Positions 1-64,000 of a stretch of DNA of 64,000 bases are shown here, one piece after another. The notes under the pieces are model-generated. The model saw nothing but the letters and a program-made list of their open reading frames with translations. It did not search any database and had not been told where the DNA came from. The DNA comes from Escherichia phage dhaeg. Location: the sequence record MN850609.1; one strand, given 5' to 3'. A program made the position numbers and the translations under genes. Within the stretch, counting starts at the first letter, position 1. Each line of letters begins with the position of its first letter.

Positions 1-30
1 GTTTACTTCTGCTTTAAACATGATACTATA
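1..30 (+). promoter_or_regulatory. T4-type early promoter (GTTTAC -35, 17-nt spacer, TACTAT -10) upstream of motA
   Basis: gtttac at 1-6, tgaTACTATag at 21-31; same 30-nt block recurs at 17290-17320. Confidence 0.55.
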
Positions 31-63
31 GACCTATCAAATAAATGGTTATCGGAGATTAAA

Positions 64-696
64 ATGTCTAAAATTACTTATATCATCAAAGCTTCTGAAG
101 ACGTCCTGAATGAAAAAACGGCTTCTATCTTAGTACATATCATCAAGAATAACTTCATCACTTCAGGCGAAGTCCGTGAAGCCCTGAGTGAGCAATTTAG
201 TGCTGCGGTAGTTAATTCTAACATCGGTGTATTGATTAAGAAAGGATTCATCGAAAAATCTGGTGATGGACTGGTGGCTACAGGTGAAGCAATGGACCTA
301 GTTCAAAAAGCTGCCGACCTGTTCGCTTCTGAAAATGCTCCGGAGATGTTGGAAAAACGTAAAACTCGCAGTTCACGTGGTGTTACTCCTGAAATGGTGG
401 TATTGGCGGATGAAGTTAAATCTTTGTTAGAAGACCGTATCGAGATTCGTGAAATCGCTGAAAACCGTAGCAATCTTGAAGTTCGATTCGCTAAACGTAC
501 CAACGGTATTCGCCAAATCGAAGTCCGTCGTGACGGAATGATGCGTATCTTCGGTTATAATATGACCGATAAAGAAAAACAAGTGTTTACTTCCTTGAAT
601 CTTGATGTTAAGATTAAGACTGGTGGTAAGAATACTTATATCGACTTCCAAAATGTATCATCTGAAGTTATCAAAACCGTAACCAACGCAATTTAA
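64..696 (+). CDS. motA: MotA middle-transcription activator
   Basis: 210 aa; N-terminal MSKxTYIIKAS...NVVNSNIGVLIKKG...KSGDGL and central RTNGIR blocks match T4 MotA (about 211 aa) as I recall it. Confidence 0.85.
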   Translation: MSKITYIIKASEDVLNEKTASILVHIIKNNFITSGEVREALSEQFSAAVVNSNIGVLIKKGFIEKSGDGLVATGEAMDLVQKAADLFASENAPEMLEKRKTRSSRGVTPEMVVLADEVKSLLEDRIEIREIAENRSNLEVRFAKRTNGIRQIEVRRDGMMRIFGYNMTDKEKQVFTSLNLDVKIKTGGKNTYIDFQNVSSEVIKTVTNAI

Positions 697-714
697 CTGA
701 CTGAGGAAATTATT

Positions 715-1044
715 ATGAACAAGCTTAATATTGTTAATGAACTTCGTCGCTGTGCAGAACCTACTCAAGAAGGTTGGGATATTTGGTACCATGGCGCTTA
801 TCTCGGCACTATTGTTAAGATTAAAGCAGGTAAATACTTAATCATCCGTGGTGGTTCTGAAGCTTCTATGGGAATTCGTAAGAACTTTATGGCAGCCATC
901 AGCACCTTTGTTCCGGCTGCTTATGAAGTCTATAAAGCCGACTACAAAGAATACCAGGAATCACAACCGGTTATTCGTTCAATTGGTGTAAATAAAGCTC
1001 AACAGAAAACTTTATGGCAACGTGTTAAAGGATGGTTCAAATGA
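715..1044 (+). CDS. hypothetical early protein (arn.x-like position)
   Basis: 109-aa ORF with GAGGA Shine-Dalgarno 8 nt upstream; position between motA and arn as in T4. Confidence 0.5.
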   Translation: MNKLNIVNELRRCAEPTQEGWDIWYHGAYLGTIVKIKAGKYLIIRGGSEASMGIRKNFMAAISTFVPAAYEVYKADYKEYQESQPVIRSIGVNKAQQKTLWQRVKGWFK

Positions 1045-1391
1045 TTCCAATGGAACTTAACTGGGACGGCGAAGGCCATTCCCTTAAATTGATTGAAGAA
1101 CCTCGCGAAGAACAACGTAATGCCTGGAATGAAATGGCTTCCTTAGTTAACGGTGTTAAGAAAGTATACCAGCTTAATCTCCGTATTCATGACGTGACTC
1201 TTGAATTTGGTATGCAGTTAAATAGATTTTTAGCTATGATTGCTAAGGAAGAAGTTTCTATCAACCCATACGGTAAAGGTCAAATTGTGAACATCAGTTT
1301 ATCTTCTTCGGATGAGGATATGTTGATAGAAACAGGTTCCAAAATCCAATCATTTTCCAAAGTTAAAGGCTATAAGGTGATTGTGAAATGA
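1041..1391 (+). CDS. hypothetical early protein
   Basis: ORF in ATGA overlap with upstream stop (translational coupling); 116 aa from ATG at 1041. Confidence 0.45.
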
Positions 1392-1876
1392 ATCCGTTAA
1401 AAGGTAAAGAATTATCCTTTAAAGACCGTATGGCCTTGTTAGATAAAGCTCTTTCTCGCGAGACGCCTGAAAGCTTAGCAGCTAAATTACGAGCCTATGG
1501 TGATTACGCTGAATATTCGGAAGAGGATGTTTTAGAAGAGGTTCCTGAAATCTGTTGGCAGATTGCTCATTGGAATAACAATGAAAAATACCAACGTCGA
1601 ATTGTATGCGCAGCCAATCGCTTTAAGTTAAAAGACGGTGGGACTCTGGTTATTCCAGGAGCCCGACATTATTCAAAAGATATGGCAGAAGTGCTTGACC
1701 AAGTAAGTGATAAACTTGTGTCAGAGCATGTTTGTGGTGATGACCAAGGATTTATCGACCAATACTCAAACTATTGGACTCGCGAAGAAGCAATGATTAT
1801 TGCAACATATGCTAATCAAGTTCGTATTGAACGTGGTGGTAGTGAAAAAGAACTTTACTCTGAGGACCTTTACTAA
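1388..1876 (+). CDS. hypothetical early protein, 162 aa
   Basis: ATGA overlap with upstream gene; no recognisable motif. Confidence 0.5.
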
Positions 1877-2157
1877 TGAATCTTAAACAACTCCAGATTG
1901 ATGCAATCGAAGCCCATATCAACCATATTAAACGTCTGAATGTTATGCTGGAAGACAACTGGGGAACTTATGTCAACCAACCGGCTTGGGATGCATTAGA
2001 CCATGAATATATAAAGAATATTAGTTCTAAGACAATCCATGGGAATATGGAAGGGTTGAAGCCGTTCCTACGTGATATGTATATTGCAACTAATAAAGAA
2101 ATTATCAGTTCTCTTGAATATCAATTAAGGAAATTACGTGAACAACCTTGTAGCTAA
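1876..2157 (+). CDS. arn: putative Arn (anti-restriction, McrBC inhibitor) by position and size
   Basis: 93-aa ORF directly upstream of asiA, as arn is in T4 (about 92 aa); sequence identity not verified. Confidence 0.4.
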   Translation: MNLKQLQIDAIEAHINHIKRLNVMLEDNWGTYVNQPAWDALDHEYIKNISSKTIHGNMEGLKPFLRDMYIATNKEIISSLEYQLRKLREQPCS

Positions 2158-2246
2158 GCACGATTTCAATAAGGCTTCAGTCCATAAGGACAAGAAGAAA
2201 AATTTTAAAGAGTCCAAGCGTAAGCAGAAACATAAGGGTAAAGGCT

Positions 2247-2411
2247 ATGAGTCATAACTTAGAGAATACTGTAACAGGTATGCGTACGCGTGAGCAGGAG
2301 TGCTTTGAGGAATTCCTAGGAGCTGATTTTAAGTTCCAGGAACCTATTGAAGAAATGTATCAGGAATATGTTGTACGGATGAAAAATCATGTGTACAACC
2401 CAGAAGAATAG
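2247..2411 (+). CDS. small hypothetical ORF (54 aa)
   Basis: ATG-initiated open frame in the 313-nt gap between arn and asiA; below the ORF-track length cutoff. Confidence 0.25.
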   Translation: MSHNLENTVTGMRTREQECFEEFLGADFKFQEPIEEMYQEYVVRMKNHVYNPEE

Positions 2412-2469
2412 TGTTACAATATTCTTACTGAATAAATGAATGTCCTATTGAATACTTGAGTAAATTAAA

Positions 2470-2745
2470 ATGACTAAAATTGAAATCGTTTCCGAAATTG
2501 CTACTATTGTTTCTATTTTGATTAAAACGGATTGTGAAGACATCATGCAACGTCGTGATGAGTTTATTGCCTTTTTGAATGAGTTGGGTATTCGTAATGA
2601 ACATGGAAAGGAACTTAATGGCCTATCTTTTAATAAACTCTTTAAGTCTTTAACTGAAGATGAACGTGATACTCTTATTGAGCAATTTAATGAAGGGTAT
2701 GAAGATATACACCGTTATCTAATGATGTATACCTCCAATTTTTAA
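2470..2745 (+). CDS. asiA: AsiA anti-sigma70 factor
   Basis: 91 aa; blocks IASILIK, FIAFLNE, LIEQFNEGYE and RYLMMYT match T4 AsiA (90 aa) from memory. Confidence 0.85.
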   Translation: MTKIEIVSEIATIVSILIKTDCEDIMQRRDEFIAFLNELGIRNEHGKELNGLSFNKLFKSLTEDERDTLIEQFNEGYEDIHRYLMMYTSNF

Positions 2746-3395
2746 CGAGTTCGACCTAATGTTCTCCCAGCCTGACCACACATAGACGAAAGTCTAGGAA
2801 ATCCTAAATCCGGTTTGATATCGTACCAATATAATGATATCGAGCCGGCATAGATGTTATCCAAATTAAAAAACGGGCATGAAAACATATAAGTGAAATG
2901 GGTTTTCTCCTTTGTAGGGAGAAACACAGATTCAGTAGATGATTCAAAATAGTTCCCGTTAACTCCCGCCATATACTCTACTGACGTTTTGTCAATCGGG
3001 AATCCTCCCGTATTTTTTGCGTCTACCGTTTCCGGTAATTTACCCTCATAAGCTACCATATCCACAAAATAATTCATGTTGGTTGGCCTAAAAGAATATA
3101 TTGCTGTGAAGTCTGCGCCTGAAGAAGAATGCACTATTCGGAGCTGCTCGATAGCCGCAATTTTAAATCTATTGTCCTGGTCTTGTCTAATCATTTCAGT
3201 ATAAGAGGCATAAGTTGTCTCTTTGTAAAAGTTTAGAATATGCTCGCCTTTATACCAAACCAATGCCATAAAGAACAATAATATTACGACTAGGACCCGG
3301 GAAAAAACTACTTTCCCGGAAGAAGTATCTTTAAAAATTCTATCAAGAAGTCCAAAAAGTAGGTCTGTTATTGAAAATCCTACTTTTGGTTCCAT
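2742..3395 (-). CDS. t: holin T
   Basis: 217 aa; DLLFGLLDRIFKD..GKV..SRV.VVILLF.MA.VWY N-terminus, single TM then large periplasmic domain, C-terminal NLDNIYAG; matches T4 T holin (218 aa). Confidence 0.9.
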   Translation of the reverse strand: MEPKVGFSITDLLFGLLDRIFKDTSSGKVVFSRVLVVILLFFMALVWYKGEHILNFYKETTYASYTEMIRQDQDNRFKIAAIEQLRIVHSSSGADFTAIYSFRPTNMNYFVDMVAYEGKLPETVDAKNTGGFPIDKTSVEYMAGVNGNYFESSTESVFLPTKEKTHFTYMFSCPFFNLDNIYAGSISLYWYDIKPDLGFPRLSSMCGQAGRTLGRTR

Positions 3396-3413
3396 ACTTT
3401 TCTCCTTTAAAGA

Positions 3414-3421
3414 TATTTATA
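3414..3421 (-). promoter_or_regulatory. late promoter TATAAATA for t
   Basis: reverse complement of tatttata gives TATAAATA about 19 nt upstream of the t start codon. Confidence 0.6.
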
Positions 3422-3432
3422 ATACAGAAGTA

Positions 3433-4221
3433 TTAAACTCGGCTGCCGTGAATAGTACCAACGTTTTGCCAAGAAGGAGCATTACCTGTAACGGCTGCAC
3501 CAGCAGAACCACCTGCAGAAGTATAAACGTTAGAACCCCATCCTCGTCCGCCGCCAGCACCAACGTTACCACCATTACCTGCACCGTATTGGACCGTGGT
3601 ACCACCTGTGCCTGCAGCAGTTAGGGATGCGTTTGAACCTGACAATATGCTATCTGAACCGATTTTGCCGCCGACACCAAATGGTCTACCACCACCGCCA
3701 CCACAGGAACCGTTAGTCGGGTAGTTATTTTGCAATGATACTGCGCCACCGCCACCGCCACCACCAGCAATAGTACCGTTGTTCCGAATGCGTAATTTGG
3801 TTCCTGCTGAGTTACGTATCGCAACACCGCCATTTCCACCTGCTGAACCGTTAGTTGAACCATTACCGCCGCGTCCATAAACAGTTACACCACTATTAAT
3901 AGTAAGTTGAATATATGCATTAGGAAGGTCGCTAGGAAATTCTAAACAAGCATTACCTGTACTATTAGATACTATGTTGCCGGTTACTGTGATAACGACA
4001 GGCGCACTGCCTTGGGCCCTCATCCAATTAATTAGTGTATTTTTGTCATAAGAGTTATTAGCCCCTATTGAATAGTAAATTTCTTTTGATTGGTTAGCCA
4101 TTGAACCCATCCAACCAGGAACAGCTACACGAACGTCTCGCATTGCCGCATCCATCCAACGTTGACCTGTTTCATCAACTGCGGATTGTCCAATCCAACC
4201 AGGTAATCCTACAATTGCCAT
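3433..4221 (-). CDS. 38: gp38 receptor-recognising adhesin, T2-type with glycine-rich motifs
   Basis: 262 aa; N-terminus MAIVGLPGWIGQSAVDE typical of T2-type gp38; poly-Gly tracts (GGGGGGG, GGGGGRPFGVGG) separated by variable segments. Confidence 0.8.
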   Translation of the reverse strand: MAIVGLPGWIGQSAVDETGQRWMDAAMRDVRVAVPGWMGSMANQSKEIYYSIGANNSYDKNTLINWMRAQGSAPVVITVTGNIVSNSTGNACLEFPSDLPNAYIQLTINSGVTVYGRGGNGSTNGSAGGNGGVAIRNSAGTKLRIRNNGTIAGGGGGGGAVSLQNNYPTNGSCGGGGGRPFGVGGKIGSDSILSGSNASLTAAGTGGTTVQYGAGNGGNVGAGGGRGWGSNVYTSAGGSAGAAVTGNAPSWQNVGTIHGSRV

Positions 4222-4232
4222 TATAAATCCTT

Positions 4233-4250
4233 AGAGGGCCGAAGCCCTCT
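4233..4250 (-). other. stem-loop between genes 37 and 38 (agagggc-cgaa-gccctct)
   Basis: perfect 7-bp GC-rich inverted repeat with 4-nt loop; no T-run follows on the minus strand, so likely an RNA stability or processing hairpin rather than a terminator. Confidence 0.4.
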
Positions 4251-4252
4251 TA

Positions 4253-7200
4253 TTAGTTTAACTTAGCTTCAAGTTCTTTTACTTTAGCCGACAGGGTTTT
4301 AACTGCTTCAATTAATAGAGCAACTTGTGCCTGAGTCGAAACTGTCAGAACTTTATTACCTTTGATATCTTCAACTTCACGAATAGCTTCAGGTAATACA
4401 TCATTCAATTTCTGAGCAATAACACCAGCTTCAGTATGAACAACCTCTCCACCAATATAATCAGCTTTATCATAGATTAAACCATCAAGCTGTTCAACCT
4501 TTTCAAGAGCGTTTTCAATTGGTTTGAAGTTTGATTTCAAACGAATATCAGAACGAATATAAACGTTTGGAGCATTTATATTCATATCTGAATAAGTGTC
4601 GCCACCTTGGAATCTCATTCGGCGGGCGGCATTGGTCCAAACTTCTAAAAGCCCGTCACCAACTTGTCTGAAACCCGTATCGTTATCGCCAATTGCAATC
4701 GAGTTACCACCCCAGGCATTAGTTGTGTTGACACCAAAGGCACCAATTTGAGGCGTATTAATCTTGGTATTAACGTTAAGAGTAGTTATACCGTTTACTT
4801 CACACTGGTTATATGAAGAACGGTTTGCACCACCTGGAGTTTTTTCGAAATAAACAATATAATTTGATTCGTCAGCTATTTCAATACGGTTTCCACGAGA
4901 AGCATCACCTGCATGGAATATACACATGTTTCTCGGGTTCGCCCCAGACTTATCAAAGTTAATGCTTCCATTATTTTTGAGGTTAAGGCCATTATAAAAC
5001 TCTGCAACTCCAGAAACACTCATAGAGTTTGAAATAGTTACTTTACCGGAAGCAATATTGATAGAAAAAGGCCTTAAACTGTTGTTAGAACCAGAGGCTT
5101 TAGTCTTATCAGTGTCAGTGTTCTTATCTGTTAATAATATATGGAACGTCGTACCATCATTATAAAACAGAGTAGCGGCAGAACCACTTTCATCACCATT
5201 GGATTTATGGCGGAAACCTACAGTTGTATTAGCAACAAAGGTGGCATTTGTAGAAATATTAGAACTACCCGCGTCAAAAACGTCTGAGCTATTATTAAGA
5301 AGTTTAAAAACACGACCTTTAACAGTATCTACAGGAAGCTCTTCTACCGGTGATTGCGTAGGCCCGTATAATCCATGAACTACTACTGAGGCGTTTTCTG
5401 AAGTGCTATATTCTAGAGTAAGTCTATTTAAATAAGTGCCACAATTAATATAAACATCATACTCATCGCCTGAGGTATTAACATACGCAATATCTTTAAT
5501 AGCATCTGTTTCACGTTGCCATAAAACACCGTTAATTCCTTTAGGCGTATTATTACCAGAACGTAATACAATTTCATTAATTGTTGCTTGTTTGAAAATA
5601 CCAACGTTAAAACCAGAGCCGCCTGTTATTTTAAATTGGACCGTAGCTACACCTTGAGGCATATTTACTGTTGCCAATTTATACCAACCACTTGCAGAAG
5701 AATAGTTAATCCAGCCCGTGGTAACTTTGCGGTCTAAAGTAGTATTCAGGTTAGAGAAATTACCAGAACCACCAGTGATATTACCATCCGTACCTAGATA
5801 AACAGAACCGCCAGCAGAAACACGTTTAGGAGATACAAAATCACCTGATTTAGTGAATTCCCAACCGTAGTCCGCAATCTGAGCACCGGTCGAACCACCA
5901 TCACCACCAGCATGATAATGAACGCGGAAGTTGCCGTTATTCAACAAAGTACCGATTGAAAAACATCCATTACCCTGAACATAACGTTGCTTAATCATTG
6001 GAACATAAGTGCTAGTATCATCTCGGTCAATATTCATGTAGAATGGAGCGCGGACATTTTCATTATTCTGGGAAGCAAATGAACCTGCACCAGCTGAACG
6101 ACCATTTGCATCCATCAAAGCATTTATATAAGCACCGTTTTCCAGGTCCATACGATAGTTAGGGTTAATTTTAGAATGACTGTTAATTGTAATCAAGAAT
6201 GCTTTGGTATCAATATTCAGCAGGCCATCGCCTCGAGCCGAGTTGCCTATCATTAAAGAATGGCCTATATTAATTGCGCCAGTACCTAATTCAATACTAA
6301 ATGGACGTAAATTGCTTATCGGCCCGTTTTCCCCTTCGTTTTCATTGGTTGGGATAATATGCAATGATGTTTCTGAGCGGCGGAAAATAGCCCCATACCG
6401 GTCGTTCCAAATTCTTAATGCGTCGTTAACGCCACCAATTTTAACCTGGCCGCTTATATTAGCGCCGCCGCGAATAGCCGCTCCATTTTCAAAAGTAACA
6501 CCACCACCAAAAGAACCTTTACCTGAAGCGGTAATATCGCCAAGACCAACGATATGACCTGTTTCAACAGTTCCGTTAAACTTAAAATTAACAGGTCCTA
6601 CACCACCAGCAACGGATGGATTAGTACGTTGAGCATAGAAATAATATCCTTGTGAGTCTGATACTTCGAATACAGTTTCTCTATTACCACCGCCCGCGTT
6701 AAATGAGTTACCCCATGCCTTAATTGTAACGGTATTTTTGTTCTGGCCATTTCGGGTGCCGGCGTCCCAGTTAATGGTTTTAGTACCATCTACACCGGAA
6801 GGAGCTTTAAATGATAATGCATTGGTATTATCATCACCGTTTAAAAATAAACCAGTACGCATAGAAATGCGATTGGTGGAGTCAAATGTACCATCTGCTC
6901 TAATAGCAACTCTATTGGACCCGGTTTTAACATCTAAAATACCCGGCTCAACAAGAAGCCCGTCGCCCATACTAACAGACATACGACCTTGGCCACGGAA
7001 ATAGTGATACATCTTTGCATTGCTGCTATAACCGATATGAGTCTGCCCATCACCGTTATTATTATCGTCGACATCAGTGCGTGCAGTAAACATTGCTTGG
7101 TTGTTATTTGGGAAATCCCATGTAGTACCTGAATCACGGCTATAACCAACCATCAATTTCTTAGTGCTATTAATACCGTTATTCAAAATGGTAGCAGATG

Positions 7201-8227
7201 AAATACCATTAGCCATGAAATCAATAACACCATCGCGGACCCATTTAATACCGGTATCGTTATCGCCAATTGCAATACCAATAGAAATGGCGGAATCTAA
7301 AGGATAGCGTCCATTTGTACCGTTATCCGGAAGACCTACTGAAATAGATTTACCCGCAGTAATACGTCCAGAGTTATCAAACGCCCATTGGAAAGATGAA
7401 GGACCTACACCAGTCCACCAAGAAATTTCTTGTGGTTTACCTTTGCGACAATCAGCAATTTCATGGAAAATACTTGATGCACTTGATGCACGCAATTTAC
7501 GCAAATAGTTTAAACCGTTAGTAGTATCATCAGAGCCATCAGCAGGTGGATTATAAACCCAGGTAGGTAATGAAACCCAATCATACCCGATGTTGGCGTT
7601 AGCTACAAATGTTTTTGTACTGAAATTAATATTTTTGGTAACAATTTCAGGACCGGTGATAATACCATTAGCTGAATTTATGTTTCCTGATGCAGAAATA
7701 TTACCTGCTGATACCATTAAACTACCGCTATCAACTTGAAAATTACCATTACGATTAAAGGTCCAATATTTTGAATCACCTGTTTCATTAATATAGTGGA
7801 ATTTAAAACTGCCTTCGTTTACTAATGTACCTGCTGAAAAAGTACCGTCTTTATAACGTTGCTTAATCAAAGGGTGGTATTCTGAAACAGAAGTAGTTGA
7901 ACTCAAATCTGTAAAGATAGGGGCTTTATTCAGATGTTGGTTAGCCCAGGCGCCGTTGCCAGCTGTTTTAGGCAGGAATTCGATGTATTTACCTGCATAA
8001 ACATATTGGTTGCCATTGAGGTTAAATGTCCCGTTTTGAAGAACATCCCCATCAATGGTCCCACCCTTTGCAAAGCCTAAATCAATAATCTGACCTTGGT
8101 CTGACTTAGTAAAAATAGTGCGATCACGCAAGTTAATAGCCAGTTCACCTTCATCTAACTGGGCTGCAGTAGGCTTGGCTCCTGCTATTTTACTTCTTTT
8201 AAATTGTATCGATTTTAAAGTAGCCAT
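4253..8227 (-). CDS. 37: long tail fibre distal subunit gp37
   Basis: 1324 aa; position between gp36 and gp38; Gly/Asn/Thr/Ser-rich fibrous composition; size fits T2-type gp37. Confidence 0.85.
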   Translation of the reverse strand: MATLKSIQFKRSKIAGAKPTAAQLDEGELAINLRDRTIFTKSDQGQIIDLGFAKGGTIDGDVLQNGTFNLNGNQYVYAGKYIEFLPKTAGNGAWANQHLNKAPIFTDLSSTTSVSEYHPLIKQRYKDGTFSAGTLVNEGSFKFHYINETGDSKYWTFNRNGNFQVDSGSLMVSAGNISASGNINSANGIITGPEIVTKNINFSTKTFVANANIGYDWVSLPTWVYNPPADGSDDTTNGLNYLRKLRASSASSIFHEIADCRKGKPQEISWWTGVGPSSFQWAFDNSGRITAGKSISVGLPDNGTNGRYPLDSAISIGIAIGDNDTGIKWVRDGVIDFMANGISSATILNNGINSTKKLMVGYSRDSGTTWDFPNNNQAMFTARTDVDDNNNGDGQTHIGYSSNAKMYHYFRGQGRMSVSMGDGLLVEPGILDVKTGSNRVAIRADGTFDSTNRISMRTGLFLNGDDNTNALSFKAPSGVDGTKTINWDAGTRNGQNKNTVTIKAWGNSFNAGGGNRETVFEVSDSQGYYFYAQRTNPSVAGGVGPVNFKFNGTVETGHIVGLGDITASGKGSFGGGVTFENGAAIRGGANISGQVKIGGVNDALRIWNDRYGAIFRRSETSLHIIPTNENEGENGPISNLRPFSIELGTGAINIGHSLMIGNSARGDGLLNIDTKAFLITINSHSKINPNYRMDLENGAYINALMDANGRSAGAGSFASQNNENVRAPFYMNIDRDDTSTYVPMIKQRYVQGNGCFSIGTLLNNGNFRVHYHAGGDGGSTGAQIADYGWEFTKSGDFVSPKRVSAGGSVYLGTDGNITGGSGNFSNLNTTLDRKVTTGWINYSSASGWYKLATVNMPQGVATVQFKITGGSGFNVGIFKQATINEIVLRSGNNTPKGINGVLWQRETDAIKDIAYVNTSGDEYDVYINCGTYLNRLTLEYSTSENASVVVHGLYGPTQSPVEELPVDTVKGRVFKLLNNSSDVFDAGSSNISTNATFVANTTVGFRHKSNGDESGSAATLFYNDGTTFHILLTDKNTDTDKTKASGSNNSLRPFSINIASGKVTISNSMSVSGVAEFYNGLNLKNNGSINFDKSGANPRNMCIFHAGDASRGNRIEIADESNYIVYFEKTPGGANRSSYNQCEVNGITTLNVNTKINTPQIGAFGVNTTNAWGGNSIAIGDNDTGFRQVGDGLLEVWTNAARRMRFQGGDTYSDMNINAPNVYIRSDIRLKSNFKPIENALEKVEQLDGLIYDKADYIGGEVVHTEAGVIAQKLNDVLPEAIREVEDIKGNKVLTVSTQAQVALLIEAVKTLSAKVKELEAKLN

Positions 8228-8235
8228 AATGCCTC

Positions 8236-8895
8236 TTAATAATATCCAAAATCTTCAGATGTACCTCTAAGAACAACCTGGTCAATACGAGGAACGTGTT
8301 CGTTCAATGTACCTGGGTTCCTAGATATAAAATTCGGGGCTGAAAGAACACCAGCCATAGATTGTATGTTACTATTATTTATTTGGACCTGTTTTGCGTT
8401 ATCTACATCACTTAATCCAACCTGGGCTTTAGTAGGGGTGTTACCAGGTGAAAATACTCGACCGGATTCATCTTTAATCTGACGGCCAAGAATATCGCCC
8501 ATTACGGTAAGACGGTTAGCTCCTACTGTAGTGCTAGGGTCAAAGATTACAAATGGCGTCCCATCTGCTGTTTCAAGTCCCATACCTTTACTCATTCTAA
8601 ATGAGAAAGAATACGTAGACGACATTGGAGTAGTATTGGTTTTTCTACCTAATTTAACCCAATAACCATCCGAATCTTTAAATTGTAGGTCTTTATCAAA
8701 GTTTACAGTACCCAAATAATTCCCACCGTTGGCTTTAGAAACAAAGTCGTTATCTGCGGCTTGGGGCTTATTAAATTCGGTATAGATTTTGTAGGTTTTA
8801 TATAAAATATCATTTGATACCGGCGTCAGCGGAAAGTTACCTTGGTGCCATATAACGGAACCTCCAGCGGTTGAGCCTAATTTTAAATCAGCCAT
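8236..8895 (-). CDS. 36: long tail fibre distal connector gp36
   Basis: 219 aa (T4 gp36 about 221 aa); synteny 34-35-36-37. Confidence 0.8.
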   Translation of the reverse strand: MADLKLGSTAGGSVIWHQGNFPLTPVSNDILYKTYKIYTEFNKPQAADNDFVSKANGGNYLGTVNFDKDLQFKDSDGYWVKLGRKTNTTPMSSTYSFSFRMSKGMGLETADGTPFVIFDPSTTVGANRLTVMGDILGRQIKDESGRVFSPGNTPTKAQVGLSDVDNAKQVQINNSNIQSMAGVLSAPNFISRNPGTLNEHVPRIDQVVLRGTSEDFGYY

Positions 8896-8920
8896 AGTTA
8901 TTCCTCTTTATTAGATAACG

Positions 8921-8928
8921 TATTTATA
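8921..8928 (-). promoter_or_regulatory. late promoter TATAAATA for gene 36
   Basis: tatttata on plus strand = TATAAATA on minus, 25 nt upstream of gp36 ATG. Confidence 0.55.
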
Positions 8929-8934
8929 GCAAAA

Positions 8935-8953
8935 AGGGACCTCACGGTCCCTT
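8935..8953 (-). terminator. intrinsic terminator after gene 35
   Basis: agggacc-tcac-ggtccct hairpin followed on minus strand by TTTTT. Confidence 0.55.
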
Positions 8954-10076
8954 AATATTTTTCTTTAAATTCTTGAACAAATACTTTACCTGCGTTACCG
9001 GATGATTTATCATTCAACTGTGCAATAACATTATCCATTGAACGGGTTTCTGTACCAAAGTTCATACGAATACCGTTAACACCAATTTCAGCGGATTTAG
9101 GAGTATCTTCAGGTCTAGCTATTTCACCAAACACAACATTTCTAACACCACCTTGGCCGTCTAGGACAGTTTTTCTGGCATATAAGGTAAATCCATTAGC
9201 ATTTGGTGGAACTTCTACTACACGCTCAAAGGACATCCATGCGCCTGCCGGTGGAGAGCCAGCTCCTACAGGAATATTGATATCAGTGGATTGAAGCATT
9301 TCTTGGCCATTAAAAAATCGTATGGACATCTGGGTCGTCCCTAAATCTTTTAAAGCCTGGTCATAGGTCATTTGGAATTTAAGATAAAAGAAATCTCCTG
9401 GAACCATATTATAATCTGCACAAGGAGTTATAGTGGCTTCAGTAGGAAACCTTTTAATTTCTTGGGTAGCTCCACTATAATAAGTATTTTCATCTTCGAC
9501 AATTCTAACCGGGAATCCTGTCCCACCTACGTCATTAAAATTATCATAAACTACTTCTAACGGAGTTGAAACATCTTCAACTAAAACACCGTCGTTATAA
9601 AGAACGTGCTCCATTACAATGGCATTTCTTCCTGAAACGTAAAAAGCTGAATAAGAAGTATCCACTTTATCAATGAGCCATTTATCCGGAAAGGCCGCAG
9701 ACCCTGCAGCTCTAAACCAATCAATTAACACTTGCGAGGCGTTTAATTTGCCGGAAGAAATAAAGCAAACAATTCTACCGGCAGGTATAGAAGAAATATA
9801 AGTTATAAACGCTTGGGAAATAACATCATGGTCTTTGGTAAAGGCGTATGATTTTGTAGCCACTATTGTGTTATTTGTCGGGTCTATTTCAACCAAATTT
9901 AGCCCGGATTGGAAATTCTGAGGACCGAAGTCCTCATCTTGAAATTTAATATAAGCCTTTTTAGTAGACTTAGTACAGCTCCCTGCTATACTAAGTTTAT
10001 AACTAACGGCATTATTTTCAGATAGTACAGGAATTTGAACGTAATCTTGTCCAAATTCAGCCATAAATCTTTCCAT
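8952..10076 (-). CDS. 35: long tail fibre hinge connector gp35
   Basis: 374 aa (T4 gp35 about 372 aa); synteny. Confidence 0.8.
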   Translation of the reverse strand: MERFMAEFGQDYVQIPVLSENNAVSYKLSIAGSCTKSTKKAYIKFQDEDFGPQNFQSGLNLVEIDPTNNTIVATKSYAFTKDHDVISQAFITYISSIPAGRIVCFISSGKLNASQVLIDWFRAAGSAAFPDKWLIDKVDTSYSAFYVSGRNAIVMEHVLYNDGVLVEDVSTPLEVVYDNFNDVGGTGFPVRIVEDENTYYSGATQEIKRFPTEATITPCADYNMVPGDFFYLKFQMTYDQALKDLGTTQMSIRFFNGQEMLQSTDINIPVGAGSPPAGAWMSFERVVEVPPNANGFTLYARKTVLDGQGGVRNVVFGEIARPEDTPKSAEIGVNGIRMNFGTETRSMDNVIAQLNDKSSGNAGKVFVQEFKEKY

Positions 10077-10084
10077 ATTACCTC

Positions 10085-13000
10085 TTATGGTGTATCAATC
10101 CATTCGAATTTAACAGAACGAGTTACTGGGTCCGGAATTATACGAACGTTACCAATACGTAACCAATCACGAATGGTCAAGTTACTCATTGAAGCATTAT
10201 CAGAAGGTAATGCACCAATATCAGACGGTTGAGGTGGGTTACCGCCATCAAATACCTGAACAAATCCAGACCAAGCATTTTTATTTTGCTGCCAAGTACG
10301 AGTCCAACGAGTTGTGCTTCCATCTGCAGTATTTGGATAGGTAATCCAATCCTGGTAAAGTGAATTCAGAGTGTTACCGAACTGAGTTAATGTACCTGGT
10401 GATTTAACTTCTTCACCACGAACCAAATACGGCAACCCTGTTACTTCGTTAATTTTTTCAACCATTTTAAAATAACCAGGGAACTGATTATAAGTAGCCG
10501 AATCATTAACGTCAACAGACCAAAAGCCTGTATTGTCTGCATTAGGTTTTCTGGAATAAAGGTCGGCAGGTTTAGTACCTTGAGAACGAATTCTCGAGTT
10601 AACCGTTAAACCGCCATTAGCTGTCAAAGGGTCTCGGACAGTTAACGTATTATTAATTGCAACACTACCATCAAATCTTGATGCAGCTGTAGCAACAAAA
10701 CCTGTGGTAGTAATACCAGATGCTTTAGTTACACTTAACCCGCCATTAATAGTAGCATTACCGTTGTATAGAGTTAAGTCACCTTCTGATAAAAGTAGGG
10801 AACCATCTCTACGGAAGGTCCATCTTCTTTGTGTCTGGGCTTCATCAATATAATGCAATACAAATGAACCTTCGTCCGGACTTGTTTCAGATTCATTTAT
10901 TAAAGTACCAAAACTAAATGTCCCGGTTTTATACCTTTGCTTTGCGATAGGAACATATTTAGAAGAACCTGGACCTGTAGTTATATTTACAAATATAGGT
11001 GCTTTAACATTAGAAGCATGTTGTGAAGCCCAACTACCTGCACCTTGAGTCTCTGAAATAAATTCAATATAATTCAGAGTACCTACAGTAGAATTGCTAT
11101 TGATTGTAGTAGAACCGGTTAATGTAGTATTATTTGAAGTAATAGAACCACTCAAATTAACTGCACCTGTAACGGTTAAAGTACTTTCAATTCTTACAGG
11201 CTGTTTAAATGCCATATTAGCATTAATATCTTGTGCTATATCACGACGAATAAACTGCGCGCTATCAAATCCATCTAATTTATCAGAGTCAAAAGCCTTA
11301 CCTTTAATCGGAAGATAGTGAGTTAATGCCGTATTCATTTGAAGAGGGGAAATAGCAAAGCCATCGTCTTCAAATTTAGCCAGGTTAGCAACAGAACCGT
11401 TAGTATCGTCACCTTCCCAAGTGGCTGTACCTGTAGTTAATTTAACATATCCTCTACGAGCAGAAGTAGCTTCCCAGGATTTTTCCTGTTGGACGATATA
11501 TTTGTAATGCTTAGGACTAAACGCTTTATTACTTACCGTACCATCAATAACTTCGGCCTGAGTAGCAAGCTGGATAATACCTTCGGCATTTTCGGTAGCC
11601 TTTTTAGCTTGAAGCTTAAGAGGAGTAATGATTGTTTTATCATCGGTTCCAGTATTAACTTCAGTTTGGGTAGCCAAACGAGCCGTACCACGTTGGGTAT
11701 TACTTGCTTCACGGATATCTAGTGTATAATGGTTCCATAAGGTTCCTGATTCAATCAAACCGCTGGCTGCTGAGACAGAAGTTCTAGCAGTATTATCAAA
11801 TCTTGTTTTAATTTTCAACGGAGTTGAAATAACATTATCTAATACACCTGCATCAAATTCTACTTGAGTACCAATACGAGCAATACCAGTTAAAGTCTCT
11901 GTAGCCTTCCTATCATTTAACGTCTTAGGCGTTACCGCACGAGTATAATCAGTTCCAGCATCAGTCTCTGCTTGCGTAGCAATTTCAATTAAACCATGAT
12001 TAGTATCAGTAGAACGACGAGCACCTAATGTTTCAGGTGTGACAACCGAGTTACTAAAACCAGGGTTAGTAGCACCAGCATTAACTTCGGCTTGCGTAGC
12101 AAGATATACGGCACCTTGGTTATTTTGGTCAGCTTTATACTGGTCCAAAGCTTTAGGAGAAATAACTAAAGTAGTAGTGTTCTTATTATAAACGTTGGTA
12201 CCTACAGTTGCTCTGGAGTCCGCAGGAGTGGTTCCTGTGGTAGATACATATTTTACTATACCAGACAGGCTTTCGGTTCCCTGGCGCGTCTGTAGCTTCT
12301 TAGGAGTGATAATGGTTGTATCATCAACACCTGCATCAGTTTCCTGTTGCGTAGCAATTTCAGCTACACCACGACGAGTTTCTGTAGCAGTACGTTCGTT
12401 TAATTTCTTAGGAGAAATAATCAAATCGTCCTGGAAAGCGAAAGTTGTATTCTGGTTTACCTGAGCAGTTGTAGCAATACGAGCAATACCACGACGTGAT
12501 TCGGTGGCAACACGATTAGCTAAAGTCTGTGGAGTAATTGCAAGTTCTTTTTCAGGATTATTTTCATGGTCGACGTTTGCCTGGGTCTGAGATGCAAGGG
12601 CAATAACACCGAGACGAGCACGAGTTAAATCATCCTTAGAATCCACACGTTCTACAGTAGGAACGTTCTGAGCAACCACCCAGTAGTTAACGTTAATATC
12701 TGTATCTTCAAGATAACTTAATTCGATAACCGGAGTATAACTTAAGTTACCATTAAAGGTCAATACGTCATTCAGAACCCATTCAGTATCCGGTGGATAT
12801 TCCGAACGTTTAGGGAACTGGAGCAATTGAACCGAAGAAGCAATTTTATCACCTACAGCAGCCTTAATATTTACTGTCTGGGCTTTACGAAGATAGTTCA
12901 ATGCGATTTTAATAGTATCGCCTTGCGCTACGTTAGTAGGTAAAGTGATATTAATAGTTTGTGGAGTTGTGTTATTAGGACCAAAAACAATAACACTTTC

Positions 13001-13963
13001 ATTAGCCAAGAGCTCAACATCGTCACGAATTACACGTAAACGAGTTTGACGGTCTCCGTCCCAAACATACCACATTTTTTCAACAGAGTTATAAACAAAG
13101 AACCCATCACCGGAGGTACGGAATTCCATGCTGTGCTGGCCAGGCTTACCTAATGAAGACGACGCATCAAACGTTTCAACTACTAAATGGAACTTACTTC
13201 CAAGACCATCGATATCAACGGTTTTAACCATATCACCTTGGTTTGCATACTTAGGAAGAGTAAATTTAATTACTGCACCTGAAGTATAACGACGTAAAAC
13301 GTTATCACCTGCTTGTGATTGGAACTGTGCAGTGTTAGGCTCTACACGAATACCGCGTTCTTCGTTACCTGCTTCCCAGAAATGCCAAAGACGGTTAGCA
13401 AAGATAAGCATGTTATAAGAAAAAGGTTTGGTTATCAGAGTTTCAGAGAACTGGTTACCAAATCGAACAATTTTCTGATTACCGCCGCCTGGAGCAGAAC
13501 TAGATTGAACCTTGATTTCATTATAACCTACACGGCCACCAATGTCCTTGATTACAATGGTATCGCCATCAGTAGGGTTAGGAGGCAGAGTAAATGTAGT
13601 AAAGCTAGCAGCAGAATCCACTGCGATATATTCACCGGAAGCCAGCTGGCGTGTAGGAGATGCTACTGTAATCCATTTAGGGTCAGTACGGGTAGCGGTC
13701 CAATATCCAGGTACAAAAGTTCCAGCCGGTGCAGCGATATCACGTTGAGCAACCCAAATACGCTGGTCATGGATTACGGCAAACCCTTTCTTATATCCGC
13801 GCGTCTCGTCGTACGCCTGGATGGTGTTCTCATCTATAAAGAATTCAACGTTGACGCCATCATCTAGTACATTGTAATCGGCTTTGGCAACATTGATAAC
13901 TTTCTCGCCCGCAGCATCGAGTCCGGATGTAGCACGGAATGCAGGTTTTAAAATATCAGCCAT
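10085..13963 (-). CDS. 34: long tail fibre proximal subunit gp34
   Basis: 1292 aa (T4 gp34 about 1289 aa); repeated ...TQxExxAG.D...ITP.KL... segments; divergent from rnh as in T4. Confidence 0.9.
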   Translation of the reverse strand: MADILKPAFRATSGLDAAGEKVINVAKADYNVLDDGVNVEFFIDENTIQAYDETRGYKKGFAVIHDQRIWVAQRDIAAPAGTFVPGYWTATRTDPKWITVASPTRQLASGEYIAVDSAASFTTFTLPPNPTDGDTIVIKDIGGRVGYNEIKVQSSSAPGGGNQKIVRFGNQFSETLITKPFSYNMLIFANRLWHFWEAGNEERGIRVEPNTAQFQSQAGDNVLRRYTSGAVIKFTLPKYANQGDMVKTVDIDGLGSKFHLVVETFDASSSLGKPGQHSMEFRTSGDGFFVYNSVEKMWYVWDGDRQTRLRVIRDDVELLANESVIVFGPNNTTPQTINITLPTNVAQGDTIKIALNYLRKAQTVNIKAAVGDKIASSVQLLQFPKRSEYPPDTEWVLNDVLTFNGNLSYTPVIELSYLEDTDINVNYWVVAQNVPTVERVDSKDDLTRARLGVIALASQTQANVDHENNPEKELAITPQTLANRVATESRRGIARIATTAQVNQNTTFAFQDDLIISPKKLNERTATETRRGVAEIATQQETDAGVDDTTIITPKKLQTRQGTESLSGIVKYVSTTGTTPADSRATVGTNVYNKNTTTLVISPKALDQYKADQNNQGAVYLATQAEVNAGATNPGFSNSVVTPETLGARRSTDTNHGLIEIATQAETDAGTDYTRAVTPKTLNDRKATETLTGIARIGTQVEFDAGVLDNVISTPLKIKTRFDNTARTSVSAASGLIESGTLWNHYTLDIREASNTQRGTARLATQTEVNTGTDDKTIITPLKLQAKKATENAEGIIQLATQAEVIDGTVSNKAFSPKHYKYIVQQEKSWEATSARRGYVKLTTGTATWEGDDTNGSVANLAKFEDDGFAISPLQMNTALTHYLPIKGKAFDSDKLDGFDSAQFIRRDIAQDINANMAFKQPVRIESTLTVTGAVNLSGSITSNNTTLTGSTTINSNSTVGTLNYIEFISETQGAGSWASQHASNVKAPIFVNITTGPGSSKYVPIAKQRYKTGTFSFGTLINESETSPDEGSFVLHYIDEAQTQRRWTFRRDGSLLLSEGDLTLYNGNATINGGLSVTKASGITTTGFVATAASRFDGSVAINNTLTVRDPLTANGGLTVNSRIRSQGTKPADLYSRKPNADNTGFWSVDVNDSATYNQFPGYFKMVEKINEVTGLPYLVRGEEVKSPGTLTQFGNTLNSLYQDWITYPNTADGSTTRWTRTWQQNKNAWSGFVQVFDGGNPPQPSDIGALPSDNASMSNLTIRDWLRIGNVRIIPDPVTRSVKFEWIDTP

Positions 13964-13996
13964 TTTATTTCCTTTTCGTTTTTCAGGGTATAGAAC

Positions 13997-14004
13997 TATT
14001 TATA
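13997..14004 (-). promoter_or_regulatory. late promoter TATAAATA for gene 34
   Basis: tatttata on plus strand, about 34 nt upstream of gp34 ATG on minus. Confidence 0.6.
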
Positions 14005-14011
14005 GCAAAGT

Positions 14012-14040
14012 GTTTACTTCTTCCAGGGCCATGATATAAT
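14012..14040 (+). promoter_or_regulatory. early promoter for rnh (GTTTAC, 17 nt, TATAAT)
   Basis: gtttac 14012-14017, tataat 14035-14040, preceded by TG at -14/-15. Confidence 0.6.
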
Positions 14041-14071
14041 AACCTTCTACACTAATTGGACAGAGGTTCAT

Positions 14072-15019
14072 ATGAACGATTTAGATTTTTTACTTCCTGA
14101 AGAAGACCAACAAAAAGATGGATTTTTACTCCTGGATTTCAGCCAAATCATTATGGCTGCGGCCTTCCAAGAATTTGGTGAAAACGCTGGATTTCCTAAA
14201 GTAACAACAGCAATGCTTCGACATCTCGTCTTGAATTCAATCAAGAAAAACATTAAAGACTTTAAAAAACAAGGTTACAACCAACTAATCATTTGTGTTG
14301 ATAACTCTAAATCAGGTTATTGGCGTCGTCGTTATTCTTCTTATTATAAGAAAAACCGTGCCAAGGCACGTGACGAATCACCATTTGATTGGGAAGGCTT
14401 ATTCACTGCAATGCATATTATTGTGGATGAACTGGAACAAAACATGCCTTATATTGTTATGAATATCGATACAATCGAGGCCGATGACCACATTGCTGTA
14501 TTGACTCGTATCCTTACGGCTAAAGGCCATCCGGTTATGATTGGTTCTTCTGATGGTGACTTTACCCAACTTCATAAATTCCCTGGTGTAAAACAATGGT
14601 CTCCAATGCAGAAAAAATTCGTCAAAACAAAATCTGGTGATGCTCTGCTTGATTGTGTGACTAAGGTTATTAAAGGTGACCGCAAGGATAACGTTGCAAG
14701 TATTAAAGTTCGTGGTGATTATTGGTTGACAATGGTTGAAGGCGAACGTACTCCTAGCACCCGTGCCAAGGAACTTGAAGCAATTGCTCTGAATTATTAT
14801 GACCATGATATAATTAAAACACTTCTTACTGAGGAACAATATGAACGTTTCTGTGAAAACCAAATCTTAATTGATATGGACTTTATTCCAGATGATATTG
14901 TTGCTTTAATTACTGAAAGATATAATACGTATAACAAACCTTCGAAATCTAAAGTTTATCCTTATTTCGTTAAATCTGGTTTGTCTAAACTAACTGCTAC
15001 AGTAGCTGATTTTTATTAA
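14072..15019 (+). CDS. rnh: RNase H / 5'-3' flap exonuclease
   Basis: 315 aa; blocks DFSQI, GYWRR..YYKKNR, DDHIAVL, SSDGDFTQLHK, KQWSPM.KK, KGD.KDNVAS.KVR match T4 RNase H. Confidence 0.95.
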   Translation: MNDLDFLLPEEDQQKDGFLLLDFSQIIMAAAFQEFGENAGFPKVTTAMLRHLVLNSIKKNIKDFKKQGYNQLIICVDNSKSGYWRRRYSSYYKKNRAKARDESPFDWEGLFTAMHIIVDELEQNMPYIVMNIDTIEADDHIAVLTRILTAKGHPVMIGSSDGDFTQLHKFPGVKQWSPMQKKFVKTKSGDALLDCVTKVIKGDRKDNVASIKVRGDYWLTMVEGERTPSTRAKELEAIALNYYDHDIIKTLLTEEQYERFCENQILIDMDFIPDDIVALITERYNTYNKPSKSKVYPYFVKSGLSKLTATVADFY

Positions 15020-15029
15020 GGTGAATATA

Positions 15030-15299
15030 ATGGCTAAAGAAAAAGTGAAAGTTGAATTCAACCAAGAAGAACATGGTAATACCCTAGCCCAGTTGATTAA
15101 AACTGCTTCCGATACCAAATTAAAAATGGAAGCATACGGCGACGAAATTAAAGATATCAAAGACCGTGCTAAGACTGAACTTGGTGTAGACGGTAAAATG
15201 TTTAACCAGCTGTTCTCCTTGTATCATAAAGGCACTCGTGAACGTTTCGAAGACGAAAAAACTGAAGTGGTAGAACTGTATGACACAATCTTTGAATGA
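15030..15299 (+). CDS. dsbA: DsbA dsDNA-binding late-transcription enhancer
   Basis: 89 aa from ATG at 15030 (SD aaggtga); position rnh-dsbA-33 as in T4 (DsbA 89 aa). Confidence 0.7.
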   Translation: MAKEKVKVEFNQEEHGNTLAQLIKTASDTKLKMEAYGDEIKDIKDRAKTELGVDGKMFNQLFSLYHKGTRERFEDEKTEVVELYDTIFE

Positions 15300-15582
15300 T
15301 TTTGATGGAGCGGTTAATACCGCTTCTGAACCCGTCCATGTATTGGTAAATAAACAACAGAATGGCCTTGATATTGAGGCCTTTGTTGAGGCTGAAGGAT
15401 GTAGCTATCTCGAAGCGGCTACCGCATGGTTGGAAGAGAACAGCATCCCTGAAGGTAACTTTGCTCGTTATTTGCCTGCAGGAATTATTGATAAAATTAT
15501 GAACGAGGCCATTGATGATAACTTGCTTCGTCCTTCAATGGCACGAACGCAAAAAACTAATACCCTGGATTTCTTGTTATGA
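15280..15582 (+). CDS. 33: gp33 late transcription co-activator
   Basis: 100 aa; WLEENSIPE...LRPS...LDFLL C-terminal blocks as in T4 gp33. Confidence 0.8.
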   Translation: MTQSLNDFDGAVNTASEPVHVLVNKQQNGLDIEAFVEAEGCSYLEAATAWLEENSIPEGNFARYLPAGIIDKIMNEAIDDNLLRPSMARTQKTNTLDFLL

Positions 15583-16232
15583 TTAAGATTCGCATGCCAC
15601 CAAACAATAACCGTATGGTGAATGGTAAGAGCGTATATTCACTATACTTAATGCTCAAACATCACTTCAATGCCAAATACGACGTTATAAAATATAACTG
15701 GGTCATGCGAATCTCTGATACGGCTTACCAAAAACGTCGTGACAAATATTTCTTCGAGAAATTGAGTGATAAATACACTTTGAAAGAGCTTGCTCTTATC
15801 TTCATGAGTAACTTGGTGGCTAACCAAGACGCATGGATTGGCGACATCAGTGATGCTGACGCCCTAGTCTTTTACCGAGAATATATTGGTAGACTTAAAA
15901 GAATAAAACAAGTTTTTGAGGACGATATCAAAAACATCTATTATTTCAGTAAGAAAGTGGAAGTTCAAGCGCTTTCTGAAATTTTTGATTATAATAAAAA
16001 AGTTAATTCGAGCTATATTTTTAAGCTCCTTCAATCGAATGTTATTTCGTTCGAAACGTTTATTTTGCTTGATTCATTTATGGATATAATAAATAAACAT
16101 GATGAACAGACCAACGATTTAGTGTGGTCTAAGTATTCGACTAAATTAAATGCTTATAAGAAAATTCTTATAATCGATAATTTAGAAGCTCGTAAATTGT
16201 TCATTGAAACTATCAAATCTTGTAAGTTTTAA
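15579..16232 (+). CDS. 59: gp59 helicase loader
   Basis: 217 aa, identical length to T4 gp59; long colinear identity (YDVIKYNW, AYQKRRDKYFF, LVANQDAWIGDISDADALVFYREYIGRLK). Confidence 0.95.
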   Translation: MIKIRMPPNNNRMVNGKSVYSLYLMLKHHFNAKYDVIKYNWVMRISDTAYQKRRDKYFFEKLSDKYTLKELALIFMSNLVANQDAWIGDISDADALVFYREYIGRLKRIKQVFEDDIKNIYYFSKKVEVQALSEIFDYNKKVNSSYIFKLLQSNVISFETFILLDSFMDIINKHDEQTNDLVWSKYSTKLNAYKKILIIDNLEARKLFIETIKSCKF

Positions 16233-16322
16233 TGCTTCATATTAAATGTGTTAATATACTAACTCAATCTGTTAAAAACTGTTAATAAAATACAACTGCT
16301 AAAATCTGCTAAGGTAAATAAT
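16233..16322 (+). promoter_or_regulatory. gene 32 5' leader (candidate autoregulatory translational operator)
   Basis: 90-nt AT-rich untranslated leader upstream of gene 32; in T4 this leader carries the gp32 binding site and pseudoknot; structure not verified here. Confidence 0.35.
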
Positions 16323-17228
16323 ATGTTCAAACGTAAAGACCCTTCCCAACTGGCTGCTCAACTGTCTGCAATGAAAGGTGGTTCTTCTTTCTCTTCCGAT
16401 GATAAAGCTGAATGGAAATTGAAAGACGACAATGGTGTTGGTACTGCGGTAATTCGTTTCCTACCTTCGAAAAACGAAGAAAATCCATCTCCATTCGTTA
16501 AGCTCGTTAACCACGGCTTTAAGAAAAATGGTCAATGGTACATTGAAAACTGTACGTCTACTCACGGTGATTTCGATTCTTGTCCTGTATGTAAATACAT
16601 GAACCAGAACGATACGTATAATACTAATAACGCCGAATACAAACTGATGAAACGTAAAACTTCCTTCTGGGCTAACATCCTTGTTATTAAGGATAGTGCA
16701 GTGCCTGCTAACGAAGGTAAAGTGTTTAAATTCCGTTTCGGTCAGAAAATTATGGATAAAATCAACCAGATGGTTGAAGTTGATACTGATATTGGTGAAG
16801 TGCCGGTTGACGTAACATGTCCGTTTGATGGTGCTAACTTCGTACTGAAATCTAAGAAAGTTGGTGACTTCAAAAACTACGACGATTCCAAATTCATGGG
16901 TCAGTCTGAAATTCCTAACATCAATGATGAAGCTTACCAAGCTAAATTGATGGAAGAAATGCACGACCTTTCTAAACTGCTCGAGTTCAAATCCTTTGAA
17001 ACTAACGAAGCCAAGTTTAAGAAAGTTGTTGGTACTGCTGCTCTTGGTGGTGCTGCCGCTAAAGCTTCTGCAGCTGCTGATAAGATTGGTGATGACCTGG
17101 ACGCATTCAGTGCAGACCTTGATGCATATGATTCCAAACCGTCTACACCGACCCGTTCCACTACTCCTGAACCATCAGTAAGTCCTTCTGATGACGATGG
17201 TCTGGACGACCTGTTAGCTGGTCTATAA
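16323..17228 (+). CDS. 32: gp32 single-stranded DNA-binding protein
   Basis: 301 aa, same length as T4 gp32; MFKRK...VIRFLPSKN...[24 protein letters not shown] (zinc site) ...SFWANILV. Confidence 0.97.
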
Positions 17229-17244
17229 GTTATTGATTTATAAT

Positions 17245-17269
17245 GGGAAGACTTCGGTCTTCCCTTTTT
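17245..17269 (+). terminator. intrinsic terminator after gene 32
   Basis: gggaagaCTTCGGtcttccc hairpin (UUCG loop) + TTTTT. Confidence 0.7.
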
Positions 17270-17280
17270 GGCATTTAATG

Positions 17281-17309
17281 GTTTACAATGCCTTTAAACA
17301 TGATACTAT
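17281..17309 (+). promoter_or_regulatory. early promoter cassette
   Basis: gtttac, 17-nt spacer, catgaTACTATagacctatcaa; near-identical to the cassette at 1-40. Confidence 0.55.
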
Positions 17310-17338
17310 AGACCTATCAACTACATGAGGAAATAAAA

Positions 17339-17707
17339 ATGGAAACTGGTAAATTTTACGTATTAGACCCTGCTGCCAAAAAACAATTCATCGCTGGTAG
17401 TCCTGATAACAATTCACGTATGGTTAAGATTATGGAACAACATGGCAGTTCCTTTAAAGTCCTGGGCATGTGTTATATCGACGGTGATTATTTTGTCGAA
17501 AAAGTTGAAATGAAAGATGGTACCATCCTGAAGTCTGTTTATGATAATGCTGACGAGTATTTTGAACTCGCTGAATGGGAATTCAAACACTTCATAGAAG
17601 TTGATGGCGATGCTCCTGCTGTTGATACCCAAACCATTCATGTGCAGGTAAATCATAAAAATGCGGCAGAAGTTGTTGCCTTGATTAAAGCTACCTTTGG
17701 AATTTAA
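17339..17707 (+). CDS. hypothetical early protein, paralog A (frd.x-like position)
   Basis: 122 aa; paralogous to the next gene. Confidence 0.55.
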   Translation: METGKFYVLDPAAKKQFIAGSPDNNSRMVKIMEQHGSSFKVLGMCYIDGDYFVEKVEMKDGTILKSVYDNADEYFELAEWEFKHFIEVDGDAPAVDTQTIHVQVNHKNAAEVVALIKATFGI

Positions 17708-17709
17708 AA

Positions 17710-18093
17710 ATGGAAATCGGTAAAAAATACGAACTTCGTCCTGAGCGTATCAAATCTTTTATTAATATCAGCCCTATCAATAATAATGATATGGTTGATA
17801 TTATCCAAGAAAACGGTGGTTGGTTTGAAGTAAAGGACATGATGACCACAGATGGGGATAAATTTGTAACTAAAATTAAATGTGCGAATGGTGAGATTTT
17901 TAGTTCGGACGGGACCCTAGAGGAATATTTTGAATTGCATGAAGATGAGTTCTATTGCTTCCGTGAATATGCCGAACAAGATGAAGTTGACGAACCTGTT
18001 ACTAAGGCAGGCGTAACTCAAATACATTGCATTGTTACCGAACAGAACGTTGACCAAATTATTAAACTTTTGCAAAAAACTTTTAAGGCCTAA
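17710..18093 (+). CDS. hypothetical early protein, paralog B
   Basis: 127 aa; shares ME.GK.Y.L.P...K.FI..SP.NN.MV.I.....F.V......DGD.FV.K......I.......EYFEL.E.EF with the 17339 ORF. Confidence 0.55.
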   Translation: MEIGKKYELRPERIKSFINISPINNNDMVDIIQENGGWFEVKDMMTTDGDKFVTKIKCANGEIFSSDGTLEEYFELHEDEFYCFREYAEQDEVDEPVTKAGVTQIHCIVTEQNVDQIIKLLQKTFKA

Positions 18094-18094
18094 C

Positions 18095-18355
18095 ATGACT
18101 AAAGATGATTTCCTGGATGCAGTAGAAAAAGCCAGTGAGAAATTTGAAGTGATGGGTGTACGAGTTCATAAAGACCGAAATTATGGCCTCGATATTCAAA
18201 CGTATTCGTTATGGCTTGTAGGTGAACATAGTCTTGTAACCAGCTTAGTTATGGGTGTTGATGCTCAACCTTTACTGGTTAAATTCAGAAGTATGGAAAA
18301 AGCTACCAAAGAAATGATTAAGCTTGGTAAATGGCTTGATAAAATTCAAAAATAA
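18095..18355 (+). CDS. hypothetical protein (86 aa)
   Basis: ATG at 18095 immediately after upstream stop; track ORF 18032 start overlaps previous gene. Confidence 0.45.
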   Translation: MTKDDFLDAVEKASEKFEVMGVRVHKDRNYGLDIQTYSLWLVGEHSLVTSLVMGVDAQPLLVKFRSMEKATKEMIKLGKWLDKIQK

Positions 18356-18357
18356 AT

Positions 18358-18386
18358 GTTTACATGGTCTATAGGCATGATACTAT
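18358..18386 (+). promoter_or_regulatory. early promoter cassette with inverted repeat ggtctatag/ctatagacc around -10
   Basis: gtttac 18358-18363, tactat 18381-18386. Confidence 0.55.
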
Positions 18387-18418
18387 AGACCTATCAACTA
18401 ATGAGTGAGGAAAATAAA

Positions 18419-18646
18419 ATGGCTAAGGTTAATATTGATATCGTTGATTTTGAATACACTTACGAAGTTATCCGTAATCGTTATCCTTCTTTGAATATGA
18501 CTTATATCAAAGATACGCAATTCTGTAGTATGCAAATTGAAGTCCAAGGTCCTCTTGAAGACCTTACCCGCTTTATGGCTGATGAATATTGCGATGGTAT
18601 GCATGCTGAAGACGCTGAATTTTATATGGGCTTAATTCAAAAATAA
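18419..18646 (+). CDS. hypothetical protein (75 aa)
   Basis: ATG with gaggaaaataaa SD; track start 18401 lies in the promoter cassette. Confidence 0.45.
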
Positions 18647-18648
18647 GT

Positions 18649-18678
18649 GTTTACCTAAGGCTATGGTAGTGATACTAT
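18649..18678 (+). promoter_or_regulatory. early promoter cassette with inverted repeat aaggctat/atagcctt
   Basis: gtttac 18649-18654, tactat 18673-18678. Confidence 0.5.
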
Positions 18679-18704
18679 AGCCTTATCAACTTGAGGAGAA
18701 TAAA

Positions 18705-18944
18705 ATGAAATTACAACGCGAATCAATCAAAAATTCTGAAGTTAAAGGCAAATGGTACTTCACAATCCAAGGTAACAATCCAGAAGCTCTGGAAAAAGCC
18801 GAACAGGCTTTGTGTGAAATGGGTTGGAAAGATGAGTGTGATGGTTGTCCTCTTTATGAAGATGGTAGCTCATCTGGTTTCTGGATTCACCATTCTGATG
18901 TTGACCAATTTAAAGCTGACTGGAAAGTCGCTAAGAAAGCGTGA
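18705..18944 (+). CDS. hypothetical protein (79 aa)
   Basis: SD gaggagaataaa; Cys-containing small protein (CEMGWKDECDGCP). Confidence 0.5.
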   Translation: MKLQRESIKNSEVKGKWYFTIQGNNPEALEKAEQALCEMGWKDECDGCPLYEDGSSSGFWIHHSDVDQFKADWKVAKKA

Positions 18945-18954
18945 GGAAAATATA

Positions 18955-20076
<1,122 letters not shown>

Positions 20077-20077
<1 letters not shown>

Positions 20078-20937
20078 TGAAACAATACCAATTTTTAATT
20101 AAAGATATCCTGGAAAATGGCTACGAAACCGACGACCGTACCGGCACCGGTACAATTGCACTGTTCGGTACTAAATTACGTTTTGATTTAACTAAAGGCT
20201 TTCCTGCAGTAACAACTAAAAAATTAGCATGGAAAGCCTGTATTGCTGAGCTCCTTTGGTTCCTTTCGGGTTCAACTAACGTTAATGACCTTCGTTTCCG
20301 TACTCACGGTTCATTAATTGGCGGCAAAACTATTTGGGACGAGAACTATGAAAATCAGGCCAAAGACCTAGGTTATCATAGTGGTGAACTGGGTCCGGTA
20401 TACGGGAAACAATGGCGAGATTTTGGTGGTGTCGACCAGGTTGTAGAAATTATCGACCGCATTAAAAAGATGCCTAATGACCGACGTCAAATAGTATCTG
20501 CATGGAACCCGGCTGAAATCGACCAGATGGCTCTTCCTCCATGTCATTGTTTTTACCAGTTCAACGTTCGTAATGGACATCTTGACCTCCAGTGGTACCA
20601 ACGTTCTGTTGACGTGTTCTTAGGATTGCCATTTAATATTGCCTCTTACGCCGCTCTTGTGCATATTGTAGCTAAGATGTGTAATCTTATTCCGGGCGAT
20701 TTAGTGTTCTCAGGCGGCAATACGCACATCTATTCTAACCACGTTGAACAATGCCAAGAAGTTCTTCGTCGTGAGCCTAAAGAGCTTTGTGAACTGGAAA
20801 TTAATTGGCCTGAAGGATTCTCTGATTGGAGCACGACATTACAGCTTTATTGGGTAACAGAGCATATGGTCCATGAAGATTTTAAACTCATTGGTTACGA
20901 ATCACACCCTACCATTAAGGCTAAAATGGCTGTATGA
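20077..20937 (+). CDS. td: thymidylate synthase, uninterrupted (no intron)
   Basis: 286 aa from MKQYQ; continuous match to T4 TS through ...GNTHIYSNHVEQC.E.LRREPKEL; no intron or intron ORF. Confidence 0.95.
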
Positions 20938-20998
20938 AAATTCAAATAATCTGTACTCTGTTTTTGGTTATTATGGTCGGACTGAATTTGGTGTTATA

Positions 20999-21292
20999 AT
21001 GAGAGTCTGTAGAGTTGTTAACAAGTATAAAGAAGATTTTGATGTCAATATCCAGCGTGGAACCATGTGGGGTAATCCATTTAAAGATGGTACCCGCGAG
21101 GAAAACATCAAGAACTTTAAAGAATACTTTATTGCTAAAATAAAATCGGGTGAAATTAAAAGAGAACACCTTGAAACCCTTAGAGGTATGCGAATAGCGT
21201 GCACCTGTAAACCTAAGGACTGTCATGGGGATGTGATAGCCCTGGTTGTTAACAAACTTTTCAAAGATACGTTCTCATTAGAAGACCTATAA
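20999..21292 (+). CDS. hypothetical protein with DUF4326-like motif (GNPF ... C.CKP..CHGDV)
   Basis: 97 aa from ATG at 20999; motif pattern only. Confidence 0.5.
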   Translation: MRVCRVVNKYKEDFDVNIQRGTMWGNPFKDGTREENIKNFKEYFIAKIKSGEIKREHLETLRGMRIACTCKPKDCHGDVIALVVNKLFKDTFSLEDL

Positions 21293-21358
21293 ATATCAGT
21301 CCATGCTTAACAGGTTCTATGTTATTATAGATGTAGAACCTAACATATTGAGGAAATT

Positions 21359-23614
21359 ATGCAAGTACAAAAGAGTAGTGGTGTATCCCAAGATTTTGAC
21401 GCACAAAAAATTATTAAAGTTCTGACTTGGGGCTGTGAAGGAACCCAAATCGACCCCTATGAATTATACGAAGAAATCAAATCCCATCTTCGTGATGGTA
21501 TGACCACCAAAGATATCCAGAATCTGACTGTTAAGGTAGCAGCCAACCTTATCTCGGTTGAAGAACCCGATTACCAATATGTTGCTGCAAAGCAATTGAT
21601 GTTTGCCCTGCGTAAAGAAGTTTATGGCCAGTTTGAACCGCGTAGTTTTATTGACCATATTTCCTATTGTGTTAACGAAGGTAAATATGACCCTGAATTG
21701 CTGTCTCGATATTCTGCGGAAGAAATTACTTTCTTAGAATCTCATATCAAGCATGAACGCGATTTTGAATTGACCTATGCGGGTGCAATGCAGCTGAAAG
21801 AGAAATATCTGGTTAAAGATAAAACAACCGGTAAAATCTACGAAACCCCTCAGTTCGCTATCATGTGTATTGGTATGGCCTTACACCAAGACGAGCCAGG
21901 TAACCGTTTAGCACATATTATTCGTTTTTATGACGCTGTAAGTACTCGTCAGGTTTCGTTGCCTACTCCTATTATGGCAGGAGCACGTACTCCAACCCGT
22001 CAATTTAGTTCTTGTGTGGTTATTGAAGCAGGCGACTCGCTGAAATCTATTAACAAAACCGCTAACTCAATAATTGAATACATTTCTAAACGTGCAGGTA
22101 TTGGTATCAACGTTGGTATGATTCGTGCTGAAGGTTCTCGTATTGGCATGGGTGAAGTCAAGCATACCGGTGTTATTCCATTCTGGAAACATTTCCAGAC
22201 TGCTGTTAAATCATGTTCACAAGGTGGAATCCGTGGCGGCGCTGCTACTGCTTATTATCCTATTTGGCATTTGGAAGTTGAAAATCTGCTCGTTCTGAAA
22301 AACAACAAAGGTGTCGATGAGAACCGTATTCGACATATGGACTACGGAATCCAGTTGAACGACCTTATGATGGAACGTTTCGGTAAAAATGATTACATCA
22401 CGTTGTTCAGTCCTCATGAAATGGGCGGTGAGCTTTATTATTCTTATTTTGAAGACCAAGAACGTTTCCGTGAATTGTATGAAGCGGCTGAAAAAGACCC
22501 TAGCATTCGCAAGAAACGTATTAAAGCACGCGACCTCTTTGAATTGTTCATGACCGAACGTTCAGGCACTGCACGAATTTATCCTCAGTTTGTTGATAAC
22601 ACTAACAACTTCACACCATTTATTCGTGAAAAGGCTCCTATTCGCCAGAGTAACTTGTGTTGTGAAATTGCTATCCCGACCACCGATGTGAATAGTCCGG
22701 ACGCTGAAATCGGGTTGTGTACGCTGTCTGCATTCGTGTTGGATAACTTTGATTGGCAAGACCAAGACAAAATCAACGAACTTGCTGAAGTACAGGTACG
22801 TGCACTTGATAACTTGTTAGATTATCAAAGCTATCCTGTTCCTGAAGCTTTGAAGGCTAAGAAACGTCGTAACCTGGGTGTAGGTGTTACGAACTACGCC
22901 GCATGGTTAGCAAGCAACTTTGCTTCTTATGAAGATGCAAACGATTTAACTCACGAATTGTTTGAGAGATTACAGTATGGACTTATCAGAGCATCAATCA
23001 AGTTGGCCGAAGAAAAAGGGCCTTGCGAGTATTATTCAGACACTAAATGGTCTCGAGGCGAGCTTCCTATCGACTGGTACAATAAAAAGATTGACCAAAT
23101 CGCAGCCCCAAACTATGTTTGTGACTGGTCGTCGTTGCGGGAAGACTTGGCTAAACATGGCATCCGTAATAGCACATTATCAGCACTTATGCCATGCGAG
23201 TCAAGCAGCCAAGTTTCCAACTCTACAAACGGTATCGAACCTCCGCGTGGTCCGGTAAGTATTAAAGAATCTAAAGAAGGTAACTTCCGTCAGGTAGTTC
23301 CTAATGTAGAACATAACCAAGGCCTCTATGATTACGCTTGGAGCCTCGCTAAGAAAGGTAATAAACCTTATCTTACCCAAGTAGCAATTATGTTGAAATG
23401 GGTTTGCCAATCTGCATCAGCGAATACGTATTACGACCCTCAGAACTATGAGAAAGGAAAAGTTCCTATGTCAGTAATGCTTGATGACCTGTTATATTTC
23501 TGGTACTTTGGTGGTAAGAACCTTTACTATCATAACACCCGTGATGGCTCTGGTACCGACGATTATGAAATCGAAACCCCTAAAGCCGATGATTGCGCAG
23601 CTTGTAAGCTTTAA
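21359..23614 (+). CDS. nrdA: aerobic ribonucleotide reductase large subunit
   Basis: 751 aa; N-terminal ATP-cone, catalytic-site block SNLCCEI, C-terminal redox-active cysteines (..CAACKL). Confidence 0.95.
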   Translation: MQVQKSSGVSQDFDAQKIIKVLTWGCEGTQIDPYELYEEIKSHLRDGMTTKDIQNLTVKVAANLISVEEPDYQYVAAKQLMFALRKEVYGQFEPRSFIDHISYCVNEGKYDPELLSRYSAEEITFLESHIKHERDFELTYAGAMQLKEKYLVKDKTTGKIYETPQFAIMCIGMALHQDEPGNRLAHIIRFYDAVSTRQVSLPTPIMAGARTPTRQFSSCVVIEAGDSLKSINKTANSIIEYISKRAGIGINVGMIRAEGSRIGMGEVKHTGVIPFWKHFQTAVKSCSQGGIRGGAATAYYPIWHLEVENLLVLKNNKGVDENRIRHMDYGIQLNDLMMERFGKNDYITLFSPHEMGGELYYSYFEDQERFRELYEAAEKDPSIRKKRIKARDLFELFMTERSGTARIYPQFVDNTNNFTPFIREKAPIRQSNLCCEIAIPTTDVNSPDAEIGLCTLSAFVLDNFDWQDQDKINELAEVQVRALDNLLDYQSYPVPEALKAKKRRNLGVGVTNYAAWLASNFASYEDANDLTHELFERLQYGLIRASIKLAEEKGPCEYYSDTKWSRGELPIDWYNKKIDQIAAPNYVCDWSSLREDLAKHGIRNSTLSALMPCESSSQVSNSTNGIEPPRGPVSIKESKEGNFRQVVPNVEHNQGLYDYAWSLAKKGNKPYLTQVAIMLKWVCQSASANTYYDPQNYEKGKVPMSVMLDDLLYFWYFGGKNLYYHNTRDGSGTDDYEIETPKADDCAACKL

Positions 23615-23667
23615 TAAAATCTGATTATAATTGACTCATGGATGAGTCACTAACAAATGAGAATAAT

Positions 23668-24807
23668 ATGTCTACAGTTTTTAATACTACCCCAGTTGAT
23701 GTTTTAGTCGAACCGATGTTCTTTGGTTCAGGATTGGGTATTGCTCGTTACGATATCCAACGTCATAAAGTATTCGAAGAGCTTTGTGAAAAGCAGTTGA
23801 GTTTCTTCTGGCGTCCAGAGGAAGTTAACTTGATGATGGATGCTGCCCAGTTTAATAAGCTTCCTCAATTCCAACAAAATATTTTTACCAATAACCTGAA
23901 GTATCAATCACTTCTGGATAGTATCCAGGGACGTGCTCCTTCTGCTGCGCTCCAAGCATTGATTTCAGACCCTAGCCTTGATACATGGGTGGCTACATGG
24001 ACCTTTAGTGAAACTATTCACTCTCGTTCGTATACCCATATCATGCGTAACCTATACACAGACCCATCTAAGGTATTTGATGAAATTCTGTTAGATGAAG
24101 CTATCATGAAACGTGCTGAATCTATTGGTCGCTATTATGATGATGTTATTGAGAAAACCCGACTTTACCAGAATGCTTTAGAAGAATATCATGAGTTTAG
24201 CGAAGGCGTAAAACAGGCCAAATACGAACTAATGCGCTCTCTTTACCTCTGCCTGCATGTAATAAACGCATTGGAAGCTATTCGTTTTTATGTATCTTTC
24301 GCATGTACCTTTAACTTCCATAAGAATATGGAAATCATGGAAGGTAATGCTAAGATTATGAAGTTCATTGCACGTGATGAACAGCTTCACCTTAAAGGCA
24401 CCCAGTACATTATCCGTCAACTCCAGCTTGGTACAGATGGTGATGAATGGGTTAAAATTGCTCAAGAGTGTGAACAAGAAGCAGTTGATATTTTCATGGA
24501 AGTTAACCGACAAGAAAAAGAGTGGGCCGCTCACCTGTTCAAAGATGGTACTTGCCCTGGATTAAATACTCAGAACATGGGTGCTTTTGTCGATTACCTG
24601 ACAGTTTCTCGTATGAAGCAATGTGGCTTACCGTGTCCTATTACTGATGCCCCTACTCGCCATCCTTATCCTTGGATTCGCGAATACCTGAACTCTGATG
24701 CTGTACAGGCTGCTCCTCAGGAAGTGGAAATCAGTTCTTACCTTGTAGCACAAATTGATAATGACGTCGATGAAAAAGTAATGGCGTCATACAAGAAATA
24801 TTTTTAA
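23668..24807 (+). CDS. nrdB: ribonucleotide reductase small subunit, uninterrupted
   Basis: 379 aa from MSTVFNTTPVD (T4 NrdB start); no intron; only 54 nt separates it from nrdA. Confidence 0.92.
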   Translation: MSTVFNTTPVDVLVEPMFFGSGLGIARYDIQRHKVFEELCEKQLSFFWRPEEVNLMMDAAQFNKLPQFQQNIFTNNLKYQSLLDSIQGRAPSAALQALISDPSLDTWVATWTFSETIHSRSYTHIMRNLYTDPSKVFDEILLDEAIMKRAESIGRYYDDVIEKTRLYQNALEEYHEFSEGVKQAKYELMRSLYLCLHVINALEAIRFYVSFACTFNFHKNMEIMEGNAKIMKFIARDEQLHLKGTQYIIRQLQLGTDGDEWVKIAQECEQEAVDIFMEVNRQEKEWAAHLFKDGTCPGLNTQNMGAFVDYLTVSRMKQCGLPCPITDAPTRHPYPWIREYLNSDAVQAAPQEVEISSYLVAQIDNDVDEKVMASYKKYF

Positions 24808-24834
24808 GGAATGGGGCTTCGGCCCCTTATTGCT

Positions 24835-25248
24835 ATGAAAGAAATCGCAGATGAATTTAGCTTTATCAAGTACGTTACACTGGAGCTCCAAACAGATGCT
24901 ACTATAGCCCCTATCACGGTTCCAAATAAACAAAATGTCATATATGCTATAGCGGTTGATGATATACTAGTCTACATCGGGAAGACTAAAAATCTTCGTA
25001 AGCGCATCAACTACTACCGAACCGCTATTAATCGTAAGGACCAAACGTCGGATTCGACCAAGTCCATTCTGATTCATGAAGCATTAATGGCTGGTAAAAA
25101 GGTAGAGTTCTATGCTAGACAGTGCTTTAATCTGTCAATGACTAACGAACTTGGAACTATGTCAGTTGAGACCATGTCTCTTGAAGAGCCAATGTTCATA
25201 AAGAAATTTAATCCACCTTGGAATACCCAACATAGGATAAAGCAATGA
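24835..25248 (+). CDS. denA: endonuclease II (GIY-YIG family)
   Basis: 137 aa from MKEIADEF; VIYAIA..D.LVYIGKTKNLRKRINYYR GIY-YIG block; near-colinear with T4 EndoII (136 aa). Confidence 0.9.
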   Translation: MKEIADEFSFIKYVTLELQTDATIAPITVPNKQNVIYAIAVDDILVYIGKTKNLRKRINYYRTAINRKDQTSDSTKSILIHEALMAGKKVEFYARQCFNLSMTNELGTMSVETMSLEEPMFIKKFNPPWNTQHRIKQ

Positions 25249-26393
25249 TTGAATTATATGATAACTTGATGACTTTGGTTAAAAACTCGACTAAATCTAA
25301 GTTCTTCTTTAAAGACTTCCAGAGTGCGCTAGGAGTCAACTATCGCATCTTTAGTTATAACTATGCATCGTACAGTGATTGGTTGGAAGACGGCGCACTA
25401 GAGTGCCGAGGCATTATGTTTGAAATGGACGAGAATGGTCCTGTACGTATCGCTGCTCGTCCTATGCAAAAGTTCTTTAATCTCGATGAAAACCCGTTGA
25501 CTATTGGTTTGGATTTATCACAAGAAAATATCGACCTCGTAATGGCCAAGGAAGATGGTTCTTTGATTTCTACCTTCATGGATAGACAATATCTTTCTGT
25601 TAAATCTAAAGGCTCTATCCATTCATCGATGGTACATGATTCTTTACGTTTCCTTCGACTCCCTGAAAATGAGGCCTTTGCTGCTCGTTTAGAAGAAATT
25701 ACTAAAGCAGGCTATACGTGCAACCTCGAGTATGTTTCGCCTACTAACCGTATTGTGCTGGCATACCAAGAAACAAACCTTATCTTACTGAACGTTCGTA
25801 ATAACGAAACAGGTGAGTATATCCCTTACGCTGAACTGTTTAAAGATGGCGCTCTGCGTAAGCATTTGGTTAAAAGCTATGAACTCGCTGAAGGTGATTT
25901 TGTTGACAATATCCGTAAACAAGAGGGTATTGAAGGCTTTATCTTTGTACTTAAAGATGGTACGTTCTTTAAACTCAAAACCGCTTGGTATAGCGCACTG
26001 CATCATACCAAAGATTCCATTAACAACAACGAACGTTTGTTTGAAGTTGTAGTGGCCGGTGGAACCGATGACCTCCGAGGTTTGTTCAGCACAGATTCAT
26101 TTGCTATTGAGAAAATCAATGCATTTGAACGTATCCATTTAGACTACTTAGAACAGTCCTTGGCTTTGTTAGAAGCAGCATATTCTCAGCTCAAGGGTCG
26201 TGACCGTAAAGACTATGCTGTTACCGGTCAGTTAATTCTCAAAGACTTCCCAGGGCTGTTCTCTATTCTTATGCAGGCGTACGTAGGCGGTATTAATTAT
26301 GATACGGTCGTAGACCAGATTAACTCTGTGTTCTTGAAAAATCATAAGGCCCAAATCCCTGAAAAATATTTGAAAGAAATTGTGATAGAGTAG
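25245..26393 (+). CDS. rnlA: RNA ligase 1
   Basis: 382 aa; YRIFSYNYASYSDW...ALECRGIMFEMD, KEDGSL (lysine nucleotidyl motif), NRIVLAYQE...LLNVR.NETGEY match T4 Rnl1. Confidence 0.95.
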   Translation: MIELYDNLMTLVKNSTKSKFFFKDFQSALGVNYRIFSYNYASYSDWLEDGALECRGIMFEMDENGPVRIAARPMQKFFNLDENPLTIGLDLSQENIDLVMAKEDGSLISTFMDRQYLSVKSKGSIHSSMVHDSLRFLRLPENEAFAARLEEITKAGYTCNLEYVSPTNRIVLAYQETNLILLNVRNNETGEYIPYAELFKDGALRKHLVKSYELAEGDFVDNIRKQEGIEGFIFVLKDGTFFKLKTAWYSALHHTKDSINNNERLFEVVVAGGTDDLRGLFSTDSFAIEKINAFERIHLDYLEQSLALLEAAYSQLKGRDRKDYAVTGQLILKDFPGLFSILMQAYVGGINYDTVVDQINSVFLKNHKAQIPEKYLKEIVIE

Positions 26394-26421
26394 TTTACAT
26401 CTCCTCATGATGTGTTAGTAT
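26393..26421 (+). promoter_or_regulatory. early promoter cassette upstream of alc
   Basis: gtttac 26393-26398, tagtat 26416-26421, flanked by inverted repeat ctcctcat/atgaggag whose 3' arm contains the SD. Confidence 0.5.
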
Positions 26422-26451
26422 AGACTTACCAACTAATGAGGAGAAAACAAA

Positions 26452-26952
26452 ATGAATATGCAAATGATTACCAACGAAATGGTTGTTAAAGCTTTTGGTG
26501 ACTCTACTGACGGTATCCAAGTTTTTAAAGGTTCTCGTGCAGTAGGGTACCTAACCGATCTTCGTGTTACTTTAGCTAAAAATGCTAAAAAGAAAATTAA
26601 GCAAAAAGAATACTCAACCCGTTATGCAGAAGAAAAGCGTGAAGCCATGCCGGAAGCTGTTAACTCTATGGTTGAGTTTCTCCAAAACAACCTTTCTAAG
26701 TATGATGCTGAGGTATTCATTAATATCAGCCAACCTAATGTCAAAGTCGCAGGAATCACTTTCTATTTGATTTGCGACCCATTAAGCGATAAGTTTAATC
26801 GCCTTGGCATTTCCAGCCCGTACCATACCGCTGAAGAATTGTGCGTGATGTTTGAAACGTATAAAATCCAGTGTGAAAACCCTAAAACGGTTCTTATCAA
26901 CTCCCTGTCACGTGATGACATCATCGAGATTATTACCAAATGTCTAAATTAA
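26452..26952 (+). CDS. alc: putative Alc (host transcription shutoff) by position
   Basis: 166 aa between rnlA and the spanin pair, as alc (about 167 aa) is in T4. Confidence 0.55.
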   Translation: MNMQMITNEMVVKAFGDSTDGIQVFKGSRAVGYLTDLRVTLAKNAKKKIKQKEYSTRYAEEKREAMPEAVNSMVEFLQNNLSKYDAEVFINISQPNVKVAGITFYLICDPLSDKFNRLGISSPYHTAEELCVMFETYKIQCENPKTVLINSLSRDDIIEIITKCLN

Positions 26953-27293
26953 GTATTTACCTTTTAGCTGGAGCTCTTGCAGTAGGTGCTTATGGTCTGA
27001 TTTCATATCAATCAAGCCGTATTGATACCCTTACTGAAGAACTGAAAACGACCCAGGAAGCGGCTAAACAGAACGCCGAAGCTGTTGATGACCTTCGTGG
27101 TCAATATTCAGATATTGAATTCCGTACTACTGAAATGAATGCCAGACTGGATAAAATTAAGGTAGAAAATGAAAAGCTCCGTAAAGATTCGAAGAAGGCG
27201 CACGTGGTGGCAAGTAAGCCAGGATTGGTCGAAAAACAAATCAACAAGTCCTTCGATTCCTTTACAGAAGACTTCAGGAGCATCACAGAATGA
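26940..27293 (+). CDS. i-spanin (PseT.3-like)
   Basis: 117 aa; N-terminal TM helix (LSIYLLAGALAVGAYGLI) then charged coiled-coil periplasmic domain. Confidence 0.75.
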   Translation: MSKLSIYLLAGALAVGAYGLISYQSSRIDTLTEELKTTQEAAKQNAEAVDDLRGQYSDIEFRTTEMNARLDKIKVENEKLRKDSKKAHVVASKPGLVEKQINKSFDSFTEDFRSITE

Positions 27294-27580
27294 TTAAATT
27301 GGCTGCTGTAATGTTATCTATTGGATTGCTAGTTGGATGTGCCCAGGATGTTCCTGTAGCGCCTAAACAACAACTCCACCCTTCATGGCCACAACCTATT
27401 GCCGAACATAATGTTAAGTGGCAGGTTAAGGTAATCGATGGTAAGGCTTGGGTCGGTATGCCATTTGAAGACTCCCAAGAACATCGGATTTGGTTGAATG
27501 ACGTAAAAAGATATGTACAAGACCAGAAATCTATGTTATGTTATTATCGTTCTGGGTTAAAAGAGGAGAAGTGCAAATGA
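27290..27580 (+). CDS. o-spanin lipoprotein (PseT.2-like)
   Basis: 96 aa; signal peptide with lipobox LLVGC; overlaps i-spanin stop (ATGA). Confidence 0.75.
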   Translation: MIKLAAVMLSIGLLVGCAQDVPVAPKQQLHPSWPQPIAEHNVKWQVKVIDGKAWVGMPFEDSQEHRIWLNDVKRYVQDQKSMLCYYRSGLKEEKCK

Positions 27581-27684
27581 TCGAGGCTTGTGCTGACGGG
27601 TGGGATATCGTTCGATTTGGTTTTGCATGCTTTTGTTTTGGAATCGTGTTCAGCATGTGTATGAACGGTATTTTTGGAAAGTAG

Positions 27685-27713
27685 TTTACAAACTCTTAGG
27701 AGCAGAGTATAAT
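27685..27713 (+). promoter_or_regulatory. early promoter cassette (GTTTAC, 17 nt, TATAAT inside taggagca/tgctccta inverted repeat)
   Basis: gtttac 27685-27690; tataat 27708-27713. Confidence 0.55.
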
Positions 27714-27747
27714 GCTCCTACGGATTATAAAAATTGAGGAAATGACT

Positions 27748-28205
27748 ATGAAAATATTATGGTATGTTGAGAACGCTAATAATATCATGAAGTGTAAAGA
27801 CGAATTCTTCCAAAATCTGGCCCGAATTGGTTCTTGCCGTAAAACACCTTTGGAAGGTAAAGCTCGATTCTTTATTTCAGAATGTAAAGACAAAGCTATT
27901 ACAGAAGTTGAATACTACGCCCCATGGAATGATTTCCCGAGCAGAGTGTTGAAATTATCCAAGCCTATTCCTTCTGATGTGTGGAATTCAATCTTAGATG
28001 TTACTGCATGCTATGAAGAAAACCAATCACTTCATGAAGAAAAAGAACGTATTCGCGAACTGGTAAAAAGTTTTGAATATGCGGCTAAACGCCATGGCCA
28101 AATGCAATCCGCAGTAACCCTTGGCGATGTTCCTGAAAGTGTTGCTTATGAATCAGGTAAAATCCTTAAAACCTGCCGTGAAGAACTTTATAAGGAGCTC
28201 GGTGT

Positions 28206-28209
<4 letters not shown>
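27748..28209 (+). CDS. hypothetical protein (PseT.1-like position)
   Basis: 153 aa from MKILWY with gagg SD 8 nt upstream. Confidence 0.5.
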
Positions 28210-29430
<1,221 letters not shown>

Positions 29431-29431
<1 letters not shown>

Positions 29432-29628
29432 TGAATAATATCGAAAAGATTTTTCGTACAATCGAAGAAATTGAAAAACGTAAATGCTTTTTCTTCGGCG
29501 TATGGCCTTTAACTGATGGACGTATTGGCCTGGATGTTATGGACTATAAAGATGAAGACAAGGTCGATGGTGGTATTTTTAAATCCGCGCCGGAACTCCT
29601 TGCCTTCTTGGAAGAACATTATGTATAA
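29431..29628 (+). CDS. hypothetical small protein (cd.x-like)
   Basis: 65 aa; TAATG overlap with pseT stop. Confidence 0.4.
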
Positions 29629-29836
29629 CAAACACCACGAAGTTGAAGAAGAAGCTTATAAAGAGCTTCAGAAACTGGTAGGACAGAATATGTCTCCTGC
29701 TCTCATTAACTCGCTTGCCACTCTTCGTAATGACTTGAACGAACGTTACAAAGGTGAATATTATGTCGAGTTCGTTCCACTGACTGAAGTCGTTGACCGG
29801 TTTATTGTTAACGTGAAGGTCCATACAGTACACTGA
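29621..29836 (+). CDS. hypothetical small protein
   Basis: 71 aa from MYNKHH. Confidence 0.4.
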   Translation: MYNKHHEVEEEAYKELQKLVGQNMSPALINSLATLRNDLNERYKGEYYVEFVPLTEVVDRFIVNVKVHTVH

Positions 29837-29837
29837 G

Positions 29838-30122
29838 GTGATTATGTTCCCTACTTATTCTGAAATTGTTAAAGTAGTTTTTAGTCAGATTGTATCTGAT
29901 TACCTATACGAACCTGTCGACACGTCGACTGAACTAAAAGTTCACGGTCGTTTGTCTGCTATTCTTGAAATCATGTTCCCGGATGCAGTCGATGCAATCA
30001 CTGTCCAACTCACGCCCGGTGCAGCATTTGCAATTGTTCCATTTAAAATTGATAACCACATTTTGGCTATTTCATGCAAAATGGACTTCCAGAAACAAAC
30101 GGTAGTTGTCGAAGCAATTTAA
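29838..30122 (+). CDS. hypothetical protein (94 aa)
   Basis: ORF with aggtga SD. Confidence 0.45.
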   Translation: MIMFPTYSEIVKVVFSQIVSDYLYEPVDTSTELKVHGRLSAILEIMFPDAVDAITVQLTPGAAFAIVPFKIDNHILAISCKMDFQKQTVVVEAI

Positions 30123-30124
30123 GT

Positions 30125-30154
30125 GTTTACAACATGGTAGGACTGTGGTATAGT
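30125..30154 (+). promoter_or_regulatory. early promoter cassette with inverted repeat gtaggact/agtcctac
   Basis: gtttac 30125-30130; tatagt in loop. Confidence 0.5.
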
Positions 30155-30184
30155 AGTCCTACCGAAACAAATGAGGAAATCGAA

Positions 30185-30739
30185 ATGAGCAAGTTCTTTG
30201 AAGAGCGTAAGTTTTATAAGTTCGTTAGTGAATACACTAAAAACAAATTCACTAATAACGGCGCTTACGGCCTCAATACAGCTTTTGCCAAGTATGTAGG
30301 TATGAACCCGTTTGAAGTTGAAATTGATTACCATAATGGGCGTGAACGTGTAAGCCGAATTCGTGTATATGACGAGATGATGTTTGTCGACCCGAGAAAA
30401 ATCACAGGTAATCCTGATGATGCAAATGCCGTTCTTTTTAATTCAACAGGCTTTTTTGGCCATGAATTCGATTACTTTATTGAAGTAGTACGTCCACTGG
30501 CCTCGGTGAGTATTCCTGAAAATGGTGGACCTAAACCGGTAAAAGCCACTGCGGATTGGAAAGTGCTTATCGTTAAAAATGGTAAGATTGAAGTTCATTC
30601 TCGCCATAACACAAAGGAACAAGCCGACCGTCAAGCCGAAGAGCTTTTGACCAGTTCGTTCCAACAAGTGTGTTATATTGTTAAAGGCGACGTTACCCAA
30701 GCTACCACTACCAAACAACTTAAGTTGGAGACCATCTAA
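30185..30739 (+). CDS. hypothetical protein (184 aa)
   Basis: ATG with gaggaaatcgaa SD. Confidence 0.5.
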   Translation: MSKFFEERKFYKFVSEYTKNKFTNNGAYGLNTAFAKYVGMNPFEVEIDYHNGRERVSRIRVYDEMMFVDPRKITGNPDDANAVLFNSTGFFGHEFDYFIEVVRPLASVSIPENGGPKPVKATADWKVLIVKNGKIEVHSRHNTKEQADRQAEELLTSSFQQVCYIVKGDVTQATTTKQLKLETI

Positions 30740-30972
30740 TGCTGAGCGAACAACCTATTACTGTAGAGCAGTTCCAAGTTAAAGTTAAAGAATTTGCTCA
30801 GGCTCTGATTAATAAGGTTTCTGTACGTTTTCCTGATGCAACTCTGCGAGTAATTCAGGAATCACCACGTGCGGTATTGGTTATCGTTAATCCTAAAAAT
30901 GGCGGCCAGATTACCCAGTTAAAACTTGGTTCTGATGGTCTGGTCGAAGCACAGCGAGTGTTCGTAGAATGA
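30739..30972 (+). CDS. hypothetical protein (77 aa)
   Basis: coupled ORF upstream of cd. Confidence 0.45.
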   Translation: MLSEQPITVEQFQVKVKEFAQALINKVSVRFPDATLRVIQESPRAVLVIVNPKNGGQITQLKLGSDGLVEAQRVFVE

Positions 30973-31514
30973 AAGCAAGTACATATCTTCAGATTGCCTA
31001 TCTGATTTCTCAGGAATCAAAATGTTGTTCATGGAAAGTTGGCGCGGTTATTGAAAAGAATGGTCGCATTATTTCTACAGGGTATAATGGTTCTCCGTCT
31101 GGTGGTGTTAACTGTTGTGACCATGCAGTGGAACAGGACTGGACTCGTGTTGTGTATGACCCAGCACGAATGTCCCATAAATCGATTCTTCTTAAAGAAC
31201 ATCGTATGGCCCATGCCGCATGGTCATCCAAAAATGAAATCCATGCCGAATTGAATGCTATCCTGTTCGCAGCTCGTACAGGAAGTTCTATTGACGGTGC
31301 TACGATGTATGTGACACTATCCCCATGTGCCGATTGTGCTAAGTCTATTGCGCAGTCTGGAATTAAAACACTGGTTTATGCTGAACTCTATGACCGAAAT
31401 CCTGAAGGTTGGGATGATATCCTCCGTGAATCAGGCATCGAAGTTATCCAGTATAACCGTACTGGCCTCCGTTCTCTGAACTGGGAATCAATTCAAAACT
31501 ATTGTGGTGAATAA
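30969..31514 (+). CDS. cd: dCMP deaminase
   Basis: 181 aa; cytidine/dCMP deaminase zinc motifs HAE and PCxxC. Confidence 0.85.
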   Translation: MKASTYLQIAYLISQESKCCSWKVGAVIEKNGRIISTGYNGSPSGGVNCCDHAVEQDWTRVVYDPARMSHKSILLKEHRMAHAAWSSKNEIHAELNAILFAARTGSSIDGATMYVTLSPCADCAKSIAQSGIKTLVYAELYDRNPEGWDDILRESGIEVIQYNRTGLRSLNWESIQNYCGE

Positions 31515-31747
31515 TGAAATTTCGTTTAGTTAAGTTTTCAGGTCTGAATTCAAAAGGTGAAAGCTTAGTAGCCTATTCGGTAGAATACAAAAAGTACTTT
31601 TTCTCTCGATGGAAATCGTACTATAAATCTGAGTGGGTTTATGCCGATATGAATTACAAAACAGTGCCTATTCTTGAGAATTGCCATAGCCTATTAAGAG
31701 CTCTAAAAGAGCGTAATGCAACCACTATTAAAACTATTCTGGAATAA
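31514..31747 (+). CDS. hypothetical protein (77 aa)
   Basis: TAATG-coupled ORF. Confidence 0.4.
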   Translation: MKFRLVKFSGLNSKGESLVAYSVEYKKYFFSRWKSYYKSEWVYADMNYKTVPILENCHSLLRALKERNATTIKTILE

Positions 31748-31749
31748 TT

Positions 31750-32049
31750 ATGATTTTAACTGAACAAGAAACTATTCGACTCCGTGAAAAAGTCAAGACC
31801 ATCTTGTCTGTTGGCTTTCACGAAGTTCTGTTTGAAAAGGCGGATGGCAGCGTTCGTCGTATGACTTGTACTCGCGACCTGGACCTCCTCCCGTATAAAG
31901 AAATTCAAGCACCGGGCCCAGAAGCTAATAAAGAACCGGTCAATTATATTCGTGTATTTGATACCAAGGTTAATGACTGGCGCTCGTTCCGTTTCGATAA
32001 ACTGATTTCTATTAATGGGCTTCAGACTGAAACTCTGCTTGTCATGTAA
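31750..32049 (+). CDS. hypothetical protein (99 aa)
   Basis: ORF. Confidence 0.45.
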   Translation: MILTEQETIRLREKVKTILSVGFHEVLFEKADGSVRRMTCTRDLDLLPYKEIQAPGPEANKEPVNYIRVFDTKVNDWRSFRFDKLISINGLQTETLLVM

Positions 32050-32107
32050 TATGCTTTAAGAATAGCGTGTTATTATTAATCTATCAACAAAACAACATGG
32101 ATTAAAT

Positions 32108-32431
32108 ATGGAACTTCCTATTAAAGCGGTCGGAGAATATGTTATTCTCGTTTCCGAACCAAAACAAGCTGGCGATGAAGAAACTACTGCATCTGGTATC
32201 GTTATTGGTAAACTTCACCAAGGTGAAATCCCTGAACTTTGTGAAATTTATTCTGTAGGACCTGATGTCCCTGAAGGGTTTTGTGAAGTAGGTGATTTGA
32301 CTCCACTTCCTGTTGGTAAGATTGCTAACGTGCCGCATCCTTTAGTTGCATTGGGTATTAAACAGCCTAAAGAAATTAAACAGAAATTCGTTACCTGTCA
32401 CTATAAAGCTATTCCGTGTCTTTATAAGTGA
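32108..32431 (+). CDS. 31: gp31 co-chaperonin (GroES-like)
   Basis: 107 aa; [18 protein letters not shown]...[22 protein letters not shown]...[31 protein letters not shown] matches T4 gp31. Confidence 0.95.
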
Positions 32432-32591
32432 TATAAATAATAATATGGATTGGCTGATGTCATACAGAGCTTTGCTGGTGTATGGGGTTAGCTAATCCTA
32501 AGCGGTGGACTACAACTGAGAGACTTGCCGAAAGGAAGTGAAATTCAGAAGAACGTGTCCACCAATCTTTATCTCGAATCGAGAATTTAAA

Positions 32592-32840
32592 ATGAACAAA
32601 CATCTGAATCACGCTCTTGAACTGCAACGCAACGCTTGGAACAACGGTCACGAAAATTACGGCGCATCTATTGATGTTGAAGCCGAAGCACTGGAAATCC
32701 TGCGTTATTTCAAACATCTTAATCCTGCTCAGGCTGCTCTGGCTGCTGAACTGGAAGCAAAAGATGAACTGAAATATGCTAAGCCTTTGGCTTCAGCAGC
32801 TCGTAAAGCAGTACGTCATTTTATTATTACCCTGAAGTAA
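32592..32840 (+). CDS. rIII: rIII lysis-inhibition accessory protein
   Basis: 82 aa from MNKHLNH; HENYGASIDVEAEALEILRYFKH.NPAQ.AL.AELEAK.ELK.AKPLASAARKAVRHFI.TLK. Confidence 0.85.
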   Translation: MNKHLNHALELQRNAWNNGHENYGASIDVEAEALEILRYFKHLNPAQAALAAELEAKDELKYAKPLASAARKAVRHFIITLK

Positions 32841-33193
32841 AATCGAGGAGCCGTCGAACTGTCTGATTAATGATTTGCGAATCATTATAGTTTTAAGACC
32901 CCGGCAGTTTTACGGTGTACCTCTTGAATGTTATTTTATAGCGGCAAGTGCATGCTACCCCGAGGTGATGGCCAATCGGGAGTACGCCTCAAGGCCTATA
33001 TACCCATCAGTATATATCTTATCCTCGAGAAATCGAACCCGGAACCTTTAAGCTAACGGTGCGCAACAGATAAGAGCTATGATGACGAGGTTTATGGTTA
33101 TCCTGTCGTTAAATATCCGAAACCTATGTTCCCCTTGAGGGCTTGCGCAGGCAACGCCAATAAGTCCTGCATTCTAATTTAAGAGATTTAAAA
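32841..33193 (+). other. ORF-free ~350-nt region with local hairpins (candidate structured RNA, regulatory leader or decayed gene)
   Basis: no ORF of at least 60 aa on either strand in a genome that is otherwise coding almost everywhere; hairpins at 32868-32888 and 32997-33016. Confidence 0.25.
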
Positions 33194-33355
33194 ATGGCTA
33201 AGAAAGAAGTTAAAGTAGTTGACGGAACCTCTAAACGCGCTGGTTACAAGCGTGCGTCTAACAAGCGTATCAATCAGGTAGTTGATAAGCTTCAAGCTCG
33301 TGCTCGTGCAGTATTGCGTGCAGATGCTGCTTGCTTCGGTAAAGTTATTGCATAA
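33194..33355 (+). CDS. small basic protein (53 aa)
   Basis: MAKKEVKVVDG...KRAGYKRASNKR...; followed directly by a strong terminator. Confidence 0.4.
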   Translation: MAKKEVKVVDGTSKRAGYKRASNKRINQVVDKLQARARAVLRADAACFGKVIA

Positions 33356-33360
33356 GTTAT

Positions 33361-33390
33361 GGGACTCTTCGGAGTCCCATTTTTGTTTCT
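33361..33390 (+). terminator. intrinsic terminator
   Basis: gggactCTTCGGagtccc + TTTTTGTTT. Confidence 0.7.
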
Positions 33391-33476
33391 AAATCTTTAA
33401 AAAAGGGTATACATCTCCGGTAGGCATGATACTATAGACATGTACCAAATAATACGAAAACAAACCGGAGAATAAA

Positions 33477-33845
33477 ATGAAAATCAATCTTAACTCATAT
33501 ATCAAATGTAAAGACCACGACGGTTATAAAGCTATTGAAACTAAAGAGATGCAATGGCGCTTGTACAAAGAACAATTTGAATTTGTAGGTTGTATGACTC
33601 CTGAAGGTCCTTCCGATGACTTCTCTTGGAAAATTTTGGTAACAAACTTTTTTACTGGTGATACCTACGAACTGAAAACTATCATAACCGGTAAGATTCG
33701 TTGTAAGACCTATGAAGATGAAGAAACCGGTTATTCTGAAGATGTTACATGGTATCAAAATGGTCGTATAACTGCAGATAACTTGATCGAAAAAATGAAA
33801 GCCAAAGGTGAATTAAATTTAGATAATTGGATTAAAGTTGCATAA
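33477..33845 (+). CDS. hypothetical protein (122 aa)
   Basis: ATG after ggagaataaa SD; leader nearly identical to that of the next gene. Confidence 0.5.
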   Translation: MKINLNSYIKCKDHDGYKAIETKEMQWRLYKEQFEFVGCMTPEGPSDDFSWKILVTNFFTGDTYELKTIITGKIRCKTYEDEETGYSEDVTWYQNGRITADNLIEKMKAKGELNLDNWIKVA

Positions 33846-33848
33846 AAC

Positions 33849-33876
33849 GGTTTACTTTGGTACAGGTTGTGTTATT
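33849..33876 (+). promoter_or_regulatory. early promoter cassette with inverted repeat ggtacaggt/acctgtacc
   Basis: gtttac 33849-33854; tattat 33871-33876. Confidence 0.5.
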
Positions 33877-33919
33877 ATAGACCTGTACCAAATAATACGA
33901 AAACAAACTGGAGAATAAA

Positions 33920-34285
33920 ATGAACTACATCAACTTCGAACGTAAATATGTTTCTAACGGTATCGCTGGTTCTTCTGAAGTTATTTGCCTGTGGAAACAC
34001 AACAACGGCACAGTGTGCGAAATCGAACAGTGCATGACTCCTAACTACGTTTATATGCGCTTTGAAAATGGTATCACGGTTTCAATCACTATGGAAGGTT
34101 CTACTTTTAAAATCGCTTTAGACGATGATTTCCGTCAACGTGATTTAGGTACCCATCCTTGCTGGAACGGCGCTAATCGTAAGCTTCTGGTTAAAACTTG
34201 GATTCGTCATATCCTGAGCAACCGTGCTAAACCTGAACACCTGGAAGCAATCTTTGATGTAGTTCTGAATGAATTTGATATCTAA
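33920..34285 (+). CDS. hypothetical protein (121 aa)
   Basis: ATG after ggagaataaa SD. Confidence 0.5.
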   Translation: MNYINFERKYVSNGIAGSSEVICLWKHNNGTVCEIEQCMTPNYVYMRFENGITVSITMEGSTFKIALDDDFRQRDLGTHPCWNGANRKLLVKTWIRHILSNRAKPEHLEAIFDVVLNEFDI

Positions 34286-34326
34286 TCTTAAAAATGGAGG
34301 CTTCGGCCTCCTTTGAGGAAAATATT

Positions 34327-34614
34327 ATGTTTATGACCACTTATTTCGATACTCGTAAAAATTTCTGTGAAGTTGTTTTCTCTAAGGCAGGTAAAGATGT
34401 TCCTGCTGACAAACAGCCTACTCGTGAATCCATTAAGGCCTATGCTGATGTGGTTTGTCCAGTAGAATTCCGTACAGTCAATGGTCGTGACACCCTAGCA
34501 ATCACTAAGCTCAGCCATGATATTAACATCGACCCTAGCGCTGCCCGCGAAGTCAATACTTCTGACATCTACGGTGGTAATGTTAAATCACATGGATTTC
34601 AGATGAGGTTCTAA
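34327..34614 (+). CDS. hypothetical protein (95 aa)
   Basis: ATG at 34327 after gagga SD; the upstream part of the track ORF is a hairpin (ggaggCTTCGGcctcc). Confidence 0.45.
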   Translation: MFMTTYFDTRKNFCEVVFSKAGKDVPADKQPTRESIKAYADVVCPVEFRTVNGRDTLAITKLSHDINIDPSAAREVNTSDIYGGNVKSHGFQMRF

Positions 34615-34808
34615 TGCAACTATTCTTATCACAAACCGTCCAGTTAAAAGGTGTAGGTATTCCTGGAATGATTTCTAAGGTCTTGCCTGGTTTTAAATTA
34701 GGTAATGCTACTATTAAAGAAGCCTACACCGTCCTGTGGGTCGATGGAACTGAAGACGTTCGTATGGGTTCTGAATTGTCTGTAATCAAATGTTTGAAGC
34801 GAGGATAA
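34614..34808 (+). CDS. hypothetical protein (64 aa)
   Basis: TAATG-coupled ORF. Confidence 0.4.
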   Translation: MQLFLSQTVQLKGVGIPGMISKVLPGFKLGNATIKEAYTVLWVDGTEDVRMGSELSVIKCLKRG

Positions 34809-34809
34809 T

Positions 34810-35025
34810 ATGGTTAAGAAACTGATTCAGAAATTGTTAGGTACGGAAATGGTTGAAGTGACTTATCGTGTGACTGATGTTTCTCCTCATACGGCAGACC
34901 ATTTAGAACCTTATATCATGACAATTAAAATGCCTAAACATGACGGTGGCTTATCCATTGAAGACCGACTACCTGGTTATGGTCATTGGGCTGATGTGGA
35001 GATTATCAGTGTCAAAGATATTTAA
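34810..35025 (+). CDS. hypothetical small protein, tandem paralog 1
   Basis: 71 aa; LxKKLxxxEMVEVTYRV.D.SP ... RLP..G.W....IISVKD shared with next ORF. Confidence 0.55.
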   Translation: MVKKLIQKLLGTEMVEVTYRVTDVSPHTADHLEPYIMTIKMPKHDGGLSIEDRLPGYGHWADVEIISVKDI

Positions 35026-35034
35026 GGAACCTTC

Positions 35035-35247
35035 ATGATTAATAAATTATTTAAAAAGCTGTTTGGTTTGGAAATGGTTGAAGTGACTTATCGTGTTATT
35101 GATTTATCACCGCCATATGCTTGCGATGAAGATGCTATTAAAACTGTTGTTATGCGAAAAACATATCGCGGGCGGTCAATTAAAGAAAGATTACCGGACC
35201 ATGGCATGTGGTATGCAACCAAGATTATAAGTGTCAAAGATGTCTGA
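35035..35247 (+). CDS. hypothetical small protein, tandem paralog 2
   Basis: 70 aa; paralog of 34810..35025. Confidence 0.55.
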   Translation: MINKLFKKLFGLEMVEVTYRVIDLSPPYACDEDAIKTVVMRKTYRGRSIKERLPDHGMWYATKIISVKDV

Positions 35248-35698
35248 GTTAGAGATAAGAAGTAACTTTCCGTGGCCATCATGCGCATTAAGTAACTTTG
35301 CTAAATGGCCTTTCGTTATGGATGGTATCCAATTCGGTGGGCTCGAAGGATTCCTCCAAGGATGTAAGGTGAAAAATGTTGAACAGCAAAGACGTATATT
35401 TAGGATGTCCGGGTTGGACGCGCAAAAAGCTGGACGAGCTTATGCTAGAGCTCAGGACCGTGGCACGTTGTTCTGGCTTGGAACCCCGTTTTCAAGATAT
35501 TCCGAAGCATGGAAAGAGCTTTACGAAAGTGCGTATTTTGAAGCAGCGCTCCAGAACAAAGGATTTCGCGATGCGTTACAAGCCACTAAAGGTAAGGTTT
35601 TAAAGCATTCAATGGCAAGCCACCTAAAAGAATGTGATACAATACTAACTGAAAAAGAGTTTATCGACATCCTAAACAAATTGAGAGATTTATTATGA
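35231..35698 (+). CDS. NADAR/YbiA-like (DUF1768-like) domain protein
   Basis: 155 aa; SNF..WP...DG..F...E.F.Q..K ... R.I....G.....KAGRA pattern resembling E. coli YbiA-family proteins; not verified by search. Confidence 0.5.
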   Translation: MSKMSELEIRSNFPWPSCALSNFAKWPFVMDGIQFGGLEGFLQGCKVKNVEQQRRIFRMSGLDAQKAGRAYARAQDRGTLFWLGTPFSRYSEAWKELYESAYFEAALQNKGFRDALQATKGKVLKHSMASHLKECDTILTEKEFIDILNKLRDLL

Positions 35699-36333
35699 AA
35701 CCAGTTATCTTAACAGATATCGATGGAGTATGTTTAAGTTGGCAGTCCGGCTTGCCTTATTTCGCACAGAAATATAATTTGCCTTTAGAACATATTTTGA
35801 ATATGATTCAGGACGAACGTTTCTTATCTCCAGGCGAACTGTTTAATTGTGACGACGAATTAGGCGCACGTTTAATCGAGAAGTATAACCAGTCAGATTT
35901 TATTCGTTATCTGTCCCCTTACATGGACGCATTAAAACACATCAACAAGCTCAAAAAAGACTTCGATTTTGTAGCCGTGACTGCGCTAGGCGACTCAATT
36001 GATGCCCTGCTGAATAGACAATTCAATTTGAATGCTTTGTTCCCTGGCGCATTCAAGGAGATTCTGATGTGTGGTCATTCAGAATCAAAAGAAGACCTGT
36101 TCATAAGAGCTAAAAATACGTACGGCAAACGTATTAAGTTTTATGTCGATGATTTGGCTCACCACTGTGATGCTGCATCTAATATTCTCATGGATATCCA
36201 AGTTTATTGGTTAGCCCGTGGTGAACGCGACTTTAAACCTAATTTAGCCGTAAAGGTTAATTCATGGGACGATATCGCAGCTATCGAATCCCTTCGTAAT
36301 AATGCAGCAGTTGAATGGATTGCTCGAGGTTAA
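35695..36333 (+). CDS. HAD-superfamily phosphatase / nucleotidase-like
   Basis: 212 aa; N-terminal ILTDIDGV (HAD motif I DxDGx) and C-terminal YVDD; ATGA-coupled to NADAR gene. Confidence 0.55.
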   Translation: MKPVILTDIDGVCLSWQSGLPYFAQKYNLPLEHILNMIQDERFLSPGELFNCDDELGARLIEKYNQSDFIRYLSPYMDALKHINKLKKDFDFVAVTALGDSIDALLNRQFNLNALFPGAFKEILMCGHSESKEDLFIRAKNTYGKRIKFYVDDLAHHCDAASNILMDIQVYWLARGERDFKPNLAVKVNSWDDIAAIESLRNNAAVEWIARG

Positions 36334-36334
36334 T

Positions 36335-36607
36335 ATGTTTGTTGTTCATACAATTTCGGACCATGGCCCTACCACTACAATGGATTATGGTCACGTCAAT
36401 CAGTTCTTTCGTCATCAACCTTTATTTAGGATTGCCAAAGAAAATCCTTTATTTAAAGAATGTGTGGAGCAAGGGTTTATTTACATCAGCAAATACGATG
36501 TAAATATGTTTTCCACAGGCAATAATAGAATGATTACCTACAATAAACGCCTTGACTTGCTGTTAGAAGAAGTGGCGTATAATAGAAATCAATCCGGAAG
36601 AAGGTAA
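36335..36607 (+). CDS. hypothetical protein (90 aa)
   Basis: TAATATG overlap with HAD gene stop. Confidence 0.4.
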   Translation: MFVVHTISDHGPTTTMDYGHVNQFFRHQPLFRIAKENPLFKECVEQGFIYISKYDVNMFSTGNNRMITYNKRLDLLLEEVAYNRNQSGRR

Positions 36608-36610
36608 ATT

Positions 36611-38116
36611 ATGATTTTAGATATTTTGAACGAAATTGCTGCTATCGATTCTACTAAAGCTAAAGAAGCTATTATTGCTCGTGAAAAGGATAACGAGCTT
36701 CTGAAACGTGTTTATCATATGGCTTATACCCGTCGTCTGAACTACGGTATTAAAAAGTGGCCAGAACCTGGATTTACGTCTCAATCCTTTGGTATGATTA
36801 CACTTGAAGACCTTCTTGATTTCGCTGAGTTCACACTAGCAACCCGTAAGATTACAGGTAATGCTGCTATTGAAGAACTTGCTCAAATTATTGCTGATGC
36901 CAAGGGTCCTGACGCTGAGGTATTACGTCGCGTAATGATGCGTGACCTTGAATGTGGTGCATCGATTTCTATTGCCAACAAGGTTTGGAAAGGTTTAATC
37001 CCTGAACAACCTCAAATGTTGGCTAGTTCTTATGACGAAGCTCTAATTAAGAAAAATATTAAATGGCCAGCGTTCGCTCAATTAAAAGCTGACGGTGCTC
37101 GTTGTTTTGCTGAAGTTCGTAACGATGGGGTAACATTCCTTACTCGTGGTGGTAATGAATATCAAGGGCTTACTAAGCTTGCAGCCGAACTTATTAAAAT
37201 GACTGAAGAAGCTCGTCAGCGCCATCCTAATGGTGTTATGATTGACGGCGAATTAGTTTACCATACACCTAAAGTAGAACCTAAAGCATCTAATGATTTG
37301 TTTAGTATGTTTGATGAGGAACTTCCTGAATTAAGTAAGGCTAAGGAATTCCAAACCGTAGCTGATCGTTCTACGTCAAATGGCTTGGCTAATAAAGCCC
37401 TCCAAGGAACTATTACTCCGGCTGAAGCTGATGGTATGGTATTACAGGCATGGGACTTTGTTCCACTGGATGAAGTTTATTCTGAAGGCAAAATTAAAGG
37501 TCAAAAATACGATGTTCGTTTAGCGGCATTAGTACAAATGGCTGAAGGTTTTACACGTGTCGAGCCTATCGAAACGCAATGGGTTAATAATCTTGACGAA
37601 GCTAAAGTCGTTTATAAGAAATATGTCGACCAAGGTCTGGAAGGTATTATCCTTAAGAACATGGACTCCTACTGGGAAAACCGCCGTTCTAAGAATCTTA
37701 TCAAGTTCAAAGAAGTAATTGATATCGCTTTAGAAGTGGTGGGTTATTATGAACACTCGAAGGACCCTAACAAACTTGGTGGTGTCGAGCTAGTATCGCG
37801 GTGTCGTCGAATTACATCCGACTGTGGTTCAGGCTTTAAAGATACTACCCATAAGAAAGATAAATCAGGTAAAAAGGTATTGATTCCATTGGAAGACCGT
37901 CCTGATTTAGACCGTGAACTTCTTATGAAACAAGCTCGTGAAGGTAAGTTGATTGGACGTATTGCTGACTGTGAATGTAATGGTTGGGTTCATTCTAAAG
38001 GACGTACAGATACTGTAGGTATTTTCCTTCCAATTATTAAAGGTTGGCGTTTCGATAAAACAGAAGCTGATACATTTGAAGATGTATTTGGTGATTGGTC
38101 TCAAACTGGACTATAA
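36611..38116 (+). CDS. 30: ATP-dependent DNA ligase
   Basis: 501 aa; MIL.ILNEIA.I.STK.K.AI....KDNELLKRVY, adenylation lysine block AQLKADGARCFAEVR, DGELVY, LEGIILKN match T4 DNA ligase. Confidence 0.97.
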   Translation: MILDILNEIAAIDSTKAKEAIIAREKDNELLKRVYHMAYTRRLNYGIKKWPEPGFTSQSFGMITLEDLLDFAEFTLATRKITGNAAIEELAQIIADAKGPDAEVLRRVMMRDLECGASISIANKVWKGLIPEQPQMLASSYDEALIKKNIKWPAFAQLKADGARCFAEVRNDGVTFLTRGGNEYQGLTKLAAELIKMTEEARQRHPNGVMIDGELVYHTPKVEPKASNDLFSMFDEELPELSKAKEFQTVADRSTSNGLANKALQGTITPAEADGMVLQAWDFVPLDEVYSEGKIKGQKYDVRLAALVQMAEGFTRVEPIETQWVNNLDEAKVVYKKYVDQGLEGIILKNMDSYWENRRSKNLIKFKEVIDIALEVVGYYEHSKDPNKLGGVELVSRCRRITSDCGSGFKDTTHKKDKSGKKVLIPLEDRPDLDRELLMKQAREGKLIGRIADCECNGWVHSKGRTDTVGIFLPIIKGWRFDKTEADTFEDVFGDWSQTGL

Positions 38117-38117
38117 T

Positions 38118-38288
38118 ATGAAAGCTTATTTAGAAACAATTGTTGTAACAAATACAAATACCACCGCGGCCTCTCAAATCATCCTAGAGTTTGAGGATGA
38201 AATAGCTTTTGCCGATTTTAAAGACGTGTTTGATGGCTATGAAAAAGGCCCGACATTCGAAGTATATCGTACGTTGCTACCACTTTAA
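38118..38288 (+). CDS. hypothetical small protein (56 aa)
   Basis: ORF from MKAYLE; followed by terminator. Confidence 0.35.
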   Translation: MKAYLETIVVTNTNTTAASQIILEFEDEIAFADFKDVFDGYEKGPTFEVYRTLLPL

Positions 38289-38305
38289 GGCCTTCGGGCC
38301 TTTTA
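38288..38305 (+). terminator. intrinsic terminator
   Basis: aaggccTTCGggcctttt. Confidence 0.65.
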
Positions 38306-38338
38306 TGGCATAAATACGGTTATTAAAGAGGAATTATT

Positions 38339-40399
38339 ATGACCGAACAATTGAATGAGGTGTTTGAGTCCGAAGGCACCCTGCCTACTGTAAACTTAAA
38401 CCCAAAACTTAAAGTACCGCAGATTTGGAAGATTGGCGACGCCGAATCCCAATTAGTGGCCCGTATGGTATCTTATGCCTCTGAAGGCGATGCTATTAAA
38501 CAGGTTAAATTAGGTGATAAATACGCCCATGTTATCCTTATGAGCCTTTCAGCTAAAGGTTCTCCGGCCGAACTTAAAGGTGGCTTAGGCCCTACTCCTA
38601 TTGATGCTATTAATACCATTTTCGACGTAGTATTCGAACAAGTTAAAAAGCTTCGTATGGATGCTGTGATGTTCCGTTTTCCAACCAAGAAAATGAAAGG
38701 GCAAGGACCTATTGTCCAACGGATTATCCAACGTTTGGTAGCACAGAAAACCGGTGGACGTTTTAAAGTAGTTCCGGCTATGTACCAATTTACCGGTAAA
38801 CATACTTATATCCTAGTAGTTCGTAAACAAGCTGATATCGAAGATATCAAAGGTATGCCTGGAATTAATGCCGAATTGTATACTAAGGTAGATTCTGATG
38901 TTGGTGAAGTTTATATTTCTAAAAAAGAAGGCCTGCAGGTTACTAAAGAAACTGCTATTGCCGGCAGTATTGCTAAAGTTGAAGAACGTCGCACTGATAA
39001 AATGGTTATAACCAAGACTAAGATTTCTCGTCGCGCTATTGCAGCAAGCCAGTCTTTAGAATCCTATCGTAATGAAAGTGAACTGTTTAAGAAATATGAA
39101 GCCACTGCCGCTGATTTTAATAAACCGGCAACAGCTCCATTAATCCCTGATGCCCAAGAAATGGTTACTAATAACAATTCTCCTGCGGCTAAAAATAAGG
39201 TTGCTAATATAGTAGCTGAAGGCACTGCTGAAGAGTTGCATTACGATTATAAAATGTTTCCTCTTCACGGTATAGGTGAAATCCAAGAGAAAATTAAAGA
39301 GAGAATCCTTACGGCCATCAAAAACGAACCTTTGACATCTGTTAAAGCTCTAGAAAAATATGCCTCTGTTATTAATACCGTTTTCGAAGAATACAAAGGT
39401 GAATGGCTGGCTAAGCATAACAAAACTCGTAAAGGTCAGCCTGATGACGTCTGGAATGAATTAACCGAGTCCAAGTGGAAAGCAGCCAAGACCAAGTTCA
39501 TTAAAAAACGTGTGTATAGTTTTGCTGGTGTAGGTGGTGGTATTATGGTTGATATTACTTTAGGTCATAGTGCAGATAAATACACCCCTTCTCAAAAACG
39601 TGGTATTCGTGAATATTGTGGCTCCGGATATGGCGATATCAATAACCTTCTTTTAGGACGATATAATCCTCAGAACTATGAGGTTATGAGCGAAAAAGAT
39701 ATCGAATCTGCAGTTAATAATTTGGATTCTGCTTTTGAAAACGGTGATAGATTACCTGAAGGCATTACTGTTTATCGTGCACAGAGTATGACGTGGGCCA
39801 TATATAATGCTTTAGTCAAAAATAAAGTATTCTATTTTAGAAACTTTGTATCCACTTCACTGACTCCTATTATTTTCGGCCGTTTTGGTGTTACTCATGC
39901 GGGTGTGGGTCTTTTAGAGCCTGAAGTTAGAGCCGAACTTACCGTAGATAAAAATGATGAAGGTTATACTAAGGTCCAAGGTTCCGGCGACAAGTTGGTT
40001 AAAGTTGGTTGGGCTATTGATGGGGCTTCTAAGGTTAACGTAGTATTCCCTGGGCAACTTGGCATTGCTACTGAAGCTGAAATCATTCTCCCGCGTGGAC
40101 TAATGGTAAAAATTAATAAAATAACAGATGCATCCAATAATGACGGTATAATATCCAACAATACAAAACTCATTCAAGCTGAAGTTATGACAACAGATGA
40201 GCTTCAAGAGTCAGTGGTATATGATGGTGATGTACTAATGGAAACTGGTGAATTGGTTGTATACCAAGATGACTTCGATACTTCCGAAAGCCCTGTATCT
40301 TTTGATTCATTTGTTAAATCTACACGGTTTGACGTACTGCCTCTTTTGGCTTCATGCATAGACCTCTATGACATCCCAGAAAAATTCATCCAAGGGTAA
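38339..40399 (+). CDS. alt: Alt-like ADP-ribosyltransferase, paralog 1
   Basis: 686 aa; N-terminal packaging region like T4 Alt (..LP.TNL.PK.K.PQI, MDAVMFRFPTKKMKG); C-terminal R-S-ExE ART signature (VYRAQ, FVSTSL, EAEIILPRG). Confidence 0.85.
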   Translation: MTEQLNEVFESEGTLPTVNLNPKLKVPQIWKIGDAESQLVARMVSYASEGDAIKQVKLGDKYAHVILMSLSAKGSPAELKGGLGPTPIDAINTIFDVVFEQVKKLRMDAVMFRFPTKKMKGQGPIVQRIIQRLVAQKTGGRFKVVPAMYQFTGKHTYILVVRKQADIEDIKGMPGINAELYTKVDSDVGEVYISKKEGLQVTKETAIAGSIAKVEERRTDKMVITKTKISRRAIAASQSLESYRNESELFKKYEATAADFNKPATAPLIPDAQEMVTNNNSPAAKNKVANIVAEGTAEELHYDYKMFPLHGIGEIQEKIKERILTAIKNEPLTSVKALEKYASVINTVFEEYKGEWLAKHNKTRKGQPDDVWNELTESKWKAAKTKFIKKRVYSFAGVGGGIMVDITLGHSADKYTPSQKRGIREYCGSGYGDINNLLLGRYNPQNYEVMSEKDIESAVNNLDSAFENGDRLPEGITVYRAQSMTWAIYNALVKNKVFYFRNFVSTSLTPIIFGRFGVTHAGVGLLEPEVRAELTVDKNDEGYTKVQGSGDKLVKVGWAIDGASKVNVVFPGQLGIATEAEIILPRGLMVKINKITDASNNDGIISNNTKLIQAEVMTTDELQESVVYDGDVLMETGELVVYQDDFDTSESPVSFDSFVKSTRFDVLPLLASCIDLYDIPEKFIQG

Positions 40400-40402
40400 A
40401 TA

Positions 40403-42526
40403 ATGGAAAATTTAAACGAAGTTTTTGATAGTGATTCCGCTAAAAACTATCCAGTAACAAATCTTAAACCAGGCTCCGGTATCCCACAGATTTTCTCTAT
40501 TCAAGCACCAGGTAACGATAACCTGGTTGCTCGTATGGTATCTTATGCGTCTCAAGGAGACGCTATTAAAATGGTTAAGCCCGGCGACAAATACGTTCAT
40601 GTTATTTTAATGAGTTTGTCGAGCAAGGGTGCTCCAGCTGAACTAAAAGGTGGCCTTGGTTCCGACCCACTTGGTACATTGAATACTATTTTCGATACGA
40701 TATATGAACAAGTAAATAAACTTAAAATGGATGCGGTTTTGTTCCGTTTCCCTACCAAGAAAATGAAAGGTAAGGGCCCTACTGTTCAGCGTGTATTAGC
40801 TCGTTTGGCGATGGCACGTACCGGTGGTAAGTTTAAAGTTGTCGATAGCATGTTCCAGTTTAGTGGTAAACATACATACGTTCTTTTAGCACGTCGTGGC
40901 ACTAATATCGAAGATATCAAGGGTATGCCTGAAATTGATGCGGACCTTTATACCAAGGTTGAGTCTAAAGTCGGTGAAGTTTATGTTTCTAAGAAAACCG
41001 GCCAGGCCGTAAGTAAGGTCGAAGCCGTAGCAGCATCTATTGCACAGGTTGAAGAGAAACGTACCGATAAGGCTGTTATCTCTCGTACTAAAATTTCCCG
41101 TCGTATGGCTGCAGCAGCGCAGTATTCTACTGCCGAACCTGAAACTTTATCACCTAAAGAATTGCAGGTTTATAACGAGTTTGAAGCTTCCGTCCCTGTT
41201 CACTCGGCCGAAGGCCCTGAGAACGAAGGTATTGAACAAATTAGCCAGAACTTTAAAAAAGGTGCTATTACTAAAATGCGTCAGGCCTCTCAGTTTAAAT
41301 CTAAGAGTGAGGACCTTGCCAACTTTAGATACACCATTGCTCTCACACACGCTTTAATGACTGATAGTAAATTTAAACTAAATTATGCTAATAGAGATAA
41401 ACAAGGGTTTGAAATTTACTCTAATAATATGGCATTTTTTAATACGGAAGTCGATAGACTTTTAAGCGGCCTTTCTCAAATCAATACTACCAATAGTCTG
41501 GATATTATTAAGAGAATTGTTAATAACCTGAGTGCCCGTTTTCAGGGGTCTCCTTCAGAGAAAGCATCCCGAATTGCTTTCGCTATGGAAGCCGTTTATA
41601 AACTGATTAACGATTCTATTAGCGATGCATATGCTTATTCAGGCGAGCTCATTAAACCTAAGGGCTTGACCAAAGACGAAAGTAATGCCATTATTGAATA
41701 TTGTGCGGCTGAATATGCTCCTATGAACTTATTCCTTTTAGGTAAACCTGAATCCGAAAACAATACAACAGCTATTAAATTGATTAAGGATTTAGACTCA
41801 GCATTTACCAAGGGTATTAAACTTCCTAAGGGTACTATTTTGTATCGTGGTCAGGATTTACCATACAAAATTCTGCGCCATAATATTGATAACAAAACCT
41901 TTTACTTTAAGAACTTTGTATCCGCTTCATTAAAGCCTAATATCTTTGGTGAATTTGGTAAAAATTATATGGCCCTCGACAACCAAGCAGTTTTTGTTGG
42001 TGATGAAGGTTCTTTATCCTCCGCCGATGAGTTGTTTAAATTGGCCAGTGGTAGTTCATCTGACGTAGGTGAAGTTGATGATGAAGAGGTAGAATGGGAA
42101 GAAGACGAGTTTGGTAATCCAATTGCACCTGAAGGCCCTGCAGACAGGATTGCTGAAATTGGTATGGTTATTCGAGGTGCTGAAGCAGTTAAAGTTATCG
42201 CTCCTGGTGACCTTACAGAATATGCCGAAGAAGCGGAAATTATCCTTCCGCGCGGATTATTGTTGAAGGTTGATAAAGTAGCAGCTTTTGCTATGAATGA
42301 TAGGGTATCTCACAAATACCTTATGGAAGCTACAGTGACATCTCCTTCAGAACTCAGTGAGTCCGTTTACGATGGTGACCATCTGATGGAAACCGGCGAA
42401 GTTAAATTGATGAATGGGTTTAAAGAATTCCTAGTTTCAGAATCTGTTTCAGAAAGTAACGAGGCTATGGAAATCCTTGCTGCATCTTTGGACATCTCTT
42501 CTTTACCAAATAAATTCAAAATGTAG
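40403..42526 (+). CDS. Alt-like ADP-ribosyltransferase, paralog 2
   Basis: 707 aa; first ~230 aa closely similar to paralog 1, divergent middle; ART signature (LYRGQ, FVSASL, EEAEIILPRG). Confidence 0.85.
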   Translation: MENLNEVFDSDSAKNYPVTNLKPGSGIPQIFSIQAPGNDNLVARMVSYASQGDAIKMVKPGDKYVHVILMSLSSKGAPAELKGGLGSDPLGTLNTIFDTIYEQVNKLKMDAVLFRFPTKKMKGKGPTVQRVLARLAMARTGGKFKVVDSMFQFSGKHTYVLLARRGTNIEDIKGMPEIDADLYTKVESKVGEVYVSKKTGQAVSKVEAVAASIAQVEEKRTDKAVISRTKISRRMAAAAQYSTAEPETLSPKELQVYNEFEASVPVHSAEGPENEGIEQISQNFKKGAITKMRQASQFKSKSEDLANFRYTIALTHALMTDSKFKLNYANRDKQGFEIYSNNMAFFNTEVDRLLSGLSQINTTNSLDIIKRIVNNLSARFQGSPSEKASRIAFAMEAVYKLINDSISDAYAYSGELIKPKGLTKDESNAIIEYCAAEYAPMNLFLLGKPESENNTTAIKLIKDLDSAFTKGIKLPKGTILYRGQDLPYKILRHNIDNKTFYFKNFVSASLKPNIFGEFGKNYMALDNQAVFVGDEGSLSSADELFKLASGSSSDVGEVDDEEVEWEEDEFGNPIAPEGPADRIAEIGMVIRGAEAVKVIAPGDLTEYAEEAEIILPRGLLLKVDKVAAFAMNDRVSHKYLMEATVTSPSELSESVYDGDHLMETGEVKLMNGFKEFLVSESVSESNEAMEILAASLDISSLPNKFKM

Positions 42527-42556
42527 TTTACAACACCACAAGGATGTGGTACTATT
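42526..42556 (+). promoter_or_regulatory. early promoter cassette
   Basis: gtttac 42526-42531, ccaca/tgtgg inverted repeat, tactat 42551-42556. Confidence 0.5.
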
Positions 42557-42583
42557 ACCTTACACAAACATGAGGAGAACATT

Positions 42584-42874
42584 ATGAAATCTGCATTCCG
42601 TTTTAATGGTCAAGAACTGGTAGTTGAAAACGTTATCCCTGCTTCTGAAGAGTTCGACAGTGCAGTAGGTAATGAATTACGTCGAGTTTTCGGCGAAGAC
42701 AAACAGTTCGACTTACGCCCGGTTGAAAATTTTTCACAACCTGAGCAAACCGAAAATATTTTTAATGGTGTAGTAACCGGTCAGCTTGAATCTGAAGCTC
42801 CTATTTCTATCACGGTCTTTGTTAAAAAGCAGCCATTAATGACCGCTGCAGGTTTTATCTCGTTCCGTAAATAA
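42584..42874 (+). CDS. hypothetical protein (96 aa)
   Basis: SD catgaggagaacatt; followed by terminator. Confidence 0.5.
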   Translation: MKSAFRFNGQELVVENVIPASEEFDSAVGNELRRVFGEDKQFDLRPVENFSQPEQTENIFNGVVTGQLESEAPISITVFVKKQPLMTAAGFISFRK

Positions 42875-42883
42875 ACCCCTAAA

Positions 42884-42908
42884 GGAGAGCGTAAGCTCTC
42901 CTTTTTTG
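42884..42908 (+). terminator. intrinsic terminator
   Basis: ggagagc-gtaa-gctctcc + TTTTTTG. Confidence 0.7.
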
Positions 42909-43862
42909 TTATAACAACCTGGATACTCCATTATTAATAGCACGCCCACCAAATGTATTAACCAACCCGGTCAATCCACTAGAAGCTCCTGAAAGTCTAC
43001 TTAATTTAGCTACAGAAGAACTTAATGAGTTACTCTCACTTATACCTGCTACGCCTTTAAGGACTTTATCTTCCAGCCATTCATAAGCAGCTTGTTTACC
43101 GACTGCACCCGTCTGTACACTTCTATAAGCAAATGTAACATCAAACGAAGCAATCTGGTTATCGCCATCATAAGATAATTCCGGCGATGAAACACTTACA
43201 GGAACACATCCATTAAGCATTACTACCGTATGTGGCAATCCATTACGAGAATGAAGGTTGACTTGGATATCGGCTTCAACATCCTCTGGCAATGCTCTTA
43301 ATTGTGTAATAGGGTCTTGGACACTGTTGACCCAATCATTAAAAGCACGGTAGTTAGCAGCTTCAGAATCCATACGGAAGCTTAATACCAATGGAGAATA
43401 TTCTCTTCCGGTAATTTTGATATTAGGCGAGTTGTGATTCAAATCCATTTCATAGTTCAAAGTATTATCTGGGATTTTAACAGCATGGACTAAAAGACCT
43501 GCCGTAGGATAAGCCATATTGAAAAAATCCATCAGATAAGTCCCGACTTCAAACTCACCTAGTAAGCTCTGCACAACCCTGGATGACATAGCACCAATCA
43601 GATATTTACTTATGCCTGACTTACGAATCAACTTCTGAGTGCCCGCGGTCACTAATGTCGTAACACCTTGAGTCAACTCTCCTTGAGTAATTCCAAACAA
43701 ATCAGTGTTCAATGGGATATTGTTAAATAAAGCTCCACCGAACTGGTCGAGGAGCGCTTGGGATTTAGAAGAAGGAACTGTAGCAAATACTACACTAAAC
43801 AGGTTATTCCTCTGTAGGTCAATATTAATTGCCTGGTTTTGAAATTCTTGTAAAGTATACAT
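42909..43862 (-). CDS. 54: baseplate tail-tube initiator gp54
   Basis: 317 aa (T4 gp54 about 320 aa); position downstream of gp48. Confidence 0.8.
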   Translation of the reverse strand: MYTLQEFQNQAINIDLQRNNLFSVVFATVPSSKSQALLDQFGGALFNNIPLNTDLFGITQGELTQGVTTLVTAGTQKLIRKSGISKYLIGAMSSRVVQSLLGEFEVGTYLMDFFNMAYPTAGLLVHAVKIPDNTLNYEMDLNHNSPNIKITGREYSPLVLSFRMDSEAANYRAFNDWVNSVQDPITQLRALPEDVEADIQVNLHSRNGLPHTVVMLNGCVPVSVSSPELSYDGDNQIASFDVTFAYRSVQTGAVGKQAAYEWLEDKVLKGVAGISESNSLSSSVAKLSRLSGASSGLTGLVNTFGGRAINNGVSRLL

Positions 43863-44956
43863 TAGAATCCTTCCGTATAAAGTGAGCCACGGTTCAAAGT
43901 AATGATTTCACGGAAAGTAACTTCTAAACTAAACGTAGATGGTAAGTTAGGAGCAATAGCCAAACCGTTAAAATGTCCATCAGGAGTTTTATCAAATCGT
44001 ATACTTTGGATTTGGCAGGGTCCGAAAATATCTTCACGGCCATCGTATGAACTACTATCACCAAAGTTTCGAATATACCAAATAGTTGGGTTACTTACCA
44101 CAATAACATTAGAAAGGAAGCTCGTAATACCTTCGCCTAATAGTTTGCCGTCAAAGTTATCAATAGCTTCTTTTTTAAATGTGGAACGGTACCAAGTATC
44201 AATCTTCTCTTTTAATTCACCGGCGAAGGCAGAGTTACCGGTTTCACCATAAGAATAGTAATTAAAGATTTCGTATATTTTAATAATCTGAATAAGGTCT
44301 TGGGCGTTTCTAGGGGTCATTTCCCAAGTAAATACCTTAGTACGGTTATCTGGCCCTGCATACATACTACGGGCGGTTGTGTATATTTGCTCACCTGAAT
44401 CGGCCATTACGCCGTTAGTTACGGATTCCAATGCTCCAAATACAGCAGTACTGGCAACGTTACTCAAAATACCGGTAGCAGTACCACCACCTTTAGTAAT
44501 TAATGATTCGCCTACATCATTAAATTTATGGGTAACCGAATCAACATCAGATTTAGAACGTGGGAGCAAAATATTGGCTAAAGCCTGGCTATCAAATTTA
44601 ACTCCTTTAGAGTTGTTACTAAACAAGTTTTTAACCGCACTGAATCCTCCGGTATTACCGGTAAGTTTACTAGCGGCTTTTGAAAACTTTTTAGTCATTT
44701 GGCTTGAACGGTCATTACGCAAATCGGGTGATACACGAGAGCTAAAATTATATGCTGTAAAAAGTAGCCCGTTTTTATATAAATCGCTTAACACCATATC
44801 CGTAGAGGTGTCATTACCAGAGGCCCTTTCTGCCGGGTATTGGGCCGTTACTGTAGTTTGGACCGGTTTAGCTTTAGACTGGCCGGCGGAGGTCTTTGAA
44901 CCTCCTTTAAACAAGGAGGCTACGTCAATGTCAATTTCTTTTACTTTCATTATCAA
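43862..44956 (-). CDS. 48: baseplate tail-tube cap gp48
   Basis: 364 aa, same as T4 gp48; synteny 29-48-54. Confidence 0.8.
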   Translation of the reverse strand: MIMKVKEIDIDVASLFKGGSKTSAGQSKAKPVQTTVTAQYPAERASGNDTSTDMVLSDLYKNGLLFTAYNFSSRVSPDLRNDRSSQMTKKFSKAASKLTGNTGGFSAVKNLFSNNSKGVKFDSQALANILLPRSKSDVDSVTHKFNDVGESLITKGGGTATGILSNVASTAVFGALESVTNGVMADSGEQIYTTARSMYAGPDNRTKVFTWEMTPRNAQDLIQIIKIYEIFNYYSYGETGNSAFAGELKEKIDTWYRSTFKKEAIDNFDGKLLGEGITSFLSNVIVVSNPTIWYIRNFGDSSSYDGREDIFGPCQIQSIRFDKTPDGHFNGLAIAPNLPSTFSLEVTFREIITLNRGSLYTEGF

Positions 44957-44958
44957 TC

Positions 44959-46695
44959 CTAATTAACTTTAGTAGCTTGACGCATACCAGGAGCAGGAGT
45001 AGAAGACTGTGGTGGTAAATTATAACTGGTCTTACTCGTTTTCTTGATATTCGTTTGCTGATTTATTTGAGTTGGAGCTTGCTGACTATATTTAGCATTT
45101 TCCTTTGCTCTCATTTGCTCGTCAACCTTTTTAACCTGGGTGTTTTCAGGAGATTCCGCTACAGAAGCAGGTTTAGGCTTTTCAGCTTCGTTAAATTTCT
45201 CTAAAGATTTATTCATCTTATCAAGTAATTGCTGGATATTAAGGTCCTTAGGTGCTCCACCTTTAGCCATAATAGGGTCAGCCAATTGTTTCTCGATATC
45301 CGCTTTAAATGCCTTGGCATTTTCGATATCTTTAGAATCAGGCTTCATTATATTATCGGCGGTTTGAGTTAAACGAATAATATCGGCCTGTGCTTTATCA
45401 CGTTTCTTGAAATACTCTAAACGTTCTTCTTCAGGGAGGTCACGGAAGCTTGTGTCAATTCCACCTGCGCGTAATTGGTCAGCTTGTTCTTTAGTAAGGT
45501 TACCGTATTTCTCTGCCTGGTTTATAAGCTCGGGTTTATCCTTATACTTCTTATTCATTTTCTCGGCTGCTTCTAAAGCCTCGGCAGAACGTCTATCATG
45601 ATACTTGGCTACTTTAGTTTGGTCTTCGTCATCTAAAGTGGCTCCGGTATTTTGTTGATATGACATTAAAGCGGATGCCTCTACGTTTTCAGCCAACTCG
45701 CCCATACCTGGTATTTTACTTAAAATAGCAGAAATCAATTTAGAAATACCGAGCATTAACAGTTGTGCCATATTTTTGGTAAGATTAACCATACCGCGAA
45801 TAATAGCTTCTGCCAGACCTAGCCAATTTCTTTCGCTAAACATAGCTTCAGCATTCTTGGCCCAGGTCATTAAGCCTTCAAGTACAGGTCCCCACTCTTT
45901 AAACTTATCGTTAAATTTTTTCCATCCTTCATTAAATTGGTCCATGAAATATTGGAAGTATACACGAATAGCATCTATACCAAATATTAAAAGGGCTAAA
46001 CCTGCGGCAAGTTTAGCGGCTTCTGCAGCAGCAGTAATAGTATACTTAAAAAGCATGCCTGAAATTCTATCAGCGACGCCTATAGAAGCTTTAAATCCTT
46101 TTTCGGTTATTTTTGTAAGGGCTTCGATTTTATCAGAAAGAGAAGACTTATCACCTTCTTTACCTTCATCCGAATTTTTAGGAGGCTCTGGCATAAATTC
46201 GGCGTCAGGTTTATTATCTTCAGGCGGAAGAATATCTTCAACAACAGCAGGGACTTTAGGAGTTTCGGCCTTGGGTTCTTCCGGAATAGAGTCTTCAATA
46301 ACCTTTAATGAGCTCCCGTCCGGTGGAATAGAAATACCGGAAAATTTAGCCTCCAACATATTAGAAAGCTTATTAATCTTTTCGTTTAATGCATCCGAAA
46401 GAGCTTTAGACTGTTGGGTTTGTTCTGATATAGCTTCAGCTGTTAATTCTGTTCCAGCGACAACGTCTTGGACGCTTTTATCTACTCTATCTACAGAATT
46501 AATAATCTGATTGGACTTTGTCTCAACCACTTCAGAGAGCAATTCAGACGCCGCCTGGGAATCAGATAAAACATCTGATATATTTCCTAATTCATCGTTC
46601 TGAGTTTGGGCTAGCGCCTCAGCACGACGCTGAGGAGCCATTTCTTCAATCAGTTTATTGCGACGAAAACTATTCTGATTAGATTCATTCTTCAT
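44959..46695 (-). CDS. 29: tail-length tape measure / baseplate hub protein gp29
   Basis: 578 aa (T4 gp29 about 590 aa); coiled-coil-rich with internal hydrophobic segment. Confidence 0.8.
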   Translation of the reverse strand: MKNESNQNSFRRNKLIEEMAPQRRAEALAQTQNDELGNISDVLSDSQAASELLSEVVETKSNQIINSVDRVDKSVQDVVAGTELTAEAISEQTQQSKALSDALNEKINKLSNMLEAKFSGISIPPDGSSLKVIEDSIPEEPKAETPKVPAVVEDILPPEDNKPDAEFMPEPPKNSDEGKEGDKSSLSDKIEALTKITEKGFKASIGVADRISGMLFKYTITAAAEAAKLAAGLALLIFGIDAIRVYFQYFMDQFNEGWKKFNDKFKEWGPVLEGLMTWAKNAEAMFSERNWLGLAEAIIRGMVNLTKNMAQLLMLGISKLISAILSKIPGMGELAENVEASALMSYQQNTGATLDDEDQTKVAKYHDRRSAEALEAAEKMNKKYKDKPELINQAEKYGNLTKEQADQLRAGGIDTSFRDLPEEERLEYFKKRDKAQADIIRLTQTADNIMKPDSKDIENAKAFKADIEKQLADPIMAKGGAPKDLNIQQLLDKMNKSLEKFNEAEKPKPASVAESPENTQVKKVDEQMRAKENAKYSQQAPTQINQQTNIKKTSKTSYNLPPQSSTPAPGMRQATKVN

Positions 46696-47206
46696 TTAAG
46701 ATATCCATGATTTTAAGCAATCCTTTGATAGGACCATTAGGACCAGGGATAGCTACAGTAGAAGTTATATCGTCGGCCCATGTAGCAACAAAGGCAGGCA
46801 TATCCAGAAAATCTGGTACATCGTTACCAAGGTAAAGAGATTGTAATACACTATCAACCGGACCAAAGGTTTGGAATGGTTCGTGCGATTTGAATTTAAA
46901 TGTTTTACCTTGGAATTGGAATTCAAGTCGCTGGCAGATATAAAGGTCATTTAGGTTATACGTAAACCCGTCCTTAGTTACCTTTTCTTTCAACCGTCCG
47001 TTGAATTCTAAAAGATGAAGAGCAGCGAAATCGGTTTCGGCCGCAGTTAAACCCTTATAAATGGAATTCATTAATATATGAAGAGCTTTATATGGGTCTT
47101 TTTCATCTTTAACCAATTTTTGGTGTTTAAGACCTAATTTAGGAATGGAAATCTCTTTATCACCCAGCGTTATTTTCTTGATCGGGAGTATCAGTTTTAA
47201 GTTCAT
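46685..47206 (-). CDS. 28: baseplate hub distal subunit gp28
   Basis: about 173 aa from MNLKLILP (T4 gp28 about 177 aa); exact start uncertain (track ORF starts at 47248). Confidence 0.65.
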
Positions 47207-48329
47207 TTTTAACCTTCGGTGGTTCTTCAATCTTAATAGGCTTACCATTAGTAAACATATAAAGGTTTGTAATTGATGTATTGTTACTCACTTCATGAAT
47301 AACTTCGTCTACATAAAAATCGTACTGGAATTGGTTTTTAGGGTCATAGAAATTAATCTTATCACCTGGAGTTAATTCAAAGTTACCGTATACCTTACAA
47401 TGAGCATAGCCATCATACTGGGCCATTGTAACTAATCTATCAGCTTCTTCAAATCCGTTTCGGTAGGTATAATCAGAATATCCACCTGAACGAGAAACCA
47501 ATATACTGTTTTGTCCATCACCAAAAGTAATTCGTGTAGCGTTTTTATCTAGGAACGAATGGGCATATACTGTAGCATTTTCGTATGGCTTTCTGGTATG
47601 TTGGTTAGCTTTAGTTAGCCACTCAAAATCAAATGCAATAGGGGTATCCATATCTTGGACGTATTGGCCTATTAAACGAGGCTCACCAACCACAAAATTG
47701 ATAGGCTCCTGATTAACCATAAATTCGTAGTCCATGATAGAAATACCATCTATATCTTCCCAGACAAATACAAATTTATCGGATTCAACAGCCATACCTA
47801 CTTCTCGCACAAATTCCATATATCTGTCCATAGAATCACACCACGGAACATTAGGAACGTAAACGTTTATTCCGTTCAAAGGAGGAGCAAGTAACGGACG
47901 GTCTTGGTAAATAACACCAATCATTTCTGTTAATGTTTCTTGAACGCTAGGGAAGAACATACGTCCGAATTTAAGATTTTCTAAAAAGTGGATAGGGGCG
48001 AGTTGTATTGTTATGATATTGTCGCCCTTAGAATCCACCCCTACTGCAAAGTGTTTACTTCCGTAAATTCTTGATTGGGTACGTTCAGAGTTGGCATTCT
48101 TAACAGAAACTTGGATAATTTGTTCACCATCCATTTTAGTATGAAGGTTTTTTGCATCATAAAACTGGAGCAATCCTTCATTACTACCGTAAAGGCCATC
48201 ACGCATTGTTAGGGTAGTAAATGTCGCGCCTAGTTCAACAAAACGATGCTCTAACCAGGCGTCATAATCTTCGTAAAGGCGTATACTAATATTAGGAAAG
48301 CCTTCACGCTGCATAGTTTTTGAACTCAT
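47160..48329 (-). CDS. 27: baseplate hub subunit gp27
   Basis: 389 aa (T4 gp27 about 391 aa); synteny 51-27-28-29. Confidence 0.8.
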
Positions 48330-49078
48330 TTCTTAAGGTCCTTTTCAACCAAAGACAAAGCAATACCGCGTTCGATTGGAATCATCTGCATAATGCTTTC
48401 TAATGAATAATTGTTCTTTACCAATAAATGGTTTATTTGGTAAAATAAAAATATCTCATCCGGATTGACTATAAGCTTAAACACCTCTAAAATATCGGTA
48501 TACGTAATTGTTCTACGATTACAGCATCCATATTTGAGTTCGAAATGAATAGGGCTTGTTTGTTTGACTATATCCTCTAAAGTGGATAAGTCTATAGCAT
48601 CTATTACGGCCAACTGGTCTTCTTCAGAAAGGTCAGTCCAATTATATGTCCCATTTTCATCTTCGACGGTTTGGAGGGTGTTCAAAATCAATTCAGATTT
48701 GTCGTGATATTCTATTTCCGGAAATTTGAATGTTAGTTTCAAGCCAGCCACTTCAATTGTAGGGTTATCTAACTTGGCCTGTTTCAAATTGAATAAGACT
48801 TGTTTATCCTTTTCACACTTACTGCAAGTGTATCGGATAGGAATTTTGGTCTTGCCGAGTGATGACGTGTAAAGTTCAATGAACATATACGGGCGCCATG
48901 ACATAGGATATTCACCGAAGTATTCTTCCAGTAACTCATCTAAAATTTGTTTTTGCTCTTCAGGTGATTTATTATTCATGTCATTTCGAATCAAAATAAA
49001 ATCACGATAATCAGCTACTGTAAAAGGTTTAAATCGGTGGACTCCATCGGGCATTTCACAACGTACTATATTAGCCAT
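48326..49078 (-). CDS. 51: baseplate hub assembly catalyst gp51
   Basis: 250 aa from [12 protein letters not shown] (T4 gp51 about 249 aa); SD gagga; Cys-rich. Confidence 0.75.
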
Positions 49079-49098
49079 AGGGTGTCCTCTTATTGATG

Positions 49099-49110
49099 TA
49101 TTTATAAATA
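49099..49110. promoter_or_regulatory. palindromic bidirectional late promoter (TATTTATAAATA) for genes 51 and 26
   Basis: TATAAATA readable on both strands at the divergent 51/26 junction. Confidence 0.55.
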
Positions 49111-49128
49111 AGCTTAAAGGAGAAGACA

Positions 49129-49752
49129 ATGAATTATACTTTTGACGTAAAAATTAAAAACAAAACCATAAAATGCAGAGCATTTACCCTCAGAGAGTAT
49201 AAGGACTTGCTCCAAGCTAAATTAGAAGGCAGAATAGAGTCCTTTATCAATGAACTCATTTCGAATTGCACAGATGCTCGTGATTTAAACAAGCAAGAAT
49301 CTGAGCTCCTGGTGATAAACCTGTGGGCCCATTCATTAGCTGAAGTTAATATAGAACGTGAGTGGGTTTGTAGTTGTGGTCGCTCACAGGTTGTTCCTAT
49401 GACACTAACTCGCGCAACATTAGGTAAAGAGCCAGATGTTATTAAAGACTTTGGCAACTTTAAAATCGTGTTCAGATATCCTAAACTCTTTGAAGATAAA
49501 AATAGAGCTATGATGGTCGCAGGGTGTATCGATTATATTTTAACTTCTGCAGGCGAAAAGCTTTTTCTTTCCGATTTAAGTGATGCGGAACTTGATGACC
49601 TTTATTCTGTGATAACAGAAAAAGATATAAAAGAAGTTTATGATGCTCTAGTTGCCCCTAAGCCTATTTTGGCCATACCTATTTCTTGTGAATGTGGTGA
49701 ACATACCGTCCATGTTATTGAGGGACTTAAAGAGTTCTTTAAGGTGATGTAA
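49129..49752 (+). CDS. 26: baseplate hub subunit gp26
   Basis: 207 aa (T4 gp26 208 aa); aaggagaagacaATG. Confidence 0.8.
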   Translation: MNYTFDVKIKNKTIKCRAFTLREYKDLLQAKLEGRIESFINELISNCTDARDLNKQESELLVINLWAHSLAEVNIEREWVCSCGRSQVVPMTLTRATLGKEPDVIKDFGNFKIVFRYPKLFEDKNRAMMVAGCIDYILTSAGEKLFLSDLSDAELDDLYSVITEKDIKEVYDALVAPKPILAIPISCECGEHTVHVIEGLKEFFKVM

Positions 49753-50141
49753 TGAATATCAATAAAATGTATTCAGATTTAGACCCTGAAATGAGGACGT
49801 CTTGGAATAGAGACGTCGCTAAAGCTACAGGGGCCCGTGCAGTAAAAAACAGTTTGCTAGGCATTATTACCACCCGTAAGGGTTCTCGCCCTTTTATGCC
49901 TGAATTTGGTTGTGATATCAGTAATCAACTATTTGAGAATATTACTCCATTAATCACAGATACCATTAAGCGTAATATAGTTTCCGCTGTGCGGAACTTC
50001 GAACCTAGAATTTCTGCTCTTGCCGTAGGCGTTACCCCTGTTTATGATGACAACTCTATTATAGTAACTGTCCAGTTTAGTATTGTTGATGACCCGGATA
50101 CATTAGAGCAAATTAGAATCCAGCTCTCACAGAGTGGTTAA
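49752..50141 (+). CDS. 25: baseplate wedge protein gp25 (gpW/lysozyme-like fold)
   Basis: 129 aa; NINK.YSD.DPEM...WN.DV....G.R..KNSLLGIITTRKGSRPF.PEFGCD...QLFEN.TPL..DT..RNI.SAVRN.EPRI match T4 gp25. Confidence 0.95.
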   Translation: MNINKMYSDLDPEMRTSWNRDVAKATGARAVKNSLLGIITTRKGSRPFMPEFGCDISNQLFENITPLITDTIKRNIVSAVRNFEPRISALAVGVTPVYDDNSIIVTVQFSIVDDPDTLEQIRIQLSQSG

Positions 50142-50199
50142 TTGCTGTTCAAATGAATAGTGTATAATGGTCCTATGGTTATTACACAGGAAACATGCG

Positions 50200-50634
50200 A
50201 TGAGTAAAGAGATTGAATATAAATTGGAATCATTCCAAGATGCATTAGATGAAGATTTAAAGATTGATGGGACCCGTTTACAGTATGAAGTACAGAACAA
50301 CGTTTTGCTGCACAGCAAATGGCTAAGGCTGTATACGAATTGTAAGAAAGAGATAATGCGATTAGAAATCCAGAAAAAGACCTCTCTTAAGAAGCGATTA
50401 GATTTCTACACGGGACGTGGAGAGCCCGGTGATGAGGTTTGTATGGACCAGTATGAGAAGTCAGAATTAAAGACTGTAATGGCCGCAGATTCTAGCGTGA
50501 TTAAAATAGATACATCAATTCAATATTGGGCTTTATTACAGGACTTTTGTAGTTCAGCCCTTGATGCTATTAAAGCGCGAGGTTTTAACCTTAAGACCAT
50601 GCATGAGATGAGGCAATTTGAGGCAGGTAAATAA
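50200..50634 (+). CDS. uvsY: UvsY recombination mediator
   Basis: 144 aa from MSKEIEY; LQYE..NNV.L.SKWL, MRLE.QKK..LK.RLD.Y.GRG, YEKSE.KTV..AD..V.K.DTS.QYW..L.DFCS.ALDAIK.RGF match T4 UvsY. Confidence 0.92.
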   Translation: MSKEIEYKLESFQDALDEDLKIDGTRLQYEVQNNVLLHSKWLRLYTNCKKEIMRLEIQKKTSLKKRLDFYTGRGEPGDEVCMDQYEKSELKTVMAADSSVIKIDTSIQYWALLQDFCSSALDAIKARGFNLKTMHEMRQFEAGK

Positions 50635-50732
50635 TGAGACGTACTAAAAATACCAAACCCATTAAAGTAGATGCCGATAAGATGAAACTTCTCCAAGAAT
50701 TCATTAATGCCGCTTTAGCAAGTAATAAATAG
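50634..50732 (+). CDS. small ORF (uvsY.-1-like, 32 aa)
   Basis: TAATG-coupled small ORF. Confidence 0.35.
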   Translation: MRRTKNTKPIKVDADKMKLLQEFINAALASNK

Positions 50733-50760
50733 ATATGTAAGATAAACTAAGGAGACAATC

Positions 50761-50928
50761 ATGTCAGATAAGATTTGCGTTGTCTGTAAAACTCCAATCG
50801 ATGCTGCATTGGTTGTTGAAACAGAAAAAGGTCCGGTTCATCCGGGTCCATGTTATAATTACGTTCAAAGCATGCCTGTTACGGAAAACACTGAAGAACA
50901 GCTGAACGAAACCCAATTATTACTTTAG
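50761..50928 (+). CDS. small Cys-containing protein (uvsY.-2-like, 55 aa)
   Basis: aaggagacaatcATG; CVVCKTP...PGPCYNY putative zinc ribbon. Confidence 0.45.
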   Translation: MSDKICVVCKTPIDAALVVETEKGPVHPGPCYNYVQSMPVTENTEEQLNETQLLL

Positions 50929-50958
50929 TCTAGTGTGTATAGCCATTTTATGGTTATT

Positions 50959-50990
50959 GGCCCTTCCGAAAGGTTGGGCCCTTTTTTGTT
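50959..50990 (+). terminator. intrinsic terminator after uvsY operon
   Basis: ggccc-ttccgaaaggtt-gggcc + TTTTTTGTTTTT. Confidence 0.65.
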
Positions 50991-50991
50991 T

Positions 50992-51219
50992 TTAGAACTC
51001 TTCTTGCTCTTCGTCATCCATGGATTCTAATTCAGCCCGTTTACCTGCCAGGGCATCACGAACACTGATATCATCCGAATCTCGAAGTTCAGCTTCTTTA
51101 CTACGAGTTTTGTAATACTTCTCCAATTCCTTCAAACCGTCCATGGTTTGACAAGAACTAATTTTAGACATGAAGCTCTCGATAGAGGCTTCATAGATAA
51201 CTTCTTTAAAGGACTTCAT
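50992..51219 (-). CDS. UvsW.1
   Basis: 75 aa acidic ORF immediately downstream of uvsW, overlapping its stop. Confidence 0.6.
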   Translation of the reverse strand: MKSFKEVIYEASIESFMSKISSCQTMDGLKELEKYYKTRSKEAELRDSDDISVRDALAGKRAELESMDDEEQEEF

Positions 51220-52712
51220 AAATCCACCTGTTTCATTACGTAATTAAATTTCTCGTCAGCATAACGTTGAATACGTTCTAAGGCATGTTTTAATGCATAA
51301 TTCAAATGAACATATTTCTTTTTAGCATTTGCTGATTTAGGCTTAACGCCCATGTCGTCTATAATGTCCCAAACTTGTGCTGTTGATTTAGAAGCATGTT
51401 TACGGAGCACACGACCTATTGTCTGGAGTACAATGATTTTGGATTTTACCGGATGTGCAAATATTACATGGTGGAGGTTCTTAACGGAAATACCAGTAGA
51501 GAACACACCATAACTTGCCACAACAATAATACCCTTACCATTTTCCGCCATTACTTTAAGAGCATTACGAGTTTCTGTATTAACTTCACCTGATACGTAA
51601 TAAACTTCTTTATGTTGCTCTTTAACCATTTCAAAAAGAGTTTTACCGTGCTCGATGTTTTTAAACATCAGGAATACGTTCTCTTCTTTCTTAGCGAGTT
51701 TAACAGCTAAATTAGCAACCCATTTATTACGACGAGTAGCCTTAGTAATGACTTTAATTTCTGATTGGTAATCTTTACCTTTCATCTTAACAGTGAATTC
51801 ATCCGGATAACGAAGGAAAATACTGTTTATTTTTAAATCAGTTACCTGTCCTTCTTCCATTAACTGTGAAGTGGATACTGGCTTAAACACATCACCAAAC
51901 AAACCCATATATTGCATTAAATTGGCTTTACCGTCTTTTAAAGAACCGGACAAACCGAATTTAAACATACAATTGGTAAGGCCTTCGATGATGGTAGAAA
52001 TTGATTTACCTGTTGCCAAATGGCATTCGTCATTCATAAACATACCAAACTGAGCAAACCATTCTTTAGGTTGTTTAATAGCCGTTTGATAAGTTGAAAC
52101 ATAAATCATTGCATCAGAATCACGAGCAGTACCTGAACGAATACCAAGCATAGCGGCTTTAGGGAACAAACGATAATCGATGAAGTCATTAATCATCTGG
52201 TCGACAAGTGCAGTAGTAGGAACTAAGATAAGAATTTTACCTTCATAGTTCTCAACGTAATATCGACTCAGGAGCGCCTGAATCAATGATTTACCTGCGG
52301 ATGTAGGTAAATTCAGAATTGCACGACGTTTTGTCAGACCGTTGTATACGGCTTCATTCTGGTACCAATGTGGCTCAATCTTGGTAGAACCTGAATAAAT
52401 CTCTTGTGAAGCCACCCATGAGTCAAAATCTTCGCGAGAAATATCTTCCTGTTCAAGAATACGTGGGTCTATCCAAAGAGAGTATTCAAACTGGTCAGCG
52501 AATTTTTTAATTTGTGGGACTAGACCATACGGAAGTTTACGGTTATAATCTAGAAGACGAATTCTCCCGTCCCATTGCCCGTAACGGTATTTAGGGTTAA
52601 ATTTATATCCATCAGCTTCAAAGCTGAAATAGTCTCTGAGTTCGTAGAAGGTGGATTCATCACACTCAACACGAACATGACTAAAATTATCAAAATGTAC
52701 TTGAATTTGCAT
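51216..52712 (-). CDS. uvsW: UvsW DNA/RNA helicase (SF2)
   Basis: 498 aa; Walker A NLPTSAGKS, DECH box (MNDECHLATGKS), near-colinear with T4 UvsW. Confidence 0.95.
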   Translation of the reverse strand: MQIQVHFDNFSHVRVECDESTFYELRDYFSFEADGYKFNPKYRYGQWDGRIRLLDYNRKLPYGLVPQIKKFADQFEYSLWIDPRILEQEDISREDFDSWVASQEIYSGSTKIEPHWYQNEAVYNGLTKRRAILNLPTSAGKSLIQALLSRYYVENYEGKILILVPTTALVDQMINDFIDYRLFPKAAMLGIRSGTARDSDAMIYVSTYQTAIKQPKEWFAQFGMFMNDECHLATGKSISTIIEGLTNCMFKFGLSGSLKDGKANLMQYMGLFGDVFKPVSTSQLMEEGQVTDLKINSIFLRYPDEFTVKMKGKDYQSEIKVITKATRRNKWVANLAVKLAKKEENVFLMFKNIEHGKTLFEMVKEQHKEVYYVSGEVNTETRNALKVMAENGKGIIVVASYGVFSTGISVKNLHHVIFAHPVKSKIIVLQTIGRVLRKHASKSTAQVWDIIDDMGVKPKSANAKKKYVHLNYALKHALERIQRYADEKFNYVMKQVDL

Positions 52713-52726
52713 GTCTAATTCTCAGT

Positions 52727-52748
52727 TATAAATATAATTATATTTATA
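52727..52748. promoter_or_regulatory. divergent late promoters: TATAAATA (+, inh) and TATTTATA (= TATAAATA on -, uvsW)
   Basis: tataaata at 52727-52734 on plus; tatttata at 52741-52748. Confidence 0.5.
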
Positions 52749-52767
52749 CACCAACAAGAGACTAATT

Positions 52768-53439
52768 ATGGATACTCAATATATTGAAGAGCTTCGTGCA
52801 CTCGAAGATAAAAAAGAAGCTAAAGCTAAGTTAATCGAATACGGCGAACAATTCGGTTTGAAACTTAAGAAAACCCGTTCGTTTGATAATTTGATTATCG
52901 ATATCTCTGAAGGCCTTAAAGCCCTGGCTGATGAACCACTTCCAGAAACCGAAGGTTTGTCTATTTCTGATTTGATTGATGCCGCCGACGAACTCACAGG
53001 CGCTAACGAATTTGTTGATGGTGCCGAACCCGCCAAAGAAGAGGCTACCCTATTATTTGATGCCCCTGAAGCGGTAGTTGAAGTTATTGAGGTAGCCGAA
53101 CTTCCTAAGGTAGAGATTATTGAAGAAGACGTCCCGTTTGTCGAAGAGAAATTCAAAGAGGCTGTGGCCGAGGTTATTGAATCTGAAAAACCTGTATTCT
53201 CTTTACCTGAAAACTTTAGCCCTAATCTTTTACTCATTGGTAAAAACCCAGGGTATTGTACTGTGCCTTGGTGGATTTATCAATGGATTACCGAAACCCC
53301 TGATTGGAAAGAACGCCCTAAAGATTTCCAACACCCATCTGCCCACCAAACACTATTCAGTCTGATTTATTACATCAATCGTAATGGTTCAGTATTAGTA
53401 CGTGAAACGCGTAATTCATCTTTCGTAACTTTAAAATAA
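52768..53439 (+). CDS. inh: putative Inh (prohead protease inhibitor) by position
   Basis: 223 aa acidic protein between uvsW and hoc (T4 Inh about 226 aa). Confidence 0.55.
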   Translation: MDTQYIEELRALEDKKEAKAKLIEYGEQFGLKLKKTRSFDNLIIDISEGLKALADEPLPETEGLSISDLIDAADELTGANEFVDGAEPAKEEATLLFDAPEAVVEVIEVAELPKVEIIEEDVPFVEEKFKEAVAEVIESEKPVFSLPENFSPNLLLIGKNPGYCTVPWWIYQWITETPDWKERPKDFQHPSAHQTLFSLIYYINRNGSVLVRETRNSSFVTLK

Positions 53440-53448
53440 GGGTAAAAT

Positions 53449-54861
53449 ATGGCTTTTACTGTAAGTATAGCCGGCACAGCGTCTATTAAAATAGGCGAAA
53501 GTGCTAACTACACTGCTACCGCAACAGGTGCAGCTGTAGAAGGAACCATTACATATGTATGGTCTATTGATGGTGCTTCTAATCCAGAAGCAACCAATGT
53601 TTTGAAATATACAGGTGCTGCACCTGTAGGTAAGAAAGTTTTAAAAGTAGTAGCAACTTCTACTCCGGCTGAAGGCGAACCTGAGGTAGCTGAAGATACT
53701 TTTGAAGTTACCGTAGCTAATAAGACCATGTCTATTTCTTTGGCTTTGGACCCTATTTCTGTTTCTAAAGAAGTTGGCCAATCTCAAGTTGTTACTGCTA
53801 ACGTGACGGGTGCACCTGCAGGTGCAACAATTGCTTATGTTTGGAAACGTAACACCAGCGTAATCTCTGGCCAAACTGGTAAAACTATTACTGTAACCGA
53901 AGCCGCGGAAGCAAATTACACGTTGAACTGTGAAGTTACTGTTACCGCCCCTGAATATAACCCGGGTACCGCTACTAAAGGTGCTGCGGTAACTTTTGTT
54001 AAGAAAACTATATCAGGTGTTTCTGTTACTTTAACACCGGCCTCAATTAGTACAGAGAAAGACTCATCTGCACAGTTTAAAGCGGATGTAGTCGGCGCTC
54101 CTTCCGGCGTAAATGCAACTTATTCTTGGAAGAAAAACGGTTCTATTATTCCGGGCGAAAGCAGTAATACTCTTGCTGTTGATACGTCTACAATAGGTTC
54201 TTACTCTATTGAAGTTTCGGTACTCCTAAAAGGTACGGATTATAATGATTTAACCGTTACCAAAACAGGAAGTGTAACAATTACTAAAAAGACTATGGCA
54301 GGTGTTTCTGTTAATTTAACGCCTGCTTCTATTACTGTCTCTGAAGGAATCCCGGCTTCTTTTAAAGCCACGGTAGTCGGTGCGCCTAGTGGTGCTACTT
54401 TTGCTTATTCTTGGAAGAAAGATGGTTCACCTGTTGTGGGTGCTACGGATACATTAGTAATTGACACAAGCGCTGAAGGTTCACAGGTTATTGAAGTTTC
54501 TGTTGTGGTTTCGGCTACCGACTATAATTCTGTGACCGTCACAAAATCCGGTAATGTAACAATTACGGCTAAAGTCGCTCCTGAACCAGAGGGCGAACTA
54601 CCTTACGTTCATCCGCTACCAGTTCGTAATTCAGCTTATATTTGGTGTGGTTGGTGGGTTATGGACGAAATTCAGAAAATGACCCTTGAAGGCAAAGACT
54701 GGAAAACTGACGAACCTGATAGTGAATATTATCTCCATCGTTATACCCTTCAAAAAATGGTAGCCGATTATCCTGAGGTTGATGTACAGGAATCTCGTAA
54801 TGGTAGAATTATTCACAGAACCGCTTTGGATGCTGGAATTATTTACGATTACGTTTATTAA
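53449..54861 (+). CDS. hoc: Hoc highly antigenic outer capsid protein, four Ig-like repeats + capsid-binding C-terminus
   Basis: 470 aa; C-terminus PEPEGELPYVHPLP...AYIWCGWWVMDEIQKMT.EGKDWKTD.PDS.YYLHRYTLQKM..DYPEVDVQESRNG.IIH.TAL matches T4 Hoc; four tandem ~90-aa Ig-like repeats. Confidence 0.92.
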   Translation: MAFTVSIAGTASIKIGESANYTATATGAAVEGTITYVWSIDGASNPEATNVLKYTGAAPVGKKVLKVVATSTPAEGEPEVAEDTFEVTVANKTMSISLALDPISVSKEVGQSQVVTANVTGAPAGATIAYVWKRNTSVISGQTGKTITVTEAAEANYTLNCEVTVTAPEYNPGTATKGAAVTFVKKTISGVSVTLTPASISTEKDSSAQFKADVVGAPSGVNATYSWKKNGSIIPGESSNTLAVDTSTIGSYSIEVSVLLKGTDYNDLTVTKTGSVTITKKTMAGVSVNLTPASITVSEGIPASFKATVVGAPSGATFAYSWKKDGSPVVGATDTLVIDTSAEGSQVIEVSVVVSATDYNSVTVTKSGNVTITAKVAPEPEGELPYVHPLPVRNSAYIWCGWWVMDEIQKMTLEGKDWKTDEPDSEYYLHRYTLQKMVADYPEVDVQESRNGRIIHRTALDAGIIYDYVY

Positions 54862-54864
54862 TAA

Positions 54865-54886
54865 AGGGCCGCAAGGCCCTTATTTA
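54865..54886 (+). terminator. terminator after hoc
   Basis: agggcc-gcaa-ggccct + TATTT (weak T-run). Confidence 0.45.
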
Positions 54887-54946
54887 GTTTATGATAATGT
54901 TTCGGGAGATTAAGTTATTGACGAATAATTTTTAATAGGTGGATAT

Positions 54947-55126
54947 ATGAAATTTAACAAAGATATAGGGTTGTTGGTTTTCTTTATAGTGCTGTTTTTG
55001 TTTTCGTTAATTTCATTAACTAGTGGGTTGTTTGCTTCTATATTGGCTCTTTTCACATGCATTAGTTCCTTTTTTGGGATAATAGCTACTATAGATAAAA
55101 TTTTACATACCAAAAAGGGCCCGTAG
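54947..55126 (+). CDS. small hydrophobic ORF (59 aa, predicted membrane peptide)
   Basis: MKFNKDIGLLVFFIVLFLFSLISLTSGLFASILALFTCISSFFGIIA...; sits between convergent terminators; weak SD. Confidence 0.3.
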   Translation: MKFNKDIGLLVFFIVLFLFSLISLTSGLFASILALFTCISSFFGIIATIDKILHTKKGP

Positions 55127-55140
55127 GCCCTTTATTATTT
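55114..55140. terminator. bidirectional terminator
   Basis: aaagggcc-cgta-ggcccttt with T-runs on both strands. Confidence 0.6.
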
Positions 55141-56001
55141 TTCAGGAGGGACGTAAACTAAGTCTTTCCTTTCTAAGATGTAGCCATTTCTCGACTCTTG
55201 TATCTCTACTTCAGGATACTTAGACAAAAGGTCGGCTACTTTTTGTAACTCACATTTATACTTGTATGGGCTGTTGTTTATATCCAAAGTCCAATCTTCT
55301 CCCAATCTAACGGCTTCTCTTATTTCGTCCCATACCCACCAACCTATCCACATATACGATTCATTTCTTCCACCGCCATAGGGTAAATAAGCATTAAGGT
55401 CGTTATCATATATGAAAGGGCACTGCAATACATCATCCCTAGGTTTTATTTCAACTAAAAGTTCTTCAGAAGCAGGGATATATGCTCCTTCGCAGGTCGC
55501 TATAGATTTTAATGTATAATCTCCAAATTTATCAGGGTCGTCTATTAATATATCAATATCTTCGTCTTTAGATAATTCTACTCCATCTCTATACCATCTA
55601 CAAATTCTTTCGGCATAAGTGGGTTCCACTCTACACGACGGGCGAAGTGAAACTGTTTCTCCTATATTGGCATATATTAATTCCCTAGAGTTTATATCTA
55701 GGACTATTCTTCTTGGAAGGGTACCTATTTCAAGTTCTATTTCGTTACTCTTTGTTATTTCACCACTTTTCTTATTTGTTATGGTCGCATAAAATGTTCC
55801 TGCCGCCGGGAATCCTACTTCCCATAAATTTAATTCAAAAGGGTCTTCGGTAGGAAGTTGTGGAATATGGACATCGTTTTTATACCAATTAATTTCTACG
55901 TCATCTAGAGTAGAACCGGGTGGTAATACAAACCCGGTATAAAAGGTTACTGTCCTGCCAACCAATTCATATCTAGGACCATTTATTTTAAGTACAATCA
56001 T
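55135..56001 (-). CDS. Hoc-like protein (Ig-like N-terminal domains + Hoc-type capsid-binding C-terminal domain)
   Basis: 288 aa; C-terminus YMWIGWWVWDEIREAVRLGEDWTLD...YKYKCELQKVADLLSKYPEVEIQESRNGYILERKDL aligns with Hoc C-terminus. Confidence 0.7.
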   Translation of the reverse strand: MIVLKINGPRYELVGRTVTFYTGFVLPPGSTLDDVEINWYKNDVHIPQLPTEDPFELNLWEVGFPAAGTFYATITNKKSGEITKSNEIELEIGTLPRRIVLDINSRELIYANIGETVSLRPSCRVEPTYAERICRWYRDGVELSKDEDIDILIDDPDKFGDYTLKSIATCEGAYIPASEELLVEIKPRDDVLQCPFIYDNDLNAYLPYGGGRNESYMWIGWWVWDEIREAVRLGEDWTLDINNSPYKYKCELQKVADLLSKYPEVEIQESRNGYILERKDLVYVPPEK

Positions 56002-56010
56002 TTAACCTCC

Positions 56011-57516
56011 TTAAAACGTGCTCATATTGGTATGGTCTTCGACAGAAAATAAAACTTCAACAGGGATATCTGTAGTCGTATTAAGAGGGCCGCCTACAAT
56101 AAACACAGATACAGTGTAGTATTTTCTAGTATCACGGTCAAATATTTCGTAACGGTTAAATTGTCTTGCACTAGAATAAGCCAAATCGTCGAATAATTCA
56201 GGAGATGATGACCACAACACATTACTCCAGTTGGCACATTCTATTCCGTTTTCATAGTTGGTAAATCTTTTAATATCAAGCCTATTAGTAAGACCTGCAT
56301 TAGTAGCCCTTATATGGATGCCTACAGATGAGTACATGCGAACATGAAGAACCATATTAAGGTCCCACAAACGTATTTCCTTCCACTCTGAAGTGTTCAG
56401 AGGCTTATCAAATCTTAAAGAGCCTTTCCAATATCTAGGTGGATAGAATGGGAAAAGTTTATCATATAAAGATTTTAATTGAGACTGGGTTAAAGAATCG
56501 ACATCAAATACTGCATCTTTGCCTGGCGCACCTGCAGGACCTATAGGACCTTGAATACCTTGTGGCCCGGGTTCACCCTTTTCACCTTTAGGACCTGGGT
56601 CGCCTTGCGGTCCTTGGGCACCTTGCTCTCCAGGTGCACCATCTTCTCCGGGATTTCCTGGACGCCCTTCTTTTACAAATAAATTCCAATAATCGGCCCA
56701 CAGGTCTCCACTCCCAGGATAACTATCATTATTTGCTATATTATCCTGGATACAAATCCAAGAAGACCCTTCGCACTGGACCAAATCGTTTATATAATAA
56801 GACGAACCAAGGGCCCAGTTTCCGGCCCAGATAAACCCATTACCATCTTGGCCTGGCGCGCCTTGTGGACCTTGAGGGCCGGTTGGGCCTGTTGGTCCTT
56901 GAGGACCTGGTGCACCGATATTAGCCAATAGTGCCCAAACTCCTTCGCTAGGAGGTATTGTTCCTGTATTAGAACTGATGCAAAAATAAGAAGCTCCCTG
57001 GTATCCAACTGCATCGTCTTTAGAGTATTGGGTAGATTCATCCCAGGCTCCCTTCCACACCAAACCTGCCGGGCCTATAGGACCTTGTGGTCCTTGCGGT
57101 CCTACTTCTCCTTGGGCCCCTTGTAAACCCTGAGGGCCTTCTTTTCCTGGTGAACCCGGGTCTCCTTTAGGACCTTCTGGACCTGCTGGTCCTGGTTCGC
57201 CCTTTTCTCCTTTAGGACCGGGGTTACCTTGAATACCTTGCGGCCCTGGGTCTCCTTTAGGGCCTTGTGGACCTTCAGTACCAGGTGTTAGCATCTCATT
57301 AGTTATACCTAAATGGGCCAACGCGCCTTCCCTAGAAGCTTGTTTTATAAATTCAAGTCCATAGCTTTGAGAAGAATCTAGCATAGTAGGGTCTAAGGTG
57401 CTTTCACTAGTGAGTATGTCCACAAATTCCAATGATTTGTTCTGTGGAACTTCTACTAATGATACGCCTCTAAAGTGGCCTCTACCATCATGCCCGTATA
57501 ATGGATTGTCTGACAT
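56011..57516 (-). CDS. collagen-like triple-helix repeat protein
   Basis: 501 aa; three blocks of G-x-y repeats rich in Pro/Gln/Lys/Glu ([49 protein letters not shown]...), interspersed with repeated W.G.W...Y..D.V...G.S..CI globular segments. Confidence 0.75.
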
Positions 57517-57526
57517 AAAATCTCCT

Positions 57527-57556
57527 GTTTACAAGTTAAAATTCTCATGTTACTAT
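57527..57556 (+). promoter_or_regulatory. early promoter (GTTTAC, 18 nt, TACTAT)
   Basis: gtttac 57527-57532; tactat 57551-57556. Confidence 0.5.
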
Positions 57557-57585
57557 TGAATAGTTCAAATCACAAGAGAACTGTT

Positions 57586-57798
57586 ATGGATAAGATTAAA
57601 GTACATTTTTTACATGAATCGGGTATGAATTTTATTGATATTGCTAAAAAGATTGGCGGAACTGCCAGAGATATGGCTAAAGCCTGGGCCGAAGTTGAGA
57701 ATGCTAAGGCCAAGTTTAAAGCAAAAGAGAAAGTTGTGTATCGTAAAAGATTAAACAACAAAAAGGTCAGCGCAAAGCGCGTTTTTGGTCTAAAGTAA
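57586..57798 (+). CDS. small basic protein with possible helix-turn-helix (70 aa)
   Basis: MDKIKVHFLHESGMNFIDIAKKIGGTARDMAKAW... then Lys/Arg-rich tail. Confidence 0.4.
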   Translation: MDKIKVHFLHESGMNFIDIAKKIGGTARDMAKAWAEVENAKAKFKAKEKVVYRKRLNNKKVSAKRVFGLK

Positions 57799-57912
57799 TA
57801 TGCTTTAAATTTAGGTGTGTTATAATGGGTCTAGGTCCTTCCGTTAAACCATTTGGCTTGGTGACAGAAGATTACTAGCTCTTCTATTTAATTATATTTA
57901 TTATGGTGATTT

Positions 57913-58920
57913 ATGTTCAAGAAATATAGCAGTCTGGAAAACCACTACAACAGTAAGTTTATCGAAAAACTCCGTACCAATGGTTTGACTGGTGGTGAAT
58001 GGGTAGCACGTGAGAAGATTCATGGAACCAACTTTAGTTTAATCATAGAACGTGACGCAGTCACATGCGCCAAGCGCACTGGCCCAATTCTCCCTGCTGA
58101 AGATTTCTATGGTTATGAAATTGTACTTAAGAACTACGCTGATTCTATTAAATCTATACAAGATATTATGGAAACTTCAGCAGCCGTATCTTATCAAGTT
58201 TTCGGTGAATTCGCTGGAACAGGCATTCAGAAGAACGTTGATTACGGTGATAAAGATTTTTATGTATTTGACATTATTGTTACCACCGAAAGCGGCGATG
58301 TGACTTATGTCGACGATTATATGATGGAATCATTTTGTAAGACGTTCAAATTTAAAATGGCACCACTTTTAGGTCGTGGTAAATTTGAAGACCTTATTAA
58401 ATTGCCAAATGATTTAGATTCCGTCCTTCCTGATTATAATTTTACAGTAGATAATGTCGGGCTAGCCGAAGCTAATGCTCATGTGTGGAATGCCGAAGCA
58501 AAAGGCGAAGTATTTACCGCTGAAGGGTACGTATTAAAACCTTGTTATCCGCTTTGGCTGCCTAATGGAAATCGTGTAGCAATTAAATGCAAGAACTCTA
58601 AATTCAGCGAGAAGAAAAAAACTGATAAGCCTATTAAAGTTGCAGTAGTATTATCCCAAGACGATTTAGATTTATTACAACAATTCACAGATTATGTGAC
58701 TGTTAACCGTATTAACAACGTTATCAGTAAGATTGGTGAAGTATCACCTAAAGATTTTGGAAAGGTAATGGGACTGACGGTCCAAGATATTTTGGAAGAG
58801 GCAGCCCGCGAAGAATTAGAATTAACCGATGCAGAAAACCCTGTTGAAGTTAAAAAGCAGCTTATTGAGTGCGTTAAAGATACGCTACGAGCTGTATGGA
58901 TTGAATTAGTATCCAAATAA
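57913..58920 (+). CDS. rnlB: RNA ligase 2
   Basis: 335 aa; near-colinear with T4 Rnl2 ([65 protein letters not shown]). Confidence 0.97.
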
Positions 58921-58926
58921 ACAATA

Positions 58927-58955
58927 AAGGGACCTTACGGTCCCTTTTATTTTTC
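58927..58955 (+). terminator. terminator after rnlB
   Basis: aagggacc-ttac-ggtccctt + TTATTTTT. Confidence 0.6.
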
Positions 58956-60227
58956 TAGTGGTGGAAGTTTAACACCGAGATAAGAACTCAACTGGCTTTG
59001 GTTAGCCATTTTGTCCATATCAGAACCATCAATAATGCGGGCTTCTTTATCGTCCTTAGCGACGGTATAAGGGTTTGCAGTCAATGCATAACGAGCAAGC
59101 AATGCTACTGTAGGTTGTAAGCTTTCTGGGTCAACAATAACCTTAAATTCACCTACTGAAGTATCACCTTCTTCATCAACCACATCCAAACCTTCCGTAT
59201 AAGGCGCATAATATAAAGATGCGACCGTCTGTCCTTCACCCATCTGAGCATTTACACCAACAATAACATAATCACATGGACTATTCATATCGGCATAAAG
59301 AGGTAGACCATTCTTTAATACACCATAAGCCAATTCATCTTGGTCTTCCTTTTTCTCAACCCAACCGGATGCAGCGAGAATAGCAGCACAACGAGAACTA
59401 GCTACGGCATAAGTCCCAGCGAAAGAAGTTTGACGTTGGACGGCAGAGTTCATCTCACACATGTAATAATATAATGTACGAGCACGGTCCTGGGCATTAT
59501 CATAACGTGGGTTAGTAAGGTCCAATACGCCCTTTTCAGAAACACCCTGGACTTTAAAACGAGAACTCACTGTAATTAATGACTGTAATACGTCCTTATT
59601 AATTTCTTCTGCCATTTGAATGCCTAGCAGATTTTCAATGAAATTAGGAGCATTAAACCCGTTTGATTCTAGGTCTTGGGCTAATTCGACTGTCAATGAA
59701 GTTTTCAGTTTACGTGATTTAACTTCAGATTGCCATTTGTCAATACGGAAGCCTGCTTCAGCAATTTCAGGATGGCCTTGTTCGAATTTAGAAGTAATAG
59801 CAGCATCTGATACCATACGAATATGCCCAGCGGCCACTGCTTCAGAAATAACTTCACCGAGGTCGGTTTCCGTGGTTCCGGCGAAAGGAGATGCTTCTAG
59901 AACTTTAAACACTACACTTTCAAACTGGAACATATCGCCGGCTGCATAAGCTGTAGACGAATCGGTAAATTCAGGAATATTTTCACGTTCCGACATACCA
60001 ATCTGGCCTGCAAATGTAGCGCCACCAAGATAAGTCATTTTGTCGTCAGGGTTAAGTACACGAACCCCGTACAGAGCAGCAACAGGTTGGCTTGTTTTTT
60101 GTTCAGCAACTAGGGCTTTAAAGATTCGTTTATTAGTTGCTTGGGTGTATGAAAGAAGAGCAGGACGGCCAACCGAGTTGGCAGCCGTCAATGTGGATTC
60201 TTTAATTAGGTCTATAATCTTAGACAT
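58947..60227 (-). CDS. gp24-like capsid vertex protein, divergent paralog
   Basis: 426 aa; same domain order as gp24/gp23 fold (..RK.LKT..TVELAQDLE.NGF.AP.F.E.LL...M..EINKD.LQSLITVS.R.KV.GVS..G..DLT) but about half identical to the adjacent copy. Confidence 0.8.
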   Translation of the reverse strand: MSKIIDLIKESTLTAANSVGRPALLSYTQATNKRIFKALVAEQKTSQPVAALYGVRVLNPDDKMTYLGGATFAGQIGMSERENIPEFTDSSTAYAAGDMFQFESVVFKVLEASPFAGTTETDLGEVISEAVAAGHIRMVSDAAITSKFEQGHPEIAEAGFRIDKWQSEVKSRKLKTSLTVELAQDLESNGFNAPNFIENLLGIQMAEEINKDVLQSLITVSSRFKVQGVSEKGVLDLTNPRYDNAQDRARTLYYYMCEMNSAVQRQTSFAGTYAVASSRCAAILAASGWVEKKEDQDELAYGVLKNGLPLYADMNSPCDYVIVGVNAQMGEGQTVASLYYAPYTEGLDVVDEEGDTSVGEFKVIVDPESLQPTVALLARYALTANPYTVAKDDKEARIIDGSDMDKMANQSQLSSYLGVKLPPLEK

Positions 60228-61510
60228 TAATCAGCCTCGTAAATAATTGCTGGAAGTTTAACACCAAGCAGATAAGACATATTACTCTGACCAGCCATTA
60301 AATCCATATTGGTTGCATCGATAACACGAGCTTCTTTATCGTCTTTAGCTACGGTGTACGGGTTAGCGGACAGTGCATAACGAACCATCAGAGAAATAGA
60401 AGGCTGTAATGAATCCGGGTCGACAATAACCTTATAAGCACCAACGTGTTCTTGGTCGTCTAAATCCAGGCCTTCTGTATATGGGGCATAGAAAATAGAA
60501 CCGACAACTTCATTACCACCATAGTTCTCTTTAACACCTACGATAACATAATCCAATGGGCTGTTAACGTCACAGAACAGAGGTAATCCATTCAACAAAT
60601 AACCATAGGCCGTTTCTGGGAGCCAATTATTATCTTCAGGTCTATGTTTTAACCAGCCAGAACCTGCAAGCATTGCAGCCACACGACTTGAAGCCACAAC
60701 AAACGTACCCGAATAAGAAGTAGTTTTCTGGATTTCAGAATTCATCTCACAAACAATTTCATAAAGTTTACGTGCAGATTCTGGAGCACTATCATAAGTC
60801 AAATCGATGATGCCATTATCAGATACACCCGTAACTTTATAGCGTTTGGATACGGTTATTAGAGATTGCAGAACATCTTTATTAATTTCATCTGCCATTA
60901 CTGTAGCCAGGAGGTCTTCTAAGAATGCAGGGGCGTCGAAGCCATTTGATTCCATATCCTGTGCTAATTCTACGGTCAAAGCAGTCTTCAATTTACGGGT
61001 CTTAACAGGGGCATTCCATTTATTAACCTGGAATACAGCATCAGAGATTTCTACATCACTCTCTTCAAATTTAGTGGTATGGGCTGCATCAGGAACCAAA
61101 CGACACGTTAATGACACCAAACCTTCTTGAAGAGCATCGGCCAATTCTGTAGCGCTAGTGGATGCGAGTGGGCTTGCTTGAAGAGCCTTATAAACCACAT
61201 TCTGATACTTAAAGTAGTCACCCTTGGCAATCGCCTGGGCTTTATCTGTGAGTTCCGGGATAGTTTCACGGTCTTTAGAACCAACTTCACCACCATAAAC
61301 TGCACCGGTTTGGAAACTGAATTCATTATCAGGGGTAAGATATTTGACACCATACAACGCAGCGATAGGTTGGTTTGTACGTTGTTCAGCGATGATATCG
61401 CGATAAATTAGTTTAGTGGTAGCACGGGTCAAAGCAACAAGATTAGGGCGACCCAATGAGTTGCTGGTAGTAGTTGTTGACTCGCGCAGTAATTCGTTAA
61501 TCTTTGCCAT
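60227..61510 (-). CDS. 24: gp24 capsid vertex protein
   Basis: 427 aa, same as T4 gp24; MAKINELLRESTTT.SNS.GRPNLVALTRATTKLIY.DI.A.QRTNQP.AA.YG.KYL.PDNEF. Confidence 0.92.
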   Translation of the reverse strand: MAKINELLRESTTTTSNSLGRPNLVALTRATTKLIYRDIIAEQRTNQPIAALYGVKYLTPDNEFSFQTGAVYGGEVGSKDRETIPELTDKAQAIAKGDYFKYQNVVYKALQASPLASTSATELADALQEGLVSLTCRLVPDAAHTTKFEESDVEISDAVFQVNKWNAPVKTRKLKTALTVELAQDMESNGFDAPAFLEDLLATVMADEINKDVLQSLITVSKRYKVTGVSDNGIIDLTYDSAPESARKLYEIVCEMNSEIQKTTSYSGTFVVASSRVAAMLAGSGWLKHRPEDNNWLPETAYGYLLNGLPLFCDVNSPLDYVIVGVKENYGGNEVVGSIFYAPYTEGLDLDDQEHVGAYKVIVDPDSLQPSISLMVRYALSANPYTVAKDDKEARVIDATNMDLMAGQSNMSYLLGVKLPAIIYEAD

Positions 61511-61538
61511 TGCGCTTTCCTTATTGAGGGTATATGTT

Positions 61539-61546
61539 TATTTATA
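61539..61546 (-). promoter_or_regulatory. late promoter TATAAATA for gene 24
   Basis: tatttata on plus strand, about 29 nt upstream of gp24 ATG. Confidence 0.55.
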
Positions 61547-61600
61547 AAAGTTGTTTACAGCAAGGTTCCCACGTGTTACTATAGTACAGAAACAAGAATG

Positions 61601-61618
61601 GGAGACCGAAGTCTCCCA
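61601..61618 (-). terminator. hairpin after gene 23 (gggagaCTTCGGtctccc on minus strand)
   Basis: perfect 7-bp stem with UUCG loop, followed on minus strand by T-rich attcttgtttct. Confidence 0.5.
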
Positions 61619-61633
61619 TAATAAGGTTAGGTC

Positions 61634-63193
61634 TTAGATACCTTTAACATAAACGCGACGGAAGTAACCATTCAGACCGAGGCTGTTAACGATGTCCGGC
61701 ATACCATTCTGAATACGTTTGGTAGGTGCCTGAGCAGCTGGGTCAGCGAACGGGTTAATACCGATACCGTAACGAGTTTTGAAGCCCATTACCGGCTGGA
61801 AGTTCTTCGGATCGGAACCGCGCAGTGGGGTCAGTGCAACGTAAGGGGCGTAGTAGATACCTGCGTCCATTTCGTTGGAACCTTTATAACCGATGGTGAA
61901 GTAATCAGCACGGGCATACTGGTCGATGTAAACGCGATATTTACCACCAAGAACACCGGCAAATACTGCTTTAGTGGTGTCAACGTTGAAACCTTGACCC
62001 AGACCTTGAGCTGCATAACTTACAGAAGTATCAACTGCAGCCAGTACGTTAACTACGTTACGGGAAGCGATGATGAAGTTACCAGCACCACGACCGGTCT
62101 GACGAGCGATTTCGGCTGCTTCTTTATCAATCTGGAACAGAAGGGCTTTAAAGCTCTCACCGGCCCAACGAGCACCACGGATATCGATCGGGTCCTGGAA
62201 GTCAAACACACCAGCTTTAGCGCCAACGGTGTTGGTCATACCAGATTTACCAACCTGTGCAGAGTAGTTAATCCAATCAATAACTTCACGGTTGATTTCG
62301 AGCATAATTTCGGTAGCAAGGATACCGGACAGTTCAGCATCTGCATCCATACCGTGTACTGCACGAAGGTCCTGTGCCAGTTCGATGGAGTAACTTGCTT
62401 TCAGCTGACGGGATTTAGCTTCGATAACTTGTTTATCGATACGGAAGCCCATTTCGTTCCACGGGTTGTCCTGAGAACCGTTAAAGCCTTCCTGAAGTTC
62501 AGCGATAGAAGTAGCCATACCTTCAGCCAATTCAGCCAGCTGACCAGCTTCCAACAGAGAGGTTACGGCAACATCCAGTTTAGCAGCATCGGTAGCAGCA
62601 GCATCAACGGTTACGGCTTCAACAGCCTGGAAGTGTGCAGAACCGGTAGCTTCGAAGAAGTGAGAATAAATTTTACCAACTTCCAGAACTTTACCTGCAG
62701 CCAGTGCTTCAAAAGTCTGAGCAGCACCCTGACCAGAGAACATAGCATTCGGAGCATACATCGGGTGGAAAGCTTCTTTAGCGCCAGCAGCGATAGGGTC
62801 TTTACCGTATACTGCGCGCAGTGCAAATACCTGGCCGGTAGGGTTATTCAGAGGCTGAACACCACAAATATCAAAAGCAATCAGATGAGGAATAGCACGA
62901 CGAACCATACCCATTACTGCCGGCCCAATCTGAGTTACAGCACCAGAGGTCTGGCCAGCTGCGATATTGGTAGCATCATAACCGTGGTCACCACCGATTT
63001 CAGCTTCAGTCAGGAAAGAACCAAATGCTTCGGAGATTTTTTCGTCACGATATTCAGGAGCGGTCAGAATATCTTGTTCCTGGTTTTCAAAGATTTTAGC
63101 GATGATAGCTTGTTTAGAAGCACCAACGATTTCAGGAAGAGCTTCGTTTTCCAGCAGAGCGGACCATTTTTGTACTAATGCATTCTTTTTCAT
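61634..63193 (-). CDS. 23: major capsid protein gp23
   Basis: 519 aa; very high identity to T4 gp23 along its whole length (e.g. AIIAKIFENQE, DHGY.ATNIAAGQTSGAVTQIGPAVMGMVRRAIP.LIAFDICGVQP, C-terminal FRRVYVKGI). Confidence 0.98.
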   Translation of the reverse strand: MKKNALVQKWSALLENEALPEIVGASKQAIIAKIFENQEQDILTAPEYRDEKISEAFGSFLTEAEIGGDHGYDATNIAAGQTSGAVTQIGPAVMGMVRRAIPHLIAFDICGVQPLNNPTGQVFALRAVYGKDPIAAGAKEAFHPMYAPNAMFSGQGAAQTFEALAAGKVLEVGKIYSHFFEATGSAHFQAVEAVTVDAAATDAAKLDVAVTSLLEAGQLAELAEGMATSIAELQEGFNGSQDNPWNEMGFRIDKQVIEAKSRQLKASYSIELAQDLRAVHGMDADAELSGILATEIMLEINREVIDWINYSAQVGKSGMTNTVGAKAGVFDFQDPIDIRGARWAGESFKALLFQIDKEAAEIARQTGRGAGNFIIASRNVVNVLAAVDTSVSYAAQGLGQGFNVDTTKAVFAGVLGGKYRVYIDQYARADYFTIGYKGSNEMDAGIYYAPYVALTPLRGSDPKNFQPVMGFKTRYGIGINPFADPAAQAPTKRIQNGMPDIVNSLGLNGYFRRVYVKGI

Positions 63194-63214
63194 GTGTTGT
63201 ATAACCTTATTAAA

Positions 63215-64000
63215 TTAAGAAATTCGAGATGCTGCGATTGCAGACAGGTCCGCGAAGGACAGGGTAGGCTTAGCGCCTTTTTCTTCAACTGCTTCCGAAA
63301 TATAATTCAGTGCTGCAGCATCGTCTTCAGTTTTATTTATAGCGGCTTCAGTGATTGGTTTTTCAACGTCGGTCTGACCCTTAACCATTTCAACGATAGC
63401 GCCAATTTTTTTACCAAATGCATCGGAATAATCCATGCCTTCTACCAGAGAACTAACTTTTTCTTTCTGAGATTCAGTCAGGTCTTTGGTTGCTTCCATA
63501 ACAGCTTGTTCACGCTGTACGTAATTAATATATGCGTCACGCTTGCCAACTTCTTCGAACAAACGAGCGGTTTCAGCTTTCTGTTCAGCCAATTCTTCTT
63601 CCATTTCAGCGACAACGTCTACTGCTTCTTCTGGAACAACCACGTTATGTTCAACAAACAGTTCTTTCATACCCATCAACATGGATTCGAACAGTTCGGC
63701 TTTAATACCTTTATCAACAGCCAGCTGGTTTTCAGCCATCCATTCTTTAGCGACGTGGTCAAGGAAACGACCGGCAGCTTCTTGGATTTTCTTATCAGCT
63801 TTTTCTTCAGCTTCTTCTTTATTTTTCTCAACTTCTTCTTCCGCTTTTTCAGCGATTTTAGCGATATGAGATTCAGCCAGTTTAACGGCGTGTTGCTTGA
63901 CGGTAGCTTCGAATACAGTGCCGAAAGTTTCTTTTGCTTCCGGAGAAATATTAACTGATTCGAAAATACTGTCAAGAGCAACGGAAGCATCAATATTCTG
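63215..64000 (-). CDS. 22: prohead core scaffold protein gp22 (5' end beyond window)
   Basis: frame remains open upstream of the track Met to the window edge, encoding ...IQEAAGRFLDHVAKEWMAENQLAVDKGIKAE... as in T4 gp22; N-terminus not in window. Confidence 0.8.
   Translation of the reverse strand, partial: QNIDASVALDSIFESVNISPEAKETFGTVFEATVKQHAVKLAESHIAKIAEKAEEEVEKNKEEAEEKADKKIQEAAGRFLDHVAKEWMAENQLAVDKGIKAELFESMLMGMKELFVEHNVVVPEEAVDVVAEMEEELAEQKAETARLFEEVGKRDAYINYVQREQAVMEATKDLTESQKEKVSSLVEGMDYSDAFGKKIGAIVEMVKGQTDVEKPITEAAINKTEDDAAALNYISEAVEEKGAKPTLSFADLSAIAASRIS

Follow-up and report, generated by a model that had tools for sequence, protein, structure and literature searches.

The window analysed here is a 64,000-nt stretch of Escherichia phage dhaeg (MN850609.1), and over the region tested its sequence matches that of Escherichia phage CLB_P2 (Dhakavirus, Tevenvirinae) at 100% identity. 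The site under study lies on the plus strand in a 123-bp spacer (61511-61633) between gp24 and gp23, two late genes that are both encoded on the minus strand (Table 1). The gp24 gene bordering this spacer is one of two tandem gp24-like capsid vertex genes on the minus strand (58947-60227, 426 aa, and 60227-61510, 427 aa) of which the stop and start overlap. JS10 is annotated likewise, and tandem gp24-like genes are a known feature of JS98-like phages.

Table 1. Features in and around the spacer between gp24 and gp23 (positions of the window)
Feature	Positions	Strand	Basis
Gene for the capsid vertex protein gp24 (427 aa); late gene behind the minus-strand late promoter TATAAATA	60227-61510	-	ORF list; annotated so in CLB_P2 and JS10
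T4-type late promoter TATAAATA, facing gene 24	61546-61539	-	sequence; function inferred from the T4 late-promoter consensus
Gap of 6 bp, late promoter to -35	61547-61552		
Orphan early-type promoter, -35 element GTTTAC	61553-61558	+	sequence, promoter-family matrix
18-nt spacer, ending in TGT	61559-61576	+	
TGn extended -10 (TGT)	61574-61576	+	sequence; generic sigma-70 scan
-10 hexamer TACTAT	61577-61582	+	
TACTATAG, motif of the first-pass annotation	61577-61584	+	
Deletion junction, single ATAG remaining from the two JS10 copies	61581-61584		sequence and JS10 alignment
Predicted transcription start, 6-8 nt past the -10 hexamer	61588-61590	+	inferred from sigma-70 geometry
Perfect 9-bp G+C-rich hairpin	61598-61606/61611-61619	both, read differently	
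gp23, major capsid protein gene (519 aa)	61634-63193	-	ORF list, annotation

All motifs that the first-pass annotation had placed here, namely GTTTAC, an 18-nt spacer, TACTATAG and the late-promoter element TATAAATA, were confirmed by sequence at the positions given. Its description of the early and late promoters as overlapping needs adjustment, as the two cores are adjacent and arranged back to back, with TATAAATA located 6 bp upstream of the -35 element, in the position of an UP element. At the sequence level, the A/T-rich tract GTATATGTTTATTTATAAAAGTT at 61530-61552 corresponds to this UP-element region (about -40 to -60) and also contains the gene 24 late promoter, which is part of a block (TATTTATAAA) conserved in JS10, JS98, G28, mobillu, VR25, T4 and RB32. 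The -35 element, read either as GTTTAC or as TTTACA (61554-61559), is close to (G)TTTAC(A)/TTGACA, the spacing amounts to 18 nt from GTTTAC or 17 nt from TTTACA, the -10 hexamer fits TAnnnT and TGT provides the extended -10. T4 early promoters, which belong to the sigma-70 class, are built from the same UP, -35, TGn and -10 elements (Hinton 2010, PMC2988021). The resemblance of the site to these promoters thus comprises the GTTTAC-type -35, the 17/18-nt spacer, TGn, TAnnnT, the A/T-rich upstream tract and the position on the early-gene strand, and extends to its sister sites in the window, which drive homologues of motA and alc. It differs in having neither a gene nor a ribosome-binding site behind it, and in having lost the start block AGACCTATCAAC that the Dhakavirus family favours together with TACTAT.

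We evaluated whether the match could be a chance one without biological meaning. A generic sigma-70 scan does list the site (TTTACA-17-TACTAT, 9/12, TG present), and it is here that a chance reading finds its support: sites scoring 9/12 are no commoner in this region than in shuffled sequence (12 found versus 12.1 expected). Because its site count equals chance, such a scan cannot validate a promoter, hence a family-specific matrix was used, constructed from 11 other early promoters of the window with the site under study left out. On this matrix the site scores 19.3 bits, a level reached by only 0.01 sites per simulation in 100 Markov simulations of 64 kb. When only the core elements are considered, it scores 23.5 bits, equal to the gene-bearing copy of JS10, and scores of at least 16 bits are found at only 14 positions of the window. 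The plus strand holds 15 copies of GTTTAC-N16-19-TAnnnT and the minus strand a single one, and TACTATAG occurs 9 times compared to 2.4 expected, a count that none of 100 shuffles attained. Strong members of this family have UP-like A tracts, GTTTAC, TGn, TACTAT or TATAAT and the start block AGACCTATCAAC in common, and family promoters lie 20-35 nt upstream of genes with a strong Shine-Dalgarno sequence and ATG, some of which are homologous to motA and alc, early genes of T4.

Conservation points in the same direction. The -35 element as (G/A)TTTAC, the 18-nt spacing and the -10 element are kept across eight relatives from four genera, although the letters of the spacer vary (JS10 AGCAAGGTTCCCACGTGT, AnYang ACACAAAAAGCGTCGTGT, mobillu AACGTATTTGGTATGTGA), and a downstream gene with its own ribosome-binding site is present in all eight (JS10, JS98, WG01, AnYang, G28, mobillu, VR25 and T4). 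Kept hexamers around a diverging spacer are the pattern that would be expected of a working promoter. Judged by these sequence features, 61553-61582 is a genuine member of the sigma-70-type early promoter family of the phage. A chance origin is effectively refuted by the family-matrix and core scores, and we regard its probability as negligible.

Despite this intact core, nothing appears to be encoded behind the promoter, and the term orphan chosen in the first-pass annotation is therefore appropriate. Within 250 nt downstream on the plus strand, no Shine-Dalgarno sequence followed by a start codon was found, nor any plus-strand ORF with a ribosome-binding site, only antisense-frame artefacts. 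As had also been stated, the sole sequence downstream is antisense to gp23. The frame that is antisense to gp23 and aligned with its codons (61634-63193, plus strand) is free of stops over 514 codons in both CLB_P2 and JS10, compared to only 144 in T4. We do not take this open frame for a gene, and read it instead as a sign that gp23, being highly expressed, avoids the codons TTA, CTA and TCA almost entirely. Two candidate ORFs were considered and rejected: a 394-aa ORF starting with TTG at 61994-63178 (plus strand, antisense to gp23), as an artefact of codon usage, and an ATG micro-ORF of 7 codons in the hairpin (61598-61621), which lacks a Shine-Dalgarno sequence and corresponds to 3' UTR of an ORF in relatives. 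An Rfam search of 61450-61900 returned no known RNA family, and no structure was seen beyond the terminator hairpin. The best Rfam match, PhrS on this hairpin, was below threshold (15.7 bits versus a gathering score of 37). With regard to Rho utilisation, the downstream plus strand has a C/G ratio of 0.83-0.96 and no C-rich, G-poor tract.

The hairpin between the promoter and gene 23 reads differently on the two strands. On the late (minus) strand it has a C(UUCG)G loop followed by the U-rich tail TCTTGTTTCT, and it acts as terminator or stabiliser of the gene 23 message; the equivalent hairpin is annotated as a terminator in phage G28. On the plus strand the loop is CGAA and there is no U tract. 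The best fold of 61588-61650 has a free energy of -17.5 kcal/mol. In relatives this hairpin is at the same time the 3' end of an 88-aa ORF. Separately, we observed that 61519-61530 matches the complement of 61615-61626 at 10 of 12 positions. Read on the late strand, the first of these arms is the Shine-Dalgarno region of gene 24, and the second overlaps the terminator hairpin of gene 23 on its 5' side. If the arms paired in a transcript that reads through from gene 23 into gene 24, the ribosome-binding site of the latter could be masked, although the complementarity could well be chance.

Comparison with JS10 reveals what is missing behind the promoter. Both phages are identical from the gp24 start codon through GTGTTACTATAG (100% across the promoter). 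Beyond the promoter, JS10 continues with ACCTATCAAAACATGAGGAGATTAAAAATG and then an 88-aa plus-strand ORF, preceded by GAGGAG at 7 nt from the ATG, which ends in GCA TAG (last codon and stop) and is followed by the hairpin context TACAGAAACAAGAATGGGAG / TACAGAAACAAGAATGGGAGACCGAAGTCTCCC as in CLB_P2. The intergenic spacer thus measures 417 bp in JS10 versus 123 bp in CLB_P2, exactly 294 bp being missing, and the same holds for dhabil, a near-twin of CLB_P2. In JS10 the missing segment is bounded by two copies of ATAG (locus L001, 1780-1783 and 2074-2077), one at the 3' edge of the -10 region and the other consisting of the TAG stop together with the third base of the codon before it. What was deleted comprises the conserved start block and the entire ORF with its ribosome-binding site, whereas -35, spacer, TGn and -10 were all retained, so that an intact promoter core is now fused 15 bp upstream of the hairpin.

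At the junction, the discriminator and start region was changed from AGACCTATCAA to AGTACAGAAAC. The lost block is conserved across the strongest family members, and its loss might matter for initiation. This is reflected in the whole-matrix score, which is 36.1 bits for the intact JS10 promoter versus 19.3 bits for the orphan at equal core scores, indicating that the deletion removed the conserved +1 block of the family. Two further consequences of the deletion were observed. The junction creates a 10-bp palindrome (TACTATAGTA, 61577-61586), so TACTATAG is readable on the minus strand (61586-61579) as well, and the distance between the complementary arms 61519-61530 and 61615-61626 is reduced from 378 to 84 nt.

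The lost ORF belongs to phrog_6003, of unknown function in PHROGs, and a Pfam search with the 88-aa sequence yielded nothing significant. No relocated copy was found by tblastn in the whole 171,787-bp CLBP2 genome (best E-value 0.69): the gene was lost, not moved. Among other phages it is widespread, with 120 records containing the ORF by tblastn, from Dhakavirus, Mosigvirus, Gaprivervirus and one Tequatrovirus. We examined the loci of the Dhakavirus phages JS10, JS98, WG01 and AnYang, Tequatrovirus G28, Mosigvirus mobillu and Gaprivervirus VR25, and in each of them the ORF occupies the same slot on the same strand with the promoter at the same position. Conversely, the allele in which promoter and hairpin are contiguous is restricted to two CLB_P2 records and dhabil. 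Exact matches in IMG/VR numbered 0 for the gene-less and 5 for the intact allele. The comparison with related phages that the first-pass annotation had proposed thus shows the promoter in eight relatives and the gene-less form in CLB_P2 and dhabil only. As these are independent, nearly identical isolates, from sewage water (CLB_P2) and Danish wastewater (dhabil), the gene-less allele is not an artefact.

The direction of the change follows from the flanking capsid genes. These are 97.6/97.8% identical between CLB_P2 and JS10, compared to 93.0/94.5% between JS10 and JS98, which both carry the ORF. Since the flanks of CLB_P2 are closer to those of JS10 than the latter are to those of JS98, CLB_P2 is nested among ORF-bearing phages. 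Together with the ORF-bearing relatives and the restricted gene-less allele, this nesting identifies the gene-less state as a recent, derived deletion. The ancestral role of the promoter, still seen in nearly all extant relatives, was to drive the 88-aa counter-strand gene, which lay between the head genes 24 and 23 and had its end at the hairpin of gene 23. The simplest route to the deletion would be slippage, or else illegitimate recombination, at the short 4-bp microhomology. We conclude that the orphan early promoter is a scar of the 294-bp deletion of a small early gene, a leftover without a dedicated function, with an estimated probability of roughly 0.86. Of the two possibilities put forward in the first-pass annotation, the relic of a lost early gene is accordingly strongly supported by the relatives with an 88-aa ORF behind a promoter at the same position, the precise ATAG/ATAG ends and the nested gene-less clade.

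The slot between genes 24 and 23 is known for more than this single ORF, and its history has to be taken into account when weighing the opposite polarity, in which the contiguous promoter and hairpin would be ancestral and the 88-aa ORF inserted later behind an existing promoter. Cassette traffic through the slot lends this some plausibility: T4 carries segD, mobillu the ORF together with a homing endonuclease, and RB32 nothing. Moreover, JS98 and Tequatrovirus G28 have a near-identical cassette between flanks that are only 67-80% identical. Still, insertion is highly unlikely to explain the CLB_P2 allele, which is nested with that of dhabil inside ORF-bearing Dhakavirus and lacks the conserved +1 block present in the intact allele. 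A promoter without cargo is furthermore an improbable long-lived ancestor, and truly empty slots such as that of RB32 have no promoter either.

With regard to this traffic, the whole 24-23 cassette, consisting of the late and early promoters, the 88-aa ORF and the hairpin, is nearly identical in G28 (locus L010, 366-800) and JS98 (locus L011). The 67-80% identity quoted above applies to the gp24 and gp23 sequences that flank it in G28 and in Dhakavirus phages, and cassette identity versus divergent flanks points to a probable recent exchange between genera. Over its first 72 residues, the mobillu ORF shows 100% identity to that of JS10, and the homing endonuclease comes next. In most Tequatroviruses, e.g. 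RB32, the slot measures 83 bp and lacks an early promoter, its sole contents being the late promoter and the hairpin. Empty slots of this type together with the varied cargo imply that the slot gains and loses whole cassettes, and CLB_P2 is unusual only in having lost its cargo while keeping the promoter.

The T4 gene in this slot, segD, likewise lies on the counter-strand and has the same kind of hairpin at its end. Upstream of segD, in a back-to-back arrangement with the late promoter of gene 24, we found ATTTAC-N18-TATTAT preceded by TGa, with a core score of 24.2 bits. This T4 candidate (locus L008 from NC_000866, 2733-2800, minus strand, about 107,233-107,300 of the record) is positionally homologous to the 61553 site. 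No promoter features are annotated in the T4 GenBank records examined, and according to a review, bioinformatic searches gave no segD-specific promoter and segD transcripts were supposed to be vanishingly low (PMC2988022). In time-resolved T4 omics data, segD is classified as 'early RNA, middle protein' and its protein was detected (PMC9697503 supplements). Early segD RNA fits an early promoter at this position, read-through from upstream early genes also being possible. The CLB_P2 site and the segD locus thus have in common the slot, the counter-strand orientation, a late promoter of gene 24 placed back to back and a hairpin of the same kind at the other end, and differ in that the T4 cargo is a GIY-YIG homing endonuclease and not the 88-aa ORF.

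A further known type of cassette in T4-like phages is the promoter-early stem-loop (PeSL), of which degraded 'half' forms have been described near indels (Arbiol 2010, PMC2839356; Comeau 2014, PMC4122927) and for which deletions at short chance homologies have been invoked by the authors to explain single-PeSL cases (PMC4122927). The CLB_P2 site resembles these in its parts, an early promoter and a stem-loop on either side of a small variable ORF, and in that loss of the ORF leaves part of the cassette behind. The Shine-Dalgarno sequence and start codon of such an ORF are absent in CLB_P2 and present in its relatives. However, the canonical stem-loop lies just upstream of the promoter, whereas the hairpin is here downstream and belongs to gene 23: no hairpin was found in 61511-61552, where the late promoter of gene 24 is the sole upstream element, and a strong hairpin is present only at 61598-61619. 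Furthermore, canonical recombination takes place between two homologous PeSLs, with excision of a mini-circle, whereas the ends are here 4-bp ATAG repeats without a second promoter copy, and the site resides within the conserved head-gene module and not in a hyperplastic region. By this layout, the CLB_P2 site is not a canonical PeSL.

A different kind of stem-loop was observed at other promoters of the window. About half of the strong early promoters contain a perfect inverted repeat of 7-12 bp of which the arms bracket the -10 hexamer (18358-18400, 18649-18690, 27684-27725, 30125-30165, 33850-33895 and 2391-2430), the spacer containing the 5' arm, and the 3' arm being located at about +1 to +10. 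The arms differ in sequence among promoters while their complementarity is kept (e.g. GGTCTATAG/CTATAGACC, TAAGGCTAT/ATAGCCTTA, GGTAGGACT/AGTCCTACC and TTTGGTACAGGT/ACCTGTACCAAA). In random 40-nt segments, inverted repeats of at least 7 bp occur in 2.5% and of at least 9 bp in 0.33%. Both arms are only contained in RNA that reads through from upstream, and these promoter-overlapping repeats may be the Dhakavirus version of the PeSL stem-loop. The 61553 site has no such bracketing repeat.

What the orphan promoter does at present can be addressed from its parts. Because all core elements are intact, host RNA polymerase would be expected to still initiate around 61588-61590 in the first minutes of infection. 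The resulting RNA would carry the hairpin 8-10 nt from its 5' end and, since no U tract follows this hairpin on the plus strand, would read for some distance into the antisense of the gene 23 3' end, after which Rho-dependent or other termination and decay would follow. The orphan promoter thus probably still fires early, giving a short or a read-through anti-gene-23 RNA. The same read-through would be possible behind the ORF of the gene-bearing relatives, so it would not be special to CLB_P2, and the RNA would be a by-product without a dedicated function.

The other possibility raised in the first-pass annotation was that such an early antisense RNA keeps the late capsid messages silent, i.e. 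that the promoter was kept or exapted as a functional regulator whose RNA, directed against the 3' end of the gene 23 mRNA, delays or dampens capsid expression. The intact core and the plausible read-through in the absence of a plus-strand U tract are compatible with this, and precedents exist in T4. 'Anti-late' RNA was reported for this phage in the 1970s. Antisense transcription has also been described at T4 gene 32 (Belin et al. 1987, as cited in PMC2988021), and plus-strand transcription from the 61553 site would likewise be complementary to a late message; a difference is that the gene-less arrangement is not conserved. Conservation, as would be expected of a cis-antisense RNA, was not found: the gene-less arrangement is a derived deletion confined to one lineage (CLB_P2 and dhabil), the promoter has ordinary coding cargo behind it in relatives, and many T4-like phages, e.g. 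RB32, manage with an 83-bp slot without an early promoter, which argues against a conserved need. The lack of an Rfam family and of structure past the terminator hairpin likewise speaks against a dedicated RNA. In T4, early promoters are silenced within minutes, whereas late mRNA, which can only be made with gp55/gp33 and the loaded replication clamp, appears later, such that early and late RNAs overlap little in time. An antisense brake would therefore be neither needed nor well timed. Altogether, the silencing of late capsid messages finds no support, the arrangement being a lineage-specific accident and RB32-type phages lacking the promoter entirely, and we consider a regulatory antisense RNA very unlikely.

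A broader variant does not depend on the deletion. The early promoter of the 24-23 slot, in several Tevenvirinae genera and including that of T4 segD, might routinely read through the gene 23 hairpin and give rise to an early anti-capsid RNA, which would then be the sole product in CLB_P2. We give this little credence; if true, CLB_P2 would be a natural test case for the effect of 'anti-late' RNA on capsid expression or for head-on transcription conflicts.

Taken as the scar of a deleted early gene, the orphan promoter is an ordinary product of phage genome evolution. This kind of event is already known in T4-like genomes and the finding in itself matters little, yet it is a clean and datable case of a T4-like phage shedding a small accessory gene with the signals left behind, and it cautions that an orphan promoter facing late genes need not be functional. 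At the level of the family, the 24-23 slot emerges as the site of an early and a late promoter that diverge in a conserved pair, with a cargo that can be exchanged, being either the 88-aa ORF, this ORF with a homing endonuclease, or segD, and T4 turns out to have a good candidate for an early-type promoter upstream of a gene for which a review had reported none. Finally, CLB_P2 and JS10 form a natural near-isogenic pair with which the function of phrog_6003 and the cost of early transcription into gene 23 could be studied.
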